NCBI GenBank assembly: GCA_000165345.1 | Contig: CM000430.1 | Location: 640,001-704,000, forward strand | Direction: 5' to 3' | DNA length: 64,000 bases | Part shown: in pieces, positions 1-64,000 of the stretch | Layout: each line of letters opens with the position of its first letter | Position numbering within the stretch: position 1 is the first letter of the stretch | Notes under the pieces: generated by a model | Seen by the model: only the letters and a program-made list of their open reading frames with translations | Database searches by the model: none | What the model was told of the DNA's origin: nothing | Program-made: the position numbers and the translations under genes

Positions 1-609
1 AGAGCACTCAGACTATGTATTTCGTTATTATTCTACAATTTTTACTATTTGTCAGGATTTTTGGATACTTTATTTCAAGTTGATACTGAAATTGAGAGAA
101 ATATCTATCTTAATAATTTAGCTCCTCTCAAAGTTATTATACTAATAGCTTTGAATGCTTTATCTTTTCCTGGGAATAAGTCTCTAGTTTCATATATTTG
201 GGCATATCCTTATTATACTGGAGGAGTAACAACATGCATTTTTATTATTGGAACATGGGTTTGGCTTGAATTGTTCAGAATTACTGGAACTCAGCTTTTT
301 AAAAATGTCAAAATCTCTGAGAATCTCCATAGACATTTTTCACGTAGTGGGATAGTTATTTACATCACACATTCAGTTTGGCTGGAGTTTGTGACCAGAT
401 ATTTTTTAATATACTATATTTCCCCAGATAGCTCATATTCTTTGTATGACGGAAAGTCCATTAGCCTCTTTGGCTTTGTTTTTCCCGGATTTGGTATGAT
501 GAGCTCTTGGATATTACTTAATATATCGGGTATAATCCTCAGTGTTATTACTTACATGTTCATCATCAATTTTAGGATCCCTAGATTATTCTTCGGCATT
601 AGTAATTAA
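1..609 (+). CDS. Hypothetical small multi-pass membrane protein, 5'-partial. The reading frame is open from base 1, and the track's 'start' at 49 is a TTG, not ATG.
   Basis: A 186-aa open frame is unlikely by chance in AT-rich DNA. It has 4-5 hydrophobic segments. The frame stays open upstream to the window edge and has no in-frame ATG near the 5' end. Confidence 0.4.
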   Translation, partial: RALRLCISLLFYNFYYLSGFLDTLFQVDTEIERNIYLNNLAPLKVIILIALNALSFPGNKSLVSYIWAYPYYTGGVTTCIFIIGTWVWLELFRITGTQLFKNVKISENLHRHFSRSGIVIYITHSVWLEFVTRYFLIYYISPDSSYSLYDGKSISLFGFVFPGFGMMSSWILLNISGIILSVITYMFIINFRIPRLFFGISN

Positions 610-1571
610 AATCTACCAATAGTTTCCTCTTATTTTTTTTTTCAAATATTCATGCATGCATCTTTATGTACCGGCGCTCTGTTCCATACACTGCGCATGC
701 AACTATGCATCCACATGAATCTAAGTGTACAAAAAAAGAAAAAAACCAAAACAACAAAAAGAAAATATATACAAAAATATTGATAAATCAGAGCAAAACC
801 CGAAGTCTAAAATGAACTAAGCACACTGTTCATAAAAAAAACTTTCGTATTACATGGTGGAATTGAATCTTTGATTAGTGACACGCAAAGCAAAGATTTT
901 ACATTGGAAAAATTAACCAATAACACCGTTCCTGGATATAGCGTAAAATCTCCGTAGTCTTAGGAAAAATAACAAACTTCGACAATATTACGAAAAAAAA
1001 AGTATCTCATAATAAATGAATTATTGAATGCGGAAAAGTCTTGTTTTACATTGTTAACCCCATATTAAAGGTATAAACTTCGATATTAAAAAGTGTTGGT
1101 ATGACCGGCTAATATAAAAATTCTTCTTAAAGCTATTTCAAGCCAATGCCGTCCAATAATTCTGAGATTGCTAAACAAATAATGTTATCGTAATAAGGAA
1201 GATCGGAAATATTACTTCAATTAACGCCTAACTTTAGTGAACAAAAGACATCTCCATACGGATTCTATTCAAATGTGCAAATGCATAAACATTTATTCAA
1301 TTAATAAGCCATCAATATTAATTATTAAAGGTATTTATACTCGAAGAACCGAATGTCATTGACTTTCCATTAATTTACAAAAAGCTAAAGGAAAATGCGA
1401 CTAATAGTTCACATATAGTTGAATTGGGGGAAAAAATTAAAGCCATACATCATCTAATAACATCTGAATATTTTTTCAACTCAAAGATAATACTTTACAT
1501 CAATTATTGCTTGCACTTTATGGAATGTAAATATAATAATTTAGTCATGGTTTTACCACCAGCTAAGTAAT

Positions 1572-4500
1572 TTAAATCCTTGTTCTCCCAGAAAATACAC
1601 TAATGAGTACTTCTAATATTACTGAAGCCAAAATTGGATCTTCCTCAACAATTATGACCTTCAAACTAGAGCTAGTGTAATGTTTCACTTTATTGATCAA
1701 GGCTTTGATTGCTTGTAATATGTGTTGTTCTGCGCGGTGTCTAGAAACTTCATACATTTCTTTTAAGGAAAATATTTCTAATACAACTTGTTTTTCTGAA
1801 TTCGCCACAGCCTTAGAGATAACTTCTTCAAAAGCAGACGAAACAGATCTATTGTCAACATCAACCATGTACAATCTACTTAATGTTTTTGTTAATGGTA
1901 CTGTGTTGTCTCCATATTTTCTATTTGCAACTACGGTAACTCTACCTAGAAGCGATGGATATGAATGACCAATCAATGATAAAATGTTGTGAATTCCTGG
2001 ACTCAATGCGTCTATAGCTAGAACTTGACAGTTAACAAGGTCTGAAATATTTGCATTAGTTAAATAGAATCTCTTAGAAAGTTCAGTTAAAGAGGTACTG
2101 GCAAAAGTTGTTAACTGTTGAACCCAATAATTCATGCTATATAAGCCACTAACATCAGGCTTGGAATGTAGCCTAGTGAATTCGCGAAGTGCTGAATAAT
2201 GAGAGCTAGTAAATGTTGAACTAGAAGGAGCTGGTCTAGAGGCATCCTTGTTTCCGGTGAATTTTGGTAGTGGAGGTCTTGGAGGAGGTATTTTAGTAGG
2301 TCTAGGAGTGGTAGTAGTAGTAGTAGTTCTCATTATACGTCTACTAATTTCCTTCCTAACACTACTTAAGAGATTCTTTGATTTTCTTGGTGTCGTTGCT
2401 GGCGCTCTGAATTGTGGAATTATATTACCTCCAACGATTCCGCTTAAGCTCATCCAGTTTCGGTTGATAGATGTAAGGGTTGCACCAATCCCGCCTGAGC
2501 TTGCGTATTCAAGATAATAGGTTGCAAAGAGATCCAATGCAAGGAAGAAAACTTCAGAGTTTCTCTCGTAGAATGTGAGGTGGATGGAGTCTCTATGAGG
2601 GCTAGTGGAAAAGAATTCATCCATACTTTTAGCTGCTTGGAGGATGTACTCCTTATTTCTTGATTCACTTGTAATCATAGAAGTTGCAATTAATGGGGAG
2701 AGAATAGTAGTGCATCTATATTTTGCAGAGGCAAGTATTTTCTTGTAAAGAGCTTCTACAGCCTTGACCCTACTATTATAAATAAACTTTGTAGAATTAA
2801 GACAGTAGACTCTGGAAACATTGGTCATCCATGGTTCAATTGTGTAAGCATTTAAAGCTCTCACTCCCAACACCTTGATTTCAGAGCTACCAACTGAAGC
2901 GCATTCCTTTGCACTGATACCAAGCTTTACAGCGAGTTCAAGTTGAGCTTTTTCTGATACATCGACTACTAAGCATCCGCATCCAACAACACCTGGATTT
3001 GAGCTTGAAAGAATAAGAGAAAAGTGGTTTGAAGTTGTGGGTTGAGGAATTCTACCGTTGTACATTGATTGAATGAATTCAGAAACTGGTGTACCTGACA
3101 TACATTCTTCATCAGAGTCGAAATAGTATGTTGCTTGTGTACTTGGTCTAATTGAAGGTTGTTGAGATGCTACTGGTCTTAATGGCCCAATAGGTCGCTG
3201 TGGTACTGGTGGTGGAGGTCTTGATGGTCTTGGTGGTCTTGGTGGAGGTCTCATAGGTATTGTGGGTGGCATAGGAGTGGTTGTGTCTGTACCAAGTAAT
3301 TCTTCTGATGTTCTGACATTCATGAAGTATGGTTTTATTTGATCAACAAGAACTTCGAATTTTTCTCTTGTTTCTGTTAAAATAGTGATATGCATCTGCG
3401 AATTATAAAGCAAGAACTCATTTAACGCAGCAGCTAAACCCTCAACAGCGGCTGTAATAATTTGAATAGAGTATATATGACGAGAATCCCATAGACCAAA
3501 AGGTAAAACCAATAATTCACTCAAACGGTGCTTATCTGCAAATTCAAATATTTGCAAGTAGGCAGCTTTGATCAAATCCATCAAGGATTCATATGTACCT
3601 ACTTCATGAATGGCATTATAGAAGTCAAGGTACATTACCTTCTTTAAAGATGAGTACCAAATAGCAGGACTTTGGCGATAATTCGTTGATCTTACTGTAA
3701 CTCCTGATTCCTGAGTAACAGGACTATATGGAAGACCCATTTCTCTCATCAGTTCTTCAAACTTATAAGTCCCGCTTTCCATTATGAAAGCATCGCATGA
3801 GTGAATACCTATTGTAAAATCAGAGTATGCCAAAGAAATCTGAGTTGTTACGGAAGTATATTTATTAATGTATGGATCATTGGCTTCTGAAAGTAAAGTA
3901 AAGAAATTCTTCATTGTTGGGCAAGCAATACCATCGTATTGGTTGAAATCTGAAAGTAGCTGAGTTCTTGGCAAAGGAACCGGAGTTGGAGCTGGAATTG
4001 GAGTTGGGGCTGGAGTTGGGGCTGGAGTTGGGGCTGGAGTTGTACCAGACTGAATCGATTGATTATATGCTACTGGGTTTCTAGTAAATGCCTTTGAGAA
4101 CCCATGCAAGACTATATTGTAGGAATAGAAATCAGGTGCTGGAATAATAATATTGAATGGGCATTTCATATTATTGTTTCCAAAAGCTGTCATAACCCAA
4201 CTTCTCACTTGAAAAGCTGCATTATTAACTCTGGATTCAAAGTTAGTAGAGCCTGGTGTAATGATTGGTAATAGGATGTTTGAAACTTGATCTGCTGAAG
4301 CTCTATCCAAAATACTAGTGTATAACACAGACTCTGGGGCCGAGGATTGAACACAGTATATTGAACCCAATTTAGTACGACGACTTAAATTTGCATTTAA
4401 GTCAAATACAGCTGGGATATGGCTTGTTGTGGCAGGGCATGTAACTCTGGCAGAGTTTAGTAATGCAGTACTATCTGCACTCCTGGAGTCTACGACCAAA

Positions 4501-4694
4501 GCATCGCATGACGTGGAACTTAGAATTGATGGTGAATATGAATCAAGCAATACAACTGATACACACTTTGCTGAATTAAGAGAACCACCTCTATTCGCCA
4601 AGTAGATATCTAAAGCCGAGGTTGAGGCACAGTCAAAGGAGTACACAGCTGCAATTAGCTGAGATAACAGAGTAAAGAGTAATAAATAATTCAT
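1572..4694 (-). CDS. Large secreted protein (1040 aa) with an N-terminal signal peptide, Pro/Thr-rich linkers (PAPTPAPTPAPTP; PPPRPPRPSRPPPPVP; TTTTTTTPRP) and several Cys-containing globular segments.
   Basis: The start at 4694..4692 is ATG (checked). The N-terminus MNYLLLFTLLSQLIAAVYS is a typical signal peptide. The ORF is long and uninterrupted. A GC-motif promoter patch lies upstream at 4869-4881. Confidence 0.75.
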   Translation of the reverse strand: MNYLLLFTLLSQLIAAVYSFDCASTSALDIYLANRGGSLNSAKCVSVVLLDSYSPSILSSTSCDALVVDSRSADSTALLNSARVTCPATTSHIPAVFDLNANLSRRTKLGSIYCVQSSAPESVLYTSILDRASADQVSNILLPIITPGSTNFESRVNNAAFQVRSWVMTAFGNNNMKCPFNIIIPAPDFYSYNIVLHGFSKAFTRNPVAYNQSIQSGTTPAPTPAPTPAPTPIPAPTPVPLPRTQLLSDFNQYDGIACPTMKNFFTLLSEANDPYINKYTSVTTQISLAYSDFTIGIHSCDAFIMESGTYKFEELMREMGLPYSPVTQESGVTVRSTNYRQSPAIWYSSLKKVMYLDFYNAIHEVGTYESLMDLIKAAYLQIFEFADKHRLSELLVLPFGLWDSRHIYSIQIITAAVEGLAAALNEFLLYNSQMHITILTETREKFEVLVDQIKPYFMNVRTSEELLGTDTTTPMPPTIPMRPPPRPPRPSRPPPPVPQRPIGPLRPVASQQPSIRPSTQATYYFDSDEECMSGTPVSEFIQSMYNGRIPQPTTSNHFSLILSSSNPGVVGCGCLVVDVSEKAQLELAVKLGISAKECASVGSSEIKVLGVRALNAYTIEPWMTNVSRVYCLNSTKFIYNSRVKAVEALYKKILASAKYRCTTILSPLIATSMITSESRNKEYILQAAKSMDEFFSTSPHRDSIHLTFYERNSEVFFLALDLFATYYLEYASSGGIGATLTSINRNWMSLSGIVGGNIIPQFRAPATTPRKSKNLLSSVRKEISRRIMRTTTTTTTPRPTKIPPPRPPLPKFTGNKDASRPAPSSSTFTSSHYSALREFTRLHSKPDVSGLYSMNYWVQQLTTFASTSLTELSKRFYLTNANISDLVNCQVLAIDALSPGIHNILSLIGHSYPSLLGRVTVVANRKYGDNTVPLTKTLSRLYMVDVDNRSVSSAFEEVISKAVANSEKQVVLEIFSLKEMYEVSRHRAEQHILQAIKALINKVKHYTSSSLKVIIVEEDPILASVILEVLISVFSGRTRI

Positions 4695-4868
4695 TTTCTC
4701 TTCTGGAGGCGATATATTCTACCTTCAAATCTCCAGTTTAACTAAATAAATGAATTTAGTGAAATAAATTACGTAATTTTTTTACTTGTACCATTCAGAT
4801 TATTGAATATCATATAATATATTTTACTATTTATTAAATATATTTTAATACAATTTTCAAAAGAGACA

Positions 4869-4881
4869 GGCGGTTCCCGCC
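4869..4881. promoter_or_regulatory. Palindromic E2F-like element GGCGGTTCCCGCC in the divergent promoter between the 1572..4694(-) and 5546..7324(+) genes.
   Basis: Read directly from the sequence. GGCGGG/CCCGCC-type motifs are a known over-represented upstream motif class in Cryptosporidium. Confidence 0.4.
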
Positions 4882-5343
4882 CAGTTATTTATGCGTTAAT
4901 AAAATAAAAAAAGGTACCGGTGGATATTAATTAGATAATTAATACAAATGGGAAATCTAATATTAGAAAAGAAAATCTTTTTTTATTTTATTGGAAAAAT
5001 TATGAAAATTTGTAAAATGTTATCGTAGATTTTAGTAGATAAAATTTTCTTAGTTGTGTGATTTGTTAAAATTTTTTTTTTTTTTTGAATTTAATAAAAG
5101 TTTTAATTTTTAGAATAATTCACGTGTTGAAAGCGTATTTAACTTAGCTTGTATAAATATGCCATTAATATGGTATATTTTGTAATTAATAAACGACAAT
5201 ATATTTCATTGTTAATATTATGATGCATATCTATAAATAATTAATATTTTGCCGGTTTTTCTCTTGAATTATGACATTTTTAAATGAGCTTAATTTTTCG
5301 TTAATTTTTTAATTATATTTCAAAGTTTGACCAATGCAATTAT

Positions 5344-5352
5344 GGCGGGAAA
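5344..5352 (+). promoter_or_regulatory. E2F-like motif GGCGGGAAA about 200 nt upstream of the 5546 gene.
   Basis: Exact match to the canonical E2F-like upstream motif, in intergenic DNA. Confidence 0.45.
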
Positions 5353-5545
5353 CCATCTTAAGAGGGAAAATTGTTTCATGTAATGGAAAAAAATTGACAA
5401 AAAAAAAGATTAAGAAATTTTTTTAAAAAAAGAATATATTAAAAAGTAATTAAAATAGTTTGTTTGAAATATAGCTTAAGGAAATAAGAGAGATTGAAAA
5501 GGAACTGAATTTTTTTTTATTGCAAATATTCACTTATATGAATTA

Positions 5546-7324
5546 ATGAGGCACAGAAAAGAATACAAAGCTAGAGAGCTAAATTCTTTTGAAAATGAGC
5601 ATAGAAGAGAAGATTTAAAAGCAAATATTGAAGAAAGTAGACCAAAAAGTAGCCTATTAAGAATTATTTTGGACTACATAGGTCTGCTATTGTACTATTT
5701 TATAAATATTGCCAAATTAATTTTTCATTACATACTTAATCCAAGATTAAATACATTAAAGGAATTATACCCTCATCATACAGCTGGAAAATATGAACCA
5801 AGAAGTAAATTTGGGTACCGGTTCTTTTTAGTTTGCAATAGAGTGCAAAATATTGGTTTTGGATTTGAATATAGAGGAGTATATTATTTTAGTAATGCAC
5901 ATTTTAATGCAAATACAGATAAATTAAAGATTGATGGGAAGGAAATTAGGCTATACCAGCAAGGATTTACGATGTTATGTTCAAAAAAAGAGCATAATAT
6001 GAAAAAGCCAAGAGATGACGAAGATTTATATTTGTTGAATCCCTATATGCCAACAATTAAAGGAAAGTGTATTTACAAGAATCCCTTCTTTTATTCATTT
6101 TTCCCAATTAATTCTATTTGTAGGGAGTTTACAGGACTACCTATAACTAATAGTAAGGGGGAGCTGGTATCAATATACGATAATTTTAGAAAAGTGAATA
6201 GCTTGGTTTATAATATAATTGGGGACGTTAACTTATGGAAAGAAGAGCAAAGTAATACATGTACTGATTATAAGGTTGAAAGTGTTCAAACAGACCGCAA
6301 GGATATACAAGTTTTTAGGGTAATTTCTAAATTTGAGGATGGATGTGATAATTTTGAAAATAATGAAATTGTTGGATACTTTTTCAAATATAACTCAATT
6401 AATTACATTTCTGGAGCATTTGTTGATGAATTTGGGAATCTGAGTTTGCCAATAGCACTGGAAGATATTAATGAAGCTGAAAATACTTTAAAATATTCAA
6501 ATTTATACAGGGATTTATGGGTTTCAGTACCAAATTCTATGCATAATTTAAGTTTGCCAGACCAAGATGAATATGCTTTTGTATTAAATATTACTAGGAA
6601 CAACCAGAAAGAGATTAAGGGTAGGATAAAAATAGATATTAATCAGCAATTTTGGGCAGAGTTTGTGGGAGTTCCAAATAGAGAATTTTTAGGACTACCA
6701 ATATTAAATAGAAATGACCAATTAATAGGAGTATATAGTGATTTTAACATAGAAAATAGTTTTGGAAGACTCAAATATTCAGTTTATCTTGGAGGGATAA
6801 ATACATTTAAGAATTTTTTTTTAAGAATAAGTTTGAGAAATCAAAATACCATACAAACTCTTGAAACTGATTTTGATATGGAAATCCTTGAGCAAGTTGT
6901 TTCTCTTTGTTCTATGGGTACTGAAGATAATGATAAATCCTGCAATAAACTTGTAAATAGGGTTCTTTTTGGTGTTGGAAGTGAAGATATTTCTCAACAA
7001 ACTTATGAAAATCTTGAATTAATATTAAAAAAAAGATATCAAGATTCATCTTTGTACCCTGATAGCATTATTTCTGTTTCTAATAACCCAAATATTAGAT
7101 ACACTCAAGTACAAGATAAGAAGTTCATTATAGCAAATACTAACTGGATAGGGTATTCTTACCTTAATAGTGGCAACTTATTCCCATTTAATTCTTCTAA
7201 AAGTCTCCTAATCATATTATCTAACACTTCTACCGTATTAACTGAAGAGCTTCTTGAGAGTTATTATAAAAAAACTCATAAAACCAAACGTGGATTTTAT
7301 CTCAAGTTTATTTCAAATAAATAA
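5546..7324 (+). CDS. Hypothetical type II membrane protein (592 aa). It has a single N-terminal transmembrane anchor and a large Asn-rich ecto/lumenal domain with many N-x-S/T sites.
   Basis: ATG at 5546 verified. There is a hydrophobic segment LLRIILDYIGLLLYYFINIAKLIF after a basic N-terminus. I recognise no conserved enzymatic motif. Confidence 0.65.
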   Translation: MRHRKEYKARELNSFENEHRREDLKANIEESRPKSSLLRIILDYIGLLLYYFINIAKLIFHYILNPRLNTLKELYPHHTAGKYEPRSKFGYRFFLVCNRVQNIGFGFEYRGVYYFSNAHFNANTDKLKIDGKEIRLYQQGFTMLCSKKEHNMKKPRDDEDLYLLNPYMPTIKGKCIYKNPFFYSFFPINSICREFTGLPITNSKGELVSIYDNFRKVNSLVYNIIGDVNLWKEEQSNTCTDYKVESVQTDRKDIQVFRVISKFEDGCDNFENNEIVGYFFKYNSINYISGAFVDEFGNLSLPIALEDINEAENTLKYSNLYRDLWVSVPNSMHNLSLPDQDEYAFVLNITRNNQKEIKGRIKIDINQQFWAEFVGVPNREFLGLPILNRNDQLIGVYSDFNIENSFGRLKYSVYLGGINTFKNFFLRISLRNQNTIQTLETDFDMEILEQVVSLCSMGTEDNDKSCNKLVNRVLFGVGSEDISQQTYENLELILKKRYQDSSLYPDSIISVSNNPNIRYTQVQDKKFIIANTNWIGYSYLNSGNLFPFNSSKSLLIILSNTSTVLTEELLESYYKKTHKTKRGFYLKFISNK

Positions 7325-7673
7325 TTTTTTTTTGCTTAATTATATGCAGCCATCCATATTCATTGTGAATGCATGCATGCAATTTTTTCCTATGATTACG
7401 TGTATTGCATGCATTTTCTTTCTTGATTAAAAAAAAAATTCAAAAAAATGATCTATAAGTTGGATTTATTAATAAAAAGGTAATCTCTCTAATAATAATA
7501 TAATTTATTACTAAATAATGATTATTAAAATTTGTTGTTTATTATATAATTCAAATCTAATATTAAGATTTAAATGAATAATAAATCTTGATATTTGACA
7601 ATATTCTTTTCATTTTCTCTTTAATGTATTTGAAAATAGTAAAGTTGTAAAATTATAAAATAACTAGAATAAA

Positions 7674-8933
7674 TTATGCATTAGTATATAATATCATCAT
7701 ATTTAGGAAGATGATTAATAAGCTTTGTAAAATATGATAATTTGAGAATATTGGTAAAGAATTACTTTTTCTAAAATGTTTCTTGTAAAATCTTCTAAGT
7801 CCATGTTTAAGATCAAATGGTCCTCTATCAATAATTTCATAATCAATAATATCCAATCCATTTTCATTTTTGCATTCTTCTGGATTTAATAAACATTTAC
7901 AATCATTCGAATTAGGATTATATGTACAATGACAGCCAGGATTGAATGGATTAATATAACATCCACACAATTTTGAATATGGATTTAAATTACATGGGCA
8001 TCCAATACTATAAGGACTTGTTGAGCATCTTGGTATTATTGGAAGAGTAATATCATTAGTACAAGAAATAATAGTTTTACATTCATTAGTCATAGGATAT
8101 GTAATATTATATTGATTATTTTGTATATGATTATATATTGATTGATCATTATAACAGAAGCAATCAATTCCCATTGGATTAGTATAACATTTATATTCAT
8201 TATTATGTATACAATAAATTGGATTATTAATACACATGAATTTTATATTATTAGTAGTTTTTAAACTTGCTTGACAGAATGGATTATGTTCATTATTAAT
8301 GTTATCAATATTTCTTTTCCATAGAATAATTTTACCATATTTATTATTAAATTCATTTTCTATTAATGTAATTCTTTCAATATCATTATAAGTTGGATAA
8401 TCAATTAATATATTTTTGATTATTGATAAATCAAATATTATACCTTTTAATTTACCATTTGGTAAATTACATTTTTCATATCCACTAAATAATTTATTTG
8501 AATTTTCTGCATATATCTCATCAATTACAATATCTTGTATATGTATTCCTAATATATTGGAAATATGTTCTTTTAATGCCATTGTAATTTGTTTATAGTT
8601 ATCTTTTCTTTCTTCACAAAATGAAGATTCTAATAATGCTAATGTAATTGTTTGAATATGATTATGCTTTCCAATATCACTATCAGTATTTTCTTCTTTT
8701 TCCCGTCCTTTAGTAGTTGGTAATTTTGTATTATTATTGTTAATAGGAATTGAAGTGGAAGTTTTAGAAGTGAAGGATTTTCTAGTAGAGGTGGTGGTAG
8801 TAGAAGTTGTTGTTGTTGTTATAAGAATGGGTAATTTGAGTAATAATTTATCTTCTTTACTTGCAAAAAGTTGAGAATCATTACCATTACTCATTCCATC
8901 AAATTCTATATCATTATTTGGTATAGAGTTCAT
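7674..8933 (-). CDS. Thr-rich mucin-like protein with a C-terminal cysteine-repeat domain (5 x C-x-C-x2-N-P/D units). It may be the 3' part of a larger mucin gene that includes the upstream poly-Thr tract.
   Basis: ATG at 8933..8931 verified. No signal peptide follows this Met. There is a TTTTTSTTTTST tract. The repeats are CFCYNDQ, CPCNLNP, CGCYINP, CHCTYNP and CKCLLNP. A Thr-coding frame from the repeat region ends with TAA at 8982..8980, one frame off from this ORF. Confidence 0.6.
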   Translation of the reverse strand: MNSIPNNDIEFDGMSNGNDSQLFASKEDKLLLKLPILITTTTTSTTTTSTRKSFTSKTSTSIPINNNNTKLPTTKGREKEENTDSDIGKHNHIQTITLALLESSFCEERKDNYKQITMALKEHISNILGIHIQDIVIDEIYAENSNKLFSGYEKCNLPNGKLKGIIFDLSIIKNILIDYPTYNDIERITLIENEFNNKYGKIILWKRNIDNINNEHNPFCQASLKTTNNIKFMCINNPIYCIHNNEYKCYTNPMGIDCFCYNDQSIYNHIQNNQYNITYPMTNECKTIISCTNDITLPIIPRCSTSPYSIGCPCNLNPYSKLCGCYINPFNPGCHCTYNPNSNDCKCLLNPEECKNENGLDIIDYEIIDRGPFDLKHGLRRFYKKHFRKSNSLPIFSNYHILQSLLIIFLNMMILYTNA

Positions 8934-8939
8934 TTTGAG

Positions 8940-9700
<761 letters not shown>

Positions 9701-9709
9701 AGTTTGGTT

Positions 9710-12043
<2,334 letters not shown>

Positions 12044-12410
12044 TTTCAAATTCTTCAATTTACATAAAAATATATATTTCTTCTTTTACTACTCTATTAT
12101 TTATCTTAATTTATATCATAAATCTTTAAAGTTAAGCTATTTTATACTATCTTAATTTATGATGAAGATTTTTTTTTAATATATATTTAAATAATTTCTA
12201 TTTCTCATATATTCAACTTTTTAATTTTTTTTTAATATAAATTTTTAATACTTTATTTTAAGTGACTGCCACTATTAAAAATACTACTACTATTATTACA
12301 TTTTTAGAGGTAATTTTTTTTATTTATTGTAATAAATATAATTTCATCATATTGTTTTATTTTTGCATGTATTATTTAAATTTACAAACTTTTGCCCGCT
12401 GACTTTATTT

Positions 12411-12421
12411 GCATGCATGCA
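12411..12421. promoter_or_regulatory. GCATGCATGCA motif (with nearby TTTGCCCGC and GCGCGGCAAA) in the divergent promoter between the 9710..12043(-) and 12736..14712(+) genes.
   Basis: Read directly from the sequence. TGCATGCA is a known over-represented Cryptosporidium upstream motif. Confidence 0.4.
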
Positions 12422-12735
12422 TTTTCGTCTCCAAATTTTTTTGTTCTTATTTAAAAAAAATGGTTTTGTGCATTAATGACTTTGTGGGTTGCGCGGCAAA
12501 TTTGAATATATTTTTTTCTATTGGTTGAATTAAAAAAAAGAATTTAATTAATAATAAATAATTTATTAATAGTTAAAGTGTGAGAAGTAGTGGAAGTATT
12601 ACTTTTATTATCTTTGATAATAATAAGAATATAAATTAAAAATATTGGTCTTTTTTTTTTTTTCTTTCCTATCCCTTTTACTTCCATTCAATTATACTCC
12701 TTACTCTTACCAGAAAAGCAAATAAAGAAGTTTAA

Positions 12736-14712
12736 ATGGACGATTTTAGCTTTTCCTTAAATAAATTAAGAAAAGAACAAGAAAAAGAAAGAAAAAAAGT
12801 ACTTGAAAAAAAACAAAGAGAAAAAAAATTTCAAGAAATCAACAAATTTAAAATTGATGATTACTTATCTAATATTGAAAGAACCTTTATTAAACAACAA
12901 AATAATATTTCAAATGAAGTGTATTTAGAACATAAAAACCCAAATAATCAAATTTTTCAAGAAGAAAATAAATACTCTTGGATACTTAAGCTAAATTTAA
13001 AAGATTATAATAATAATAATAATAATAATAATAGTAATAGTAATTCAAAATTTCCAAATAATGGTGAAACTGATCAAGTAATACTCCCAAATAACCTACT
13101 TAAAATATTAAGTAGTGATGAATCAATATATCCACTATATTTTAATATAAAATGTTTAAACCATCATATTTCTGAAAATATTAATCCAATTGAAACTCAT
13201 TGTGGAGTATTGGACTATTCCGAAGAACCAGGATACATTTCTTTACCGAATAAAGTTCTTAGATGTTTAAATATTAATCCAAATGATTCAGATTTTAAAA
13301 GTAATAAACCAATAATATGGATTCAAATTACATACAAAAAACTTTTAAAAGGATCTTTTGCTTCTTTTGAAATCTTAAATAATCAGGATATATTCAAAAT
13401 GCATGATATTGAATCTTTACTTGAAAGTTATTTAAGAAATCATTTTCTTACTTTGACAATTGGAGATACATTAATGATTAATCAACCAAATTATTCTAGT
13501 AATAACTATTGTATTTCTTTAATTAAAGTAAAACATTTAGAACCTGATAATTCGATTAGTTTAATCAATACTGATATTTCATTAGATATTACATATAAAG
13601 ATTCAAAGAATGAACAAACAATTCAAGATCATGCTGAAAATACCATTGAAAATTCAATCAGACTGATGAATATTGGTGATATTATTCATTTTGATGATAA
13701 ATTGGATGATTTAATTAATTTCAAATTAGATATACCATTTAATTTGAAAAAAGTCTTTCTAAATGAATCAGATACTGAAAATAATACAAAATTGAATATT
13801 TCAATCATTTCAAATCATTATTATGATATTTTTGTTTCATTTCCTCCCATTTTTGAAGCATCATCACATCTTCACATTTTCAGATCGTTTCCTGAAGACT
13901 ACTGCTACTACTCTAATTCTAACAACAATAATAAAAGCAAAAATACTAACCTGGTCATATCAAGTAACGAATTTATTAACTACTTAAAAACATTAGAAAG
14001 AAATATTTCTTGTAATCAAGACTCATCTTCATTGTTATTATTATTTCCCTCGATACTTTTTATTACCATCCAAAAACATAAAAATTCATCCTCAATTAAC
14101 AATGATATTATTTCAAATAATGAAAAATGCTCATTATCTTCTAGTATTCAAGTAAATATCCAATATTATAAAAAGGAAAGTACAATAGACGTAATCAATC
14201 AACCAATAGAAAACGAATTTTCAACTTGTATTAATTGTAAAAGAAAAATACCGAGTGATAATTTAGATCTACATTCTTTACAATGCGAAAAAATGTATAA
14301 AAGATGCAATCAATGCGATCTTATTTTAAAAAAGAGTGATTTTGAAAAACATACTCACTGTAATAAATGTATTAAATTTGGATTAAGCTTAGACCAAATT
14401 CAAATTCATGACAAATTATATCATCAATTTACTCAATGTAAACTTTGTAACCAAGATAATATTAAACCTATACAACTTACAATACATCAAACACAAGAAT
14501 GTCCAAAAAGGATAATACTTTGTAGGTATTGTAATAATTTTGTACAAGCCGGTACCGATGGACATTATGTTGATTATAAAGATAAGTATTATTATAACTT
14601 AACATCACACGAATCTTATTGTGGATCTAGAACAACAAATTGTAATATATGTAATAAAATTGTATTAATTAAAGAATTAAAATTTCATATTGATCTAGTA
14701 CATGCAAAATAA
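12736..14712 (+). CDS. UFD1-domain protein with a C-terminal array of TRAF-type/C2HC zinc fingers (658 aa).
   Basis: ATG at 12736 verified. Residues about 110-290 align to the UFD1 N-domain (ILPxxLLxxL...YPLYFNI...THCGVLDYSEEPGYISLP...LRNHFLTLTIGDTLMINQ). The C-terminus has repeated C-x2-C-x11-H-x3-C units. Confidence 0.8.
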   Translation: MDDFSFSLNKLRKEQEKERKKVLEKKQREKKFQEINKFKIDDYLSNIERTFIKQQNNISNEVYLEHKNPNNQIFQEENKYSWILKLNLKDYNNNNNNNNSNSNSKFPNNGETDQVILPNNLLKILSSDESIYPLYFNIKCLNHHISENINPIETHCGVLDYSEEPGYISLPNKVLRCLNINPNDSDFKSNKPIIWIQITYKKLLKGSFASFEILNNQDIFKMHDIESLLESYLRNHFLTLTIGDTLMINQPNYSSNNYCISLIKVKHLEPDNSISLINTDISLDITYKDSKNEQTIQDHAENTIENSIRLMNIGDIIHFDDKLDDLINFKLDIPFNLKKVFLNESDTENNTKLNISIISNHYYDIFVSFPPIFEASSHLHIFRSFPEDYCYYSNSNNNNKSKNTNLVISSNEFINYLKTLERNISCNQDSSSLLLLFPSILFITIQKHKNSSSINNDIISNNEKCSLSSSIQVNIQYYKKESTIDVINQPIENEFSTCINCKRKIPSDNLDLHSLQCEKMYKRCNQCDLILKKSDFEKHTHCNKCIKFGLSLDQIQIHDKLYHQFTQCKLCNQDNIKPIQLTIHQTQECPKRIILCRYCNNFVQAGTDGHYVDYKDKYYYNLTSHESYCGSRTTNCNICNKIVLIKELKFHIDLVHAK

Positions 14713-14725
14713 ATATTATTTTCTA

Positions 14726-15477
14726 TCAAAGTTCAATTCTCTCCTTCATAAACTTATTATTAAATGGAATCTGATCAGTATTCTCCAAATTTGAAATACT
14801 ATATTTTTGGGGGAAAACATCAAAATAACTCATTACATCCTCTTCTAGATCTAAATTATTCATCTGAATGGAATTTTTATTTTCATTACTATCAATTATA
14901 AAATTATTACCCATATTTGCTTTATTCTCATTATGTAAACTTTTTAATATACAATACGTACTCATCTGTTTAATCAAAATATCTTTTAGATATTCCTTTT
15001 CTATTTTTAAATTCTCAATTTTCTTCTTCATATGTAATTTATCTTTAGATTCGTTTTTTTCATTATATATTTCTTTAATCATACAAATTACCCTATCTAT
15101 TCCTTTAATGAATTCTCTACATAAAGACTGTTCTCTTAATAATTCCATCTTCAGTTCTTCTTCCTTTTCGTCACTTTTAACCCCTTTTTGATTATTTTCT
15201 AAAAAAAATATTACTTTATACTTTAATAATAAAAAAAATAAAGTCAATCAAATTTTAATTAGTCATTTTTTAATCATTAACTTTCCCATATTTACAAACG
15301 TACCTTTTTAATCTCTAACTCTAATTTCTTAACTTCCCATTTAACTTCACATAGCAATGTTTCAACCAACTCTTTAGTTGCTCCTGTTATATACCCATCC
15401 AGATCTTTCTCTTTAACTTTATTTATCTCAATATTACCTGAATTTCCTACTTTGTAAATTTCATAGTTTTTCTCCAT
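14726..15477 (-). CDS. Two-exon coiled-coil protein (about 223 aa). Exon 1 is 15477..15304 and exon 2 is 15220..14726, with an 83-nt intron at 15303..15221.
   Basis: Both the 81-aa and 173-aa track ORFs 'start' at TTG. The first ATG is at 15477. A canonical donor AAG|GTACGT lies at 15303-15298. A poly-pyrimidine tract plus AAG| acceptor ends at 15221. Both junctions are phase 0 and the frames join as ...LEIKK|YKVIFF... Confidence 0.5.
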
Positions 15478-16496
15478 ATTTACTTTTTCAATTCTATTAT
15501 ACAAACTAATATTAAGATCTCGTTGATTTCTTCTCAACTACTGATTTACCTTTATTTCATATTAATAATACAAAAAATAACTGTTTTAAGTTACTAAAAA
15601 ATTTTTCACCTAATAAAAAAGGTAAAGATTAATGTATTTTTTTTAACTTAATGATTTTGAAAAAAAATGTTAAAATCTTCTGCTTAGAGCAATGAAATCA
15701 TTCAATATTCATCCACATTTGTCAAATTTTGTTTTGACAAGTCGGTATCTAAGATCCTTTTTCAAGAATTAAGATAAACTGACTTAATTAAGATTTATTG
15801 ACCAAACAAAGTTGAATATAGGCAAATGATTCTTACTTTAACTAGTATTTTTTGTTTCTTATTTATTAATTTCTATTTTCTGTATACTAGATGAATAATA
15901 AATATTGTTTCTGCCAATTTAAACGCTTTCCCGCCATTAATTAATTTTATTAAGATCATTACTTAGCATGCAAATCAATAATTTAAAAATAAAGCGCCAA
16001 ATTGCATGCAATTTCTATATTTTCTCCCCACATATTTTTTTGACAATTTTTTTTTGGAAAAAGAAGGAAAATAAAAAAGTTTTGTTTATTTTTAAAGGTT
16101 TTGAGTGTTCACAAAATGTTTAGCTGAAATTTCTTTTTAAATCTATAAATAGATTTTCTCTTATTATGTTCTATTTTAAAGTCGTCAGAGCGACTTTTTT
16201 TTTAATAAATATACATTATCATTTTTTCGAATTATTAAAAAAAAGATTAATTACTAATTAAGAATATAGAAATATATAGAGATACTTGATTAGTTAAACA
16301 AATGTATTAATATTATATTGTAGGTGTATTTCTATTGAAGTTCGTGTACTATATGCTTATTATTTGAAGTGGCGCCAATATGTGGGGCTAAAGTTTCTAA
16401 TTAATTTATTATTGTTAATCCAGAAAGTTTAATGTTTAATAAAGCTATTAACGGTAGAAAAAAAAAGGAAGAAAGAAAAGGCAAATGAATTAATAA

Positions 16497-18533
16497 TTAT
16501 TGCTGATATGACCATGGACCAAATTTATTTTTCTGAATTTCCTTGCATTTAATACTTAATTCCTTCAAGTGATCCTTGTTGATACTCTTAATCAGCAACG
16601 TTTTAGTAATATTCAAAAGTCTTTCCAATGAAGACTTTAGCTTGTCCTTAATTTCATATATGCTTTTGCTTGGAGTTTGTCTTTTTGTGATTCCAACTTC
16701 CTTATTGTTTTTATTACAAGAAGAACTATTATAAGTATTGTTAGTACTAGTAATATCAACAGAAGATTCCGGTATAGAGCTATGATCGCTTTGTTCAAAA
16801 ATACTTGTCATTATCCCATCATAGTATTCCTTATATCTTGTAATGATTTGATTGTTAACGTCAGTTTTTTTAGTAAAACCAGCTTCCAAACTTTGAGAAG
16901 GCTGGTTTTGCTCGGGAATCAAACGATTTTCGCAAGAATTCGACGGATCAATACATTTTAAATCATCATATTGAGAATCTGCGATTGTACTGTTTAAAGC
17001 AGGCTTCTCTTCATCCTGTTCTTCCTTTTCCTTTACTTCGTCATTGTCTAAAAAATACTCGAAGCTTTGCATATTCAAATCAGTAGAATTTATAGGTATA
17101 CTATCTCTAATCTTGTGATTATCATCTTTGAAAAATTCAATGCAATCATAAGAGGGATTGGATGAATATTTGAGCTCCATTTCTTGGATATAATCAACAT
17201 CCAGATCTATTTCAAACTGAGATTCTGTGATAAGTTCACTCCATACATGAGGTAAAGAAATTATATTAGGATCATTTGTTAGATTACCATGATTTACAAC
17301 ATTATAATCACCAGAATCATTTATTAAATCTGAATCAGGAAATCCAAAGTCATTACTTTTGTGGTTAATATTATTATTGTTAGTATTATTAGAAAACAAT
17401 GTATTAAAGTTATTAAAGAATCGAATTACATTACTTTTTCCTAGTTCATCTTTGATATTCAAAAATACATTTCCAAAGATTCCATTCTTAGTTGTTGGAG
17501 TTGAGTATTTGATTGCATTCATAATATCTGCAATATCATTTGAATAAAGTATATTGGATTCAATTCTTTGAAGCCTATATAATATAAGTTTATATAATGG
17601 AACCCAACCTTGCTGAAAGAAATCATCCCAAAATTTTCCTATGATATTTAAAGGTATACTATATGAGAAAAGAGTTAGAAACCAATCAGTAGCTAACATA
17701 TCTATAGTGCCTCCCTGTCTAATAATATGATCCCATATAATATGTAATTCTTTTTCCATTAATTGATTCAAAATTAAACATTTGACTCTTAATCCCGGCA
17801 ATCCTGATACAAACATTTCTCTCATGCCGTAATTAAACATTAAAGAAACCAATAATTCAAATGCCTGTTCTTCACTACTTGAATGCCAAAGTATACATCC
17901 AACTAAAAAATTCATACCTTGTACATATCCAACATCTATATCCATCAATGAATATATTAACAAAATCTTACTCAAGTAACTTTTACCTTCAAATTTGAAA
18001 TAAGAAATTGATGGATACGTCCTACATACATCCATATATATACTATTCATTACTCTATTACTAAATATTTTATTTATTACACCATTTTCTGTCAAATCTA
18101 TTTCAATTATATCGCTTCCCTCCATTCTTACAATGTACTCGACTATATTTATTAATTCTCTATAAATGGTTGTCAATCCTAATTCATTAGATTTCGAAAC
18201 CTCTAACCAATTCTGCATTCTCACACATCTTCCTTGATTGTCTTTATCACAATCACAATGAGGCCCTACTTTATCAAGCTTTAGAAATCGAACAAAACTA
18301 AGTCTTTTTCTATCATTTGTTTTTTTTCTCAAATCCGAATTTAGGCATCCTGGTTCTTTCGTATTCGTCTCCTCTTGCTTCTTCTCAAATCCTGATTCTG
18401 ATTCAGAATCAGATTCTACTTCATTCTTTGATGGCTGCATTTCTTCTACATTATTCAATGAGGGAACAAAATAATTATATGCTTTTTTCACTGCTAGCAA
18501 GGTCACAATATTTGTTTCCTCTTTCAATTCCAT
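16497..18533 (-). CDS. TBC-domain Rab GTPase-activating protein (678 aa).
   Basis: ATG at 18533 verified. TBC signature motifs are present: IDVGYVQGMNFLVG and the arginine-finger region; ...DWFLTLFSY... Confidence 0.85.
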   Translation of the reverse strand: MELKEETNIVTLLAVKKAYNYFVPSLNNVEEMQPSKNEVESDSESESGFEKKQEETNTKEPGCLNSDLRKKTNDRKRLSFVRFLKLDKVGPHCDCDKDNQGRCVRMQNWLEVSKSNELGLTTIYRELINIVEYIVRMEGSDIIEIDLTENGVINKIFSNRVMNSIYMDVCRTYPSISYFKFEGKSYLSKILLIYSLMDIDVGYVQGMNFLVGCILWHSSSEEQAFELLVSLMFNYGMREMFVSGLPGLRVKCLILNQLMEKELHIIWDHIIRQGGTIDMLATDWFLTLFSYSIPLNIIGKFWDDFFQQGWVPLYKLILYRLQRIESNILYSNDIADIMNAIKYSTPTTKNGIFGNVFLNIKDELGKSNVIRFFNNFNTLFSNNTNNNNINHKSNDFGFPDSDLINDSGDYNVVNHGNLTNDPNIISLPHVWSELITESQFEIDLDVDYIQEMELKYSSNPSYDCIEFFKDDNHKIRDSIPINSTDLNMQSFEYFLDNDEVKEKEEQDEEKPALNSTIADSQYDDLKCIDPSNSCENRLIPEQNQPSQSLEAGFTKKTDVNNQIITRYKEYYDGIMTSIFEQSDHSSIPESSVDITSTNNTYNSSSCNKNNKEVGITKRQTPSKSIYEIKDKLKSSLERLLNITKTLLIKSINKDHLKELSIKCKEIQKNKFGPWSYQQ

Positions 18534-19294
18534 TAATTTATCGTCAAAATAACTTTATTTCTCTTCTTTATAAACTTCCACTAAGTCTATCCATTTGCCA
18601 CTTCTTTCTTTTCGTACTTTTTTTAATCTTCACACATTAATTTTACTACTGAATTTAATAGTCATATTTTCCCGCCTTTTGCCAGTTAAATATGATGGCA
18701 ATAATGAGCACACAAAAAAAAAATGTACAGTAATGATTAGAGGCTTAATAGCTTTTGAATATTCATGAAAGTATTTATCAAATTTTTTTTTAAGTTAATA
18801 TGAGATCCTAAATTGTATAATAATTTACTTTTACTGAAGTATCAAAAAATGTCTAGTGGTGATAGAATGAATTCACATTAATTTAAAAAATAGCAAAGCT
18901 AGTAATACTGGGAATGGAAAGGGAATAAAAAAGAAGAGGGAAGGGCTCATAAATTGTTTGAAATAAAAATATGAATTAATTCTGTCGAATTGTTATCGCC
19001 TATTCTCTGTTTTCTTAAACAAATATATTAAAAAACAAAGAAACTTACAAAAGTACTGTTAGCTTGATTGATTTTATATTCGATTTTGTTCTTTAATTAT
19101 CAAAAGTGGTATTAAATAGAAGGTAATTTAAAACTGTTAATATGCTAATTCTATTTACTGAAATTCAGCCTTTTTTTCCAATAATATAATGTTCAGTATG
19201 TATGCATTACGCACCGGCGGCAATTTAATTGTGCATGTATTGACTATATTATACCATGTGGGGCGGCAAATGAGTGCAGAAAGGAGGAATAGAA

Positions 19295-20574
19295 TCATTT
19301 TGAATATTTATGACAGTTCATAACTTGTGCTAGAAAGGCTTCAATATGCCATATATCTTTACTTCCAAGCTTTAATGTATGAGCGTAGTGTGCAGCAGCA
19401 TTAATAATGATTGGTTGAGCACTGGCAGAAACAATTGATAGTAGCTGTTTAGTTAATGTAACAAGAATCAAATCAGCTGGAATACAGCTACATAACAAGT
19501 CGTATAAAGGTTCTCTTACATCTAAAAGCGTTTTTGGATGAGGGTTTTTAACAATCTGAGTTTAGAAATAAAAAAAATGTTGGTTAGAGGTTTTGGGATG
19601 GGAAATCAAATAAGAAATAAATTATATATATTCAAATCTTGGAGGTTTTTGTAGGAAACTTACGCTAGTGGCAATATCAATGCAAACCTTTTGCCATGGA
19701 AGCTTCAAAGCACTTGGAGGATTTGAAAAAGATTGTGTATGAGCAGTTTCTAATATTAGAATTGCTCTTCTTAAATTACATTCAGATTCTGTAACTATTT
19801 GTTCGAGATAATTATTAGGTACTTGAAGATTTTCAGAATTAGAAATAAATCTCAAAACTTGAAGAACCTCCTCAGGAGAAGGTAAAGGCACCCTAATACA
19901 TAAACATCGGCTTCTTAAGGGTGGAATGATAGATGATAACTGTTCACAATGTAATATTAATCTACTGTTATTTGAATACTTTTCCATAGTCCTTCTTAGC
20001 CCTGCTTGAGCCTTTAAAGATAAGACATCAGCCTCCAGTATTGTAAATACACGATAATTTGGGCCTTTAGAAAAGAATGAGTTGGCTCCCATTTGTGAAC
20101 TTAGTTGCTTAATTAAATATTGTGTAACTATGCCATCCTTCGTACCCAAATCTGGTGCACTAATCTGCATATGATGGGGGCTTTGGCATAAAACAAATTC
20201 ACTATTTGTTCCTTCTGGTTTTATCATATCTGCTTTAACCTATAAAAAAATTACTCTAGTAAATCGTACTATAAAGAAAATTATTATTATTGCTTTACTT
20301 TCCTTCTCAATTCAACTCTCAGTTCAAACAATAATAATGGAAATATTGTTAATTACAATTTCTCCCAACTTACCTTATCTACTGAATCTCCAAAAATTTC
20401 GTGCAGAACTGATGAAATTCTTACTTTTTTCCCTCCCCCTGAAGGGCCGTAAAAAAGCAAATGTGGAATATTACCATTTGAATTTGAAGTAATCTTTTCT
20501 AATAAACTATTTAGTTCTTTGTTGCACTTCAAATCCCTAAGATATCGTGGCTGGTATTTATCAATCCAAAGCAT
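19295..20574 (-). CDS. RFC3: Replication factor C small subunit (RFC3/RFC38-like), three exons: 20574..20374, 20239..19664 and 19555..19295.
   Basis: The three track ORFs (73, 201 and 67 aa) align collinearly with RFC3: PHLLFYGPSGGGKK Walker A, then LRRTMEKYS...SRC, then the C-terminal LGSKDIWHIEAF. Donors are AAG|GTAAGT at 20373 and AGC|GTAAGT at 19663. Acceptors are T-tract+TAG| at 20240 and CTAAACTCAG| at 19556. All junctions are phase 0, with in-frame stops just inside each intron. Confidence 0.85.
19556..19663 (-). other. Intron 2 of the RFC3 gene (108 nt, GTAAGT...CAG).
   Basis: See the RFC3 evidence above. Confidence 0.75.
20240..20373 (-). other. Intron 1 of the RFC3 gene (134 nt, GTAAGT...TAG).
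   Basis: See the RFC3 evidence above. Confidence 0.75.
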
Positions 20575-20654
20575 TTCACAATTTTTTTTCCTCTTCTTTC
20601 TGAATATTTATTTTATTTCTGTTTATATATTTCATTGGTAAATTCCCATTCCTG

Positions 20655-20668
20655 TTTTTGGCGCCAAA
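20655..20668. promoter_or_regulatory. Palindromic E2F-type site TTTTTGGCGCCAAA about 85 nt upstream of the RFC3 ATG.
   Basis: Read directly from the sequence. E2F sites upstream of DNA-replication genes are the classical arrangement. Confidence 0.5.
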
Positions 20669-21136
20669 TACGCCTCACATTACGCTGGTACTTATTAATT
20701 TCAAGTCAGACAATATTATTTGGTTGTAAGAGAGAAATAGATCAATAAAAACAATAATTGATTTAATATTTAGGATGGAACACATCTAAACAAAGTAAAA
20801 CTAAGCATTAAAAGAAAAATAAAGAAATAAGAGGAGGTTTTGGTCTTCTCAAAGCTCCCACTTTTCCTCCTAATATCCTCTCATTCATTAAAAATATTAT
20901 TTTTATCAAATAATAAAGCCAACCTCCAATATAGATATATACAATAGTATTATAGTAATAACAATAACATGCAACTTAATAGTAATAGTAATTTTGTTTA
21001 TAGTGGCAGTCAATAAAAATATATTTTATATACAGTTAATTTGGCGCTCATAAATTACATGCATGCATGCAATCTTGCCAAAATCCAAAAAATTTTGAAA
21101 TATAATTGTTATTGGAATTATAAAATATAATATTAA

Positions 21137-22213
21137 TTAAGATTGCTGGTTAATCTTGCTATTTTTACAAACATTTTCATCATTATTGCTATAACTTTCA
21201 ACATTTAAGTTTTTATTTGGATTTTCAGTTAAAGAAATCTCTTGGGTAAGAGTTTCTCCAGATGTATATTTGGTGATAAAAGGATGTTTGAGCATATCAG
21301 CAATAGTGATCCTGTTTTGAGGTAATTTTTGTAGTGCTGAATGAATGAATCCAACCAAAATTGGAGACCAGTGAGGTGAATATTCGGGCTGTTTGTTTTG
21401 AATCAAGTAGTACTGAACATTATGCCCCTGATTTGAAGGAAAAGGAGGTTCACCCTTAACTAGCTCATAGCATAAAACTCCCAAAGACCAAATGTCTACT
21501 TCTGGTCCGTACTCTTGCTTCCTAGTGATCTCTGGCGGGAGGTAATCGTAGGTCCCGCAAAATGTTCTCCTTCTACTCTTGTTATTGTTAATATGTGAAG
21601 ACCAACCAAAATCTGCAAGCTTGAGTTGGCCATCCACTCCTATCAAAATATTTTCAGGTTTTATATCTCTGTGAATAACATGTTTCCTATGACAACACTG
21701 AATAGCTTCAATCATCATCTTCATATATCTTGCAGCTTGGTATTCCTTGAGTGGCCCATCTGTACACAACTTTTCGTAAAGCTCTCCACCTGGAGCTATC
21801 TCTATTACAAGCCAAATTCTGCTCTTATCTTCAAACCATGCGTAGAGTTGGAGGATATTTTCATGCTTTAAATGCGCCTGAATCTCAATTTCTCTTCTAA
21901 CTTGAACTTCCATCCCGCTCTTTACGAGATTCTTCTTCCTAAGTACTTTTAAACCAACAATATACTTTGTTCTTCTTTCTCTTGCCAAATAAACTGACCC
22001 AAATTGGCCACTACCTAACTTTCTACCAATATCGAAATCTGAAATACTTAATTCTGGGCAGTGCAAAGGACATGCTAAAGCCAAATCTGAGATTGAATAC
22101 ATTCTTGGAGCTCGTAAATATGGTGAATTTCTTCTTATGACCCTGGTTGTTGTCATTCTCTTTTCACTTCCATTCATCTCCTCATTTATTGCCATTTTTG
22201 TATGCTCTGACAT
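21137..22213 (-). CDS. Aurora-family Ser/Thr protein kinase.
   Basis: The track start at 22219 is GTG; the first ATG is at 22213. Motifs: GxGxFGxV, VGLKVL, HRDIKPEN, DFGWS (the Aurora signature) and CGTYDYLPPE. Confidence 0.9.
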   Translation of the reverse strand: MSEHTKMAINEEMNGSEKRMTTTRVIRRNSPYLRAPRMYSISDLALACPLHCPELSISDFDIGRKLGSGQFGSVYLARERRTKYIVGLKVLRKKNLVKSGMEVQVRREIEIQAHLKHENILQLYAWFEDKSRIWLVIEIAPGGELYEKLCTDGPLKEYQAARYMKMMIEAIQCCHRKHVIHRDIKPENILIGVDGQLKLADFGWSSHINNNKSRRRTFCGTYDYLPPEITRKQEYGPEVDIWSLGVLCYELVKGEPPFPSNQGHNVQYYLIQNKQPEYSPHWSPILVGFIHSALQKLPQNRITIADMLKHPFITKYTSGETLTQEISLTENPNKNLNVESYSNNDENVCKNSKINQQS

Positions 22214-23111
22214 TTTCACAGTTCAATCTGTTTTAAATATAATTCCTACCTGCTATTGAAATTCAACAATTAATTCTCTTCTTCCACCCAACATACAACA
22301 CCACTTCAGTTTATTCTTCACCTATTTGTCTCACCACCCCCTTTCAGTATAGGGGAATTAAGAGAATTATAGCTTTTCTTCTACCCTCTTATATTTTCCT
22401 CCCACTCGGTATTAATTCTTTCTTTCTTAGTTTCTTTCTATATACCACTTTAATGAGAATATGGCACTCTTCTTTGTTCTACTTTATCTCAAATCTTTAA
22501 CTCTGTAATTACTACAATTCTATATTTTCCCTTCGTTCCTACTTTTTTTTCCTTATTCTCCATTCAATTCACCCCACATAATATTCGAACTTATTTCCCG
22601 CCTAGTTTCTTATGCATTTAATATTATTTGTTAATTTTCACGTTTTTAATTGTAAAATGCAATAGTTACTCTACATTCTTTTCTTTTAGTAGCTCTCCAT
22701 AATTTCTTTTCCTATTAACATTTTTCTAAAACCTAAGCAATTTTTGTGGTTATCCTTGTTTTTATCATTTTTTTTTCATGGCTTTGGTTCCTCAATTTTT
22801 GCTTTTCCCCCACCTCACATTTAAACTAGCTGCTTCAAGTTCTATTCTAATTTTGCATGTTTTACCGCCAAAAAGTTTAAAGTTCATTTTATTTAGAAGT
22901 GGACTGGCGGTATAATGAAATCGTATTTATTTGAGATTGGGAGTAATAAAATTGAGGGGATGAGAATTCAGTTGAACTGAGATAAATATTTGCTTTTTTT
23001 TTCTAAAATTGAGTGTTGATTTACTTATTTTGCCCAAATAAGCAGGCCTCTTGTGTTAAGAAAAAAGATTTAATAAATTGGTCCATTGGGCTGTTTTATC
23101 ATTAAGAAAGA

Positions 23112-24815
23112 ATGCCAGAACTTTATGAACTTCCATCATATTCAGCATTGAAAGAATATGCAAACAAACAAAAATGCATACACCTGAGAGATCTCCTTAA
23201 AAATGAAGTCAGAAATTCGTGTTTAACTGTCAATTTTGGAGAGATTTTTATGGATTTTACAAGACAAAACTTAGATGAAGAAGGTTTCGAGCTTTTGATT
23301 AAATTAGCAGCAGAATCGAATTTGATGGAAAAAATTAAGTTGCAGCTCAAAGGTGGGATTATTAATAGTACAGAAAAGAGAGCAGTCTTACACACTGCTC
23401 TACGTTCAAAAAGTAATATTCCTATTACTCTTTCCTCCGGTCAGAACGTACTAAATGATGTAAATGAGGTAAATAGACGAATTTTCAAGTTTGCAAATGC
23501 TATAAGAAAAGGTGAGCTTCTTGGCTCCACAGGAAAAATACTGAAAGACGTTATCTGTATTGGAATTGGAGGTAGTTACCTTGGACCTGAGTTTGTCTAT
23601 GAGGCATTAAGAACAACTCAGGAAGGCTTTGAAGCTTCCATGGGAAGAAGACTACGCTTTTTAGCTAATGTTGATCCTATAGACATTAGAAGAGCTACTG
23701 AAGGATTACATCCTGAAACTACTCTTGTTATTATTGTTAGCAAAACTTTCACAACAGCTGAAACCATTCTTAATGCAAAAACTATTAAAGAATGGCTACA
23801 CAAAGCTCTTAAAAGTGAAACTGCAGTAAGTAAGCATCTTGCTGCGGTTAGTACTAATATTAAGGCTACCTCCGATTTTGGAATTCCTGTTGACCACGTA
23901 TTTGGATTTTGGGATTGGGTTGGTGGTAGGTTTTCTGTCTGCAGTGCAGTTGGTCTTGTTCCGCTTTCAATCCATTTTGGCGCCAACCTCGTGCAGGAAT
24001 TTTTGGATGGCTGTTGGGACATGGACCAACATTATGAAACTGCTCCAGTTAGTAAGAATTTACCAGTCTTATTGGGTCTTCTTAGTGTCTATAATTCGAC
24101 ATTTATGGATAAGAGTTGTGTTGCAGTTCTCCCATATTGTCAGGCACTATGCAAATTCCCTGCACATGTACAACAATTACTTATGGAGAGTAATGGAAAG
24201 AGTTCAAGTATTGATGGAAATATGCTTCATGATAAGATTAAGACTGGCGCCATATTCTTTGGCGAGCCAGGCACTAATGCTCAACACAGTTTTTATCAGC
24301 TTTTGCATCAAGGCAGAAATACAACAAATTGCGAGTTTATTGGATTTGCAAAATCTCAATGCGACTCTCAGATCTTAGGTGATCCAATTTCTAATCATGA
24401 TGAGCTAATGTGTAATTTCTTTGCTCAGCCTGATGCATTGGCAATTGGTAAAACTCAGAGAGAGTTGAATCTAGAGGATTGTCCGGAAAATCTGATTCCT
24501 CATAAGTTATTCCAAGGAAATAGATCTTCTATTTCTCTCTTATTACCAATCTGTAGTGCATATTATATTGGCCAACTTCTTGCACTGTATGAACACAGAA
24601 CTGCAGTGGAGGGATTTATTCTAAATATTAACAGCTTTGATCAATATGGGGTGGAACTTGGTAAGGTTCTTGCTAAAGATATAAGAAACATTATTTCACT
24701 AAAAAAGACCAATTCATCTCCTGAAATTATTCAAAATAAGGAGGATAAGATTCCTGGGCCTACCAGGAGATTAATTGACTTATATTTGAGGGTTTCAAAG
24801 AGCCTGACGAATTGA
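23112..24815 (+). CDS. GPI: Glucose-6-phosphate isomerase (567 aa).
   Basis: ATG verified. Full-length PGI similarity including the GIGGSYLGPEF and FGFWDWVGGRFS motifs. Confidence 0.95.
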   Translation: MPELYELPSYSALKEYANKQKCIHLRDLLKNEVRNSCLTVNFGEIFMDFTRQNLDEEGFELLIKLAAESNLMEKIKLQLKGGIINSTEKRAVLHTALRSKSNIPITLSSGQNVLNDVNEVNRRIFKFANAIRKGELLGSTGKILKDVICIGIGGSYLGPEFVYEALRTTQEGFEASMGRRLRFLANVDPIDIRRATEGLHPETTLVIIVSKTFTTAETILNAKTIKEWLHKALKSETAVSKHLAAVSTNIKATSDFGIPVDHVFGFWDWVGGRFSVCSAVGLVPLSIHFGANLVQEFLDGCWDMDQHYETAPVSKNLPVLLGLLSVYNSTFMDKSCVAVLPYCQALCKFPAHVQQLLMESNGKSSSIDGNMLHDKIKTGAIFFGEPGTNAQHSFYQLLHQGRNTTNCEFIGFAKSQCDSQILGDPISNHDELMCNFFAQPDALAIGKTQRELNLEDCPENLIPHKLFQGNRSSISLLLPICSAYYIGQLLALYEHRTAVEGFILNINSFDQYGVELGKVLAKDIRNIISLKKTNSSPEIIQNKEDKIPGPTRRLIDLYLRVSKSLTN

Positions 24816-25061
24816 ATATTGAATAATACAACCAGAATAATAAGTTGTACCTCAATTCGTTAAAGTTGTATATTTCCCCAAGAACTTATCGTTTATATAG
24901 AGTCTTATATAAGAGATCAACTAGGCTTTTAGTAAGGCTAAAGTTTTTGAAAATCTTATAAATTAACTTTAGATAATTTGAGGAAGAAAGGGTTCAAGTA
25001 CTTATTATCGTCTATACTAAATTCTAGTTACTTTTAATGTCTTAAGCTTAGGAATTATAAG

Positions 25062-25955
25062 TTAATCCTTGATTATTTCCAAGTCATGATTAATATAATA
25101 ATAAAAGTCTTCTCTAGCTTTATTTTGAGCAATTGCTAATTTGTACTTATTGGATTTGAGAATACTCATTACGTCTTTAAGGTACTCACCACTTAGACTT
25201 TTTGGTTTCTTGATTAAATCAGTAGTAATTAATCCATGGGCTGGAGAAACCACAGTAGGTTCTATTAACTTCCAAAAATGTTTGGGTTTAACAGAATAAT
25301 TATATTTACCATCAATTTCCAAATTATTTATATGACGGGTTATTCTTAGCAAACTTTTATTCAATCTAGAAAGTGCCTGGCTTTTCCTTATATACATTGC
25401 CTTTGAAAAGAATCCTTTAGACTTGTTTTCCGTTTTCAGGTTATTATAAGCCTGCAAATATGAAGAAAGAATAAGAGGATAAAATGAATAGTATGTCCAT
25501 CTGATGTTTGTTGGAAATTCCTTATATAATAATGATTTGATGATAGTTACACTAGCAATGATACTTGCAGAAGCAATACTTCTTTCTTGGTTAAGTTTAA
25601 GTATCTTATGTTTCTTAATTCCTGTAGAAATTAATGTATTCTTTTTTTGCCTTTTAGATAATTCAAGAGAATATTCAGCAAATTTGATTCCGCTTTTAAT
25701 AATACGGTGATATTTAGCCTTATCATTATCAAAGTTACGGATTGTGTTATTGAAAGTAATATCTTCAATACTAAAATGTCTCATCATTCTCGTATCAAAC
25801 TTGACAAAAGAGTCTTCTTCTGCTTCATAAGATTTTTTCTTGTTAGGATAATCTTCAACCGATGGGAAGTCAGAAAGTAAGGTCTCTCTATTTTGGTCTT
25901 CAAAATTACCGTTTAAGCTTTTATCATGTTCAATTCCTGACAATATATTTTCCAT
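25062..25955 (-). CDS. Hypothetical basic protein (about 297 aa from the first ATG). The 5' end is uncertain.
   Basis: The track start at 26024 is TTG, the frame is open to 26058, and the first ATG is at 25955. A T-tract+AG acceptor-like site lies at about 26038. Promoter-type motifs are at 26101-26160. Confidence 0.5.
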   Translation of the reverse strand: MENILSGIEHDKSLNGNFEDQNRETLLSDFPSVEDYPNKKKSYEAEEDSFVKFDTRMMRHFSIEDITFNNTIRNFDNDKAKYHRIIKSGIKFAEYSLELSKRQKKNTLISTGIKKHKILKLNQERSIASASIIASVTIIKSLLYKEFPTNIRWTYYSFYPLILSSYLQAYNNLKTENKSKGFFSKAMYIRKSQALSRLNKSLLRITRHINNLEIDGKYNYSVKPKHFWKLIEPTVVSPAHGLITTDLIKKPKSLSGEYLKDVMSILKSNKYKLAIAQNKAREDFYYYINHDLEIIKD

Positions 25956-27608
25956 AATTTGGTTATCAGCTTCCAAATCAACTCCAAATGAAATACCACC
26001 TTCACCATATTCATTATTTTTCAATTCATAAGATCTAAAAAAATCAAAAATTGAATATTTTCAAGTTTTTAGTAATTAGAAATTTTAAGTCTCAATTTCA
26101 GGCGCCATGTAACTCTACAATTTGCAGTTGATTTATTTCATGCATATACATGCAAATTCAAATGCAAAATATAACAAAAATTTCCGGTATGGTTAACTAT
26201 TTTATATTGAGTGTTTCAAATTTGACTTTTGAAATTGAGATTCAATAAAATATATAAGCTTACCTGACAAAAAAATTATGAAGTCCATTTTGAAGAGAGT
26301 TCTTGGAAGAAAATAAGGAAATAAAGAAAAAAAGAGTATTGATAATATTTCTCGAGGCTGTCATTTTTGCTTGAGGGATAACAATAGAGTTTAGACGAAA
26401 AATACGTAATTTTAAAATTTAATTGGTTTTTTTTTTATTGTTGTTAATGTTGATCTAATTCTTTTTTTTCTTCTTCTTGAATTAGTTTACCATTACCTGT
26501 TGTTCTTTTCTATTACTTATTAAAATTTCCTCTAGAAATAATAATTCTTTCTTATTGTGGAAATATTCTTATATATTCAAAAATATTTGTTTTTCCCACC
26601 TTTACTAATATAATATTATTTTAAAATGATATTTTTTTTAGATTAAATCCTAATTACTTGGGTAGATCCCGCCAAACATGCAAAATTTTCAAGATTATTA
26701 ACTTTTTAAAATATGGGGGGCAGATCGTGAATTTTAATTAATATAAATAGTGAGCGGGCGTACAGGATACTGACAGAATGACATAAACAGCAAGAAATAA
26801 AAGAGCTAACAGAAGAATAGTATTTAAGTAAGCAAAGATCTAGTCTTACTGTTTGTTTGCTTTTTCTTTCACTCTTTTACCCACTTTATTAATTATTTAA
26901 TTGCAACATTTGCATTAAGCTATTTAAAAAACTAATTCATCCCGCCACATAATGCCGCCGCATGTTGCCGCCTAATTCGGTACCTCACTATTATATGGAA
27001 AAAACCAACTTTACAATAAGCTGTGTCTTGTGATTAAAGGATATTTAATAAACAGCAATGCCCACGTTAAAATAGAATATAGTATTAATTAATAATAAGG
27101 GCTTGAAAAAAAATATAAGTTAATTAATTGTAAATATATATGTATTCATATAATTTATTTTTATATATGAATTAAAACAGAGTAAAAGGTTTAATATTGC
27201 CAAGGGAAGAAGGAAAAAAAAAAAAAGAAAGAGAACGTGAGATTATTATTTTATTTATTCAAATAAATATATCACGGTTGCCTTGAGAAGGAAGTGGGCT
27301 TTAACTATTGTAGTATTAGTTACCACTGTAAAAGATTACGTAAATCTCTCAAAATTCTTTTTTGAATTGGTCTTATATTTCCACTTAAATCAATTGAATG
27401 GAAAAATACTAAATCACAATTAGAGTAAATACTGAAATTCATTAATATATGTAAATATATATAAATATATATATTTATATATATTAAATGTAAATTTATC
27501 TGTACAAATATTTATAGTAATAATCGTATTTAAGCATAAACATAGATAATAATAATATTAATAATAAACATCTATATTTTGTTATAACAGAGGTAATACA
27601 AGATAAAG

Positions 27609-28742
27609 ATGGTTCACGAATATATTGGAAGCAAAATTACAATAATTTCTCGTAATGATAAAAGATATGAAGGTGTCTTGCACTCTATAGATGTTGACAA
27701 GTCCACTATCACTTTAAAAGATGTTAGATACTTTGAGAATGGTCCAAATGGTGCTCCTGGGCCTGCATCATCAACCGTTTTTGAGATGATTGTTTTTAGA
27801 GGAAGTGACATTACAGATCTTGCAGTTTGTCAGCCGGCAGCGGCAACAAACAATAATGGACTTCCAAATGATCCTGCGATATTATCAGTTAATGGAGGAT
27901 CAGGGACTACTTCAGCTCAGAGCCAAGGTCAGAGTCATGTCGCTGATACTAGCAGTGTTAATCAGCAAAAACCACTTGAAACTAGTTCAAGTAACTCTAG
28001 ACGTTCCCCTAAAATGAGCTATAGCAATGCTGTATCCGGAGGAAAACCCTCAGGCACTAATCAAGGGAGCTCATCAATCTCGAACGGACGCAAAGATCAT
28101 TCCAGGAATAGACAAAGAGGTGGTGGATATTCAGGAAAATCTTATAAAGGTAGCGGAGGAAGCTCTCATTATAACAATGGTGGAGGTAGTCAAAGGTCTT
28201 TCATTGTTGGAGAACTAAAGCCTAGAATTAATCAGGCTCTCAAAGCAGAACTTGATACTGAATTTGATTTTTCCGAACAAAATAAGAAATTCGAGAAAAC
28301 GCTCAATGAAGGACTTGCTTCTGCTCAAACGGAACAGGGAGTTAAATTAGAAGGTACCATTTCAGATACCGGTAACAAATCTGGAGCTATGAATACAGGT
28401 CTAGGTATTAGTGGAAATTCTAATGCAAGTAATGATACTACTGATGATGACCCATCCAAAAAACTAACGGTTGGAGGATACAACAAAGTTTCTGGATTCT
28501 TTGATAGCATTTCCTGTGAAACTTTAGATCCTGAGCGCTCAAAAAAACCTCAAGGTTCATCTGATCCCCAAGCTAAAGCCCTCAGAGAAAAACAAAAACA
28601 AATAGACAAGGAAACCTTTGGAACGTCAGCTGTAAAACCTCGTACTGGGTCCTATAACAGAGGTTCTCATCATAGAAGAGGTGGAGGAAGTCATAGAGGT
28701 GGATATCATGGAAATAACAGATTCAATAAAAGAGAGGCATAA
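27609..28742 (+). CDS. SCD6: LSm14 / Scd6 / RAP55-family mRNP protein (377 aa).
   Basis: ATG verified. The N-terminal LSm domain YIGSKITIISRNDKRYEGVLHSIDVDKSTITLKDVRYF...VFRGSDITDLAV is present. There is an FDF motif (ELDTEFDFSEQNKKFEK), an FFD box (SGFFDSIS) and a C-terminal RGG-like tail. Confidence 0.85.
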   Translation: MVHEYIGSKITIISRNDKRYEGVLHSIDVDKSTITLKDVRYFENGPNGAPGPASSTVFEMIVFRGSDITDLAVCQPAAATNNNGLPNDPAILSVNGGSGTTSAQSQGQSHVADTSSVNQQKPLETSSSNSRRSPKMSYSNAVSGGKPSGTNQGSSSISNGRKDHSRNRQRGGGYSGKSYKGSGGSSHYNNGGGSQRSFIVGELKPRINQALKAELDTEFDFSEQNKKFEKTLNEGLASAQTEQGVKLEGTISDTGNKSGAMNTGLGISGNSNASNDTTDDDPSKKLTVGGYNKVSGFFDSISCETLDPERSKKPQGSSDPQAKALREKQKQIDKETFGTSAVKPRTGSYNRGSHHRRGGGSHRGGYHGNNRFNKREA

Positions 28743-29752
28743 TTTTTTTTATTCGGCCCACCAAAACTTAACCGCAGTGAATGCATGCACGTAATTCTCA
28801 TTATGTCATTTTGTATGTTACGTGGCAGGCGGGAACATATATTTATTAAATATTTTTTACTTTAAGTAGATATTGGGGGAATTAATTTGAAGTATTTGGG
28901 AGCCTTTTTATTGCTAAAGGTTCACTAATGTTTATTTTTCCTTTTTCTTTGTTGATTATGATTCACTAGATCACATCTAATCCTTCTATCTCCTTTTTTA
29001 CTCTTGTTTTTCTATTTTAATATTATCATATTCCACCTTTTTTCCCTCGCCCTCCCCAGTTGCATCTCTCTTGCCTTGGTAAATCCTAAAGGGTCTGACA
29101 CCATCGGGAAGATGGAAATATACTCCTTTGTCATGCATTCAAATTAAGATCCACTCCCTCCCCCATCACTACACACTTTTTTACTATGTAAAGTTTAATT
29201 TTTTAGGGCTTTAGTAATCAAATTAAATATTTTTTTAAATTTACGCCCAAAAGGCGGGAACATGCAGGATATTAAATTAGTTTGTTACTTATTTAAATTA
29301 TATTAATAATAAATACGTGTAAGGTACCGGTAATAATATATATAAATCGTATTAATATTGTGGTTAAATTTCAAATATTAGAGAAATAAGTACGAAGCTT
29401 TGCAAAAATTGGTAAAACCTCCCTATATAAATATATTTATATATTGAGGGGAGTTTCAGAATTAAATAAAGAGGAAAAAGGTGATAATAAGGAAGACTAT
29501 TTCGGAGATTAATCTCCATTGGGTAAAGTGAACGGAATTAAAAGGTAATAGTTAAATTCTGCGCTTCATCACTTAAAGAATCTAATTTGGAATAGGAATA
29601 ATAAATTCCTATAAGGTTCAAGCAAAGAATAAATAAACAGGAAAAGTGGTATCATAATTATTAAGAATCTTAAATACTAAATTGTGAGGAGTGGTTTTGA
29701 CACAGTTTTCAGAGTAGATAATTACTGTCTTTAAATTCATGGCAAATCAAAG

Positions 29753-31558
29753 ATGCTCTGCGTTTTATTCGTGCTAAGATTAGTATTGTTAATAGTAATA
29801 CCAGTAATTGCAGGAAAAGATTACTATAAGATTTTAGGGGTTCCAAGAAATGCAAATGAGAACCAAATAAAACGAGCATACAGAAAGTTAAGCTTAAAAT
29901 ACCATCCAGACAAAAATCCTGGCTCTAAAGAGAAATTCATGGAAGTTGCAAATGCATATGAGGTTTTAGTCAATCCTGAAACAAGACGTAAATACGATGC
30001 TTTTGGAGAAGAGGGATTAAAGTCTGAAGGATTTGGTGGAGGAGGAGATGGAGGATTTGATTTTGGTGGATTTGGTGGATTTGGAGGCTTTGGGGACTTC
30101 GGAGGTTTCAAGTTTAGTGCAGGAGGCAATACTTTCCATTTTGGAGGGGGAGGACCATTTGGTTTTGGAGGAGGTGGTGGAGGTAGGCGTCAGGGAAGTA
30201 ATTCAAGATCTCATTTTGAATCTCAAGGAAGCTCCTATAACAACTTGTATTCGGACTCAAAACATGTTACTGAACTTTCAACAATGTCAGCTGGTGAAAT
30301 CAAGGATAAGATCAAATCCAGAGAATGGATTATGATTGTTAACTTCTATAGGCCTGGATGTGGACCCTGTAAGCAGCTAGTACAAGCCTATGGAAATATA
30401 GCAAAACTAATGTCCCAGTATGATGTAGAATTTGGAGCAGTTAATTGCGATACCCATTTTCAACTTTGTCAATCCTATAATATTGAGAAGTACCCTCACC
30501 TATCCATGTTTATTAAAGGTAAAAATAGCCAAATAGTCTTTAATCCAAGTCCTGGATCTAAGAATCCATATAGTGAATCAAATATAGGCAAATGGATAAC
30601 AGAAAAAATGCCAGATCACTCTATGCGTCTCAATTCTTATAACCAAGCGATTCAATGGCTTAGACTTGGGAAGCATATTCCAAAAGCAGTTTTGTTCACA
30701 AACAAAGACTCTTCCTCTCCTTTACTCAAAAAGATTGCAAAAGATTTCCAGAATAGACTAAACCTAGCAATTGTCTCGATTAATAATGACTGGCTGAAAA
30801 AGATATTCTTTGCATCACCCCACATGGAAGCTTCAAAACCCGCAAATCCCCCTTATATTCTCTCAGTAGATGAAATTAATGAATCTGGAAATAAAGTTGG
30901 AGGAAAAGCCACAGAATCATCATCAATAACTGCCTCTGGAGAATGGATTTCTCTTAATACAATTTCTCATGATGTCATTACTTTAACATTGAGTCGTATT
31001 GTTGGCTCATTTAGAGCAAGGAAACAGCATGACATTAACGAGGCCTTGAAGAGCAAAGTTCAGGAACTTACTTTTGAATTGGTTACTTCCAAAGGGTTCT
31101 GCTCCGAGACTGATTCAAGATTTTGTGTTATTTTAATTATGGAAAAGAATGACTTTAGAATGGATAAGCGTTTTGAAGACCTTTCTTTCAAGTATAGAAA
31201 CGACCCAATAAACTTCTTCTGGATCTCAGCCTTTAGAAATGGCAAAAATAGCCACTTCTTAGATACTTTCAAATGTCATTCTGAGTTTTCACCGTCTTCA
31301 AAAACATGTATTGCCATTTATAGAGCTAAGAGAAGGAAATTTCAAACATTTGATAACCTTGAGCAGCTTCCAAAGTTTATTGATGGACTCCTGGATGGAT
31401 CCCACTCTCTATCATCTAACATCCCTAGATCCACTCCGATCCCTGTTCCAGCAGAGTCAGAGCCAACAGCCTCTTACCAAAACGATGAAGAAGATCACGA
31501 ATATAGTGACTCTGAAGACTCTGACTATGGACAGGAAAGCTCCAGGGATGAACTTTAA
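29753..31558 (+). CDS. ER-lumenal DnaJ (J-domain) protein with a thioredoxin-like CGPC domain and a C-terminal RDEL retrieval signal (601 aa).
   Basis: ATG verified. The signal peptide is [21 protein letters not shown]. The J-domain is YYKILGV...HPDKN, followed by a G/F-rich region. The thioredoxin site is [12 protein letters not shown]. The protein ends ...SSRDEL. Confidence 0.85.
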
Positions 31559-32475
31559 TATCCCATAACTTTTCCATGCTTGGCATTACAAATTAATAGC
31601 ACCCACACTCACTATACTATTGATTCCTGGTTCCACTACTCACTGGAACCAACTTAATGAATACATTTAAGATAAAGATTAAGTTATAGAGGTATCTTCA
31701 ACTTCGCCTTCAATACAATATGCATATATTTATTAATATTTTCATTTTTTTTTTTAAGTTTTTGTCCAAACTCAAATTTTGTTTGCTGAAATACTGTTTT
31801 TATTATGCATGCACTCCCGCCAACTACATGCAAATTTGCACAGTAAGCTATAAATTATGGCATCTAACCTTTACCAATTGAATTTGGAGGTAAAATGCAA
31901 GCCGCTATTCTTTTCTGTTTCTATAATATAATTCTGGCCACTTTTTTGCTCATTTTCTTTTCTGAATTATTTTTTCTTTTATATAATTCATTTCCTTAGT
32001 CATTTTTTATAATATTCGATAAATTCCCCCATAGCCTTAGCGCTCTCCCCACGTAAACAAACCAATATTTAGGCGCTTTTTGGCGGGTTTTGCATGCAAT
32101 TTGAGCTAATATCATTTTTTCTTGTATTTGAATGAAGTTAAAGGAAGAAAGAAAAAGAGGGAAATAGTTATTAATAATAAAATTGATAACTAACCTGGTA
32201 AAAAATAAATGGGAGCTAGGTTAATAATCTTTCAGTCAGAATATTGATTTGTAAATCAGAAAGAAAGAGACAGAAGAATCTAGGGAAAAAGTAATTCGCC
32301 TAGAAGGTCCGGACAAATTTTTGCAAGTTTTACTCTTTTTGGAACATTAAACTAATTGAAATAATATAAATCAGAGGAATAAAGAAATATTTAGTAATAT
32401 CGGCTTTTGAAGTTAAATTCTAAAAAAACTATAATTACTAAGCAATATTGAAAGATATTTTATTAAATCGAAATA

Positions 32476-33720
32476 ATGGACAATAAAACCCAACAATTCT
32501 TTAAGAGTATAAAGGAAAAGGACCCTCTAAATAATAAATGTATTGACTGCGGAGCGCCTCATCCACAATGGGCATCAGTTTCACATGGATGCTTAATGTG
32601 TTTGACATGTAGTGGTGTTCATAGAGGTTTGGGGGTACATATTAGTTTCATAAGATCCATTACAATGGATAGTTGGACTCCAAAACAAATGAAAGCAATG
32701 GAATTGGGGGGCAATACCAGATTGACTGAGATTTTTAGTGAATACGGGCTCAATGGCTGTGATATTAAGAAAAAATACAACTCTCAAATAGCTGCCTATT
32801 ACAGGGGAATGTTGAAAGATTTATGTGAGGGAAATACGCCAGGTCCAAAACCCTCAAAATCAATTGGTTGTTTGGAATATGTCCCTGAGAGCAATAATAA
32901 GAATAATAATGTAGGTAGCAATAACGGATTTTCTCCAATGAGAACTGGTACATCTTTCTCATCTTCTAACTCATTTGGAAATAATCCAAGCGACGACAAA
33001 TATGCAAACTTATTTGACCGTAATATTGGTTCAAAAGGCTTTGGAGGAATTCTCGATAGTTTATCATCGTTTAGCATGAAGGTCATTTCCAATACAAAAA
33101 GCTATGCAGAAAGTACAATCAACCATGTGAATGAAAGAGGGATTTTAGAGAGCGCAATCGACTCAGTAAAAGCTGGAGGAACATACATTGAAGAAGCTGG
33201 TAGAGCTGTTGTTGAGAAGGTCCAGGACGAGAAATTCTGGTCAAATACCGCTACTACAATGCAAAACTCTGCTCAATGGGTCAATAACACTATTCAGAGT
33301 GGTATTTCTGGAGTTAATGAGGTTATCCAGACTGCAATTGATCCAAGTAATTTTAATGATCCACTCAACAACATTTTCGGTGATGATATTAATGAAGCTG
33401 AGACTGACAGAAGTGGCCAAATTGATCCTCAAAAATCCTTAGATTCCATAAATTCCAATTCATTTAATTCAAGTAACAGTAATTTTACTCGAACTATTGG
33501 TAGAAAGCCTTCTCCACCTTCAGAATCTTTAGCTACTAATATGAATAGTAATTCCAAGGCTTCTCCAAGTAACAAAGCTCCACAATCTGTCATTAGCTCA
33601 AGTAATAGTAACGTCAACATTGTACAATCCGATGTAAAGAATATTAACCTCTGGGAAAGCGATCTTGGGGATGATTGGGAGCCTAAAGACTTCAAAAAAG
33701 GTAATACCAAAAAGGCATGA
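32476..33720 (+). CDS. ArfGAP-domain protein (414 aa).
   Basis: ATG verified. The C4 zinc-finger ArfGAP signature is [40 protein letters not shown], followed by a low-complexity Ser/Asn tail. Confidence 0.85.
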
Positions 33721-34367
33721 GCTTTTTTTTTATATATTATTGCTTGTTCTAAAAATATCAATCCGAGTTTGAAGTAGGTAATCCATTTTGAAATATTAGA
33801 AATATTAAGAGTAAATTATTTTTTTTTATATTGGAATTACCAAACTCTTGAATTTAGTTTTAGTGGTATAATTTAATTAAATTTTAATCCTTCTTTTCTT
33901 AAGAAAAATAAGAGGATGGATGTTTTAATTTATATTCAAACTTAGAACTTGTAATATTATTTTGATTCCGTCTTTCAATTTAATATTAAATTCGAGATTA
34001 AACTCCATTATCTAGGTCGTCTCTCAAAATCTGAAGTTTTTTACCAAAAAGTAATTAAATGATAGACTATATGTTAACTCCTCATTCTTTTTGTCCTTGA
34101 ATATATCTGTGTGGAACTCTTGAACAATATTTTTCCCAATTTTCAATTTCCAAATTAATCTTAATTTTAAAAAATTTTTTGCAAGCACAACTTTCCCGCC
34201 AAACCCATTTTGACCATTTATTTAAAGAATTTATAATTGTATTAAAAGAATTGTCAAAATTTGTATTGATTTTCTTATAATATTTAAAACATCCAAAAAT
34301 TAATATTTAACTTTATATTTATGTATAAATTATCTCAACAAAGGATTAAGTTAGGGATCTGATATAA

Positions 34368-37285
<2,918 letters not shown>

Positions 37286-38134
37286 CAAAATTTGTCTCAA
37301 CCAATTTATCAAAAGAAGTATTCTTCTATATTATTTTGATTCTTAGCAATAGTAATGATAAAATATTCATTTAAATTATTACTTCACTTAAATTAATTTC
37401 ATTAATTACATATTTTTTTAATTAACATCACATTTTTTTATTTCACTAATTGTTTTAATATTTTTATAGTAAAAAAGCAAAAAAAAAACTTTCTCAATTA
37501 CTTGCGTTAATGCTCCTTCCACATAAAATAAATATATTTATACACGTAATTTGCATGTAATTATTTAATACCGGTATCATTATGTAAACTCTTTCCACAT
37601 TGAAAAAAATGTTGACATATACATGCGTGCATGCAAATTTGCAATATATTTAGATAATATATTTCTTACTAAATCCTTTATTAGTTTTATTAAAACAATA
37701 AATAGAGAAAAGTATAAATTATTGTTATTATTACTATTATTATTATTATAAACACAAATTTTGGTTAATTATAAAAGGATAATATCAACAATAAGTAAGG
37801 ATAACAAATAAAGAGCTTAAAGTATAAATTGGAAACTAGTATTTGTGTTTTTTTTTAGAGTAAAGCAAACTGTGTGATTCAATATGAATAATAATTTCTG
37901 AATGCAAATAAATATCTTGGAAATTATCAAATTAAATTAATATTTAGTGGCGCTATGGGGAAAATATTTCTAATCTGGATATTATGTTAATATTACTACA
38001 TGAAATCAAAATAAGCTACTGAATTCAAGATAAATAATATTAAATAATTACCAATTATTTAAGTGCTTTTTTATAAAAACTTTTAAATAATTTTGTTAAG
38101 TTAATAATTGATATATTAATTATAAAATAAAAAT

Positions 38135-39841
38135 ATGGAGCAAGTTCAAGTAACGCCTTATCTTGACCAGAAGCCAGGAACAAGTGGTCTAAGAAAGAAA
38201 ACCCGTGTATTTATGGAAGGAACTTACTTGGCTAACTTTATTGAATCATACTTCCAATCATTCCCACCTGAAAATTTTGAAGGTGCAACACTTTTGGTAG
38301 CTGGCGATGGTAGATTCTTTCTACCAGAAGCAATACAAATTATTTCCGAAATTGCTGCAGCACATAAAGTTAAAAGGATTTGGACTGGTGTTAATGGCTT
38401 ATGTTCAACACCAGCAGGGAGTGCTATCATAAGAGAAAGAGAAGGCGGTATTGCAGTCGGTGGAATCTTATTAACAGCTTCACACAACCCAGGTGGTATT
38501 GATGAGGACTTTGGAGTTAAATTTAACGGAAAGAATGGTGGCCCAGCTCAAGATTCGGTTACCAATACAATTTTTGAAATTACAAAAAAATTAACATCAT
38601 ATAAGAAGATTTCACTTCCTAAAATTGATTTAAGTAAAATTGGCGTGCAGGAATTAATACCCAATCAATTTACCGTCGAAGTAATAGATACATCTGAAGA
38701 TTGGCTAAAATTAATGAAAAAGATATTTGATTTCCAAAAGATTCAAAATCTACTTAATAGAAAAGATTTTAAAATGGCTTTTGATTCTATGCATGGTGTG
38801 GCTGGACCATATGCAAGAAAACTCTTTGTTGACGAATTTGGATTGCCAGAAAGTTCATTGTTACATTTGGAATCAAAGCCAGATTTTGGAGGGCTTCATC
38901 CTGATCCAAATCTTACTTATGCAAAAGACTTAGTTGAATTAATGAAAGTTAAATCTCCAGAAAAAGTTGATAAAAGCACGCCAGATTTTGGTGCTGCTGG
39001 AGATGGTGACTGTGATAGAAATATGATTTTGGGTAAAGGATTCTTTGTTACCCCTTCAGATTCTGTTGCAATTATTGCATCATATGCGAAAGAAGCAATC
39101 CCATACTTCTCAAAAGGATTGGCTGGTGTCTCAAGATCTATGCCTACTAGTACTTCGCTCAATAATGTAGCAGAAAAGCTCGGAATCCCATGCTATGAGG
39201 TACCAACAGGATGGAAATACTTTGGTAATTTAATGGATGCAAAAATGATTGACATATGTGGTGAAGAATCTTTTGGAACAGGAAGTGACCATATTCGTGA
39301 AAAGGATGGATTATGGGCAGTGTTGGCTTGGTTATCGATTCTAGCCCACAAGAATCCAGACCCAACAAAGCCATTGGTATCTGTTGAGGATATCACTAGG
39401 GAATTCTGGAAAACATATGGAAGAAACTACTACACTAGATTCGATTACGAATCAATTGAAACAGAAAAAGCTGATCAATTCTTTAAACATTTAAATTCTT
39501 TAATGGAAGATCATCAGAAATTAAGAGAAATCATTAAACCATATGGTATTGATATCAAATTAACTGATAACTTTACATATAATGATCCAGTAGATAAATC
39601 TGTCGCAAAAAATCAGGGTTTAAGATTTATCTTTCAGGATAACTCCAGAGTTGTTTTCCGCCTATCAGGTACAGGTTCAGTAGGAGCAACAATTCGAATT
39701 TACATTGAAAAGACTGTGAGTGATCAAACAAAAGTTAATAGCACATCAAACGAAATCCTTGGCGATTTGATTGAGATAGTTGAGAAAAAGATTAAATTAA
39801 AAGAATCGACAGGAAGAGATAGGCCAACTGTTATAACTTAA
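38135..39841 (+). CDS. PGM: Phosphoglucomutase (alpha-D-phosphohexomutase family), copy 1, cytosolic type (568 aa).
   Basis: ATG verified. It carries the active-site Ser loop TASHNPGG, the Mg loop GDGDCDRNMILG, and the sugar- and phosphate-binding motifs (GEESFG, RLSGTGS). Confidence 0.95.
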   Translation: MEQVQVTPYLDQKPGTSGLRKKTRVFMEGTYLANFIESYFQSFPPENFEGATLLVAGDGRFFLPEAIQIISEIAAAHKVKRIWTGVNGLCSTPAGSAIIREREGGIAVGGILLTASHNPGGIDEDFGVKFNGKNGGPAQDSVTNTIFEITKKLTSYKKISLPKIDLSKIGVQELIPNQFTVEVIDTSEDWLKLMKKIFDFQKIQNLLNRKDFKMAFDSMHGVAGPYARKLFVDEFGLPESSLLHLESKPDFGGLHPDPNLTYAKDLVELMKVKSPEKVDKSTPDFGAAGDGDCDRNMILGKGFFVTPSDSVAIIASYAKEAIPYFSKGLAGVSRSMPTSTSLNNVAEKLGIPCYEVPTGWKYFGNLMDAKMIDICGEESFGTGSDHIREKDGLWAVLAWLSILAHKNPDPTKPLVSVEDITREFWKTYGRNYYTRFDYESIETEKADQFFKHLNSLMEDHQKLREIIKPYGIDIKLTDNFTYNDPVDKSVAKNQGLRFIFQDNSRVVFRLSGTGSVGATIRIYIEKTVSDQTKVNSTSNEILGDLIEIVEKKIKLKESTGRDRPTVIT

Positions 39842-40051
39842 TTTTATGGTAATAAACAGGAAACTTAAAAAAGTATAATTCTAAAGATTTTAATGAATTT
39901 TTAATTTCTTAATGTAATTGTTTACAAAATGATTTAATCTGAACTCGAAAAAAAAAAAAAAAAGACCTCATCTTTCGAGGGTTTGGAAGAGCTAATAACA
40001 TTACCGCAAATTAAGAATTAAAACAACACTTTTACTACTTTTTTTACAAAG

Positions 40052-42064
40052 ATGATGAAAATTTTGAACATACTCTTTTCATTAGTTCTTGTAAGTCAGT
40101 ATGTCAATGCAAACGAAAGTGTGGGGAATTTGAGATATTTGCAGAAAATAAATCTGATCGAACCTACCGATGGTCAAGCAAAGGTAGTTACCTCCCAGGA
40201 TGTTCAAATTAATCAGGGAAGGGCCCTAATTAAGAAGAAAGTGTCCGTAGTAACAAGAAATGTCATTGAAACCGAAACAACTGAGACTTATTATTATTCA
40301 GATAAAGGTCTAGATGCTTGGAGTCCTAATGAAAATGATAATCTATTAGATATGTTAGTTCAAGAAGTTCAAATATCTCCTTATCTTGATCAAAAGCCAG
40401 GAACAAGTGGTCTAAGAAAGAAAACCCGTGTATTTATGGAAGGAACTTACTTGGCTAACTTTATTGAATCATACTTCCAATCATTCCCACCTGAAAATTT
40501 TGAAGGTGCAACACTTTTGGTAGCTGGCGATGGTAGATTCTTTCTACCAGAAGCAATACAAATTATTTCCGAAATTGCTGCAGCACATAAAGTTAAAAGG
40601 ATTTGGACTGGTGTTAACGGTTTATGTTCAACACCAGCAGGGAGTGCTATCATAAGAGAAAGAGAAGGCGGTATTGCAGTCGGTGGAATCTTATTAACAG
40701 CTTCACACAACCCAGGTGGTATTGATGAGGACTTTGGAGTTAAATTTAACGAAAAGAATGGAGGCCCAGCTCAAGATTCGGTCACCAACGCAATTTTTGA
40801 AATTACAAAAAAATTAACATCATATAAGAAGATTTCACTTCCCAAAATTGATTTAAGTAAAATTGGCGTACAGGAATTAATACCCAATCAATTTACCGTC
40901 GAAGTAATAGATACATCTGAAGATTGGCTAAAATTAATGAAAAAGATATTTGATTTCCAAAAGATTCAAAATCTACTTAATAGAAAAGATTTTAAAATGG
41001 TCTTTGATTCTATGCATGGTGTGGCTGGACCATATGCAAGAAAACTCTTTATTGACGAATTTGGATTGCCAGAAAGTTCATTGTTACATTTGGAATCAAA
41101 GCCAGATTTTGGAGGGCTTCATCCTGATCCAAATCTTACTTATGCAAAAGACTTAGTTGAATTAATGAAAGTTAAATCGCCAGAAAAAGTTGATAAAAAC
41201 ACACCAGATTTTGGTGCTGCTGGAGATGGTGACTGTGATAGAAATATGATTTTGGGTAAAGGATTCTTTGTTACCCCTTCAGATTCTGTTGCAATTATTG
41301 CATCATATGCAAAAGAAGCAATCCCATACTTCTCAAAAGGATTGGCTGGTGTCTCAAGATCTATGCCTACTAGTACGTCGCTCAATAATGTAGCAGAAAA
41401 GCTCGGAATCCCATGCTACGAGGTACCAACAGGATGGAAATACTTTGGTAATTTAATGGATGCAAAAATGATTGACATATGTGGTGAAGAATCTTTTGGA
41501 ACAGGAAGTGACCATATTCGTGAAAAGGACGGATTATGGGCAGTGTTGGCTTGGTTATCGATTCTAGCCTACAAGAATCCAGACCCAACAAAATCATTAG
41601 TATCTGTTGAGGATATCACTAGGGAATTCTGGAAAACATATGGAAGAAACTACTACACTAGATTCGATTACGAATCAGTCGAAACAGAAAAAGCTGATCA
41701 ATTCTTTAAACATTTAAATTCTTTAATGGAAGATTCTCAGAAATTAAGAAACTCTCTCCGTTCAAGTGGGTTGAAGGTGAAATTTATGGATAACTTTACA
41801 TATAATGATCCAGTAGATGGTTCAGTTACAAAAAATCAGGGTGTTAGGATTATATTTACGGACGGTTCAAGAATTATTTTTAGAATTTCTGGAACAGGAT
41901 CAGTGGGAGCAACTATTAGGGTATATATGGAGAAGACTGTTAAAAACCCTCAGGAATTTGAAAAAACAACCCAACAAGCTCTAAATCACTTAATTGAGAT
42001 AGTTGAGAAAAAGATCAAATTAAAAGAGATTACTGGTAGAAGCAAGCCTACAGTAATTACTTAA
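40052..42064 (+). CDS. Phosphoglucomutase / parafusin-like paralogue, copy 2, with an N-terminal signal peptide plus a roughly 100-aa extension (670 aa).
   Basis: The N-terminus MMKILNILFSLVLVSQYVNA|NES is a strong signal peptide. The core from about 40352 is near-identical to copy 1 for about 1.37 kb and then diverges in the C-terminal roughly 110 aa. Confidence 0.9.
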   Translation: MMKILNILFSLVLVSQYVNANESVGNLRYLQKINLIEPTDGQAKVVTSQDVQINQGRALIKKKVSVVTRNVIETETTETYYYSDKGLDAWSPNENDNLLDMLVQEVQISPYLDQKPGTSGLRKKTRVFMEGTYLANFIESYFQSFPPENFEGATLLVAGDGRFFLPEAIQIISEIAAAHKVKRIWTGVNGLCSTPAGSAIIREREGGIAVGGILLTASHNPGGIDEDFGVKFNEKNGGPAQDSVTNAIFEITKKLTSYKKISLPKIDLSKIGVQELIPNQFTVEVIDTSEDWLKLMKKIFDFQKIQNLLNRKDFKMVFDSMHGVAGPYARKLFIDEFGLPESSLLHLESKPDFGGLHPDPNLTYAKDLVELMKVKSPEKVDKNTPDFGAAGDGDCDRNMILGKGFFVTPSDSVAIIASYAKEAIPYFSKGLAGVSRSMPTSTSLNNVAEKLGIPCYEVPTGWKYFGNLMDAKMIDICGEESFGTGSDHIREKDGLWAVLAWLSILAYKNPDPTKSLVSVEDITREFWKTYGRNYYTRFDYESVETEKADQFFKHLNSLMEDSQKLRNSLRSSGLKVKFMDNFTYNDPVDGSVTKNQGVRIIFTDGSRIIFRISGTGSVGATIRVYMEKTVKNPQEFEKTTQQALNHLIEIVEKKIKLKEITGRSKPTVIT

Positions 42065-42918
42065 ATCTTTTTCTGTATTAAAAAATAAATAATTTCATTA
42101 TTTTATAATTTTTCTTGGTGCAATTTGGAATTTAAATCAACGAATCTATGTATGGAGCCCTCATTTTTTTCTTCGTTTTGTTTTTATAGATATTTTTATT
42201 TGAGTTCAGTTCATTTTTTCAATATTTTCACTAATTTTTTCTCATTGTAATGGATTATTTAAATTTAATAAAAACTGGAATTATATCACTACATCATTTG
42301 TGGATTAATTAAGTTTTTATCCTTTCAAGTTTAGAAAGTTTGTAAAGTTTTATTATTTTTAGTTAGTCTTAAATCATTATGTGATAATTTATTCTGAATG
42401 ATGCATAATTTAATAAGATAAAATAGAATGTAATGTAATTTTGTCACATAAACCGTATTTAGGTCGTTTTGTATTACTTTATCATTAAGTTTCTATGCCT
42501 TTATTTTATCTCTTACTAAATTATCTATTTCCTTTTTTTTTTATAATGGATGCTCAAGTACATGCAACTAATTGCATGCTTTTGGCGCCAGAATGACATT
42601 TTTTCTCCTTTATTTAGCTTCAATATTTTTGTAAACTAGAAAAGGCGAACTAAAAGAAATAACTTACACACACATACAAAGTGCTTTCTTATTTTTATAG
42701 AAAAAAAAAGGAATATTAGAAATAAGCTTTTTTTTATTGTATTATTGTTTAATATGGGCTCTACAAGGAAATATTTTCTAAAAAAACATGGTTTTATTCT
42801 ATACCAAAATAAAATAATTGCTTTACTAATTGCGCAAAAATAAAATAAGTTTAATTAATCATTTCTTTGGTTTGTTAATTAATAATTTCTAACCATTATT
42901 CAAATATATTAATTATGT

Positions 42919-42984
42919 GGGCCCGCCTACGATAGAAATTGCCCGCCCAACGTCCATTCCGACGACAATGGTAGGCGGGAATTT
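42919..42984. promoter_or_regulatory. Cluster of three E2F-like GC boxes (GGGCCCGCC, TGCCCGCCCAAC, GGTAGGCGGGAATTTC) about 600 nt upstream of the 43559 gene.
   Basis: Read directly from the sequence. The surrounding region is otherwise less than 20% GC. Confidence 0.4.
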
Positions 42985-43558
42985 CTGAGACAATTTTTAT
43001 GAAAATATTAAAGTACCGATATAGAGGTTAATTATATAACTGGTAAGATTTTTCTTTTTTTTTTTAATTTAAAAGAATTAGAAAATGTATAAATAAAAAC
43101 CGGGTAAATACAAGAAACATTATTTAAAGTAAATAATACAGCCAAGTATATTATTAAGGGGAAAAGACATAAAGTTAATGTACTTTTATTAAATAAGAAA
43201 ATAATAGTCAAAACCCCGGGATATAATTGTGGAAAAAAAAAACTGAATATAAAAAAATACCAAGGAGGAATAAGCGAAGTAATTGACAAGAAATCATCAT
43301 ATTTGATATAAATCAAGTTGTTTAGATTTTTTTCAATAATACAGTTTAGTATCCACGCATATATATATATATATATAAATATATATAAATATATATGTAC
43401 ATACATTTATGCCAATAGAGAGCCTTACATAGTTATTAAAGAAAATTTTAATTTAACTATACAAATAGAATATTGTTTAAGTTACAAGAACAATATCTAA
43501 TATATAAGAAATTTCATGTAACTATACAAATTAATTTGGGGATTTCTATGAGAAAAAA

Positions 43559-45259
43559 ATGAATAATATGAAGTTTTTATTTTATTTTGGATTTTTGGTT
43601 TATGTTATTGGATCATCTGTGAATGCTAATGATTTAGCTCTTCCTCTTAAGAAGAATAAGGAATGCGAACATTGCATTATAAAGGGCGATCAAAGTGTTA
43701 AAACTCAGGTTAAAGGAGCCTATTTAGTGGTTGAGAAGGAAACCACTCTTTCTAAAACTCCAGATACACAAATTAAGCCATTTGATGAAGTTCCAAAACC
43801 ACCAAAGGTTGGAACTGATGATGCCGAAGATGATAAAACCAATGTTAAGGAATTAAGTCCCACTGTTGGTGAAGTTCCAAATGTTGTTCCAGAGCCTAGA
43901 TATATTCCAACTGTAAAGATATATGATTCTCAAATTGAGGATTTATCATTTCCAGAAGATGTTGATTCAGAAACACAATCAGAAGAGTCTGAAGATGATA
44001 ATGAAGATGAGCTTATTTTGACACGTTTGCAACTTGGAGGCCAAGTTGAAGTGGTTTCAAAGAGAGACAGTGAAGGTAAGATTGAGATTCAGAATATTGG
44101 TAACCTTGATTTATCTTGTACTCGAATTGAAGAGGAAACTAAGCCAAAGAGTAAATCAAAACTTAGAGGTAATAAATCTTCAAATTCAATGGTTTCTGGT
44201 TCAGATTGCCCTCAAAGTACCCGTTTCCTGACATATGATCTCTTAATGTTACAGAATGTAGGAGAGGAGCCTACTGATGGTGATAGTGTTACTTCACAGC
44301 CATCTTTAGAGCATACAGAGTCTGAGCAGAATAGCGGTAACGGTCGTGTTATTAGAAAGTTAGCTAGTGGTTTGGAATGCGATAAATGTGAATTATGCAC
44401 AGAAGATAAGAAATGCTTCTACCATAATGGTAAGAATACTGATAAATCTTCTGAGGCTTTAGAGTCAGACCTACCTTCATCTACTACTACTACTACTACT
44501 ACTACTTCTTCTTCTACTACCACTACCACTACCACTACCACTACCACTACTACTACTACTACCACCACCGCAATCCCACCTTCAATGTCAGATGAGGAGA
44601 AGTCACCATTTGTAAGTGATGATATCTCCAACGATGAAGTCCCAGCTCAAGATGACTCAAATAAGACTCCATCTACTGAAACAAATAAAGATATAGATAT
44701 GAATGTTTTATTAGACAATATGAATGCTTTAGTTAAGATCGTTAAGGAAGGGAAAGAAGAAAGTGCTAAGGCTCAGTTAGAACTTCGTAAAGATAGGGAA
44801 CTATTGACCAAGGTTATTTTAGATCTTAGAGATTCCAAGGATTTGACACAATTATATATACAGCTTGCCAAACTTGAGATGGAAATTAACTTGGTTAAAC
44901 AAAATATTGGACAATTGAAGAGAGATTTAGAAAAGGCCAAATCTTCTAGTAACTTTTTGACTCAATATGAGAATAAGAATAATACAGAATTAGAATTAAT
45001 GAAAGAGAAAGCTATGAGTAGTAAATTATATTCTCCTAAACTTGCAAGAGCAATTTCCAGACTTGAAAAGAAAAAGATCAGTACTCATGCTATTCAAAAG
45101 GATGTCAGTAAGAGAATTGAAAGCTTATCACAAGCTATTTCTACTGAAGAATCTCGTATTTCTGAATTATTAGAGCAAAAGAAGAAAACTGAAAATATAA
45201 TAAATAAGATTTCAAGTGAGGAGAGGTTATCATTCGATGAAGTTGATAATAAGCATTAA
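43559..45259 (+). CDS. Secreted acidic Thr-rich (mucin-like) protein with a C-terminal coiled-coil (566 aa).
   Basis: ATG verified (an upstream ATG terminates after 4 codons). The signal peptide is MNNMKFLFYFGFLVYVIGSSVNA. There is an acidic region, a (T)8SSS(T)18 tract, and heptad-like coiled-coil in the last about 200 aa. Confidence 0.7.
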   Translation: MNNMKFLFYFGFLVYVIGSSVNANDLALPLKKNKECEHCIIKGDQSVKTQVKGAYLVVEKETTLSKTPDTQIKPFDEVPKPPKVGTDDAEDDKTNVKELSPTVGEVPNVVPEPRYIPTVKIYDSQIEDLSFPEDVDSETQSEESEDDNEDELILTRLQLGGQVEVVSKRDSEGKIEIQNIGNLDLSCTRIEEETKPKSKSKLRGNKSSNSMVSGSDCPQSTRFLTYDLLMLQNVGEEPTDGDSVTSQPSLEHTESEQNSGNGRVIRKLASGLECDKCELCTEDKKCFYHNGKNTDKSSEALESDLPSSTTTTTTTTSSSTTTTTTTTTTTTTTTTTTAIPPSMSDEEKSPFVSDDISNDEVPAQDDSNKTPSTETNKDIDMNVLLDNMNALVKIVKEGKEESAKAQLELRKDRELLTKVILDLRDSKDLTQLYIQLAKLEMEINLVKQNIGQLKRDLEKAKSSSNFLTQYENKNNTELELMKEKAMSSKLYSPKLARAISRLEKKKISTHAIQKDVSKRIESLSQAISTEESRISELLEQKKKTENIINKISSEERLSFDEVDNKH

Positions 45260-46301
45260 TTAATGGTTCTCTAAGCTTAATTCTTGCTACTTTAACCCAT
45301 AGATAATTCTATCATAAAGAAGAAAAGAATCCAACTTGAAAATACTCTCTTAATCTAATAACAATCTTCTTCTTATATTGAAAAAAAAGAGAAGATGTAA
45401 TTTATTAACAGGATCTCCGAGACGTGGAATCATTAAAATACCCATTATTCATCCCCTTGTCTCCAATTTGGACATATATATGAGCTTCTGACTAATTTTA
45501 TCATTATTATATTATGATGGTTACTATACTACTAACATACTAGAGCAAATTCCAGATAACAAAAGTGGAAATGATCCTATTTCCTTTTTTTTCTGTTGAT
45601 TGTGGTAACTAATTAATAAAGGAGCAAGTATTTAGTTCATTTGATGATGTAATATGAGAGTTAGTAGTGTATTTATTCACTACATTGTTGTGCTACATCA
45701 TTTTTATCCATACTGAAAAGGAATTAAAGAATGTGGAGAGGAACTAAAGCGAGAAGAGAGAGAAAAACTTGATAGAAATGGAGAATAATAGTAATAAATA
45801 GATTTAGAGGTCGTTATACATAATTGTCGTCGACAACTTACTTTTAAATTCTGCCGAGAATATTCATTATTTAGTCCATTTTAATTATTAACTTTAAAGA
45901 CAATTTTTTTAATGTATTGTTTATATTAATATTGTATTTGAAAGATTAAAAAAAAGTTACTCTCCAAAATGCATGTTTGAGCGCCAATTTTTTTTCTTCT
46001 TAATCAATTTCCTACTCTGCTTATCTTTCAAATCGATAATAATTTATAAAAACTGACTATACTGGGAAATTGGTTGTAGATACATAATTCTGGAAAAGAA
46101 ATACAATTATTGCCGATCATTTAAAAGAAAGTAAACAGTTATATTTGAATAAAAAAATCTAAAATAAAACCTAATAAAGCATTGTCAGTTCTGAAACGCT
46201 TACCGGTATGACAAATATTTGCATGCAAAATTGAAGGATACCCGCCCAAACATTTTATGCACGCCCACTAGTTGTATAATATAGGGATGGGTATGTTTTT
46301 G

Positions 46302-46317
46302 TTGGCGCGCGCGCCAA
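46302..46317. other. Perfect 16-nt GC palindrome TTGGCGCGCGCGCCAA in a convergent (3'-3') intergenic region, next to CCCGCCCAAAC and TTGCATGCAAAA.
   Basis: Read directly from the sequence. The surrounding DNA is strongly AT-rich. Confidence 0.5.
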
Positions 46318-46448
46318 TAGCTGCCACCTGTTAATTAAGATGTCTGAAGAGTGGAATGACTGGAGTAAAGTGATCAATTGGAATATAGTGCATAACTGAC
46401 TTGTTATTTCTCTCATTTTTCCTTTCCATCTTTTTCTTTCTCTATCTT

Positions 46449-55196: not shown

Positions 55197-57980
55197 TCAA
55201 AGCTCAGACTGATCTCTGTTTTGCTCAGAGCTTGGAACACTGGAACTGTTTGAAGAGGCTTCTGAGGATTCAGAGCTCATACTGGAGTTATTATCCATAG
55301 GAGGAATGAATTCGGAATCTATTGTGTCGTTATTTGATGGAGTTGTGAAATTGAACTGACTGGAAGTAGAGTTACTGCTAGATTGGGTTTCGTTGTCTTG
55401 CTTTTTTGGCTTTGACTTAATCTTAGGTCTAGGCTTAGGAATATTTCTAACTCTCTGAACATTAGAAACCACTTTATCTAACTTTTTGAGAGTCTCAAAT
55501 CTAAGCAAAACTGGAGAGTCTGTTGGCTTTAATTCTGATTGCTTTGATTTAGTGTCATTATACCAAGCTTGGAACTCATCCAACATACTCTTCACCTCAG
55601 CAAAGGTCGAATTCTGGACCCATGTATGAGTAAATTGTATTGCTTCAAATGTCTGAATTGTGTAGTTTAACTTCTTGTCAACATTTGTAATAAGCTCACT
55701 TCTGTACTTAAACTCTTCCGCCTTAAGATGAACTATGTCTGTTTTGTTTGAAACCTTCTTAATCTTCTCTTCTACAAGCTCCAAAGTTATTTCATCTCCA
55801 ATCTCATATAGCCAATCCTCAGTTTCTGAGAGAAGCTTTGTGATTTCTTCCCTTTCTTCCTCCAAAGTTACCTTCTGATAAATATCATCATACAACTTGT
55901 TTCTATTATCATAAATAAGTGCTTCCAATGAGTTCTTTGAGTACATTAATTGCCTGTGTTTAGCATCTAACTTGTTTAACTCATTAATATGGTGGCTAAT
56001 TGATTGCTTAATCTCCTTCGTGAGAGGAAGAGGGCAGTCAAGAGGCTCCTCCAAAAACTTAAGCATGAATGGCTGAGATCTTGTTATTACTTTCTCCTCA
56101 TAAATTGTTTTAGTAGAGCTTTTCTTATCACCATTTGAAACAGAACCATTCTGCGTTGAATTTCCTGTACTATTTGAGCTGGAAGCTGAATTCCCCTCTT
56201 CAACCTTTGTAGAGTTCACTGGTACTGTCACTGGAACTCTAATTGTCTGATTTACCATCTTCCATCCATAAGCACTCTCAAGACTCAAAATTCCATAAGT
56301 GTCTACTTTAATTTGAAGAGTAACATTCAATATAGAGTCCTCAAGAGCACCTCCCTCCTGAGCTTTAGAAATAAATTCTGGAATTCCTGAAATGTTGAAT
56401 CTAGAAATTGGTCTTCCGTTCTCGGATAAAGTTGCAATAAAGTCTTTACTTGACTTAAGCTCAATATGATGTGTTCCATGGTAATGTGATGTACTATTAA
56501 TTACTGGAATCTCCTGATCATCAAACCTTAAAGAATAATTATTGGATGAATATTCATTGTAGAATATGTTTCTAGTTCTAAAAGTGGCTGACTGGTTTGC
56601 TGCAACGAAAGCCGCACCAAAGGCCATTGCCTCATCCCCATTCAATCTCTGGCTAACATTCTTCCCAAATGATCCAAAGTATTGATCCAGCAAGGCTCTC
56701 ACACCAGGAACTCTAATACCACCACCCAAAATCTCCACATCAGTAATTTCCTTCATAGTCTTGTTTGCAACTCTTAAACTCTCATTTATTGGTTCCAAGG
56801 CCTTAGACAATATCTTCTCCTGAATTGATCGATCAAACTCCTCTCTGGAAATCGACTGAGAAATATCTACATCTTTATAAAGCGATTCTACGAAGAAATC
56901 TGCCTGCTTCAAAGTTGAAAGCAACAACTTAGTCCTCACACTCTGTTTCGCAATCTTTTGTAACACTCTTGAGTTATCCAATGGAACTCCCGCCAGCGGG
57001 CTTTTTTCTGGAGCTGCTCTGATCCTTTCGATGACTAAGTCAGCAATTGCCTGGTCTGCAAGGTACCCACCTGAGTTATAGTTTGTAGAACAACCTAATA
57101 CATTTATTTTATGAGTTTGAATTGTTCTTCCCATATGTGTGGCGTTTACTGGTTGGAAGTCCACGATACATGAAGAGGTATGTTTGGCTCCCATGTCATA
57201 GTAGAGAAAAGTTGAATTTTCGTTATTTCTCAAATCAGTTGATTGGTGTACTGCAGCTGCTCCAAGAGAGTTCACCAATCCAAATAGATTCAATCCTGCG
57301 ATTTCCGCTGAATCTACTAAGCTCTTTCTTTGTCTTTGGGTGAAAGTCGGAGGAATAGCTATAACAGCTCCGACTGTCTCACTCCCAAAAACCGGTCCAG
57401 GGTTCAAGTTCAATGAAGATCCACCCTTCTTGTTTTGATTATCCTTCATGGAAGAACCTTCAACCATACGTCTTAAGAAGTCCAAATAATGCCCATTAAG
57501 CTCCTCTGGAATCATTCCATGTCCATCAATTCTAACAAAAGTTCCATTTTGGATCTTGTTATGTTCTATAACATATGGAAAGAGATCTTTACGGAGCCCA
57601 TTAGGTAGAGTGGTTTCACTTTTAAGTTCTCCTGTAGTTTTAGTTACATCAATATCATTTCCACACATCCCCAGAAAGCTTGGAATGTGTAACAAAGTAC
57701 GGATTGGATTTCTAACCATACTTCCAAGGGCATCCTCACCAAATAGACGCACTATAGAAGGAGATGAAGTGCTGAATGATACAGCTGTCGCTGTCTTTCG
57801 TTGGCTATGAGAATTCAAAACTATCTCAATTCCTCTTCCTGGACGAATTGATGCTACTTTTGAATTATCATTTCCAATATCAATTCCAATCAATGAACTT
57901 CTAGCTAAGTTTATCAAAAATGAGGTTGAAACTAACCAAAGTAAAAAAGAACTTAAAATTTGTATTGATATAGGTTTCAT
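55197..57980 (-). CDS. Large Hsp70-superfamily chaperone with a signal peptide (927 aa); Grp170/ORP150 (Lhs1)-like ER nucleotide-exchange chaperone.
   Basis: ATG at 57980 verified. The signal peptide is MKPISIQILSSFLLWLVSTSFLINLARS. The Hsp70 NBD motifs are GIDIGNDNSKVA and VIAIPPTFTQRQR. It has an extended C-terminal domain typical of Hsp110/Grp170. It ends ...QSEL. Confidence 0.8.
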   Translation of the reverse strand: MKPISIQILSSFLLWLVSTSFLINLARSSLIGIDIGNDNSKVASIRPGRGIEIVLNSHSQRKTATAVSFSTSSPSIVRLFGEDALGSMVRNPIRTLLHIPSFLGMCGNDIDVTKTTGELKSETTLPNGLRKDLFPYVIEHNKIQNGTFVRIDGHGMIPEELNGHYLDFLRRMVEGSSMKDNQNKKGGSSLNLNPGPVFGSETVGAVIAIPPTFTQRQRKSLVDSAEIAGLNLFGLVNSLGAAAVHQSTDLRNNENSTFLYYDMGAKHTSSCIVDFQPVNATHMGRTIQTHKINVLGCSTNYNSGGYLADQAIADLVIERIRAAPEKSPLAGVPLDNSRVLQKIAKQSVRTKLLLSTLKQADFFVESLYKDVDISQSISREEFDRSIQEKILSKALEPINESLRVANKTMKEITDVEILGGGIRVPGVRALLDQYFGSFGKNVSQRLNGDEAMAFGAAFVAANQSATFRTRNIFYNEYSSNNYSLRFDDQEIPVINSTSHYHGTHHIELKSSKDFIATLSENGRPISRFNISGIPEFISKAQEGGALEDSILNVTLQIKVDTYGILSLESAYGWKMVNQTIRVPVTVPVNSTKVEEGNSASSSNSTGNSTQNGSVSNGDKKSSTKTIYEEKVITRSQPFMLKFLEEPLDCPLPLTKEIKQSISHHINELNKLDAKHRQLMYSKNSLEALIYDNRNKLYDDIYQKVTLEEEREEITKLLSETEDWLYEIGDEITLELVEEKIKKVSNKTDIVHLKAEEFKYRSELITNVDKKLNYTIQTFEAIQFTHTWVQNSTFAEVKSMLDEFQAWYNDTKSKQSELKPTDSPVLLRFETLKKLDKVVSNVQRVRNIPKPRPKIKSKPKKQDNETQSSSNSTSSQFNFTTPSNNDTIDSEFIPPMDNNSSMSSESSEASSNSSSVPSSEQNRDQSEL

Positions 57981-58799
57981 ATTCTAATATATATACTTGA
58001 CTTTTTCTGTATATAAGAATCGAATTGCTTTATTTCTGTTTTATTGCGTTACCAGGCCTTTATTCCTTCTGTACAGGCTCTCTGAATTCGAAATAAAAGC
58101 TTAAAATGTAATTCCAGACTTTGTGAGAACTAAATTTAAACTCCCTGTTTACCAAGTAATCAATTATAGAAAATCTTTCTCAGGAAATCTACTTTTCTAT
58201 CTCTCCTAAACTTAGGAAACTGAGAATAAGGGAATTTCCAAACTCCTCTACTTTCTCCAAAATATGTCTTAAAGTTAAGTTTTAACCTTAATTTTGGCTT
58301 TATAGTGTACCGGGTAGGTTTTGGCTCCCCTCCATATTTTAAAGTGGCCCCCCTCGCGGAAATTCCTAAGGCCATAAAGGATACGACACGTATACACCGG
58401 CATATGCAAAAAAAGATTAAAAGCAAGCAAAAGGCTGAAAACTTGAGTTTCCCCCCGTATTTTAAGGAACAAACAAGGGGGAATTTGTACTAATTTCTAA
58501 CTAAACGATTACTGAAGTAAGAATCTCATCAAAAATTCACGAGAAAACTATATTCCAATCATTAAAGAGTTTAATTAAAGAAAATATAATTGAGCTGGAT
58601 CTACCTTTTTCCACTTGCAACGAATATCAATCGCGAATTGAGGAGTCTCCTTTATATATAGTGAGACTTTAAAGGCAGAATTATTATGGAATTCATGTGG
58701 AAAAGAAGCTGAGTTATACTAATTTAAGCCCATATTATAGTATATATATGATATATTTACATAATATATATCATATATATATGGAAAGGTGGTCAATCT

Positions 58800-61121
58800 A
58801 TGAAAGAAAAGACACCAGGAGAAGCAAAGCGAGGTGATATTGAAACCAAATCACACTCGGGATTGGTTTCCTCGTTCCATGCAGATGCTCCCACTTTCCA
58901 GCCACGAAGTGGCTTCGTGGTAGGGATGGGATCTGGAGCAGGAACAGGAACAGGAACAGGAACAGGAACAGGAACAGGAACAGGAGCAGGAGCAGGAACA
59001 AGTGGAGCTTCAGGCTCAGGAGGGGAGATGGGATCTGGATTAACAGCTTCAGCACAACCTTTTATCCCATCGGCAATTAGACACAATACAAGCAATACAA
59101 TTGATCATGAGCATGGAGGTTTCCAGATCTCCTCTGCTAGCTATTCTAGCTCTCAGCTTGGAGCTCAGCCAGCTAGTGGCTCAAAGCATAACCTAGTTTT
59201 TAGTGGTTCGGGAAGTATTATAGGAGGTGCTAATCAGGATTCAGGAGGGTTTGGAGGGATAGATCTTCTTGGTAATACTTCCGTCTCTGACGGAGCTATA
59301 GGTGTCATTAGTGGTCTCCCCGGATCAGAGTATGAGGGATTATTGCTTGGAGGAACGACGTCTGGACAAAAGTCCAGCTCAAGCTTGCAAGAGGAATCAC
59401 AAACCTCTTTGGGGGGAGGAGGCATTCATGGTATTCAATACGGCTCTGGAGCAAGTTCTGGTTCGGGCAACTCAGGAGTTGGTAGTTTCCAGAGCCATGG
59501 TATGAATGGAATCGATTCCTCAAATTACTATGGTGACTCAGGTAGCCACACGGTGGGACAGAATCAATCCGTAGGAGCCGGATCTGGACCAGGAGCTGTA
59601 TCTGGAGGAATAGGATTGGGTCTGGGAGTAGGGGTTGGTGGGTCAGGCCCCTCTGCAGGGATTACCCAGCACCACCATCCACACCCTAATGTATTGGATC
59701 TTTCGGAATACTGTAGAAGGGTTAGAGGTTGGAATCTGCCATTCTTGAGAACAATCCCACAGATGAATGCTATAACTCAAATAAGACATGAGCTGCAGCT
59801 TCAAAACATTTCCCTTTTATTAACACAAAACGATATTATCTCAGCCAATCAAGGTCATGGCAATAACTCTGGAGAAGGAAGTGGAAATGGAGGTGGAGGA
59901 GCTGGGAATAGTTCTGGAGGAATTGGACAGCATTATGTACCTCCTATTGTACAAAGGGTCTTCTATGGTCTTTGTTTGCTCGATGATTCAAATGTGGCTT
60001 CGACAACTAGATTTTGTGGTTATCAGACCTACGCCTACAAGGCAATTAATGTTGAAGACTACTCTGCCTACTGTTTGAGAAGAATAGACGGCTTTCCTCT
60101 ATCAGAGTTTGAAGCTGTAAGACCTCTTTTAGAGAGATGGCAGAAGCTTGCACAGCATCCATGTATTGTATCATACAGACAGAGCTTTGCATCTTTGGAT
60201 TTTTCACAGGGTTCATTAATAGCAGTATATGATTATATCCCAAATGCTAGTACAATGGAATCAGTTCATTTCAAAGAACCAATCGGAGAGCCTTTATTGT
60301 GGAATTACATTATTCAGATTGTTCTTGCTTTGGTTCATATCCATAGTTCTCAGCTAGCAGCAAGAGTGATTGATCCAACAAAACTGTTAATTTCATATAG
60401 AGGCAGGTTACGTTTGAATTGCGTAGGAATTTTGGACCTAACAAGGGTAGATGAATCTAAAACGATCTTGGACTACCAGAAACAAGATCTGGTTGCTCTT
60501 GGGTACATAATCCTTGCTTTATGTTGTGGATCACTGACAATTATTAATGATTTAAATCATGCAGTTGAACAAATTTTCCTGAAATCATCCTTATACTCGA
60601 ACGATCTAAAAAAGTTAGTACTTATTCTTCTCTCAAAGCCTGCTTTGAACAAGAATAACTTGGATGTTTTCATCCTTGCCAATATGCTAGCAGCAAGAAT
60701 GATCCCTCAAATTGAGCACAGTCTGAAACTTACTGATGCTCTAGAGAACGAATTTAGGAAAGAAATTGACAATGGAAGACTCTTTAGACTTCTCACTAAA
60801 ATTAACACAATTGCGGACAGAACACAACTTAATGCTATTCACAAGTGGAACGAGACTGGGGACAGATATATTTGCAAACTTTTTAGAGAGTACTTATTCC
60901 AGCAAACAGATAGCCAAGGAAGACCCGTAATTGATATGGGGCACATTCTTGACTCTCTTGCCAAAGTCGACGTCGGTACTAGTGAAACCATCACTCTCAT
61001 GTCTAGCGATGGGTCCTCCATCCTGCTTGTCTCCTTTGCTGATATAAAGCATTCAATTGAAAAGTCATTCTGCGAAATCATCGCAGCTACCACCACAAGT
61101 TCTAACTTCCACGACTTATAA
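58800..61121 (+). CDS. PAN3: PAN3-like protein (PAN2-PAN3 deadenylase regulatory subunit): N-terminal Gly/Ser-rich low complexity with PAM2-like motifs, then a C-terminal pseudokinase plus knob domain (773 aa).
   Basis: ATG at 58800 verified; an upstream ATG at 58781 is a short out-of-frame uORF. The C-terminal 430 aa align to PAN3 (YCLRRIDGF..., IAVYDYIPNASTMESVHF..., ...LMSSDGSSILLVSFADIKHSIEKSF). Candidate PAM2 motifs are HADAPTFQP and LTASAQPFIPS. Confidence 0.75.
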   Translation: MKEKTPGEAKRGDIETKSHSGLVSSFHADAPTFQPRSGFVVGMGSGAGTGTGTGTGTGTGTGAGAGTSGASGSGGEMGSGLTASAQPFIPSAIRHNTSNTIDHEHGGFQISSASYSSSQLGAQPASGSKHNLVFSGSGSIIGGANQDSGGFGGIDLLGNTSVSDGAIGVISGLPGSEYEGLLLGGTTSGQKSSSSLQEESQTSLGGGGIHGIQYGSGASSGSGNSGVGSFQSHGMNGIDSSNYYGDSGSHTVGQNQSVGAGSGPGAVSGGIGLGLGVGVGGSGPSAGITQHHHPHPNVLDLSEYCRRVRGWNLPFLRTIPQMNAITQIRHELQLQNISLLLTQNDIISANQGHGNNSGEGSGNGGGGAGNSSGGIGQHYVPPIVQRVFYGLCLLDDSNVASTTRFCGYQTYAYKAINVEDYSAYCLRRIDGFPLSEFEAVRPLLERWQKLAQHPCIVSYRQSFASLDFSQGSLIAVYDYIPNASTMESVHFKEPIGEPLLWNYIIQIVLALVHIHSSQLAARVIDPTKLLISYRGRLRLNCVGILDLTRVDESKTILDYQKQDLVALGYIILALCCGSLTIINDLNHAVEQIFLKSSLYSNDLKKLVLILLSKPALNKNNLDVFILANMLAARMIPQIEHSLKLTDALENEFRKEIDNGRLFRLLTKINTIADRTQLNAIHKWNETGDRYICKLFREYLFQQTDSQGRPVIDMGHILDSLAKVDVGTSETITLMSSDGSSILLVSFADIKHSIEKSFCEIIAATTTSSNFHDL
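58935..59005 (+). repeat. (GGAACA)n hexanucleotide repeat (about 8 units, then GGAGCA variants) encoding a (GT)n/(GA)n tract in the PAN3-like N-terminus.
   Basis: Read directly from the sequence. It also produces spurious antisense poly-PV and poly-LF ORFs. Confidence 0.85.
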
Positions 61122-62262
61122 AACTGTCCATACCTACTTAATCTAGACTTATATAGGAAATTAAGAGAAAGGAAGCATCTTTTCTTGCTAATTAGTAGTT
61201 ATATAAATTTAGTTTTGCATGTTTTGCCCGCTCATTTTTTATATTTTTTTTCTAAGAATTGGCCAAGCTATCCTCTCCCAGAACCTTTAGATTTGAACAA
61301 TTACGCAGGAATATTCCGGGTTTATTTATACTTTAATGATAATTTAATTAAATTATTTAAAAAGAAATTAAAAAAAGAAAGTTCTAGCCCAATGTAATTT
61401 AATTTCAAAAAAAATCAATTCCAAATGCAATCCCCGACTATTTCATGTTCAATCTCCCGCCAAAACCAGAAATCATAATTTTAACCTCTAAGTTTAAAAA
61501 TTAATTTGATCAGTGGGTTCCCGCTCACTTTCCCGCCTTAATTGCATGTCTAAATACGTATAGAAGGAATCTTGGAAATAATTAAATAGGGGAGAGTTGA
61601 ATCTAAATCTAATTAAATAGATGATCGTACTGTGTGTAAAAGTGTGTAAAGAGATTCTAATATAATAAAAAAATACGTGATGAAATAACGGAGTACGTAT
61701 AATTAAGGAAAAAAATAAATAGGTTTGTTAATGCATATATATAATATAATTGGAGTAGGGTATAATTCGATAGAAGAAAAGGAGTAATAATTGTATGTAT
61801 ATGTATACTGTATATAAATAAATAAATATATTATAAATATATATACAAATATATATTGTATATATATATTAAAGAAAAAAGGGACGGAAGAGCTGAGGAA
61901 TGGAGAGATCCGGTTAATAATAAAGTTTGGTATTTGAATAACTAACGTAAATAATTTTGGAGATTAATATTTAGATATATTTATATGCAAAAAATATAAA
62001 TATATTAAAAATACGTGTATAAAAGAGGATAGAAGAGAAAATTTAGAGCCAATTTTTTCTTTTCTCTCCCCCTCTCTTCAAAGCATTACCAAATTGTAAA
62101 GTCGTAATTGAGACTGGGGAAACCAGGTAGAAGTGTAGAGTGGTTCTTTTTGTTTTTTTTTAACCACTCGAGAGAAGGTGAAATAAACTATTACTGACTA
62201 CTATTATTATCATTATTAGAATAGTGAATATACATATACATTATAATATTATATTTTGAATT

Positions 62263-63129
62263 ATGGGAAATCAATTAGTGAAATTGCGAGCAGATAGAGC
62301 ACAAGATGCTCAAGATGTTAGAGAATGGGCGTTTGCAACTTTCCCAGGATTAGAAACCAATTTAGAAGCTATCTTTGCTTATCACTGCACTGATGGAGTT
62401 GGATTATTAGACTACGAGACAATTGAAAAAATTTCAAGACATTTGATTATGAATTTTGGTTATACTGATTTACTCTTGAGATTTACAACCCCAAACGGTA
62501 CACTAGACAACAGACATGTAAGTAATGGATTAGCTATATTAGATGTTGATATTAGAAAGCCAATAACTTTGGATACTTTTAAGAACTTTGTTGTATGTTG
62601 GTTAGATAGGTTAATCGAGGCTCAAGATAAAGATGTGGAAAATTTGAATTCAGCTTTAAATAATGAGCAAGAGAAACAAAAGGCTAGAATTCTTCATGCA
62701 GTAGCCCAATGGAGAGAGAGATTTAAGACTATTGATGATTTCCATGTATTCTGTGACGATGTTAGAGATGCTAAGAAAGTCGAACTTGATGAAGTTGTTG
62801 CCGATGTTTACGATATGCAGGAAAGACTCAACGAGCAGCAACTTAGACTCTTACAAAGACAAAAAGAAGTTGAGGAAGTTTATGCCAATGTACAAGCAGA
62901 AGAGGCTGCTATACAAGAAGCTCTTTCTAATGCTCCAACTGCTACTCAAATCATTTCCGAGGAAATCGCCAAAACCTTCAAGAATAATATTCAAGGAGAT
63001 GTTACTCAAATTGCATATTCATCCGAACTTACTCCATTTGGAGCCCCAGTTTCTGCTGGTGCCTCTACTTCTTTCAAGAGAAATATTCCAAAGGCAAGAA
63101 AATCTACAAAAGTTTTAGGAATGTGCTAG
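62263..63129 (+). CDS. Hypothetical protein (288 aa) beginning MGNQ..., a possible N-myristoylation site.
   Basis: ATG verified. The ORF is clean. Promoter GC motifs (TTTCCCGCC x2) lie at 61440-61550. I recognise no family. Confidence 0.65.
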   Translation: MGNQLVKLRADRAQDAQDVREWAFATFPGLETNLEAIFAYHCTDGVGLLDYETIEKISRHLIMNFGYTDLLLRFTTPNGTLDNRHVSNGLAILDVDIRKPITLDTFKNFVVCWLDRLIEAQDKDVENLNSALNNEQEKQKARILHAVAQWRERFKTIDDFHVFCDDVRDAKKVELDEVVADVYDMQERLNEQQLRLLQRQKEVEEVYANVQAEEAAIQEALSNAPTATQIISEEIAKTFKNNIQGDVTQIAYSSELTPFGAPVSAGASTSFKRNIPKARKSTKVLGMC

Positions 63130-63578
63130 TTGTTTAAATTTCTATCATAGCCAACATTCCACTTTTTACTTTATAATATTTACAATTACAATTTGAAAAG
63201 TTTCACAAAAAGAAAAGATGTAGCTAAAAATTAAGCAAGGCCAGGTTAGAAAAGGATGTAATGTATTTGGAGCAATATTAATAATTACTTATTATTTAAA
63301 GTTATAGTCTTTTTTTTATTTACTAGAATATGATATATAAATAAATAAGCGAGGAAAAACCAAGCTGTTAAAATTAGCTTTAGGTGAAATACTCATTTTA
63401 TTTGTTTTTCTTCTAATAAGGTACACTTTATTGTCGTCAAAAAATTAACATGGAAAGTTAAGCCCAAATAACCGGAGAATGTTTGCGCCAAAAAATGCAT
63501 GCAAGTGCATGCATGCAAAATTGAAATGTGGGAATCAAATTAAAATAATTTCTTTTCCTATATAAAAGCAATAGAAAT

Positions 63579-64000
63579 TTAATTTGTTTGAATGTGACTA
63601 TTTAATTCTCTCTCAATAGTATTCTGTAGTTTGAATATCTCTTTCCTGATATTTTTTATATAAATTGTGATTATTTCTGGAGTAGAAGTAATTTCAGCAT
63701 AACATCTCAATTCTTTGGTAATGCCCTTAGACTCTTGAGAAAGTTTTTGAATACTTTTTTCTACAAGTTTTATTCCTTCTTCCATACTTTTGTTTAAATA
63801 AGAAGTTTGGAGCATTTCTATCTCTTTCTTTGCAAGTTGGAATTCTGTCACAAGATTATTAAACTTTAAGGAAATTTCTTCAGCTTCAGTACACATTCTA
63901 AAGCTTTCGTGGAACTCAGAAACTGTTTCTGATGCATTCTTTAGAAAAGCTGAAATATTTTCTTTTGCTTGTGAAAACTCTACTGTTATGCTTTCGCATT
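63579..64000 (-). CDS. Coiled-coil protein, 5'-partial: the frame is open through the window end, so the real start lies beyond 64000.
   Basis: The minus-strand frame from 63896 stays open to base 64000 (…CESITVEFSQAKENISAFLKNASETVSEFHESFRMCTEAEE…). The track's 105-aa ORF begins at an internal ATG. Confidence 0.55.
   Translation of the reverse strand, partial: CESITVEFSQAKENISAFLKNASETVSEFHESFRMCTEAEEISLKFNNLVTEFQLAKKEIEMLQTSYLNKSMEEGIKLVEKSIQKLSQESKGITKELRCYAEITSTPEIITIYIKNIRKEIFKLQNTIERELNSHIQTN

Follow-up and report, generated by a model that had tools for sequence, protein, structure and literature searches.

Conserved ApiAP2 and E2F-like motifs between tail-to-tail genes of Cryptosporidium parvum: probable promoters of non-coding, mostly antisense, transcripts

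The motifs found between tail-to-tail genes in a 64-kb window of the Cryptosporidium parvum genome are real and conserved (the window is the whole stretch of DNA that was analysed; G+C content, ~30%). Judged by their sequence, they are copies of the known ApiAP2 site 'AP2_1' (BGCATGCAH) and of E2F/DP1-like sites. The first of these sites sits just upstream of a published antisense lncRNA, and both this locus and its motifs are already in the literature. The motifs of the convergent spacers are probably dedicated promoter modules that drive non-coding, mostly antisense, transcripts made by RNA polymerase II. The positions of the motifs, their enrichment, the identity of the published transcript and of its tabulated motifs, and the retention of the motifs across species were established directly. 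From these we infer the binding of factors at the copies, an initiation that is independent of read-through, and the transcripts and their direction at the three other sites.

The map of the window includes 26 genes. It was drawn from long ORFs and checked against the genes called in NCBI C. parvum assemblies and against orthologous loci; it is consistent with the CPATCC numbers of four lncRNAs in Li et al. 2021 (PMC7840661). The protein encoded at 5546-7321 is unchanged in three NCBI assemblies, including CP044421.1 of GCA_015245375.1 (C. parvum IOWA-ATCC). The spacers are convergent (six), divergent (five) or tandem (14). Convergent spacers that carry the motif are located at 610-1571, 7325-7673, 45260-46448 and 63130-63578 (spacers 1 to 4, carrying sites 1 to 4); those that lack it are located at 14713-14725 and 24816-25061. 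Spacer 1 separates the 3' end of G1 (CPATCC_0027690; 1-609, + strand, stop codon ending at 609; ORF, called genes and Pfam), whose orthologues belong to the acyltransferase-3 family according to Pfam, from G2 (CPATCC_0027680; 1572-4694, - strand, 1040 aa; ORF and called genes), which converges on G1 and has no Pfam domain. G4 (7674-8933) converges on G3. G20 (stop at 46449) borders spacer 3, and G26 (- strand, 1007 aa, stop at 63579) borders spacer 4.

The motifs quoted by the first-pass annotation are all present, give or take one or two bases, and its count of four motif-bearing spacers among the six convergent ones is borne out by the gene map. Spacer 1 carries an AP2_1 site, CATGCATGCAT (651-661; palindromic core TGCATGCA at 653-660), a second one, GCGCATGCAAC (693-703), and a degenerate copy, TGCATCCACAT (706-716). 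Spacer 2 carries the cluster GCATGCATGCAA / TGCATGCATGCA (about 7370-7382) and TTGCATGCAT (7405-7414), 46-82 bp past the G3 stop. Spacer 3, which is 1189 bp long, includes two modules. One associates ATGCATG with the E2F-like word GCGCCAA (45969-45987). The other, a composite module located 133-229 bp from the G20 stop, comprises TTGCATGCAAAA (46219-46230), CCCGCCC (46241-46247) and the E2F palindrome TTGGCGCGCGCGCCAA (46301-46316). In spacer 4, the E2F-like word GCGCCAAAAA (63485-63494) and ATGCATGCAAGTGCATGCATGCAAAA (63495-63520, three TGCATGCA) form a composite module (63481-63520) located 63-95 bp from the G26 stop. Exact copies of TGCATGCA start at 653, 7370, 7374, 7406, 46220, 63496, 63506 and 63510; CGCATGCA is found at 694.

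These copies match the BGCATGCAH or [T/C]GCATGC[A/G] consensus. E2F/DP1 cores ([C/G]GCGC[G/C] or GGCGGG(AA)) are matched at 45981, 46241, 46301-46316 and 63485; no E2F-like word was found in spacers 1 and 2. AP2_1 is bound in vitro, as double-stranded DNA on protein-binding microarrays, by the ApiAP2 proteins cgd2_3490 and cgd1_3520 and by further TGCAT-binding domains. The first of these, cgd2_3490, is the orthologue of Plasmodium AP2-Sp/PF14_0633, and its expression peaks late. The over-representation of AP2_1 in the non-coding DNA of Cryptosporidium was noted long ago, and its confinement to such DNA was first described for C. parvum chromosome 6; the element is also over-represented upstream of clusters of co-expressed genes.

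In the whole window, TGCATGCA was observed 19 times vs 0.69 expected from dinucleotide-preserving shuffles (largest shuffled count: 4). Every one of the 22 GCATGC cores is intergenic (19.8 kb of the window); the genic part (44 kb) contains none. The convergent spacers, which total 3.2 kb, contain eight TGCATGCA vs 0.02 expected. A GCATGC core is present in four of the six convergent spacers, one of the five divergent spacers and seven of the 14 tandem spacers. Relative to length, GCATGC is 'not depleted' rather than 'enriched' in convergent spacers, which hold four of the 13 clusters vs 16% of the intergenic length (binomial P=0.15, not significant). The depletion expected for a motif serving only annotated genes is clearly contradicted. 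The convergent spacers differ in length: they measure 349-1189 bp with the motif and at most 246 bp without it (13 and 246 bp in the window; 168 bp for a spacer located just outside it, among ~14 kb of flanking DNA). The earlier statement that such spacers are long for this genome holds for two of the four (962 and 1189 bp) and not for the rest, the published mean intergenic distance being 504 bp. No motif was found in a non-orthologous convergent spacer examined in three other species.

Site 1 was assigned to a transcript by matching two 18-mers, one from the spacer and one from the 3' end of G2, to the lncRNA FASTA of PMC7840661; both led to the entry Cp_lnc_93(+) (alias CPATCC_0027683). The published sequence of this antisense lncRNA (2094 nt) is collinear with positions 733-2826 of the + strand and 100% identical to them. 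It starts in an A-rich tract, 124 bp past the G1 stop and 29-82 bp downstream of both GCATGC sites, the motif pair itself being located 44-95 bp after this stop; a lncRNA start is thus found within 100 bp downstream of the motif. Cp_lnc_93 spans the remainder of the spacer (733-1571) and is then antisense, over 1255 nt (1572-2826), to the 3' part of the opposite-strand gene G2. Because it crosses 840 bp of the 962-bp spacer, this spacer is the 5' body of a non-coding unit rather than empty DNA. Table S3 of PMC7840661 gives three motifs upstream of Cp_lnc_93: AGATGCATGCA at -79, AGTTGCATGCG at -38 and ATGTGGATGCA at -26. They map to positions 653-663, 694-704 and 706-716 of the window, i.e. to the motifs under study. 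In the same paper, Table S5 lists Cp_lnc_93 as antisense to CPATCC_0027680, and G1 is named as its 'upstream_gene'. The unannotated antisense or ncRNA units suggested by the first-pass annotation do include a true one at 610-1571, but this unit has been annotated since 2021.

Cp_lnc_93 is up-regulated from the asexual to the sexual stage (VST 6.2 at 24 h and 8.0 at 48 h), and the correlation of its expression is r=-0.27 with the sense gene G2 and, weakly, r=0.29 with the same-strand upstream gene G1 (PMC7840661). Its 5' end derives from a short-read assembly and is not a mapped cap site, and it lies on the same strand as G1, which counts against the promoter reading. The published filter removes read-through candidates, with a limitation that its authors acknowledge, and Cp_lnc_93 passed it (PMC7840661). 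Stage-regulated expression, together with the weak correlation with G1, argues against simple read-through. For the termination or 3'-processing role and for the chromatin or replication role, which had also been put forward from the sequence, no support was found; neither seems to be needed, given the co-occurrence of E2F sites and the mapped start of a transcript.

Orthologous loci were compared in C. meleagridis, chipmunk genotype I, C. ubiquitum, C. canis and C. felis. Synteny and the unusual lengths of the spacers are kept (816-1018 bp for spacer 1; 891-1366 bp for spacer 3). The identity of spacer 1 to that of C. parvum is 63% in chipmunk genotype I, 49% in C. ubiquitum and 34% in C. canis. 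In this spacer, TGCATGCA is found 39-111 bp past the G1 stop in four of the five species (C. meleagridis, chipmunk genotype I, C. ubiquitum and C. canis), the distance being 99-111 bp in the last three; the block CGCATGCAACTATGCATCCACATGA is kept in C. meleagridis and chipmunk genotype I. In these four species, ATGCATGCAA of spacer 2 aligns 14-84 bp past the stop of G3, the mean column identity around it being 44%. Four species have thus kept GCATGC within 150 bp of the stop in both of these spacers. C. ubiquitum has just two intergenic GCATGC in 21.7 kb, and these are the copies of spacers 1 and 2 (P=0.0025); the corresponding values are P=0.007 for chipmunk genotype I and P=0.013 for C. canis. 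GCATGC is absent from spacers 1 and 2 of C. felis, which weighs against the promoter reading.

The two other spacers differ in what is kept. In spacer 3, the E2F palindrome GGCGCGCGCGCC is kept in all four species compared, at 123-155 bp from the stop of G20; chipmunk genotype I, C. ubiquitum and C. canis conserve it as a block. A second E2F-like cluster, ~300 bp further in, at 400-470 bp from the same stop, is likewise found in C. ubiquitum and C. canis. The GCATGC copy of this spacer is specific to C. parvum among the species compared, another point against the promoter reading; C. canis carries a GCATGC run at the opposite end. The pattern of spacer 3 looks like a turnover of sites inside a maintained regulatory region. 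In spacer 4, chipmunk genotype I keeps the module as far from the stop of G26 as C. parvum does, with TGCATGCA at 71 bp and GGCGCC at 91 bp; in C. ubiquitum only TTGGCGCCAA is kept, 40 bp from the stop. Retention in place, taken as a test of purifying selection, was thus observed in four of five species for spacers 1 and 2 and in one of two for spacer 4; it was not observed for spacer 3.

Sites 2 to 4 (7370-7414, 46219-46316 and 63481-63520) have no transcript in the 2021 lncRNA catalogue (PMC7840661), which was searched with probes of both strands from the spacers and from the 3' ends of the adjacent genes; this also speaks against extending the promoter reading to them. In the coordinate-ordered catalogue, Cp_lnc_93 is followed by Cp_lnc_118 (29215 to 27859 of the window) with no entry between them; after Cp_lnc_119 and Cp_lnc_120, the following entry is Cp_lnc_121, outside the window, with none between Cp_lnc_120 and Cp_lnc_121. 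No alias of the lincRNA list of PMC7840661 falls within the gene range of the window. A later annotation, CpBGF, counts 766 lncRNAs. Sites 2 to 4 are presumably dedicated non-coding or antisense promoters of the same kind as site 1, as their conservation and shared architecture suggest. The predicted product of the cluster at 7370-7414 is a + strand RNA that runs antisense to G4. A switch from T-rich to A-rich sequence follows the motif in spacer 2, as it does at site 1, and weakly points to a + strand start near 7425; the AT-skew of spacers 3 and 4 is uninformative. No Rfam match at the gathering threshold and no tRNA were found in the whole 64-kb window. Dispersed repeats were considered and rejected, the contexts of the motifs having only short motifs in common.

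GCATGC and an E2F-like word are found within ~40 bp of each other in nine of the 14 clusters of the window. These composite clusters are located in tandem spacers (15990, 21041, 28783, 31807, 32082 and 42574) and in convergent spacers (45970, 46221 and 63485). As this layout is common to both classes of spacers, the modules of the convergent spacers are the same kind of object as those of the tandem ones.

According to the proposed mechanism, ApiAP2 proteins (cgd2_3490, cgd1_3520 and others) and/or E2F/DP1 would bind the module, their occupancy being predicted. Transcription would begin in a nearby A-rich tract, at a distance of some tens of bp; the transcript would cross the spacer and then enter the convergent gene in antisense orientation. 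At site 1, this would lead to the induction of Cp_lnc_93 at 48 h, when sexual stages appear. As a 3'-3' spacer includes no mRNA promoter, the motifs cannot have arisen as a side product of one that works in both directions. In sporozoites, open chromatin analysed by ATAC-seq is dominated by E2F motifs and lacks AP2 motifs, so AP2_1 sites are not active promoters at this stage. This absence counts against the promoter reading; it also fits a stage-restricted use, the rise of Cp_lnc_93 being seen at 48 h and the peak of cgd2_3490 being late. Some GCATGC copies (e.g. 28782) are located inside a published lncRNA and not upstream of its start, which does not favour the promoter reading either.

The placement of the motifs could also be explained by a roadblock or insulator: bound ApiAP2 or E2F proteins would stop or separate converging polymerases at gene 3' ends, any antisense RNA being a side effect. 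Of the 13 GCATGC clusters, five are located less than 100 bp downstream of a stop codon, a zone that makes up 12% of the intergenic bases (P about 0.015), none of the 13 is located less than 300 bp upstream of an annotated ATG (P about 0.003), and the stop-proximal position is conserved across species. The sample is small, however, and in the adjacent flank one cluster precedes an ATG by 172 bp. Moreover, three convergent spacers (13, 168 and 246 bp) do without the motif, which has been documented as an element of promoters and which a stage-regulated transcript directly follows at site 1; no report of roadblock termination in Apicomplexa was found in the literature consulted. A roadblock is considered unlikely. 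A related proposal, in which AP2_1/E2F modules preferentially placed just after stops would both form a factor-bound 3'-end boundary to converging transcription and launch a stage-specific antisense RNA over the adjacent gene, in a genome that is very compact, is similarly doubtful; if it were true, analyses that assign 'upstream motifs' to the next ATG would have mis-assigned many intergenic motifs. The motifs might instead be distal elements of nearby coding genes or mark small unannotated protein-coding genes. Action at a distance appears usual, the motif of tandem spacers being located 316-980 bp from the next ATG, and the over-representation of AP2_1 upstream of co-expressed genes goes in the same direction. 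The nearest promoter to a 3'-3' spacer is nevertheless located beyond a whole gene (1.7-3.1 kb). No spacer ORF exceeds 65 aa or is conserved, and no gene is called in the spacers in the orthologous annotations of seven assemblies or species. In addition, it is a non-coding transcript that begins at the motif of site 1. Both versions are improbable.

Two further explanations were weighed. UGCAUGCA could act in RNA, as a 3'-UTR element involved in stability, localisation or cleavage: the five stop-proximal clusters are located 40-95 nt after stops, hence inside the 3' UTRs if these exceed about 100 nt, and a palindrome reads alike in either transcript. This is very unlikely, as ApiAP2 domains bind the motif as double-stranded DNA on protein-binding microarrays, an E2F-type DNA site lies within about 40 bp at nine of the 14 clusters, and the motif is also found at 12410, in a divergent spacer that has no 3' UTR; furthermore, a T-run that resembles a cleavage region, and may be one, precedes the motif of site 1. 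The least credible explanation is chance: a frequent intergenic word would happen to occur in neutral sequence of convergent spacers, and Cp_lnc_93 would be a read-through product of G1. It is compatible with the lack of over-representation of the clusters in convergent spacers by length (P=0.15) and with a short-read-assembled transcript on the G1 strand. It is at odds with eight TGCATGCA where 0.02 are expected, with positions retained across species although the spacers are otherwise randomised, and with a transcript that passed the read-through filter and is weakly correlated with G1 (r=0.29). The reading as dedicated promoters of non-coding transcripts is the one retained here.

Promoters of lncRNAs that carry AP2_1/E2F motifs and are located at the 3' ends of genes are a known kind, and the instance of site 1 is published. 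Li et al. [quoted passage not shown] Site 1 belongs to this set, being the Cp_lnc_93 locus itself, with ApiAP2_1 copies identical to the tabulated ones. The majority of the set differs: for 309 of its 363 antisense members, an mRNA lies upstream in head-to-head orientation, and these RNAs were read as products of bidirectional promoters (PMC7840661), whereas the cases of the window are located in 3'-3' spacers that lack an mRNA promoter, which leaves the non-coding transcript as the only one that the motifs would serve. Likewise, the motifs are the same as the AP2_1 cis-element in their sequence, their confinement to non-coding DNA and their frequent pairing with an E2F-like word or a G-box, but AP2_1 is known as an element upstream of protein-coding genes, whereas a third of the clusters of the window are located where no such gene starts. 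Among the E2F/DP1 sites of Cryptosporidium ([A/T][C/G]GCGC[G/C][A/T] and TTTGGCGGGAA), matches are provided by GCGCCAAAAA, CCCGCCC and TTGGCGCGCGCGCCAA at sites 3 and 4; sites 1 and 2 differ in lacking any E2F-like word. In Plasmodium falciparum, natural antisense transcripts initiate at gene 3' ends (Siegel et al. 2014; Broadbent et al. 2015; both as cited in PMC7840661). For these RNAs, as far as that account goes, promiscuous initiation in nucleosome-depleted regions was proposed, whereas here specific conserved transcription-factor sites precede the start.

In Cryptosporidium, a 'promoter motif in the wrong place' is thus best read as the promoter of a non-coding transcript. Sites 2 to 4 are concrete predictions of new transcripts. 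Antisense RNAs of unknown function concern about 10% of C. parvum genes. The lack of a shared mRNA promoter and the conservation of the motifs amid randomised spacers suggest that at least some of these RNAs have dedicated, selected promoters and are not bidirectional noise.

GCATGC clusters (groups of the AP2_1 core in intergenic DNA) show a positional bias towards DNA close downstream of stop codons and away from annotated starts. Of the 13 clusters in the window (from 653 to 63511), 5 follow a stop codon by no more than 100 bp (P about 0.015), and none precedes an annotated ATG by less than 300 bp (P about 0.003), the next ATG being 316-980 bp away. The avoidance of ATG-proximal DNA is not absolute, since in the flanks of the window one cluster precedes an ATG by 172 bp and another by 317 bp. 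Several clusters are adjoined by a recurring TACCGG(T/C) word (window 669, 37569, 46201, 54846 and 63471). This word is similar to CCTATACCGGCTGTC, 'motif 4' in the 2021 lncRNA catalogue by Li et al. (PMC7840661); it is kept in the alignments of the convergent spacers 610-1571 (spacer 1) and 45260-46448 (spacer 3), with AATACCGGTATAC in Cryptosporidium chipmunk genotype I, C. ubiquitum and C. canis.

Besides Cp_lnc_93, three published antisense lncRNAs map within the window, all on the minus strand: Cp_lnc_118 (27859-29215), antisense to the LSM14 gene G13; Cp_lnc_119 (32314 downwards), antisense to the DnaJ/thioredoxin gene G14 and 48 h-enriched; and Cp_lnc_120 (about 37435 downwards), antisense to the TPR gene G16. 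The start of Cp_lnc_120 is preceded by TGCATGCA at 37628, about 190 bp upstream; the copy at 28782 is contained in the body of Cp_lnc_118 and is not upstream of it. Directly after the G16 stop codon, at 37251-37280, comes a (TA)n microsatellite with about 15 repeat units.

Two phosphoglucomutase genes are found in tandem duplicate (38135-39841 and 40052-42064, 210 bp apart), and are given as a single joined model in the annotation of one assembly. The first copy has TGCATGCA 507 bp upstream. Glycolysis-related genes were the first genes to which AP2_1 was linked. The 1.5 kb spacer between genes G18 and G19 includes a 124-aa ORF (43032-43406, minus strand); none of the assemblies and orthologous loci examined has a gene call for it. 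GCATGC and TTGGCGCC are found at 42574-42589.

The 'tandem spacer' 8934-9709, between G4 (7674-8933) and G5 (9710-12043), has a strong GC skew. Its length varies among C. parvum assemblies, and from about 8982 onwards the window diverges from two of these assemblies. G4 and G5 form a single gene of 1519-1624 aa in the annotation of two assemblies, and the region is therefore probably a coding repeat.

The most conserved block of spacer 1 (760-834) is located within the 5′ part of Cp_lnc_93. Its identity (C. meleagridis, 88-100%; chipmunk genotype I, 56-88%; C. ubiquitum, 56-84%) is higher than that of the motif region of the same spacer. In the C. canis orthologue of spacer 3, the stop codon of the G19 orthologue is followed, at a distance of 22-48 bp, by a TGCATGCATGCATGCATGCG run and CGCGCC. 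The C. canis run and the C. parvum copy are located at opposite ends of this spacer, a placement that looks like motif turnover inside a conserved regulatory spacer.

Follow-up and report, generated by a model that had tools for sequence, protein, structure and literature searches.

A conserved 18-cysteine module, on present evidence a Cryptosporidium family, at the C-terminal end of a female-transcribed mucin

The cysteine repeat described here is, in the reading we favour and to which we give a probability of about one half, the C-terminal half of an extracellular 18-Cys module restricted to Cryptosporidium, which would stand close to the membrane in one 1,541-aa mucin of females and oocysts and would form a rigid, stapled rod. 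Databases already list the protein itself as hypothetical, while the merged gene model, its expression context and the possible SEA-like neighbour of the module are in no paper found by our literature search. Positions are those of the window, the whole 64-kb stretch of DNA that was analysed (Table 1).

The 419-aa open reading frame carrying the repeat falls in a 90%-identity cluster (XP_626507.1 / EAK88702.1 / Q5CTG2 / CPATCC_000605) that is likewise 419 aa long, and an exact-sequence look-up places it on the C. parvum IOWA-ATCC chromosome. A published proteomics table gives cgd2_3150 as UFD1, cgd2_3170 as a Rab-GTPase-TBC protein and cgd2_3200 as glucose-6-phosphate isomerase; by gene order the 419-aa frame is therefore cgd2_3130 and the 782-aa frame upstream of it cgd2_3140, both of which carry the label 'Uncharacterized protein' in that table. 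A search of main texts found no literature on Q5CTG2 or on cgd2_312x-315x, and the cgd2_3130/cgd2_3140 mucin is absent from the published Muc1-Muc24 list, in which Muc10 is cgd2_3290.

Table 1. Features of the window and of the merged mucin gene. Residue numbers are those of the 419-aa frame.
Feature	Coordinates	Strand	Remarks
64-kb window, C. parvum chromosome 2			AT-rich, GC 21-41%
Merged gene cgd2_3140 + cgd2_3130	7674..12043	-	1,541-aa mucin in the long-read assembly
Signal-peptide-like N-terminus MIINKKISVFLLLIIIVIFSFN	11978..12043	-	read from sequence
782-aa frame upstream of the 419-aa frame	9710..12058		cgd2_3140
Poly-Thr (ACT)n mucin region, almost certainly mis-assembled or collapsed	8983..9933	-	Thr in three successive frames
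419-aa frame carrying the Cys repeat	7674..8933	-	cgd2_3130, XP_626507, Q5CTG2
Alpha/beta domain	8298..8654	-	residues 94-212; 2 conserved Cys (C106, C155)
18-Cys module	7872..8276	-	residues 220-354; the family's unit of conservation
N-terminal sub-domain of the module	8049..8282	-	residues 218-295; predicted helical; holds CINNP, CYTNP, CFCYNDQ and a variable insertion loop
CFCYNDQ, degenerate unit	8142..8162	-	residue 258
Repeat array	7872..8027	-	C-terminal half of the module; coordinates by translation
U0, CSTSPYSIG	8001-8027	-	
U1, CPCNLNPYSKL	7968-8000	-	CPCNLNP at residue 312
U2, CGCYINPFNPG	7935-7967	-	CGCYINP at residue 323
U3, CHCTYNPNSND	7902-7934	-	CHCTYNP at residue 334
U4, CKCLLNPEEC	7872-7901	-	CKCLLNP at residue 345
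Basic juxtamembrane motif GPFDLKHGLRRFYKKHFRKS	7764..7823	-	conserved in C. parvum, C. canis, C. ryanae, C. xiaoi, C. bovis
Terminal hydrophobic stretch ILQSLLIIFLNMMILYTNA	7677..7733	-	preceded by small residues (KSNS); no cytoplasmic tail
UFD1	12736-14712		
RabGAP-TBC gene	16497-18533		
Phosphoglucose isomerase	23112-24815		

The two annotated genes are almost certainly one, and their separation an artefact to which the (ACT)n repeats gave rise in assembly or annotation. The window copy of the merged gene measures 4,370 nt, which is not divisible by 3, and its frame is broken inside the poly-Thr repeats: upstream of the 419-aa frame, poly-Thr is read in three successive frames with stops between them. 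In the long-read assembly of C. parvum IOWA-ATCC (CP044421.1) a single stop-free frame of 1,555 codons runs from the signal peptide to ...MMILYTNA, and a corresponding one of 1,530 codons is found in C. tyzzeri; the IOWA-ATCC product, from MIINKKISVFLLL... to ...MMILYTNA, is 1,541 aa long. All differences between the window and the long-read assembly lie inside the poly-Thr region (10 indels, including a 256-bp gap, and 180 mismatches), with identical flanks. We call the split an artefact because both frames are free of stops and the differences are confined to the repeat, and on these grounds introns or separate genes were rejected as the source of the three-frame poly-Thr. Single frames of matching architecture occur in C. 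canis (1,392 aa), C. ryanae (874 aa), C. xiaoi (1,026 aa) and C. bovis. Co-regulation of cgd2_3130 and cgd2_3140, described below, fits a single transcript. The IOWA-ATCC gene calls still give two genes at this open frame.

The merged protein is mucin-like, as the original prediction had it. Thr makes up 27% of the full length and 69% of residues 696-1105, where, over about 410 residues, its longest run is 32, and this long Thr-rich region occurs together with a signal-peptide-like leader, the combination by which we classed the protein as mucin-type. The orthologues of C. canis, C. ryanae, C. xiaoi and C. bovis have a hydrophobic N-terminus as well. The leader is followed by a Cys-free region of about 700 residues, the poly-Thr stalk, an alpha/beta domain, the 18-Cys module, a basic motif and a hydrophobic tail, and all 20 cysteines are confined to the last 314 residues. 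In the region of the basic motif, P372, K376, G378, F382, F387, R388 and S390 are invariant down to C. serpentis.

The C-terminal stretch looks like a GPI-attachment signal, a reading taken because an N-terminal leader is combined with a terminal hydrophobic stretch that has small residues before it and no tail after it. The call is heuristic, made with a Kyte-Doolittle window and by inspection, and it comes out alike across the family: in 12/12 members the hydrophobic window ends 0-5 residues from the C-terminus (mean Kyte-Doolittle 1.8-2.7), and all 12 have the leader, the hydrophobic segment at the extreme end, small residues at the putative omega site and no cytoplasmic tail. The basic cluster would precede the hydrophobic stretch on the luminal side, an arrangement not typical of type I transmembrane anchors. 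Since the module ends 47 residues ahead of the hydrophobic tail, it would be the membrane-proximal foot of the stalk, with the Cys-free region at the distal end. The original prediction of a head on a mucin stem thus placed the module correctly at the C-terminus but turned the molecule upside down, and the module's place suggests a rigid base rather than an adhesive head.

Four C-x-C-x2-N-P units follow one another in the array with a period of exactly 11 residues, or 33 nt. The pattern C.C..NP has four matches in the six-frame translation of the whole 64 kb, all of them in the array, and among 20,000 composition-preserving shuffles of the Cys-rich segment 629 had one match, 11 had two and none had three or more. 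Five tandem units spaced 8-11 residues apart had been proposed. The fifth, CFCYNDQ, lacks N-P and lies 54 residues upstream of the array, too far for the proposed spacing and not in tandem; moreover, the interval originally given for the repeat, 7898-8040, corresponds to residues 299-346, so that it leaves out CFCYNDQ and cuts the last unit, which ends with C354 at 7872. We nevertheless regard CFCYNDQ as a degenerate member of the loop series, because the CFC units of paralogues carry D-P (CFCSDPNS, within CFCSDPNSEQC, or CFCQDPNS). A more apt description of the underlying element is the loop C-x2-[N/S/D]-P-x(2-4)-C, which also occurs with a single Cys at residues 234 (CINNPIYC), 249 (CYTNPMGIDC) and 303 (CSTSPYSIGC). 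TRF found no 33-bp DNA tandem repeat, which makes the units old and diverged; a recent tandem duplication at the DNA level was rejected for want of such an array.

Across the family the cysteines follow the framework C-x13-C-I-x2-P-x2-C ... C-F/Y-C ... C-x5-C ... C-x8-C-x-C-x8-C-x-C-x5-NPG-C-x-C-x8-C-x-C-x6-C. The loop between C260 and C285 varies in length, from 7 residues in the paralogues through 24 in C. parvum to 56 in C. ryanae. The original prediction had staked the repeat on its conservation in orthologues, and conserved it is: C. serpentis keeps 20/20 cysteines at an overall identity of 41%, and the 52-residue array is identical to that of C. parvum at 41/52 positions in C. serpentis, 45/52 in C. 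canis and 48/52 in C. ryanae. When paralogues and a metagenome relative are included with the orthologues, 16/18 module cysteines are invariant. Among four species, identity reaches 69-80% in the three 50-residue blocks of full-length residues 1351-1500 and is highest in the two blocks that cover the array (1401-1500, 74-80%), whereas the N-terminal and mucin parts stand at about 20%.

Five proteins came out of an exhaustive HMMER profile search that covered 1.84 billion representatives, namely those of C. serpentis, C. canis (1,392 aa) and C. ryanae (874 aa), a 194-aa protein of C. bovis/C. xiaoi and a 194-aa protein from an ENA metagenome. A word-indexed search with the module profile returned only 3 proteins and added a 278-aa relative from a Logan assembly of a sequencing run, which is close to the second, tandem paralogue of C. 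bovis and C. xiaoi. The 59-residue array profile had no match in the word-indexed protein search, and none of the 26 pattern matches in a JGI metagenome scan was confirmed. Family members are found in 10 Cryptosporidium species (parvum, tyzzeri, hominis, meleagridis, ubiquitum, canis, ryanae, bovis, xiaoi and serpentis), and the ENA metagenome contig, with a GC content of 44-52%, is the sole possible member outside the genus. On present evidence from sequence, the 18-Cys module is a Cryptosporidium family, the word-indexed search limiting what can be claimed beyond the genus.

The module has no known family detectable by sequence, which bears out the expectation of a regular Cys-rich module outside the known spacings. 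Pfam searches at E<=10 with the window protein and 7 relatives gave no relevant match, and PDB sequence (phmmer) and profile searches gave chance matches only, at E ~1. EGF-like and laminin-EGF domains were among those without a match in these eight Pfam searches; EGF-like modules have 6 (or 8) cysteines in ~40 residues and a C-x-C-x5-G-x2-C pattern, whereas here there are 2 cysteines per 11 residues, and the array unit, unlike those modules, has neither a conserved Gly nor their aromatic pattern. The other proposed exclusions held as well: at the same threshold and in the same eight proteins, TSP1, Apple/PAN, Kazal and other apicomplexan adhesive domains accounted for 0 matched Pfam families.

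The source annotation calls the C. canis orthologue a 'transcriptional repressor EZH1 domain-containing protein', presumably because of the C-x-C motifs, a name that would imply a CXC zinc-cluster domain like those of EZH1/EZH2 (pre-SET) or tesmin/TSO1. Clustered C-x-C motifs are indeed common to both, and the module also contains a 'PGCxC' string, which we take to resemble the EZH2 CXC region. Yet no Pfam CXC domain matches the eight members at E<=10, and no EZH2 or LIN54 chain appears at E<=10 in the PDB sequence or profile search, in a sequence set that presumably includes both. The only His within a C-x-C (C334-H-C336) is replaced by Pro in C. serpentis and the paralogues. CXC domains are nuclear and bind zinc, while the signal peptide, mucin stalk and GPI-like tail here point to an oxidising extracellular compartment. 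The EZH1 label is without sequence support and is contradicted by the secretory context, a zinc-binding CXC domain is very unlikely, and the cysteines would more plausibly engage in disulfide than in metal chemistry.

Between stalk and module lies an alpha/beta domain with a predicted beta-alpha-beta-beta-alpha-beta order. It may be SEA-like, to judge from a low-confidence model: an AF2 run on residues 92-358 with a 3-sequence alignment had a mean pLDDT of 38.6, and the lower-ranked structural matches included sarcoglycan/dystroglycan, Gpr126, PCDH15 MAD12, the IA-2 ectodomain and TMPRSS6, with generic ferredoxin-like folds just beneath. Pfam SEA (PF01390) does not match the window protein at E<=10. 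This suggests, without establishing it, a plan resembling that of animal membrane mucins, with stalk, SEA domain, Cys-rich module and anchor.

Structure prediction had been proposed as a way to the disulfide pattern of the repeat, and it was informative for half of the module. With an 8-sequence alignment, AF2 reached a pLDDT of 54 overall and mostly 73-85 in the helical N-terminal half, but the array stood at ~30, and from that alignment came neither a fold nor a disulfide pattern for it. A model of the pairing comes instead from the cysteines themselves. The metagenome relative lacks C347 and C354, exactly that pair, and keeps the other 16. Because the number of invariant cysteines is even, because these two are lost together and because the C260-C285 loop tolerates anything from 7 to 56 residues, we favour loops closed between nearest neighbours and strung together through the C-x-C motifs, while acknowledging that the constant 11-residue period suits a stacked ladder equally well.

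In the nearest-neighbour model, a disulfide would close each unit, C-x2-N-P-x4-C, into a short loop about its Asn-Pro turn, and the single residue of C-x-C would join one loop to the next. The resulting rod would be rigid, densely stapled and able to withstand proteases and chemicals, and would link the flexible stalk, presumably O-GalNAc-glycosylated, to the membrane anchor. Such resistance would suit a molecule that has to last in the oocyst, for example within the glycoprotein material that lies beneath the inner oocyst wall, outside the membrane of the sporozoite or zygote.

Published expression data place the gene in the sexual stages. In Supplementary File 2 of Tandel et al. 2019 (PMC6877471), cgd2_3140 has log2CPM values of 1.34 in sorted asexual parasites, 7.02 in in vitro females and 7.93 in in vivo females, and it is ~50-fold up in sorted females relative to asexual parasites (LogFC 5.69). 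In the time course of the same study the values are 1.08, 1.06, 1.16 / 0.20, 0.86, -1.47 / 8.16, 7.97, 8.02 for cgd2_3140 and 2.36, -2.24, 2.56 / -0.76, 0.03, -0.81 / 7.22, 6.79, 6.73 for cgd2_3130 (PMC6877471). In sporozoites and in 24 h cultures both halves are thus silent, and at 48 h they are on; we assigned the three groups of values to these stages, in that order, with the help of the sample sheet and of the way COWP6 behaves in the adjacent cluster. cgd2_3130/cgd2_3140 is sexual-stage specific and transcribed in females. The cgd2_3130 protein was measured by TMT-MS in excysted oocysts (PMC12548878 S7 Table). In delta-cowp8 oocysts it is 1.6-fold up (logFC +0.68, FDR column 5.15), where COWP8 itself stands at -1.63 (FDR column 5.89) (PMC12548878 S7 Table).

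These data leave the adhesin or lectin role of the original prediction without support from expression, since transcripts are off in sporozoites and 24 h asexual cultures and rise ~50-fold in females. As a ligand-binding domain for attachment of invasive stages to host cells or mucus, the module would account for the extreme conservation of its loops, as expected of a binding surface, and for the presence of the protein in excysted oocyst/sporozoite material; other Cryptosporidium mucins have been implicated in attachment (PMC7371110). Female transcripts can also pass maternally and serve sporozoite functions (bioRxiv 10.64898/2026.09.01.748511), and a later sporozoite role through maternally stored mRNA may exist. 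However, a module beside the membrane anchor and under a stalk of >400 residues is poorly placed to meet a host ligand, the 24 h meront cultures that lack its transcripts are the source of merozoites, and no lectin or adhesin family was found by Pfam in the eight members. Topology and expression together disfavour an adhesin or lectin head, which we consider unlikely.

Expression in females could also mean that the protein coats the female gamete or zygote and that its module acts in male-female recognition, fusion or fertilisation signalling. The gene is already expressed in unfertilised in vitro females, at a log2CPM of 7.0, surface anchoring is predicted, and conservation across the genus is very strong. 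Persistence of the protein in mature oocysts speaks against such a function, as does the lack of similarity to known gamete fusion or recognition proteins in Pfam and in the exhaustive profile search, and we think it improbable.

A serious rival, partly compatible with the structural-module reading, is that the cysteines form intermolecular disulfides to the COWP matrix or to other copies of the protein, making the module a covalent cross-linking handle that fixes the mucin in the oocyst wall. COWP1-9 are likewise female-expressed, secreted and present in oocysts, with a Cys about every 10th-12th residue (PMC12548878), and the rise of cgd2_3130 in delta-cowp8 oocysts also counts in favour. That change is modest, however, and other unrelated proteins have similar values. 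COWPs have neither membrane anchors nor mucin stalks, whereas the cgd2_3130 mucin has the stalk and a GPI-like, anchor-like tail. No homology was detected either, with 0 COWPs among the five proteins of the exhaustive profile search. To our knowledge, COWP repeats do not include the C-x-C-x2-N-P unit. The even number of invariant cysteines and the loss of C347 and C354 as a pair fit intramolecular pairing. Cross-linking into the wall therefore seems doubtful to us, and a rigid module that pairs its cysteines internally remains the reading we prefer.

Oocysts transmit a major childhood diarrhoeal pathogen and resist disinfectants, and we know of few oocyst components other than COWPs. Recognising cgd2_3140 and cgd2_3130 as one female-specific mucin affects every expression, proteomic or knockout analysis that uses the Iowa II gene models. 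The protein is a testable candidate for the membrane anchor of the oocyst glycoprotein layer; its genus-restricted, extremely conserved 18-Cys module is a possible site for tagging, a possible antibody target and a possible species-independent diagnostic epitope, and a structure of it would probably add a new small disulfide-rich fold.

Other short-period repeats or loops stapled by disulfides offer a comparison. The antifreeze beta-helix of Tenebrio is built of 12-residue coils, and Bowman-Birk/SFTI inhibitors have Pro-containing loops closed by a disulfide. In these proteins, as in the array, there are two cysteines to every 11-12 residues, or else a Pro turn in a loop of 6-8 residues (~7 in the inhibitors) that cysteines close; the spacing differs, the cysteines here standing at positions 1 and 3, and with no sequence or fold match the likeness would be one of analogy only. 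Within Cryptosporidium, GP900 (cgd7_4020) resembles the cgd2_3130 mucin in its signal peptide, its long Thr-rich regions for O-glycosylation, its few cysteines outside the mucin parts and its C-terminal membrane anchor (PMC9111948). Its anchor, however, is a true transmembrane domain followed by a cytoplasmic tail of ~50 aa, where the present protein has a GPI-like tail, and GP900 is micronemal in sporozoites and merozoites and absent in sexual stages (PMC9111948), whereas cgd2_3140/cgd2_3130 is female-specific. GP900 was not recovered by the exhaustive search with the module profile.

In overall plan there may be a parallel with the metazoan membrane-tethered mucins MUC1, MUC16, MUC13 and MUC17, which carry a mucin stalk, a SEA domain, in some cases EGF-like modules, and an anchor. 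Here neither SEA nor EGF domains are matched by Pfam, the anchor is GPI-like instead of a transmembrane helix, and no autoproteolysis motif of the G/SVVV type was seen in the sequence; any resemblance would be convergent or too remote for sequence comparison, and on the SEA side it comes from a low-confidence model. It is tempting to suppose, as a tentative idea that we hold to be on the unlikely side, that Cryptosporidium independently built a membrane mucin on the SEA-mucin plan, in which the Cys-rich part would be a new fold, a ladder of disulfide-closed Asn-Pro loops joined through C-x-C, and the molecule would either be the long-sought end, on the membrane side, of the O-GalNAc glycoprotein tethers by which sporozoites are fastened to the inner oocyst wall, or be built into the COWP wall through disulfides.

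In the window's copy of the C. parvum mucin gene the poly-Thr repeat has been mis-assembled or has collapsed: compared with the long-read IOWA-ATCC assembly, it carries ten indels, one of them a 256-bp gap, and 180 mismatches (within 7674-12043, minus strand). Because of this, a single 1,541-aa gene is seen split into the ORFs cgd2_3140 and cgd2_3130. The frame is open in the ATCC record, yet the gene calls there still give two genes.

C. xiaoi and C. bovis carry a second, tandem paralogue whose annotation shows two genes, one of 552 or 535 aa and one of 194 aa, since a GTAAGT...TTTACAG intron went unrecognised. Removing it by splicing gives ...RFTFILDVNQDSSYLYK, in agreement with the contiguous P0012, a relative of this paralogue from an unassigned sequencing run. 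The paralogue has a His/Pro-rich, N-glycosylation-rich region where the orthologue has poly-Thr, followed, as in the orthologue, by the alpha/beta domain, the 18-cysteine module and a GPI-like tail. No counterpart of it was found in C. parvum.

Coordinates of the gene, its neighbours and its relatives
Feature	Location	Strand	Description
cgd2_3110	window 1572-4694	-	1,040 aa, neighbour
cgd2_3120	window 5546-7324	+	592 aa, neighbour
cgd2_3130	window 7674-8933	-	419-aa ORF
Basic motif	window 7764-7823	-	between Cys module and hydrophobic tail
Cys module	window 7872-8276	-	18 cysteines
Part of poly-Thr repeat	window 8983-9933	-	differs from IOWA-ATCC
cgd2_3140	window 9710-12058	-	upstream ORF
Tandem paralogue, C. 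xiaoi	L001 6142-8585		directly downstream of orthologue
Paralogue intron, C. xiaoi	~L001 7797-7954		GTAAGT...TTTACAG
Tandem paralogue, C. bovis	L002 6184-8585		directly downstream of orthologue
Metagenome relative	L005 141-725		ENA ERZ809599, 837-bp contig, GC 44-52%

Six module tyrosines (Y250, Y261, Y308, Y319, Y326 and Y338, numbered in the 419-aa ORF), all adjoining cysteines or N-P, are invariant in orthologues down to C. serpentis and may pack against the disulfides. The basic motif GPFDLKHGLRRFYKKHFRKS is also highly conserved; if the omega site lies in KSNS, the small residues before the hydrophobic tail, this motif would remain on the mature protein, adjoining the membrane.

In delta-cowp8 oocysts the cgd2_3130 protein is 1.6-fold up (logFC +0.68, with 5.15 in the FDR column; PMC12548878 S7 Table), which could reflect compensation or a co-assembly link with the oocyst wall. 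The rise is possibly not specific, since other, unrelated proteins have similar values. Neither neighbouring gene, cgd2_3110 or cgd2_3120, has a Pfam domain. Of the two, cgd2_3110 is present at very high levels, both as protein in oocysts (log2 average 22.3 in the proteome) and as RNA in every sorted sample (log2CPM 10-12).

OrthoMCL group OG5_129869 holds both cgd2_3140 and cgd5_420 (Tandel 2019, Supplementary File 4). This grouping may mean that the N-terminal or mucin part of cgd2_3140 has a paralogue on chromosome 5, or it may be a low-complexity artefact. Of all the relatives, only the metagenome one may derive from a genome other than the known AT-rich Cryptosporidium ones. Both the hydrophobic tail and the last two cysteines (equivalents of C347 and C354) are missing from it, and its contig may be truncated or frameshifted. 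The C. canis orthologue (P0008, KAJ1610821.1) carries the name 'putative transcriptional repressor EZH1 domain-containing protein'; it has no match to Pfam CXC and its architecture is secretory, and the name appears to be a false annotation set off by the C-x-C motifs.

Follow-up and report, generated by a model that had tools for sequence, protein, structure and literature searches.

The gene at positions 12736..14712 (+) of the window, the 64,000-nucleotide stretch of DNA analyzed here, probably encodes the Cryptosporidium member of a eukaryotic protein family that is old, widely distributed, unstudied by experiment and paralogous to conventional UFD1, and its sequence suggests an accessory ubiquitin-chain reader or adaptor rather than an ERAD segregase cofactor. 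As reconstructed here, the family plan would run from a UFD1-type UT3 domain through a PPC-like beta-sandwich (DUF7590) to a rigid six-finger array of XAF1/TRAFD1 type, with a C-terminal AZUL domain added in most lineages; the Cryptosporidium protein would be a 'form B' of this plan, with a charged helix at the N-terminus and no AZUL tail. Ubiquitin binding by a UT3 domain that lacks the usual link to Cdc48 is what would point to the accessory role.

Gene structure and genomic position

In the ORF list the gene is complete within a single exon, with 658 codons before its stop, no internal stop codon and a TAA immediately 5' of the ATG. The identical protein was found as one 658-aa gene in two NCBI assemblies, GCA_031892065.1 and GCA_015245375.1. 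The sequence-only reading had described a UFD1 domain fused to zinc fingers, and the continuous ORF and the single gene in two assemblies showed that the two halves indeed belong to one gene. Over 100 sequence clusters also had them in this order, complete transcript-assembled ORFs among them, indicating that the halves are not separate. By position the gene is cgd2_3150 on C. parvum chromosome 2; it lies between the sites of qPCR primers published for cgd2_3140 and cgd2_3170, and a published primer for CpGPI (cgd2_3200) matched at window position 23112, placing the window on chromosome 2. The gene is not new, being already annotated in public genomes as 'ubiquitin fusion degradation protein UFD1', and its domain combination is already on record in Pfam-based annotation, so that novelty at the sequence level is limited. 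Literature searches under the names cgd2_3150, cgd2_3160 and cgd4_1200 gave no result, and the set of genes covered by a 2012 transcriptome does not include this one.

Relationship to conventional UFD1

The public name agrees with the earlier suggestion that this might be the parasite's only UFD1. On such a view the conventional gene would have been lost and its ERAD and segregase duties taken over by a protein with a remodelled C-terminus. However, the same architecture was found in many fungi, which are expected to keep a conventional UFD1 as well, and SHP boxes were absent. Further, in a 2008 survey based on OrthoMCL the orthologue of yeast UFD1 and of P. falciparum PF14_0178 is given as cgd4_1200 (PMC2408969, Table S2), and the gene studied here is on chromosome 2; by this listing it is probably a separate locus and thus probably not the only UFD1 of the parasite, nor an ERAD component with a swapped tail. 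Loss of the conventional gene is, on these grounds, very improbable. A smaller, practical point is that Cryptosporidium annotation should not take cgd2_3150 for the ERAD UFD1. Table S2 has an evident typo in its C. hominis column and is the sole source for a conventional UFD1 in this genome.

The UT3 domain and its predicted ubiquitin-contact residues

The UFD1-type UT3 domain, a double-psi beta-barrel with an Nc subdomain, spans residues 79-292 (12970..13611, +). Both halves of the domain were called by Pfam above the curated gathering cut-offs: UFD1_N1 at residues 107-185 (nt 13054-13290, +) with 42.5 bits against a cut-off of 29, and UFD1_N2 at residues 205-286 (nt 13348-13593, +) with 42.6 bits against 37. 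In a PDB sequence search, yeast and human UFD1 were matched at E 3e-7 to 3e-6. The UFD1 N-domain recognized earlier at residues about 110-290 is thus real, and in the AlphaFold model it starts at about residue 79, behind a 78-aa helical extension.

Two 2026 preprints report that UT3 alone unfolds K48-linked ubiquitin in an ATP-independent manner, an activity so far known in the Cdc48 context only, and that ubiquitin binding or unfolding requires a ridge (human L53 and E84, equivalent to yeast L55 and E86) and a cleft (human E143 and D186; yeast L144, E145 and D191); human K139, also in the cleft, is needed for unfolding (10.64898/2026.03.07.710261; 10.64898/2026.03.13.711538). The equivalents in the Cryptosporidium protein were L122 and D160 in the ridge and L229 (human L142), E230 and D280 in the cleft. 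These positions were kept in nearly all of the 74 family members compared: the L122 column held L in 69, the D160 column an acidic residue in 68, the L229 column L or F in 73, the E230 column E in 70 and the D280 column D or E in 73. Such retention across the family argues that UT3 is functional. Judging from the conserved residues, the domain would bind K48-linked ubiquitin as conventional UFD1 does, with the ridge holding one ubiquitin and the cleft the C-terminal strand of the one that follows. The position equivalent to human K139 was R or K in 67 of the 74 members but E226 in Cryptosporidium, a reversal of charge, and with this sequence difference the genus may handle ubiquitin less well or in another way.

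No alignable Cdc48/Npl4-binding region

When full-length UFD1 of human and yeast was aligned, the match ended at about residue 209, with the UT3 domain, and no sequence similarity to the C-terminal half of UFD1 was detected in the protein, the Npl4-binding motif itself being short. In conventional UFD1 the N-domain of Cdc48/p97 is bound by SHP boxes (FxGxGxxh). Pattern searches found neither FxGxG nor a relaxed SHP pattern in the Cryptosporidium protein, which has only 10 Gly in total, and nothing meaningful for VIM, VBM or UIM; UBX and PUB elements were not found in the protein either. Compared with yeast Ufd1 and human UFD1, the Cryptosporidium protein therefore shares the UT3 domain with its ridge and cleft residues, apart from the Glu in place of K139, but lacks the UT6 region, the SHP boxes and any segment that aligns to the Npl4-binding one; in turn it adds the N-terminal helix, the PPC-like beta-sandwich and six zinc fingers. 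The usual Ufd1 route to Cdc48, by SHP boxes or the Npl4-binding segment, would not be expected, because no counterpart of this region could be aligned, although Cdc48 or Npl4 could be bound through an unrecognised surface.

The N-terminal extension (residues 1-78; 12736..12969, +) opens with 'MDDF' and contains a long charged helix at residues 3-60, which AlphaFold modelled with block pLDDT of 80-95. It had 22 invariant columns within the genus, was common to the tail-less 'form B' members and Cardiosporidium, and gave no match in the Pfam scan. The helix was considered as a VIM (Rx5AAx2R) and dropped, there being no Ala pair there in Cryptosporidium.

The conserved helix is one of the routes by which the protein might still be recruited to Cdc48/p97 as a genuine cofactor that delivers ubiquitin chains; other routes would be the fingers or a UBX protein acting as a bridge. 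This reading is also consistent with the conserved cleft, whose ubiquitin-unfolding activity is, by the preprints above, so far known only in the Cdc48 context, and with the metagenomic relative P0227, in which UT3 is fused directly to a UBX domain, indicating that UT3 has been reused with different Cdc48-binding modules. However, it is unlikely to be correct: none of the SHP, VIM, VBM, UBX or PUB elements was found in the protein, and SHP-like strings occurred in only 3 of 124 family members, at scattered, non-equivalent positions. Moreover, the AZUL domain carried by most family members is, in UBE3A, a module that docks on the proteasome and not on Cdc48.

The middle domain and the zinc-finger array

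The sequence-only reading held that the C-terminus of UFD1 had been replaced by zinc fingers. A region alignable to the p97/Npl4-binding one is indeed missing, but the fingers do not take its place directly, since they are separated from the UFD1 domain by a further folded domain, conserved and about 170 aa long, that was overlooked before. It is a beta-sandwich resembling PPC/collagen-binding domains (residues 308-480; 13657..14175, +) and occupies the position of DUF7590 in the fungal members. Homology to the middle domain of the family was supported with a probability of 93.8% and E 1.8e-7; Pfam DUF7590 was not detected in the Cryptosporidium domain, which is too diverged, and the Pfam scan gave no sequence-level match to a PPC family. 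In contrast to the PPC and collagen-binding domains of bacterial collagenases, the domain here is in an intracellular, eukaryotic context.

Residues 494-658 (14215..14709, +) form an array of six zinc fingers, all on the + strand: F1 with ligands C498/C501/H513/C517 (nt 14227-14286), F2 with C524/C527/H539/H541 (nt 14305-14358), F3 with C542/C545/H558/H563 (nt 14359-14424), F4 with C568/C571/H584/C589 (nt 14437-14502), F5 with C596/C599/H625/C629 (nt 14521-14622) and F6 with C636/C639/H651/H656 (nt 14641-14703). The last zinc ligand is only 2 residues before the end of the protein. Fingers were thus present as described earlier, but six were counted instead of at least four, and the quoted spacing C-x2-C-x11-H-x3-C was exact in F1 only; the others were C2H2 or C2HC with spacings of x11-x25 and x1-x4. 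The C-terminal 165 aa held 25 of the 45 Cys/His residues of the protein (hypergeometric P 5.6e-6).

Assignment of the fingers to the TRAFD1/XAF1/TRAF type was borne out by Pfam and by structure. Pfam TRAFD1-XIAF1_ZnF (PF21366) matched residues 621-651 with 41.5 bits against a gathering cut-off of 27, the FLN29/TRAFD1 structure 2d9k was matched in the PDB sequence search at E 1.3e-5, and the best structural matches of the array were TRAFD1 and TRAF fingers. Znf_XAF1_N (PF23580) scored 13.8 bits at finger 1 of the Cryptosporidium protein, below its cut-off of 27; in 60 of 74 family members the equivalent finger was matched (E<=0.001). The array is collinear with the Pfam order Znf_XAF1_N ... TRAFD1-XIAF1_ZnF. 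No RING or MATH match was obtained in the protein (Pfam scan, E<=1), and the likeness to TRAF is one of finger type only. The array was modelled as a rigid unit with pLDDT of 95.5. Across the 74 members, 19 of the 20 invariant columns were finger Cys/His. Within the genus, UT3 and the array were the best conserved parts, with mean pairwise identities of 73% and 76%, respectively; linkers had 18-21%.

The collinearity with XAF1 and TRAFD1 domains, the finger matches and a rigid array that is the most conserved region would also be expected of a ubiquitin-ligase regulator or adaptor like XAF1 and TRAFD1, in which the array is the working part and binds RING, IAP or TRAF-type proteins, with UT3 as a general peptide-binding or scaffold domain. 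However, the ubiquitin-contact residues of UT3 were kept across the family, and XAF1 and TRAFD1 act in IAP and TRAF signalling, in innate immunity and apoptosis of animals; to our knowledge, pathways of this kind have not been described in Cryptosporidium. XAF1 and TRAFD1/FLN29 share the finger type but have no UT3 domain. A ligase regulator of this sort is quite improbable, and it overlaps with an accessory chain reader more than it excludes one. An even smaller chance, which we regard as slight indeed, is that the fingers belong to a nucleic-acid-binding protein with no relation to ubiquitin handling: the stronger matches were to TRAF, TRAFD1 and UBZ fingers, and the fingers were in every case joined to UT3, and frequently also to AZUL, UBA or NZF, all modules of the ubiquitin system. 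For the accessory reader that we prefer, the array, possibly together with the N-terminal helix, would attach the chain or substrate, once bound, to a partner.

Distribution and significance of the family

An exhaustive profile search retrieved 1047 proteins at E<=1e-3, of which 381 had E<=1e-10, and the domain order was kept in most of the best 150 of the 381. Both modules were present in the same order in 124 of 155 sequences examined; 8 of 10 apparent exceptions carried UFD1 domains by Pfam, and cluster look-ups showed that 'array-only' matches were mostly metagenome fragments. Pfam detected UFD1_N2 in all members of the 74-member sample, UFD1_N1 in 72, the TRAFD1/XAF1 finger in 69, the XAF1 N-terminal finger in 60, AZUL in 43 and DUF7590 in 13. 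Some family members had additional ubiquitin-binding modules (UBA, UBZ, RanBP2/NZF). In a word-indexed protein database, Asn-rich low-complexity words led to Cryptosporidium orthologues only, and the broader family was reached with an alignment cleaned of low complexity.

Named members were found among alveolates (Cryptosporidium species, Cardiosporidium), fungi (Glomeromycota, Mortierellomycota, Mucoromycota, Zoopagomycota, some Ascomycota and a chytrid) and choanoflagellates (Choanoeca), a breadth that does not fit the lineage-specific adaptor proposed before. Examples of this uncharacterised family are Ambispora gerdemannii CAG8454258.1, Lipomyces oligophaga XP_066779894.1 and Cardiosporidium cionae KAF8822352.1. 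The Cryptosporidium protein shares with the UFD1_N1/N2, DUF7590, Znf_XAF1_N, TRAFD1-XIAF1_ZnF and AZUL proteins of fungi and other lineages its domains and their order, the invariant finger ligands and a homologous middle domain, but it lacks their C-terminal tail and AZUL (no match in the Pfam scan) and has the 'MDDF' helical extension. AZUL is not universal in the family, so its absence does not exclude Cryptosporidium from membership. A CxxC...CxxC element that precedes AZUL in other lineages resembles an A20-type finger; it received no Pfam call and is absent from Cryptosporidium.

UFD1 is usually treated as a single essential Cdc48 cofactor. The present family would amount to a second UFD1-headed protein, with the ubiquitin-gripping residues kept, the SHP boxes lacking, an XAF1/TRAFD1-type array joined on and, usually outside Cryptosporidium, an AZUL domain. 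Literature searches for UFD1 with AZUL, XAF1/TRAFD1 or zinc-finger paralogues found no paper describing the family. Since UT3 is reported to unfold ubiquitin and here occurs without the usual Cdc48 link, the family is a direct test case for this activity elsewhere in the ubiquitin system. One speculative extension, to which we give little weight, is that the family might provide a second, Cdc48-Npl4-free route for the ATP-independent opening of K48-linked ubiquitin by UT3; in most lineages AZUL would dock on the proteasome so that the unfolded ubiquitin starts degradation, and Cryptosporidium would have a shortened form that docks by its N-terminal helix instead of AZUL.

Arabidopsis AT4G15420 may, we presume, be a member of the UFD1N-DUF7590-XAF1-type zinc-finger family. 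In reviews it is one of four UFD1 genes of Arabidopsis. Within the Cryptosporidium gene, an (AAT)8 run (13009..13032, +) encodes a poly-Asn loop, the length of which differed between species in the alignment.

Domain structure of the UFD1-like protein

A single ORF of 658 codons, with a stop codon directly 5' of the ATG, occupied 12736-14712 (+). Pfam called UFD1_N1 (residues 107-185, 42.5 bits), UFD1_N2 (residues 205-286, 42.6 bits) and a TRAFD1/XAF1 zinc finger (residues 621-651, 41.5 bits), all above the curated cut-offs; XAF1-N and CEP104 fingers were matched weakly in residues 494-547. A sequence search of the PDB recovered yeast and human UFD1 over residues 113-302 (E 3e-7 to 3e-6) and FLN29/TRAFD1 over residues 584-653 (E 1.3e-5), and the alignments to full-length UFD1 ended where the UFD1 N-domain ends. 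The continuous ORF and these matches therefore confirmed the sequence-only reading of a UFD1 domain joined to TRAF/XAF1-type fingers at this locus.

The AlphaFold2 model, for which a 74-sequence family alignment was the input, was confident (mean pLDDT 85.4, pTM 0.79). It showed a long helix at the N-terminus (residues 3-60), followed by the UFD1-type domain (residues ~79-292), a middle domain rich in beta structure (residues 308-480) and an array of six beta-beta-alpha zinc fingers (residues 494-658). The ligands were C498, C501, H513 and C517 in the first finger; C524, C527, H539 and H541 in the second; C542, C545, H558 and H563 in the third; C568, C571, H584 and C589 in the fourth; C596, C599, H625 and C629 in the fifth; and C636, C639, H651 and H656 in the sixth. 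Mean pairwise identity across the genus was highest in the UFD1-type N-domain (UT3, 73%) and the finger array (76%), intermediate in the middle domain (54%) and N-terminal extension (57%), and only 18-21% in two linkers that were almost free to vary. This profile is the pattern expected of one protein with four selected modules.

Distribution and forms of the family

The closest relatives in protein searches were Cryptosporidium orthologues (C. tyzzeri 98%, chipmunk genotype 82%, C. ubiquitum 67%, C. canis 59%, down to 46%). An exhaustive HMMER search with a Cryptosporidium profile against 1.84 billion representative proteins returned 1047 proteins at E<=1e-3, of which 381 reached E<=1e-10; among the best 150 matches, most measured 500-800 aa and aligned in two stretches. 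Sub-profile scanning found the UFD1 domain and the full ~160-aa array, in the same order, in 124 of 155 sequences, and Pfam detected UFD1 domains in 8 of 10 long apparent exceptions. In a 74-member sample, Pfam matched UFD1_N2 in all 74, UFD1_N1 in 72, the TRAFD1/XAF1 finger in 69, the XAF1 N-terminal finger in 60, AZUL in 43, DUF7590 in 13, UBA_7 in four and zf_UBZ in three. One member of 878 aa (P0150) carried RanBP2/NZF-type zinc fingers between the six-finger array and AZUL.

Named members came from further Cryptosporidium species, the apicomplexan Cardiosporidium cionae, the choanoflagellate Choanoeca flexa, a chytrid and other fungi (Ambispora, Rhizophagus, Gigaspora, Mortierella, Mucor, Rhizopus, Basidiobolus, Smittium, Dispira, Lipomyces, Geotrichum, Peziza and Rhizina), all labelled hypothetical or 'UFD1-domain-containing'. 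The architecture is no Cryptosporidium peculiarity, and the suggestion that it is lineage-specific was not borne out, the same domain order being present in fungi, Cardiosporidium and the choanoflagellate. Some relatives were complete ORFs from transcriptome assemblies; in these, therefore, both halves lie on one mRNA.

In fungal members DUF7590 lay between UFD1_N2 and the first finger. Profile-profile comparison matched the Cryptosporidium middle region to that of other members (probability 93.8%, E 1.8e-7) over a core motif, 'DIFVSFPP..SHLH' in Cryptosporidium versus 'GDxDLfvS..P' elsewhere, indicating that the middle domain is common to both. Among 176 two-domain sequences, 89 combined a short N-terminus with a C-terminal tail bearing an AZUL-like motif (form A). 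Another 23 (form B) were extended at the N-terminus by 60 residues or more, with an 'MD(D/S/E)F' start and then a charged helix, and stopped a few residues past the last finger. Form B took in all Cryptosporidium proteins and several environmental eukaryotes, and Cardiosporidium had the extension and AZUL together; the absence of AZUL therefore marks one sub-lineage that extends beyond Cryptosporidium.

Two related proteins differed in arrangement. P0227 (JGI metagenome, 437 aa) joined UFD1_N1 and UFD1_N2 to a UBX domain, another non-canonical UT3 architecture that would bind Cdc48 directly. P0028 (799 aa) had about eight tandem units, ~61 aa apart, each matching the last finger of the array.

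Ubiquitin-contact residues and probable function

According to two 2026 preprints (10.64898/2026.03.07.710261; 10.64898/2026.03.13.711538), a ridge of UT3 (human L53 and E84; yeast L55 and E86) holds the proximal K48-linked ubiquitin, and a cleft in its Nc subdomain (human K139, E143 and D186; yeast L144, E145 and D191) grips the adjacent ubiquitin by its C-terminal strand and thereby unfolds it. Ridge or cleft mutations abolish binding or unfolding, human K139 is needed for unfolding, and UT3 is not interchangeable with ordinary UBA or UBL domains. We mapped these sites via the PDB-search alignments to UFD1 and tallied them in the 74-member alignment. On the ridge, human L53 corresponded to L122 (L in 69/74) and E84 to D160 (E in 60/74, D in 8/74). 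In the cleft, human L142 (yeast L144) corresponded to L229 (L in 66/74, F in 7/74), E143 to E230 (E in 70/74) and D186 to D280 (D in 66/74, E in 7/74), and the hydrophobic positions were likewise conserved. However, human K139 (yeast K141) was replaced by E226 (window 13411-13413, +), a charge reversal found mainly in Cryptosporidium: the family had R/K in 67/74 and E in 5/74, the latter including all four Cryptosporidium sequences of the alignment. Since ridge and cleft residues are kept, the UFD1 head looks competent for K48-chain recognition, with E226 as the one charge reversal in Cryptosporidium.

The SHP box is the element by which conventional Ufd1 binds Cdc48. Pattern searches of the 658 aa found no SHP box, VIM or UIM, and the protein had only ten glycines. 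Of 124 family members, just 3 had SHP-like strings, and their positions were unrelated; unlike conventional UFD1, the family as a whole therefore lacks this Cdc48-binding element. In the main rival reading, the protein would still feed Cdc48 by way of an unrecognised contact. It is unlikely to be the only UFD1 of the parasite. In a 2008 survey (PMC2408969, Table S2), the gene given as OrthoMCL orthologue of yeast UFD1 and P. falciparum PF14_0178 is cgd4_1200, alongside cgd1_330 for Cdc48 and cgd7_1970 for Npl4; the UFD1-like gene is on chromosome 2, so its locus differs. By that table, the parasite would have a second, conventional UFD1.

The architecture, its wide conservation, the retained ubiquitin-contact residues, the missing SHP box and the separate locus suggest that the protein is most likely an accessory ubiquitin-chain reader. 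In that role UT3 would bind K48-linked chains, and the rigid finger array, in the Cryptosporidium lineage perhaps with the N-terminal helix, would dock onto a partner. In most other lineages AZUL would add a further docking element; the AZUL of UBE3A binds the proteasome subunit Rpn10. The occasional UBA, UBZ and NZF modules of relatives are consistent with a ubiquitin-receptor role. The UFD1 and zinc-finger combination was already in precomputed Pfam annotation, the middle domain is covered by a Pfam DUF model, and a literature search found no paper describing or testing the family. It counts as a catalogued but unstudied UFD1 variant, and gains interest chiefly through the 2026 UT3 unfolding results.

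Locus and neighbouring genes

The identical 658-aa protein was one gene call on ~992 kb contigs in two NCBI assemblies. GenBank already lists the gene under the label 'ubiquitin fusion degradation (UFD1) family protein, double Psi beta barrel fold'. The forward primer for C. parvum glucose-6-phosphate isomerase, cgd2_3200 (PMC6114080), matched exactly at 23112, the start of the PGI ORF, and qPCR primers for cgd2_3100 to cgd2_3240 (PMC3305300 supplement) mapped in order across 369-33264. They placed cgd2_3140 at 9710-12058 (-) and the RabGAP gene cgd2_3170 at 16497-18533; from its position between mapped neighbours, we infer that the UFD1-like gene is cgd2_3150.

An (AAT)8 run at 13009-13032 (+) encoded a poly-Asn loop just N-terminal to the UFD1 domain, variable in length among Cryptosporidium species. 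The G+C minimum of the window (0.211 at 12001-14000 versus 0.25-0.41 elsewhere) took in the 5' half of the gene and the intergenic DNA upstream of it. The mucin-like cgd2_3140 was rich in Thr and Asn with long poly-Thr runs; its annotated length was 1519 aa in one and 752 aa in the other of the two NCBI assemblies, suggesting a difference in repeat length or assembly. The gene at 14726-15477 (-) was convergent with the UFD1-like gene, their stop codons only 14 nt apart, and had no Pfam match on record. Annotations give it 222 or 209 aa across 752 nt, and it was split into two ORF pieces (14726-15247 and 15292-15537), probably by an intron. Primer mapping placed cgd2_3180 at 19622-20227 (-). 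Of a replication factor C small subunit, this 201-aa ORF held just the lid and the C-terminal parts, and it probably represents a single exon of a spliced gene.

Follow-up and report, generated by a model that had tools for sequence, protein, structure and literature searches.

A three-exon replication factor C subunit gene of Cryptosporidium parvum with a predicted E2F-type element in its promoter

Introduction

Do three separate but collinear reading frames on one strand of a compact genome encode a single spliced subunit of the clamp loader, and does a palindromic site in front of them say how that subunit is transcribed? The small subunits of replication factor C (RFC) form, together with RFC1, a pentamer that loads PCNA at primer-template junctions. 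In a 64-kb stretch of DNA, the whole of which is called the window here, a mechanical list of open reading frames includes 20353-20574 (73 aa), 19622-20227 (201 aa) and 19295-19498 (67 aa), which are collinear on the minus strand. A first-pass annotation of the window took the three for pieces of an RFC3-like gene with two short introns that ORF-level annotation had missed, and read the upstream site as the E2F control expected of a replication gene. Here we examine the gene model, the identity of the product, its conservation across Cryptosporidium, and the upstream elements, and weigh the readings that they allow.

Results

Gene model

Read on the minus strand, the 1280-nt span 19295-20574 resolves into three exons and two short introns, and the joined exons form a 1038-nt reading frame encoding a 345-aa protein, close to the length of about 346 aa first proposed. 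Exon 1 (20374-20574, minus strand; 201 nt, 67 codons) starts with the ATG at 20574, specifies the Walker A loop and, at the N terminus, the MLWIDKYQP motif, and pairs with human RFC3 residues 3-68. The remaining AAA+ module, with the Walker B LEAD box and the SRC motif, and the lid domain are encoded by exon 2 (19664-20239, minus strand; 576 nt, 192 codons). Exon 3 (19295-19555, minus strand; 261 nt, 86 codons and the TGA at 19295-19297) encodes the C-terminal helical collar domain and pairs with human RFC3 up to residue 344.

Intron 1 (20240-20373, minus strand; 134 nt, phase 0, 24% GC) extends from a GTAAGT donor to TTTTTTTATAG, with an acceptor of the form T7-ATAG in which a T-rich tract is combined with TATAG. 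Intron 2 (19556-19663, minus strand; 108 nt, phase 0, 27% GC) extends from a GTAAGT donor to CTAAACTCAG, its acceptor being T8-ATTTCTAAACTCAG, a T-rich tract with CTCAG. GT-AG boundaries, the donor consensus and pyrimidine-rich 3′ ends are thus present in both, and the phases, splice signals and coordinates given in the first-pass annotation all agree with the sequence. An in-frame stop was also said to lie just inside each intron; read-through meets one after 6 codons in intron 1 (VSWEKL and stop) and after 13 codons in intron 2. The hexamer GTAAGT occurs 21 times in the window, counting both strands, and exactly twice in the gene span, where the two copies are the two donors and mark the points at which homology breaks off.

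Introns are found in about 10.8% of C. parvum genes and have a mean length of 99 nt and a mean GC content of 22% (PMC4637869). Both introns of this gene are near these means in size and GC and so are typical for the species. The evidence-based IOWA-ATCC annotation, for which RNA-seq support of 100% of the introns is stated (PMC8744675), contains the same gene model with the same splice sites. A 30-mer spanning the exon 1-exon 2 junction had no exact match in metagenome contigs, where C. parvum cDNA is not expected, and an Rfam search of 18500-21200 at a permissive E-value found no RNA family in the introns or the intergenic spacers.

Protein identity and domains

In a comparison with all PDB chains, the spliced product has its best matches, both of full length, to human RFC3 (6vvo_E, residues 2-342/345; E = 4.3e-67, 230 bits) and to yeast Rfc5 (7sgz_E and 1sxj_E; E about 1e-65, 224 bits). 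No clamp-loader chain other than RFC3/Rfc5 exceeds 101 bits; among them, the remaining eukaryotic RFC subunits stay at or below 97 bits, each matching in two stretches. The full-length alignment bears out the claim that the three reading frames are collinear with RFC3; moreover, the alignment of the spliced protein to RFC3 orthologues that had been proposed as a check runs end to end with no gap at either junction (E about 1e-67).

Pfam places a DNA_pol3_delta2/AAA module ahead of the lid domain PF21960 (RFC1/5-like; aa 194-233, E = 2.2e-13) and of PF22534 RFC_C ('Replication factor C subunit 3, C-terminal domain'; aa 249-338, E = 4.8e-22), the latter two above their curated cut-offs. The Walker A loop GPSGGGKK (aa 43-50; 20425-20448, minus strand) has the orthogroup form GPSGxGKK, the Walker B acidic box ILEAD is at aa 134-138, and the SRC motif with its arginine finger, S177 R178 C179, is read directly at 19904-19912 on the minus strand. 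Residues and Pfam domains together give the order of Walker A, SRC and C-terminal helical domain that was expected.

We aligned 13 sequences, comprising other apicomplexans, a chromerid, a plant, fungi and transcript-derived sequences, some of them apicomplexan. In this alignment the P-loop residues G43, P44, G46, G48 and K49 are invariant, as is R176-S177-R178-C179 among the 13 orthologues, and both exon junctions (…SVDK|VKAD… and …IATS|IVKN…) are free of gaps. A short deletion of 3-4 residues follows the VKAD motif, next to the first junction; it is common to all apicomplexan orthologues and is thus not a splice-site artefact. Codon 51, which follows the P-loop lysines (20422-20424, minus strand), encodes Val (GKKV) in C. 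parvum, C. hominis and C. canis. C. muris has Ala at this position, and Thr is the residue in C. xiaoi, in C. felis and in almost every other eukaryote. Relaxation at residue 51 would fit a non-catalytic nucleotide site. Judged by its sequence, the protein is an orthologue of human RFC3 and yeast Rfc5, and every sequence feature by which membership is assigned is present.

Conservation across Cryptosporidium

The proteins from Cryptosporidium that a homology search returns carry the name 'replication factor C subunit 5' and have 73-94% identity. Exon structures were solved so as to reproduce the deposited proteins of C. parvum, C. hominis, C. canis, C. xiaoi, C. muris, C. ubiquitum and C. meleagridis, and the C. 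felis gene was rebuilt. Intron 1 follows aa 67 in phase 0 in C. parvum and likewise in C. hominis, C. meleagridis, C. ubiquitum, C. canis, C. xiaoi, C. muris and C. felis, so that the 67-codon exon 1 is found in eight Cryptosporidium species, and intron 2 keeps its phase-0 position after aa 259 in all eight. Lengths range from 52 to 147 nt for intron 1 and from 62 to 108 nt for intron 2, with donors that are mostly GTAAGT. Conservation of the exons across the genus, with intron sequence and length drifting, is the pattern to be expected of genuine spliced introns in a functional gene.

Fragments of the gene circulate in public records. The C. hominis TU502 RefSeq entry XP_667252.1 (201 aa) corresponds to the exon 2 reading frame (window 19622-20227) running into intron 2. 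The C. felis entry KAF7457504.1 (274 aa) begins at an internal Met of exon 2 and is without the Walker A exon; the C. felis contig JABXOJ010000026.1 carries an intact exon 1 of 67 codons at 2196-2396 (MLWIDKYQPRY…SVEK), and its GTAGGT donor, used with an acceptor TTCTTCAG ending at 2488, restores the DK|VKAD-type junction. Run-assembly (Logan) cluster proteins of 73, 69, 197, 201, 218 and 226 aa are likewise fragments, from various Cryptosporidium species. These Logan members were considered as possible spliced transcripts and rejected: all are ORF fragments entering intron 2 (…ATSVS…), as in genomic contigs and not in cDNA. As was remarked, intron-containing genes are a minority in this genome, at about 11% of genes; that ORF callers easily break them up is borne out by these records.

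Deposited records, synteny and expression

An exact-sequence look-up shows the spliced 345-aa product to be identical, residue for residue, to EAZ51404.1 (C. parvum Iowa II); identical 345-aa entries include QOY42912.1 (C. parvum IOWA-ATCC) and CUV04675.1 (C. hominis), among others. The deposited loci have the same 1280-nt gene span and are flanked, as in the window, by genes for glucose-6-phosphate isomerase (PGI), a protein kinase and RabGAP-TBC, and a 7.3-kb stretch around the gene matches C. parvum CP044421.1 and CP029781.1 with 100% identity. The gene is cgd2_3180 on C. parvum chromosome 2, 'replication factor C subunit 5'. The description of the gene as missed accordingly holds for the ORF-level track, in which it is split, and not for GenBank, which has the exact product for both C. 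parvum and C. hominis. The cgd2_3180 RT-PCR primers (PMC3305300 supplement) map uniquely within exon 2, at 20072-20092 (minus strand) and 19987-20008 (plus strand).

By RT-PCR, the cgd2_3180 transcript is close to zero at 2 h and reaches its peak at 6 h; after a dip at 12 h, it increases once more from 24 h. Another RFC subunit gene, cgd3_3170, has a similar time course (PMC3305300). The same-strand neighbours of cgd2_3180 behave differently from it: cgd2_3190 peaks at 12 h and cgd2_3170 is late (PMC3305300). Since the time course of cgd2_3180 is unlike those of its same-strand neighbours, an independent promoter in the 562-nt spacer is favoured; production as part of a polycistron with the upstream kinase, as the main mode, is argued against by the differing cgd2_3190 and cgd2_3180 RT-PCR courses.

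The kinase gene itself, cgd2_3190 (21137-22219, minus strand), has annotated N-termini that vary, with products mostly of 335-374 aa and one of 916 aa in C. felis, and an N-terminal extension exceeding 300 residues is described in a kinome paper. The model of this gene may be unsettled.

Upstream elements

The E2F-type site TTTTTGGCGCCAAA occupies 20655-20668, 81-94 nt upstream of the ATG, in keeping with the distance of about 85 nt originally given. Within it lies a perfect 12-nt palindrome of the E2F/DP type, TTTGGCGCCAAA (20657-20668, 83-94 nt upstream of the ATG), which matches the palindromic E2F/DP form TTTSGCGCSAAA at 12 of 12 positions. This palindrome may fall within the 5′ UTR and not ahead of the transcription start.

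Counts over the window exceed those in shuffled sequence. The palindromic site, allowing at most one mismatch, is observed 3 times (0.16 expected) and TTTSGCGC 7 times (0.43 expected), and no shuffle reached either count. Of 15 TTTSSCGC sites in the window, 14 fall in non-coding DNA, which makes up one third of the sequence. The GGCGCC core, at 20660-20665 in the window, is found between -82 and -100 in C. parvum, C. hominis, C. meleagridis, C. ubiquitum and C. canis, in surroundings that diverge. In C. felis the site is TTTGGCGCC at -141 and in C. xiaoi TGGCGCCA at -244, and C. muris has a half-site only, at -105 (GCGGCAAA / TTTGCCGC). Perfect 12-nt symmetry is seen only in C. parvum; the flanks differ in C. 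hominis (CTTGGCGCCAAA). Enrichment over shuffles, non-coding bias and conservation of the core together indicate that the E2F-type element is real and under constraint.

Two further elements share this spacer. An ATGTGAG block (20674-20680, minus strand) is situated 5 nt from the palindrome, on its 5′ side, in C. parvum. In an alignment of the upstream regions it is invariant in C. parvum, C. hominis, C. meleagridis, C. ubiquitum and C. canis while its flanks diverge; compared with published E2F, G-box and AP2 motifs, it matched none. A distal half-site, also E2F-like and reading GCGCCAAA on the gene strand (21040-21047, about 466-473 nt upstream of the ATG), lies some 90 nt beyond the stop codon of cgd2_3190, the aurora-like kinase gene. 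It is kept between -455 and -490 in these five species, in the form TTTGCGCGCCAA in C. canis and C. ubiquitum. This distal site may either serve the RFC promoter or mark the 3′ end of the kinase gene.

In a crude gene set for the window, 8 of 23 genes have an upstream site, including those for RabGAP/TBC, the aurora-like kinase and PGI. Further E2F-like sites, TTTCCCGC / TTTGCCGC, at 18668-18675, 19263-19270 and 22594-22601, precede the RabGAP/TBC gene (16497-18533, minus strand) or occupy the spacer from which the genes for the kinase (ATG about 22213) and PGI (ATG 23112) diverge, a sign of the motif's generality in this genome.

Discussion

We are highly confident that cgd2_3180 is a three-exon, spliced RFC3/Rfc5 orthologue with a predicted E2F/DP-type GGCGCC element in its promoter. 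Transcription would most likely start in the 562-nt spacer between cgd2_3180 and the upstream aurora-like kinase gene cgd2_3190, with the conserved GGCGCC element about 90 nt before the ATG as the likeliest predicted site of activator binding. Splicing of the two phase-0 GT-AG introns would then yield the 345-aa AAA+ protein. By orthology, this protein is expected to take the 'E' position of the clamp-loader pentamer and so to complete RFC and the alternative clamp loaders, and with RFC1 and the other three small subunits it would load PCNA onto primer-template junctions. Its SRC arginine finger would be predicted to act on ATP bound by the adjacent subunit, and its own site would probably hold a nucleotide in a largely structural role and not use it catalytically.

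What the palindrome says about regulation is a separate matter. C. parvum encodes E2F and DP proteins (PMC3734150, bioRxiv 10.1101/2025.01.17.633476), the E2F proteins being cgd1_1570 and cgd6_1430, and the palindrome is present with a conserved core, so this much of the original proposal of E2F control stands; as an argument for control specific to replication genes, the site is weak, given that the motif is over-represented upstream genome-wide. The E2F-like motif 3 is the most over-represented upstream motif in the C. parvum genome, and its over-representation extends to 114 of 200 expression clusters, with any peak time and with ribosomal-protein clusters included (PMC3734150). An E2F motif is also dominant in sporozoite ATAC-seq peaks (bioRxiv 10.1101/2025.01.17.633476). 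Together with the non-coding bias of TTTSSCGC and the one-third or so of window genes that have such a site upstream, these observations tip the balance slightly towards the view that the palindrome belongs to a generic kind of promoter or open-chromatin element in Cryptosporidium and carries no cell-cycle or replication-specific information. Against so general a reading, cgd2_3180 and the other RFC subunit have the 6 h and 24-36 h pattern in common, and an earlier study, as described in PMC3734150, found E2F-like motifs upstream of DNA-replication genes. A generic element would, moreover, still be compatible with function at cgd2_3180, where the core keeps its position in five species. On sequence grounds, the predicted site is consistent with transcription of cgd2_3180 driven by E2F/DP and is not diagnostic of replication-specific control; in Cryptosporidium the GGCGCC element would probably act as a general promoter or open-chromatin motif.

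A more elaborate arrangement can be imagined, in which the palindrome, the ATGTGAG block and the distal GCGCCAAA form a specific composite module, distinct from generic E2F-motif promoters, that sets the 6 h and 24 h timing, or in which the two conserved phase-0 introns with their early in-frame stops serve stage-specific intron retention. We regard this as improbable. More doubtful again is the proposal of a functionless palindrome, a GC-rich hexamer that arose by chance in an AT-rich spacer. In its favour, only one short site is involved and the perfect symmetry is peculiar to C. parvum, but motif counts far above those of shuffles, the strong bias towards non-coding DNA and a core conserved in five species amid diverged sequence make such an origin very hard to credit. 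Least credible, and largely refuted, is the suggestion that the three reading frames are joined otherwise or not at all, through alternative sites, regulated intron retention or decay of a fragmented gene, because, although full enumeration gives 26 frame-preserving GT...AG combinations across junction 1 and fragment models have been deposited (XP_667252.1, KAF7457504.1), only 20373/20240 combines GTAAGT with a T-rich acceptor, the invariant DKVK and a match to seven species, retention of either intron brings an early stop and the loss of essential domains, exons retain 73-94% protein identity across the genus as introns drift freely, and deposited evidence-based models use the same sites.

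Publications and deposited records already cover the gene with its name and exon structure, as well as the class of E2F-like motif to which its upstream site belongs. What the spliced three-exon model of cgd2_3180 adds is an example for quality control, in which ORF calling of the bacterial style splits the intron-containing genes, about 11% of the total, of a compact genome. A truncated RFC subunit would pass into any orthology table or drug-target list compiled from the fragment records, and the fragment models of this gene found elsewhere are an only mildly useful by-product of the analysis.

Comparison with known systems places the locus at three levels. At the level of the record, it is cgd2_3180 itself, with the same gene, protein, span and flanks, and only the ORF-level track splits it. 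At the level of the promoter, its counterpart is C. parvum 'motif 3', DTTGSCGCCH or 5′-TGGCGCCA-3′ (Oberstaller et al. 2013, PMC3734150), to whose consensus TTTGGCGCCA is an exact match, and the upstream intergenic placement is alike, as for hundreds of C. parvum genes; the cgd2_3180 site differs from motif 3 in extending to a perfect 12-nt palindrome, similar to the complete E2F/DP site of metazoans, TTTSGCGCSAAA. At the level of the protein, human RFC3 (6VVO chain E) and yeast Rfc5 (1SXJ and 7SGZ, chain E) have the AAA+, lid and collar domains in the same order as the C. parvum protein, and share with it the non-canonical GxGKK P-loop and the invariant RSRC motif. Identity to these proteins is about 40%, and the C. 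parvum subunit departs from them in the deletion of 3-4 residues after VKAD and in the replacement of the P-loop Thr by Val.

Follow-up and report, generated by a model that had tools for sequence, protein, structure and literature searches.

Evidence for recurrent gene conversion confined to the first 1.34 kb shared by two tandem phosphoglucomutase genes in intestinal Cryptosporidium

The tandem phosphoglucomutase locus

The window analyzed here, a stretch of 64,000 nucleotides, comes from chromosome 2 of Cryptosporidium parvum (CM000430.1, positions 640,001 to 704,000) and contains two phosphoglucomutase (PGM) genes in tandem, cgd2_3260 (PGM1A) and cgd2_3270 (PGM1B). All features described below are on the forward strand, in window coordinates. 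CpPGM1A (38135..39841) encodes a cytosolic phosphoglucomutase 1 of 568 amino acids (aa), and CpPGM1B (40052..42064) encodes a phosphoglucomutase 1 of 670 aa that carries a signal peptide at its N-terminus, followed by a linker. The first-pass annotation described two genes located head-to-tail about 2.2 kb apart, and both open reading frames are as it gave them; the homologous cores are 2223 nt apart, and the intergenic gap is 210 nt (39842..40051), a length also reported by Nie et al. (2021, Pathogens 11:21; PMC8781159). The promoter and 5' UTR of PGM1B must be located within this spacer. The PGM1B product is identical to a C. parvum Iowa II protein (P0001; 100% identity, 100% coverage) and was found in exactly this form on 4 contigs, and the PGM1A product matches the Iowa II 'phosphoglucomutase, tandemly duplicated gene' (P0010) at all variable sites of the tract defined below (codons 1-460 compared).

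Four Pfam domains (PGM_PMM_I, II and III, and PGM1_C) were detected well above the cut-offs in both proteins, and the solved structures that match best are those of human and rabbit PGM1 (E about 1e-177). The motifs TASHNPGG, DGDCDR, GEESFG and SGTGSxGATIR are readable in both translations; we take these to be the phosphoserine, metal, sugar and phosphate loops, respectively.

The N-terminal extension of PGM1B

The unique 5' extension of the second copy, initially put at about 100 codons, comprises 102 codons, and the probability that so long an open frame arises by chance is about 1e-4 at the local base composition. It starts with a signal-peptide-like segment, MMKILNILFSLVLVSQYVNA (40052..40111), in which inspection and hydropathy identify the features of a Sec-type signal peptide: an n-region MMK, an 11-residue hydrophobic core ILNILFSLVLV, and the cleavage region SQYVNA/N, with V at position -3 and A at -1. 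The 11-residue Kyte-Doolittle maximum is 2.83 for the PGM1B N-terminus vs 0.31 for that of PGM1A. Equivalent hydrophobic N-termini are present in C. hominis, C. meleagridis, C. canis, C. muris, C. andersoni and C. serpentis. The signal peptide proposed in the first-pass annotation, and already predicted by Nie et al., is thus supported by both hydropathy and genus-wide conservation. An artifactual origin of the extension through assembly chimerism was considered and is refuted by its occurrence at the same position in the loci of C. hominis, C. meleagridis, C. canis and C. muris, and also in the proteins of C. andersoni and C. serpentis.

The signal peptide is followed by a B-specific linker of 82 aa (40112..40357). 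Alignment of the linker with the region upstream of PGM1A yielded only background identity and, hence, no homology. The linker evolves fast (dN/dS 0.3-1.1, vs 0.04-0.12 in the core), except for a conserved motif, IKKK.SV...ET.TTETYYYS. PGM1B would be expected to enter the endoplasmic reticulum by way of this signal, a predicted route for a protein for which a native band and immunostaining have been published.

An abrupt identity step between the two copies

Identity windows, dS, breakpoint analysis and Pfam domain mapping together delineate a putative gene-conversion tract of 1341 nt, which covers codons 13-459 of PGM1A (38171..39511), that is, domains I-III and the first ~30 residues of domain IV, and corresponds to 40394..41734 in PGM1B. 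Across the tract, the copies are 98.0% identical, with 25-27 base differences; the 25 that were listed are classified by NG86 as 17 synonymous and 8 non-synonymous. These values bear out the earlier estimates of near-identity over the first ~1.37 kb of shared coding sequence and of about 8 amino-acid differences, and refine the former. The identity of the antisense open reading frames embedded in the two copies, to which the first-pass annotation also pointed, is a trivial consequence of the identity of the nucleotide sequences. The remaining 327 nt, encoding A-type domain IV (39512..39838) and B-type domain IV (41735..42061), are 67.0% identical, within the range of 60-70% originally given for the last ~110 codons.

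When identity was plotted in 50-nt windows, a sharp step was observed rather than uniform divergence along the alignment. Windows inside the core (from about 38194/40417 to 39493/41716) contain 46-50 identical positions out of 50, those from 39493/41716 to the stop codons 27-40, and those on both flanks about 16-27, which is the background level. Synonymous divergence between A and B changes about 20-fold, from a dS of 0.061 in the tract to 1.30 in the 3' part. The maximum chi-square for a breakpoint is 325, at alignment column 1395, vs a highest value of 20 among 1000 permutations, and third codon positions alone give 173, a value reached in 0 of 1000 permutations. GC3 shows no excess in the tract, so that there is no sign of GC-biased conversion.

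The two ends of the tract differ in their anatomy. At the 5' side, the tract ends ~20-36 nt inside the shared sequence, where homology ceases, given that nothing upstream of A corresponds to the signal peptide and linker of B. At the 3' side, the boundary falls within an exon, at the border of a domain, and no simple-sequence hotspot was seen there. Base-by-base comparison revealed, just past the boundary, a hyper-divergent block (39527..39565 in A, EIIKPYGIDIKLT; 41750-41788 in B, NSLRSSGLKVKFM), followed, within the divergent part, by a 30-nt island that is identical in the two copies (39566..39595; 41789-41818 in B) and encodes DNFTYNDPVD. No A/B-identical stretch longer than 30 nt occurs 3' of the block. 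Judging from its sequence, the hyper-divergent block is the probable heterology barrier that stops the tract.

Conflicting phylogenies across Cryptosporidium species

C. hominis, C. meleagridis and C. canis show the identity step too, and at an unchanged alignment column; in C. muris, it is missing. Trees were constructed by neighbor-joining on simple distances with 200 bootstraps; the use of this method instead of maximum likelihood is unlikely to affect the result, the signal being large. In the tract tree, PGM1A pairs with the PGM1B of its own species in C. parvum, C. hominis, C. meleagridis and C. canis (100% bootstrap), whereas in the tree of the 3' 327 nt, A clusters with A and B with B across the same four species (also 100%). 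Protein trees that included outgroups show the same conflict of topologies between the tract and the 3' part, and over all trees, support is 97-100%. The C. hominis A and B sequences initially used come from two short-read metagenome contigs and are possibly A/B chimeras inside the tract; the chromosome-level C. hominis assembly (L012), analyzed alone, reproduces the conflict, which removes this caveat for the main C. hominis result, although not for the fine mosaic.

Sequence distances show the same pattern. Within the tract, A and B of one species are 94.3-98.7% identical, vs 76-96% between species. The dS between C. parvum and C. hominis orthologs in the tract (0.145-0.162) exceeds that between the paralogs within each species (0.046-0.061), and therefore, the last homogenization post-dates the C. 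parvum-C. hominis speciation. Tract dS rises to 0.39-0.44 with respect to C. meleagridis and is saturated with respect to C. canis. The 3' segment of C. parvum PGM1A is 98.5%, 94.5% and 73.4% identical to the PGM1A segments of C. hominis, C. meleagridis and C. canis, respectively, and the corresponding values for PGM1B are 97.6%, 92.7% and 72.5%. The claim of gene conversion, as opposed to recent whole-gene duplication, is thus strongly supported by the conflicting trees and the step in dS, and extends to four species.

In the gastric species (C. muris and relatives), no concerted evolution was detected: A and B are each monophyletic with 100% support. The layout is the same as in C. parvum, with A followed by a signal-peptide-bearing B. 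This shared gene order, together with the signal peptide, suggests that the gastric and intestinal B copies might descend from one duplication, a relationship that the 3' tree does not resolve.

Variation among isolates and assemblies

Residues that are polymorphic among C. parvum-type assemblies occur only at sites distinguishing A from B, a pattern that private point mutations since the last homogenization could produce as well. The same residue states are seen again in the B copies of C. hominis-type contigs, which partly derive from short-read metagenomes and are possibly chimeric. Between two A alleles of C. hominis, 41 positions differ in the tract and none of the 327 positions of the 3' part.

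Independent assemblies show the two-copy layout including the extension for C. sp. 43IA8, C. hominis, C. meleagridis, C. canis and C. muris. A C. tyzzeri assembly, a second C. meleagridis assembly and one Logan contig each lack one entire 2.2-kb repeat unit and contain a single hybrid gene whose 5' end is A-type and whose 3' end is B-type; for C. meleagridis, two copies are present in the UKMEL1 assembly vs one in the other. The switch from A to B in the single C. tyzzeri gene falls in the 30-nt identical island. The PGM1B linker is interrupted by a stop codon in some C. hominis contigs. In C. ubiquitum, PGM1B is reduced to a decayed relic, and C. ryanae, C. bovis and C. xiaoi have one A-type gene only. 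These gene contents differ from the statement of Nie et al. that both genes are present in all available genomes: in our analysis, C. ubiquitum retains only the relic of PGM1B, and several assemblies contain one gene.

Discussion

The interpretation that we favor, with a probability of roughly 0.88, is that an old tandem duplication gave rise to two PGM1 genes, and that the copies of the intestinal lineage have been repeatedly homogenized by non-allelic gene conversion with a conserved 3' boundary. Under this scenario, the duplication would precede the recurrent exchange in the intestinal lineage. Each exchange would consist in non-crossover homologous repair between misaligned tandem copies, involving ~1.34 kb that encode the catalytic domains I-III plus the beginning of domain IV, with the 3' boundary fixed by sequence heterology and, possibly, reinforced by selection on domain IV. 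The result would be one catalytic core that evolves jointly, with domain IV of A, domain IV of B and the targeting extension of B evolving independently as true orthologs.

Homogenization could also proceed through unequal crossing-over, by contraction to one hybrid gene and subsequent re-duplication. The A-5'/B-3' hybrids of C. tyzzeri, the second C. meleagridis assembly and the Logan contig, missing one repeat unit, are the expected crossover product, but they could equally represent assembly collapses of a 1.3-kb near-identical repeat, as illustrated by the two vs one copies in C. meleagridis. Furthermore, such a hybrid has lost both the A-type domain IV and the B signal peptide and linker, which re-duplication could not restore, whereas both are retained as orthologs in C. 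parvum, C. hominis, C. meleagridis and C. canis. We consider this route improbable. A single recent partial duplication or replacement in C. parvum, with no recurrent process, would produce the same identity step within one genome; however, this possibility is refuted by the separate homogenization of the tract in four species, which necessitates several independent events, and its probability is very low.

The remaining two explanations are the least credible. The core is under strong constraint (dN/dS 0.04-0.12), so that, in the absence of exchange, purifying selection might have preserved the similarity of the first 450 codons, with domain IV free to diverge; this is refuted by the step at synonymous sites, apparent from both dS and third codon positions, and by the free divergence of the tract between species, up to saturation. 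Mis-assembly of one gene as two, or a wrongly joined extension, merits a mention inasmuch as several assemblies of related species mishandle or genuinely lack the repeat, but here, the copies differ at 25-27 tract sites, the flanks differ, 4 contigs carry the exact PGM1B protein, independent assemblies repeat the arrangement of two copies plus extension, and both genes have been cloned and expressed (PMC8781159), which refutes an artifact.

The gene pair itself is known. Nie et al. described the tandem arrangement and the PGM1B signal peptide and ~80-aa linker, considered a signal peptide unusual in a glycolytic enzyme, and found all active-site residues conserved. In that study, the two proteins were 90.8% identical (91.7% at the nucleotide level), given as one overall figure, and the clustering of A/B mismatches near the C-terminus was exploited for antibody design. 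Both recombinant enzymes convert G1P to G6P, PGM1B in its long and short forms, with Km of 0.17 (A) and 0.13 mM (B) and Vmax of 7.30 (A) and 2.76 umol/min/mg (B). Expression of PGM1B was 3-7-fold below that of PGM1A by qRT-PCR, the native PGM1B band was about 80 kDa, and immunofluorescence localized PGM1A to the cytosol and PGM1B to the pellicle/parasitophorous vacuole membrane. The distinct roles suggested in the first-pass annotation are therefore supported by kinetics, qRT-PCR and immunofluorescence but already published; on this literature, PGM1A would be the abundant cytosolic housekeeping enzyme and PGM1B a scarcer active enzyme that travels through the secretory pathway to the pellicle or vacuole membrane. 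Gene conversion, concerted evolution and recombination are absent from that paper, and we found no paper describing conversion of this pair. What is new here is the recurrent conversion of the first 1.34 kb of common sequence in several species; the mechanism is conventional.

The second copy had also been labeled parafusin-like, a comparison made by Nie et al. as well. As a specific property of PGM1B, this label is not supported: the two copies are members of the PGM1 clade to the same degree, PGM1B is active, and its match to human PGM1 (594 bits) is stronger than that to Paramecium parafusin 1KFI (565 bits). Parafusin of Paramecium and PRP1/PGM1 of Toxoplasma gondii are PGM1-clade homologs of CpPGM1B, but no less of PGM1A, and the two Cryptosporidium copies are equally co-orthologous to Toxoplasma PRP1. 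Parafusin and PRP1 have been described as a scaffold of vesicles, cycling to the cytoplasm and occurring both as a soluble and as a membrane-associated form. Staining is associated with membrane or pellicle in both cases: the inner membrane complex and the rhoptries for PRP1, and the area under the pellicle for CpPGM1B (PMC8781159). However, CpPGM1B is enzymatically active and has a signal peptide, whereas the ciliate parafusin scaffold lacks PGM activity according to Nie et al. A parafusin/PRP1-type scaffold that coats vesicles from the cytosolic side is not supported for PGM1B in view of its genus-conserved signal-peptide-like start, which would make CpPGM1B luminal or secreted, unlike a vesicle scaffold. 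A 2026 phosphoproteome paper lists PGM isoforms, without detail, among the enzymes with elevated phosphorylation propensity.

Partial concerted evolution is known from the human fetal globin genes HBG1 and HBG2, in which the 5' part is homogenized up to a fixed boundary. The PGM1 pair resembles the globin genes in being tandem duplicates with a part-gene tract, an abrupt boundary, older divergence in the flanks and recurrence in separate lineages, but differs in that the boundary is intra-exonic, at a domain border, and one copy has a compartment-targeting extension. Redirection of one duplicate by an N-terminal presequence has a parallel in plants, which have plastidial and cytosolic PGM isoforms, although PGM1B is extended by an ER-type signal peptide instead of a transit peptide.

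The PGM1 pair provides a clean multi-species case of domain-limited concerted evolution. Overall identity and whole-gene trees of PGM1A and PGM1B are misleading, the duplication being much older than 91% identity suggests. Paralog-specific information is confined to the N-terminal extension and the final ~110 codons, which is relevant to isoform-specific antibodies, primers and CRISPR guides. The tract is a polymorphism hotspot, which matters for read mapping and variant calling, and assembly quality control is affected as well, with several public assemblies containing one hybrid gene. The dispensability of PGM1B in at least one species, C. ubiquitum, limits the ideas on its role. More speculatively, and with considerable doubt on our part, the 3' boundary might be held by selection, with domain IV specialized for the cytosol in A and for the secretory lumen or vacuole interface in B, and PGM1B might be an accessory gene gained or lost by lineage. 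If so, the pair would be a natural domain-swap system with a common catalytic core, and secreted PGM1B would be an accessory enzyme at the host-parasite interface, the presence of which could track host or niche.

The PGM1 tandem and its published description

Two phosphoglucomutase ORFs lie in tandem on the plus strand, PGM1A at 38135-39841 (568 aa) and PGM1B at 40052-42064 (670 aa). In protein searches, PGM1B matched the database protein P0001, 'phosphoglucomutase, tandemly duplicated gene [Cryptosporidium parvum Iowa II]', with 100% identity and coverage; P0010, the Iowa II entry of the same name for the shorter protein PGM1A, equals the window at all variable sites of the near-identical tract shared by the two genes. 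From these matches, the window can be assigned to C. parvum chromosome 2 and the genes identified as cgd2_3260 and cgd2_3270. Both proteins contain the complete PGM1 domain set, their nearest solved structures are those of human and rabbit PGM1, and both translations include, within domain IV, the phosphate-binding loop SGTGSVGATIR. Elsewhere in the window, positions 8001-10000 show a G-over-C skew of 0.54 across 2 kb, far exceeding that of the remaining sequence.

The gene pair is known: Nie et al. 2021 (PMC8781159) named the products CpPGM1A and CpPGM1B, reported the tandem layout, in which a 210-nt spacer separates the genes, noted that PGM1B carries a signal peptide and an ~80-aa linker, gave an amino-acid identity of 90.8%, and drew the comparison with parafusin/PRP1. 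Both recombinant enzymes were active, PGM1B expression was 3-7-fold below that of PGM1A, and PGM1A was cytosolic, with PGM1B localised to the parasitophorous vacuole membrane and, in sporozoites, beneath the pellicle (PMC8781159). The signal peptide and the two functions proposed in the first-pass annotation are thus correct but already published in PMC8781159; no further localisation or spatial-proteomics data for cgd2_3270 were found in the main texts or available supplements of other papers. The C-terminal clustering of A/B mismatches was recognised as well and exploited for antibody design (PMC8781159). Gene conversion, concerted evolution and recombination are mentioned nowhere in PMC8781159, and a literature search with incomplete coverage of subscription papers yielded no earlier account of conversion at this locus. 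Although the gene pair is known, its conversion tract is thus apparently unreported; the process behind it is conventional.

A sharp identity step between the two genes

In a global nucleotide alignment of the two genes, scored per 50-nt window, identity is 46-50 matches per 50 nt from ~38194/40417 to 39493/41716 and drops to 27-40 matches over the remainder of both genes, up to the stop codons; the flanks, both upstream and downstream, are at background (~16-27 matches). At base resolution, the near-identical tract spans 1341 nt on the plus strand (A, 38171-39511; B, 40394-41734) and contains 25 listed differences, 17 synonymous and 8 non-synonymous by the NG86 count. Over the initial 36 nt of the sequence shared by the two genes, there are 10 differences. 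At the 3' boundary of the tract, CA/TC at core position 1377-1378 is followed by a block encoding EIIKPYGIDIKLT versus NSLRSSGLKVKFM. The final 327 nt are 67.0% identical, and the longest identical runs past the boundary are 30 nt and 23 nt. The maximum chi-square for a breakpoint is 325, at alignment column 1395, compared to a permutation maximum of 20; third codon positions alone give 173, matched in 0/1000 permutations. The ORF listing, the 50-nt alignment and the breakpoint test agree, confirming the two ORFs and the identity step of the first-pass annotation, the numbers of which were accurate.

Recurrent gene conversion in intestinal Cryptosporidium

Both copies were found in C. meleagridis UKMEL1 (locus L001), C. 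canis (L007), C. muris and the chromosome-level C. hominis assembly GCA_045269125.1 (L012); two C. hominis metagenome contigs carry A and B separately. In all two-copy intestinal species, A/B identity is 94-100% up to column ~1375 and 48-85% beyond. The boundary thus recurs in the orthologues of every two-copy intestinal species but not in C. muris, where identity is ~70% along the whole alignment.

Distance-based neighbour-joining trees with 200 bootstraps decisively separate the two parts of the gene. In the tract tree, A and B of the same species are sisters (100% bootstrap), whereas the tree of the 3' 327 nt (39512-39838 and 41735-42061) consists of one clade of all A and another of all B copies (100%). 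The nucleotide trees are matched by protein trees that include outgroups from gregarines and Chromera, and the groupings are the same when the A/B pair comes from a single C. hominis assembly. Synonymous divergence between A and B steps from dS = 0.061 inside the tract to 1.30 past it. Within species, paralogue dS is 0.046-0.061, below the C. parvum-C. hominis orthologue value of 0.145-0.162 for the tract, and therefore the last homogenisation is younger than that split.

Selection for an identical sequence was excluded as the cause of tract identity by the synonymous divergence, because between species the tract is free to diverge (dS of C. parvum versus C. meleagridis, 0.39-0.44; versus C. 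canis, saturated). GC-biased gene conversion was rejected too, there being no GC3 excess in the tract (in C. parvum, 0.24 versus 0.23-0.27 in the 3' part). The first-pass annotation had interpreted the step as the edge of a conversion tract; with the tract grouping by species, the 3' part by copy and the step in dS, that interpretation stands and extends to a recurrent process. Recurrent, boundary-conserved gene conversion in the intestinal clade is confirmed: the duplication predates the C. canis split, and the tract was overwritten separately in the individual lineages, within 5' and 3' limits that are nearly fixed. In the gastric clade (C. muris, C. andersoni and C. serpentis), the A and B copies are each monophyletic in the N-terminal part (100%), so concerted evolution is absent there. 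Orthology of gastric with intestinal A and B copies, judged from domain IV alone, received bootstraps of just 57-64%.

Between species, dS was about twofold higher inside the tract than in the unconverted 3' part, for which the sample is small (C. parvum-C. hominis, 0.145-0.162 versus 0.043-0.089; C. parvum-C. meleagridis, 0.39-0.44 versus 0.22-0.23). In C. canis, the otherwise homogenised tract is interrupted by two stretches of ~40 nt in which A and B match poorly (core columns 424-469 and 812-842); the few sites at which A differs from B in C. parvum and C. meleagridis are concentrated in these two places (~residues 143-153 and 271-281). The stretches may be fast-evolving loops or segments escaping conversion.

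Some observations bear on exchange at present. In C. parvum-type assemblies, all polymorphic tract residues (215, 232 and 281 of A; 132 and 145 of B) fall on sites that distinguish A from B in the window, a coincidence that could also stem from private mutations. The 'A-type' residues A215 and V232 recur in the B copies of C. hominis-type contigs (proteins P0125 and P0126), and A215 is also found in C. tyzzeri. A comparison of two A alleles from C. hominis gave 41 differences within the tract versus 0/327 in the 3' part, and the A tract of one isolate is nearest to the B of the other (8 differences). Part of the C. hominis data comes from short-read metagenome contigs, and because some sequences could be A/B chimeras, this evidence is only suggestive of ongoing exchange.

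Position of the tract boundaries

The 5' limit of the tract falls where homology ends, because nothing upstream of A corresponds to the B extension. The 3' limit falls at the block of dense mismatches, followed by sequence without a long identical run; such a block would stop heteroduplex extension and, over time, would reinforce itself. The tract ends ~30 residues into the Pfam C-terminal domain, and thus the unconverted part essentially corresponds to domain IV. It is possible that selection favoured a domain IV difference between compartments.

The PGM1B extension and the parafusin comparison

The 102-codon extension of PGM1B opens with a sequence resembling a signal peptide (MMK / ILNILFSLVLV / SQYVNA), followed by a linker. 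In the loci of C. hominis, C. meleagridis, C. canis and C. muris, as well as in the proteins of C. andersoni and C. serpentis, a hydrophobic N-terminus occupies the same position, refuting the possibility, raised in the first-pass annotation, that the extension is an assembly chimera. The linker evolves fast (dN/dS 0.3-1.1), yet stays open, with a chance of ~1e-4 per genome, and includes a conserved motif, IKKK.SV...ET.TTETYYYS.

At linker codon 49 (window 40196-40198), a C. hominis-type contig (L005:733-735) has an in-frame TAG in place of CAG; this allele would sever the signal peptide from the enzyme. Three called proteins, P0004, P0125 and P0126, begin immediately past the TAG position, and the annotation of the C. 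hominis protein P0121 (OLQ17010.1/PPA62640.1) avoids it by means of a 108-nt GTAAGT...TAG 'intron'; together, these annotations imply that the TAG allele is present in further C. hominis isolates, whereas GCA_045269125.1 has CAG. A true 108-nt in-frame intron, from GTAAGT at 40091 to AG at 40197-40198, was rejected: GTAAGT is missing in C. canis and the frame is open in four genomes, so the 'intron' is most likely an annotation device to bypass the TAG. In GCA_045269125.1, PGM1B (L012:4001-6012) lacks 1 nt that is present in L005, within the codons for ...PDPTKPLVS...; the resulting frameshift was bridged by the annotators with an intron-like gap (P0122, 657 aa). The deletion probably reflects an error in sequencing or assembly, not a biological difference.

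The description of copy 2 as specifically parafusin-like was not supported. PGM1B matches parafusin (1KFI) more weakly than human PGM1, and both Cryptosporidium copies are co-orthologues of PRP1, so that this relationship does not single out PGM1B. Parafusin is inactive according to Nie et al. (PMC8781159), whereas CpPGM1B is catalytically active. Furthermore, parafusin/PRP1 is described as a scaffold on vesicles, with soluble and membrane-associated forms and cycling to the cytoplasm, whereas a protein with a signal peptide would be luminal or secreted. The likeness is confined to the membrane-proximal staining.

The next gene downstream of PGM1B (43559-45259, plus strand) is conserved in place across the related loci, all of which contain it. 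Its 566-aa product combines a signal-peptide-like start (MNNMKFLFYFGFLVYVIGSSVNA|ND) with a long run of Thr residues, a weak match to Pfam Mucin and a C-terminal part of coiled-coil appearance. Its predicted cleavage motif is similar to that of PGM1B (YVNA|NE).

Single-gene loci and loss of PGM1B

One gene was found in each of the remaining loci. In C. tyzzeri (L002:5001-6707), a second C. meleagridis assembly (L003:5001-6707) and a Logan contig (L011:5001-6701), it combines an A-type 5' end with a B-type 3' end, the switch falling within the tract in C. meleagridis and, in C. tyzzeri, within the 30-nt identical island. These genes could be unequal-crossover deletions or collapsed assemblies.

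The single gene has an A-type domain IV in C. ryanae (L008), GCA_014529505.1 (L009), C. xiaoi (P0131) and C. bovis (P0133). No PGM1B relic was detected by tblastn, at E-values up to 10, in the downstream spacers of C. ryanae and GCA_014529505.1.

In C. ubiquitum, one A-type gene is followed by a decayed PGM1B relic (L006:6708-8891), in which ATGATGAAGATCCTGAAT (MMKILN), stop codons, the linker motif (LVKKKSTCETEILETQYYSN) and the first ~40 core codons (TAYFANFIEF) come in this order, the remainder having been deleted. This decayed 5' end rules out assembly collapse as the source of the single gene. The loss of PGM1B in C. ubiquitum, as judged from this relic, is real and contradicts the statement that both genes occur in all genomes.
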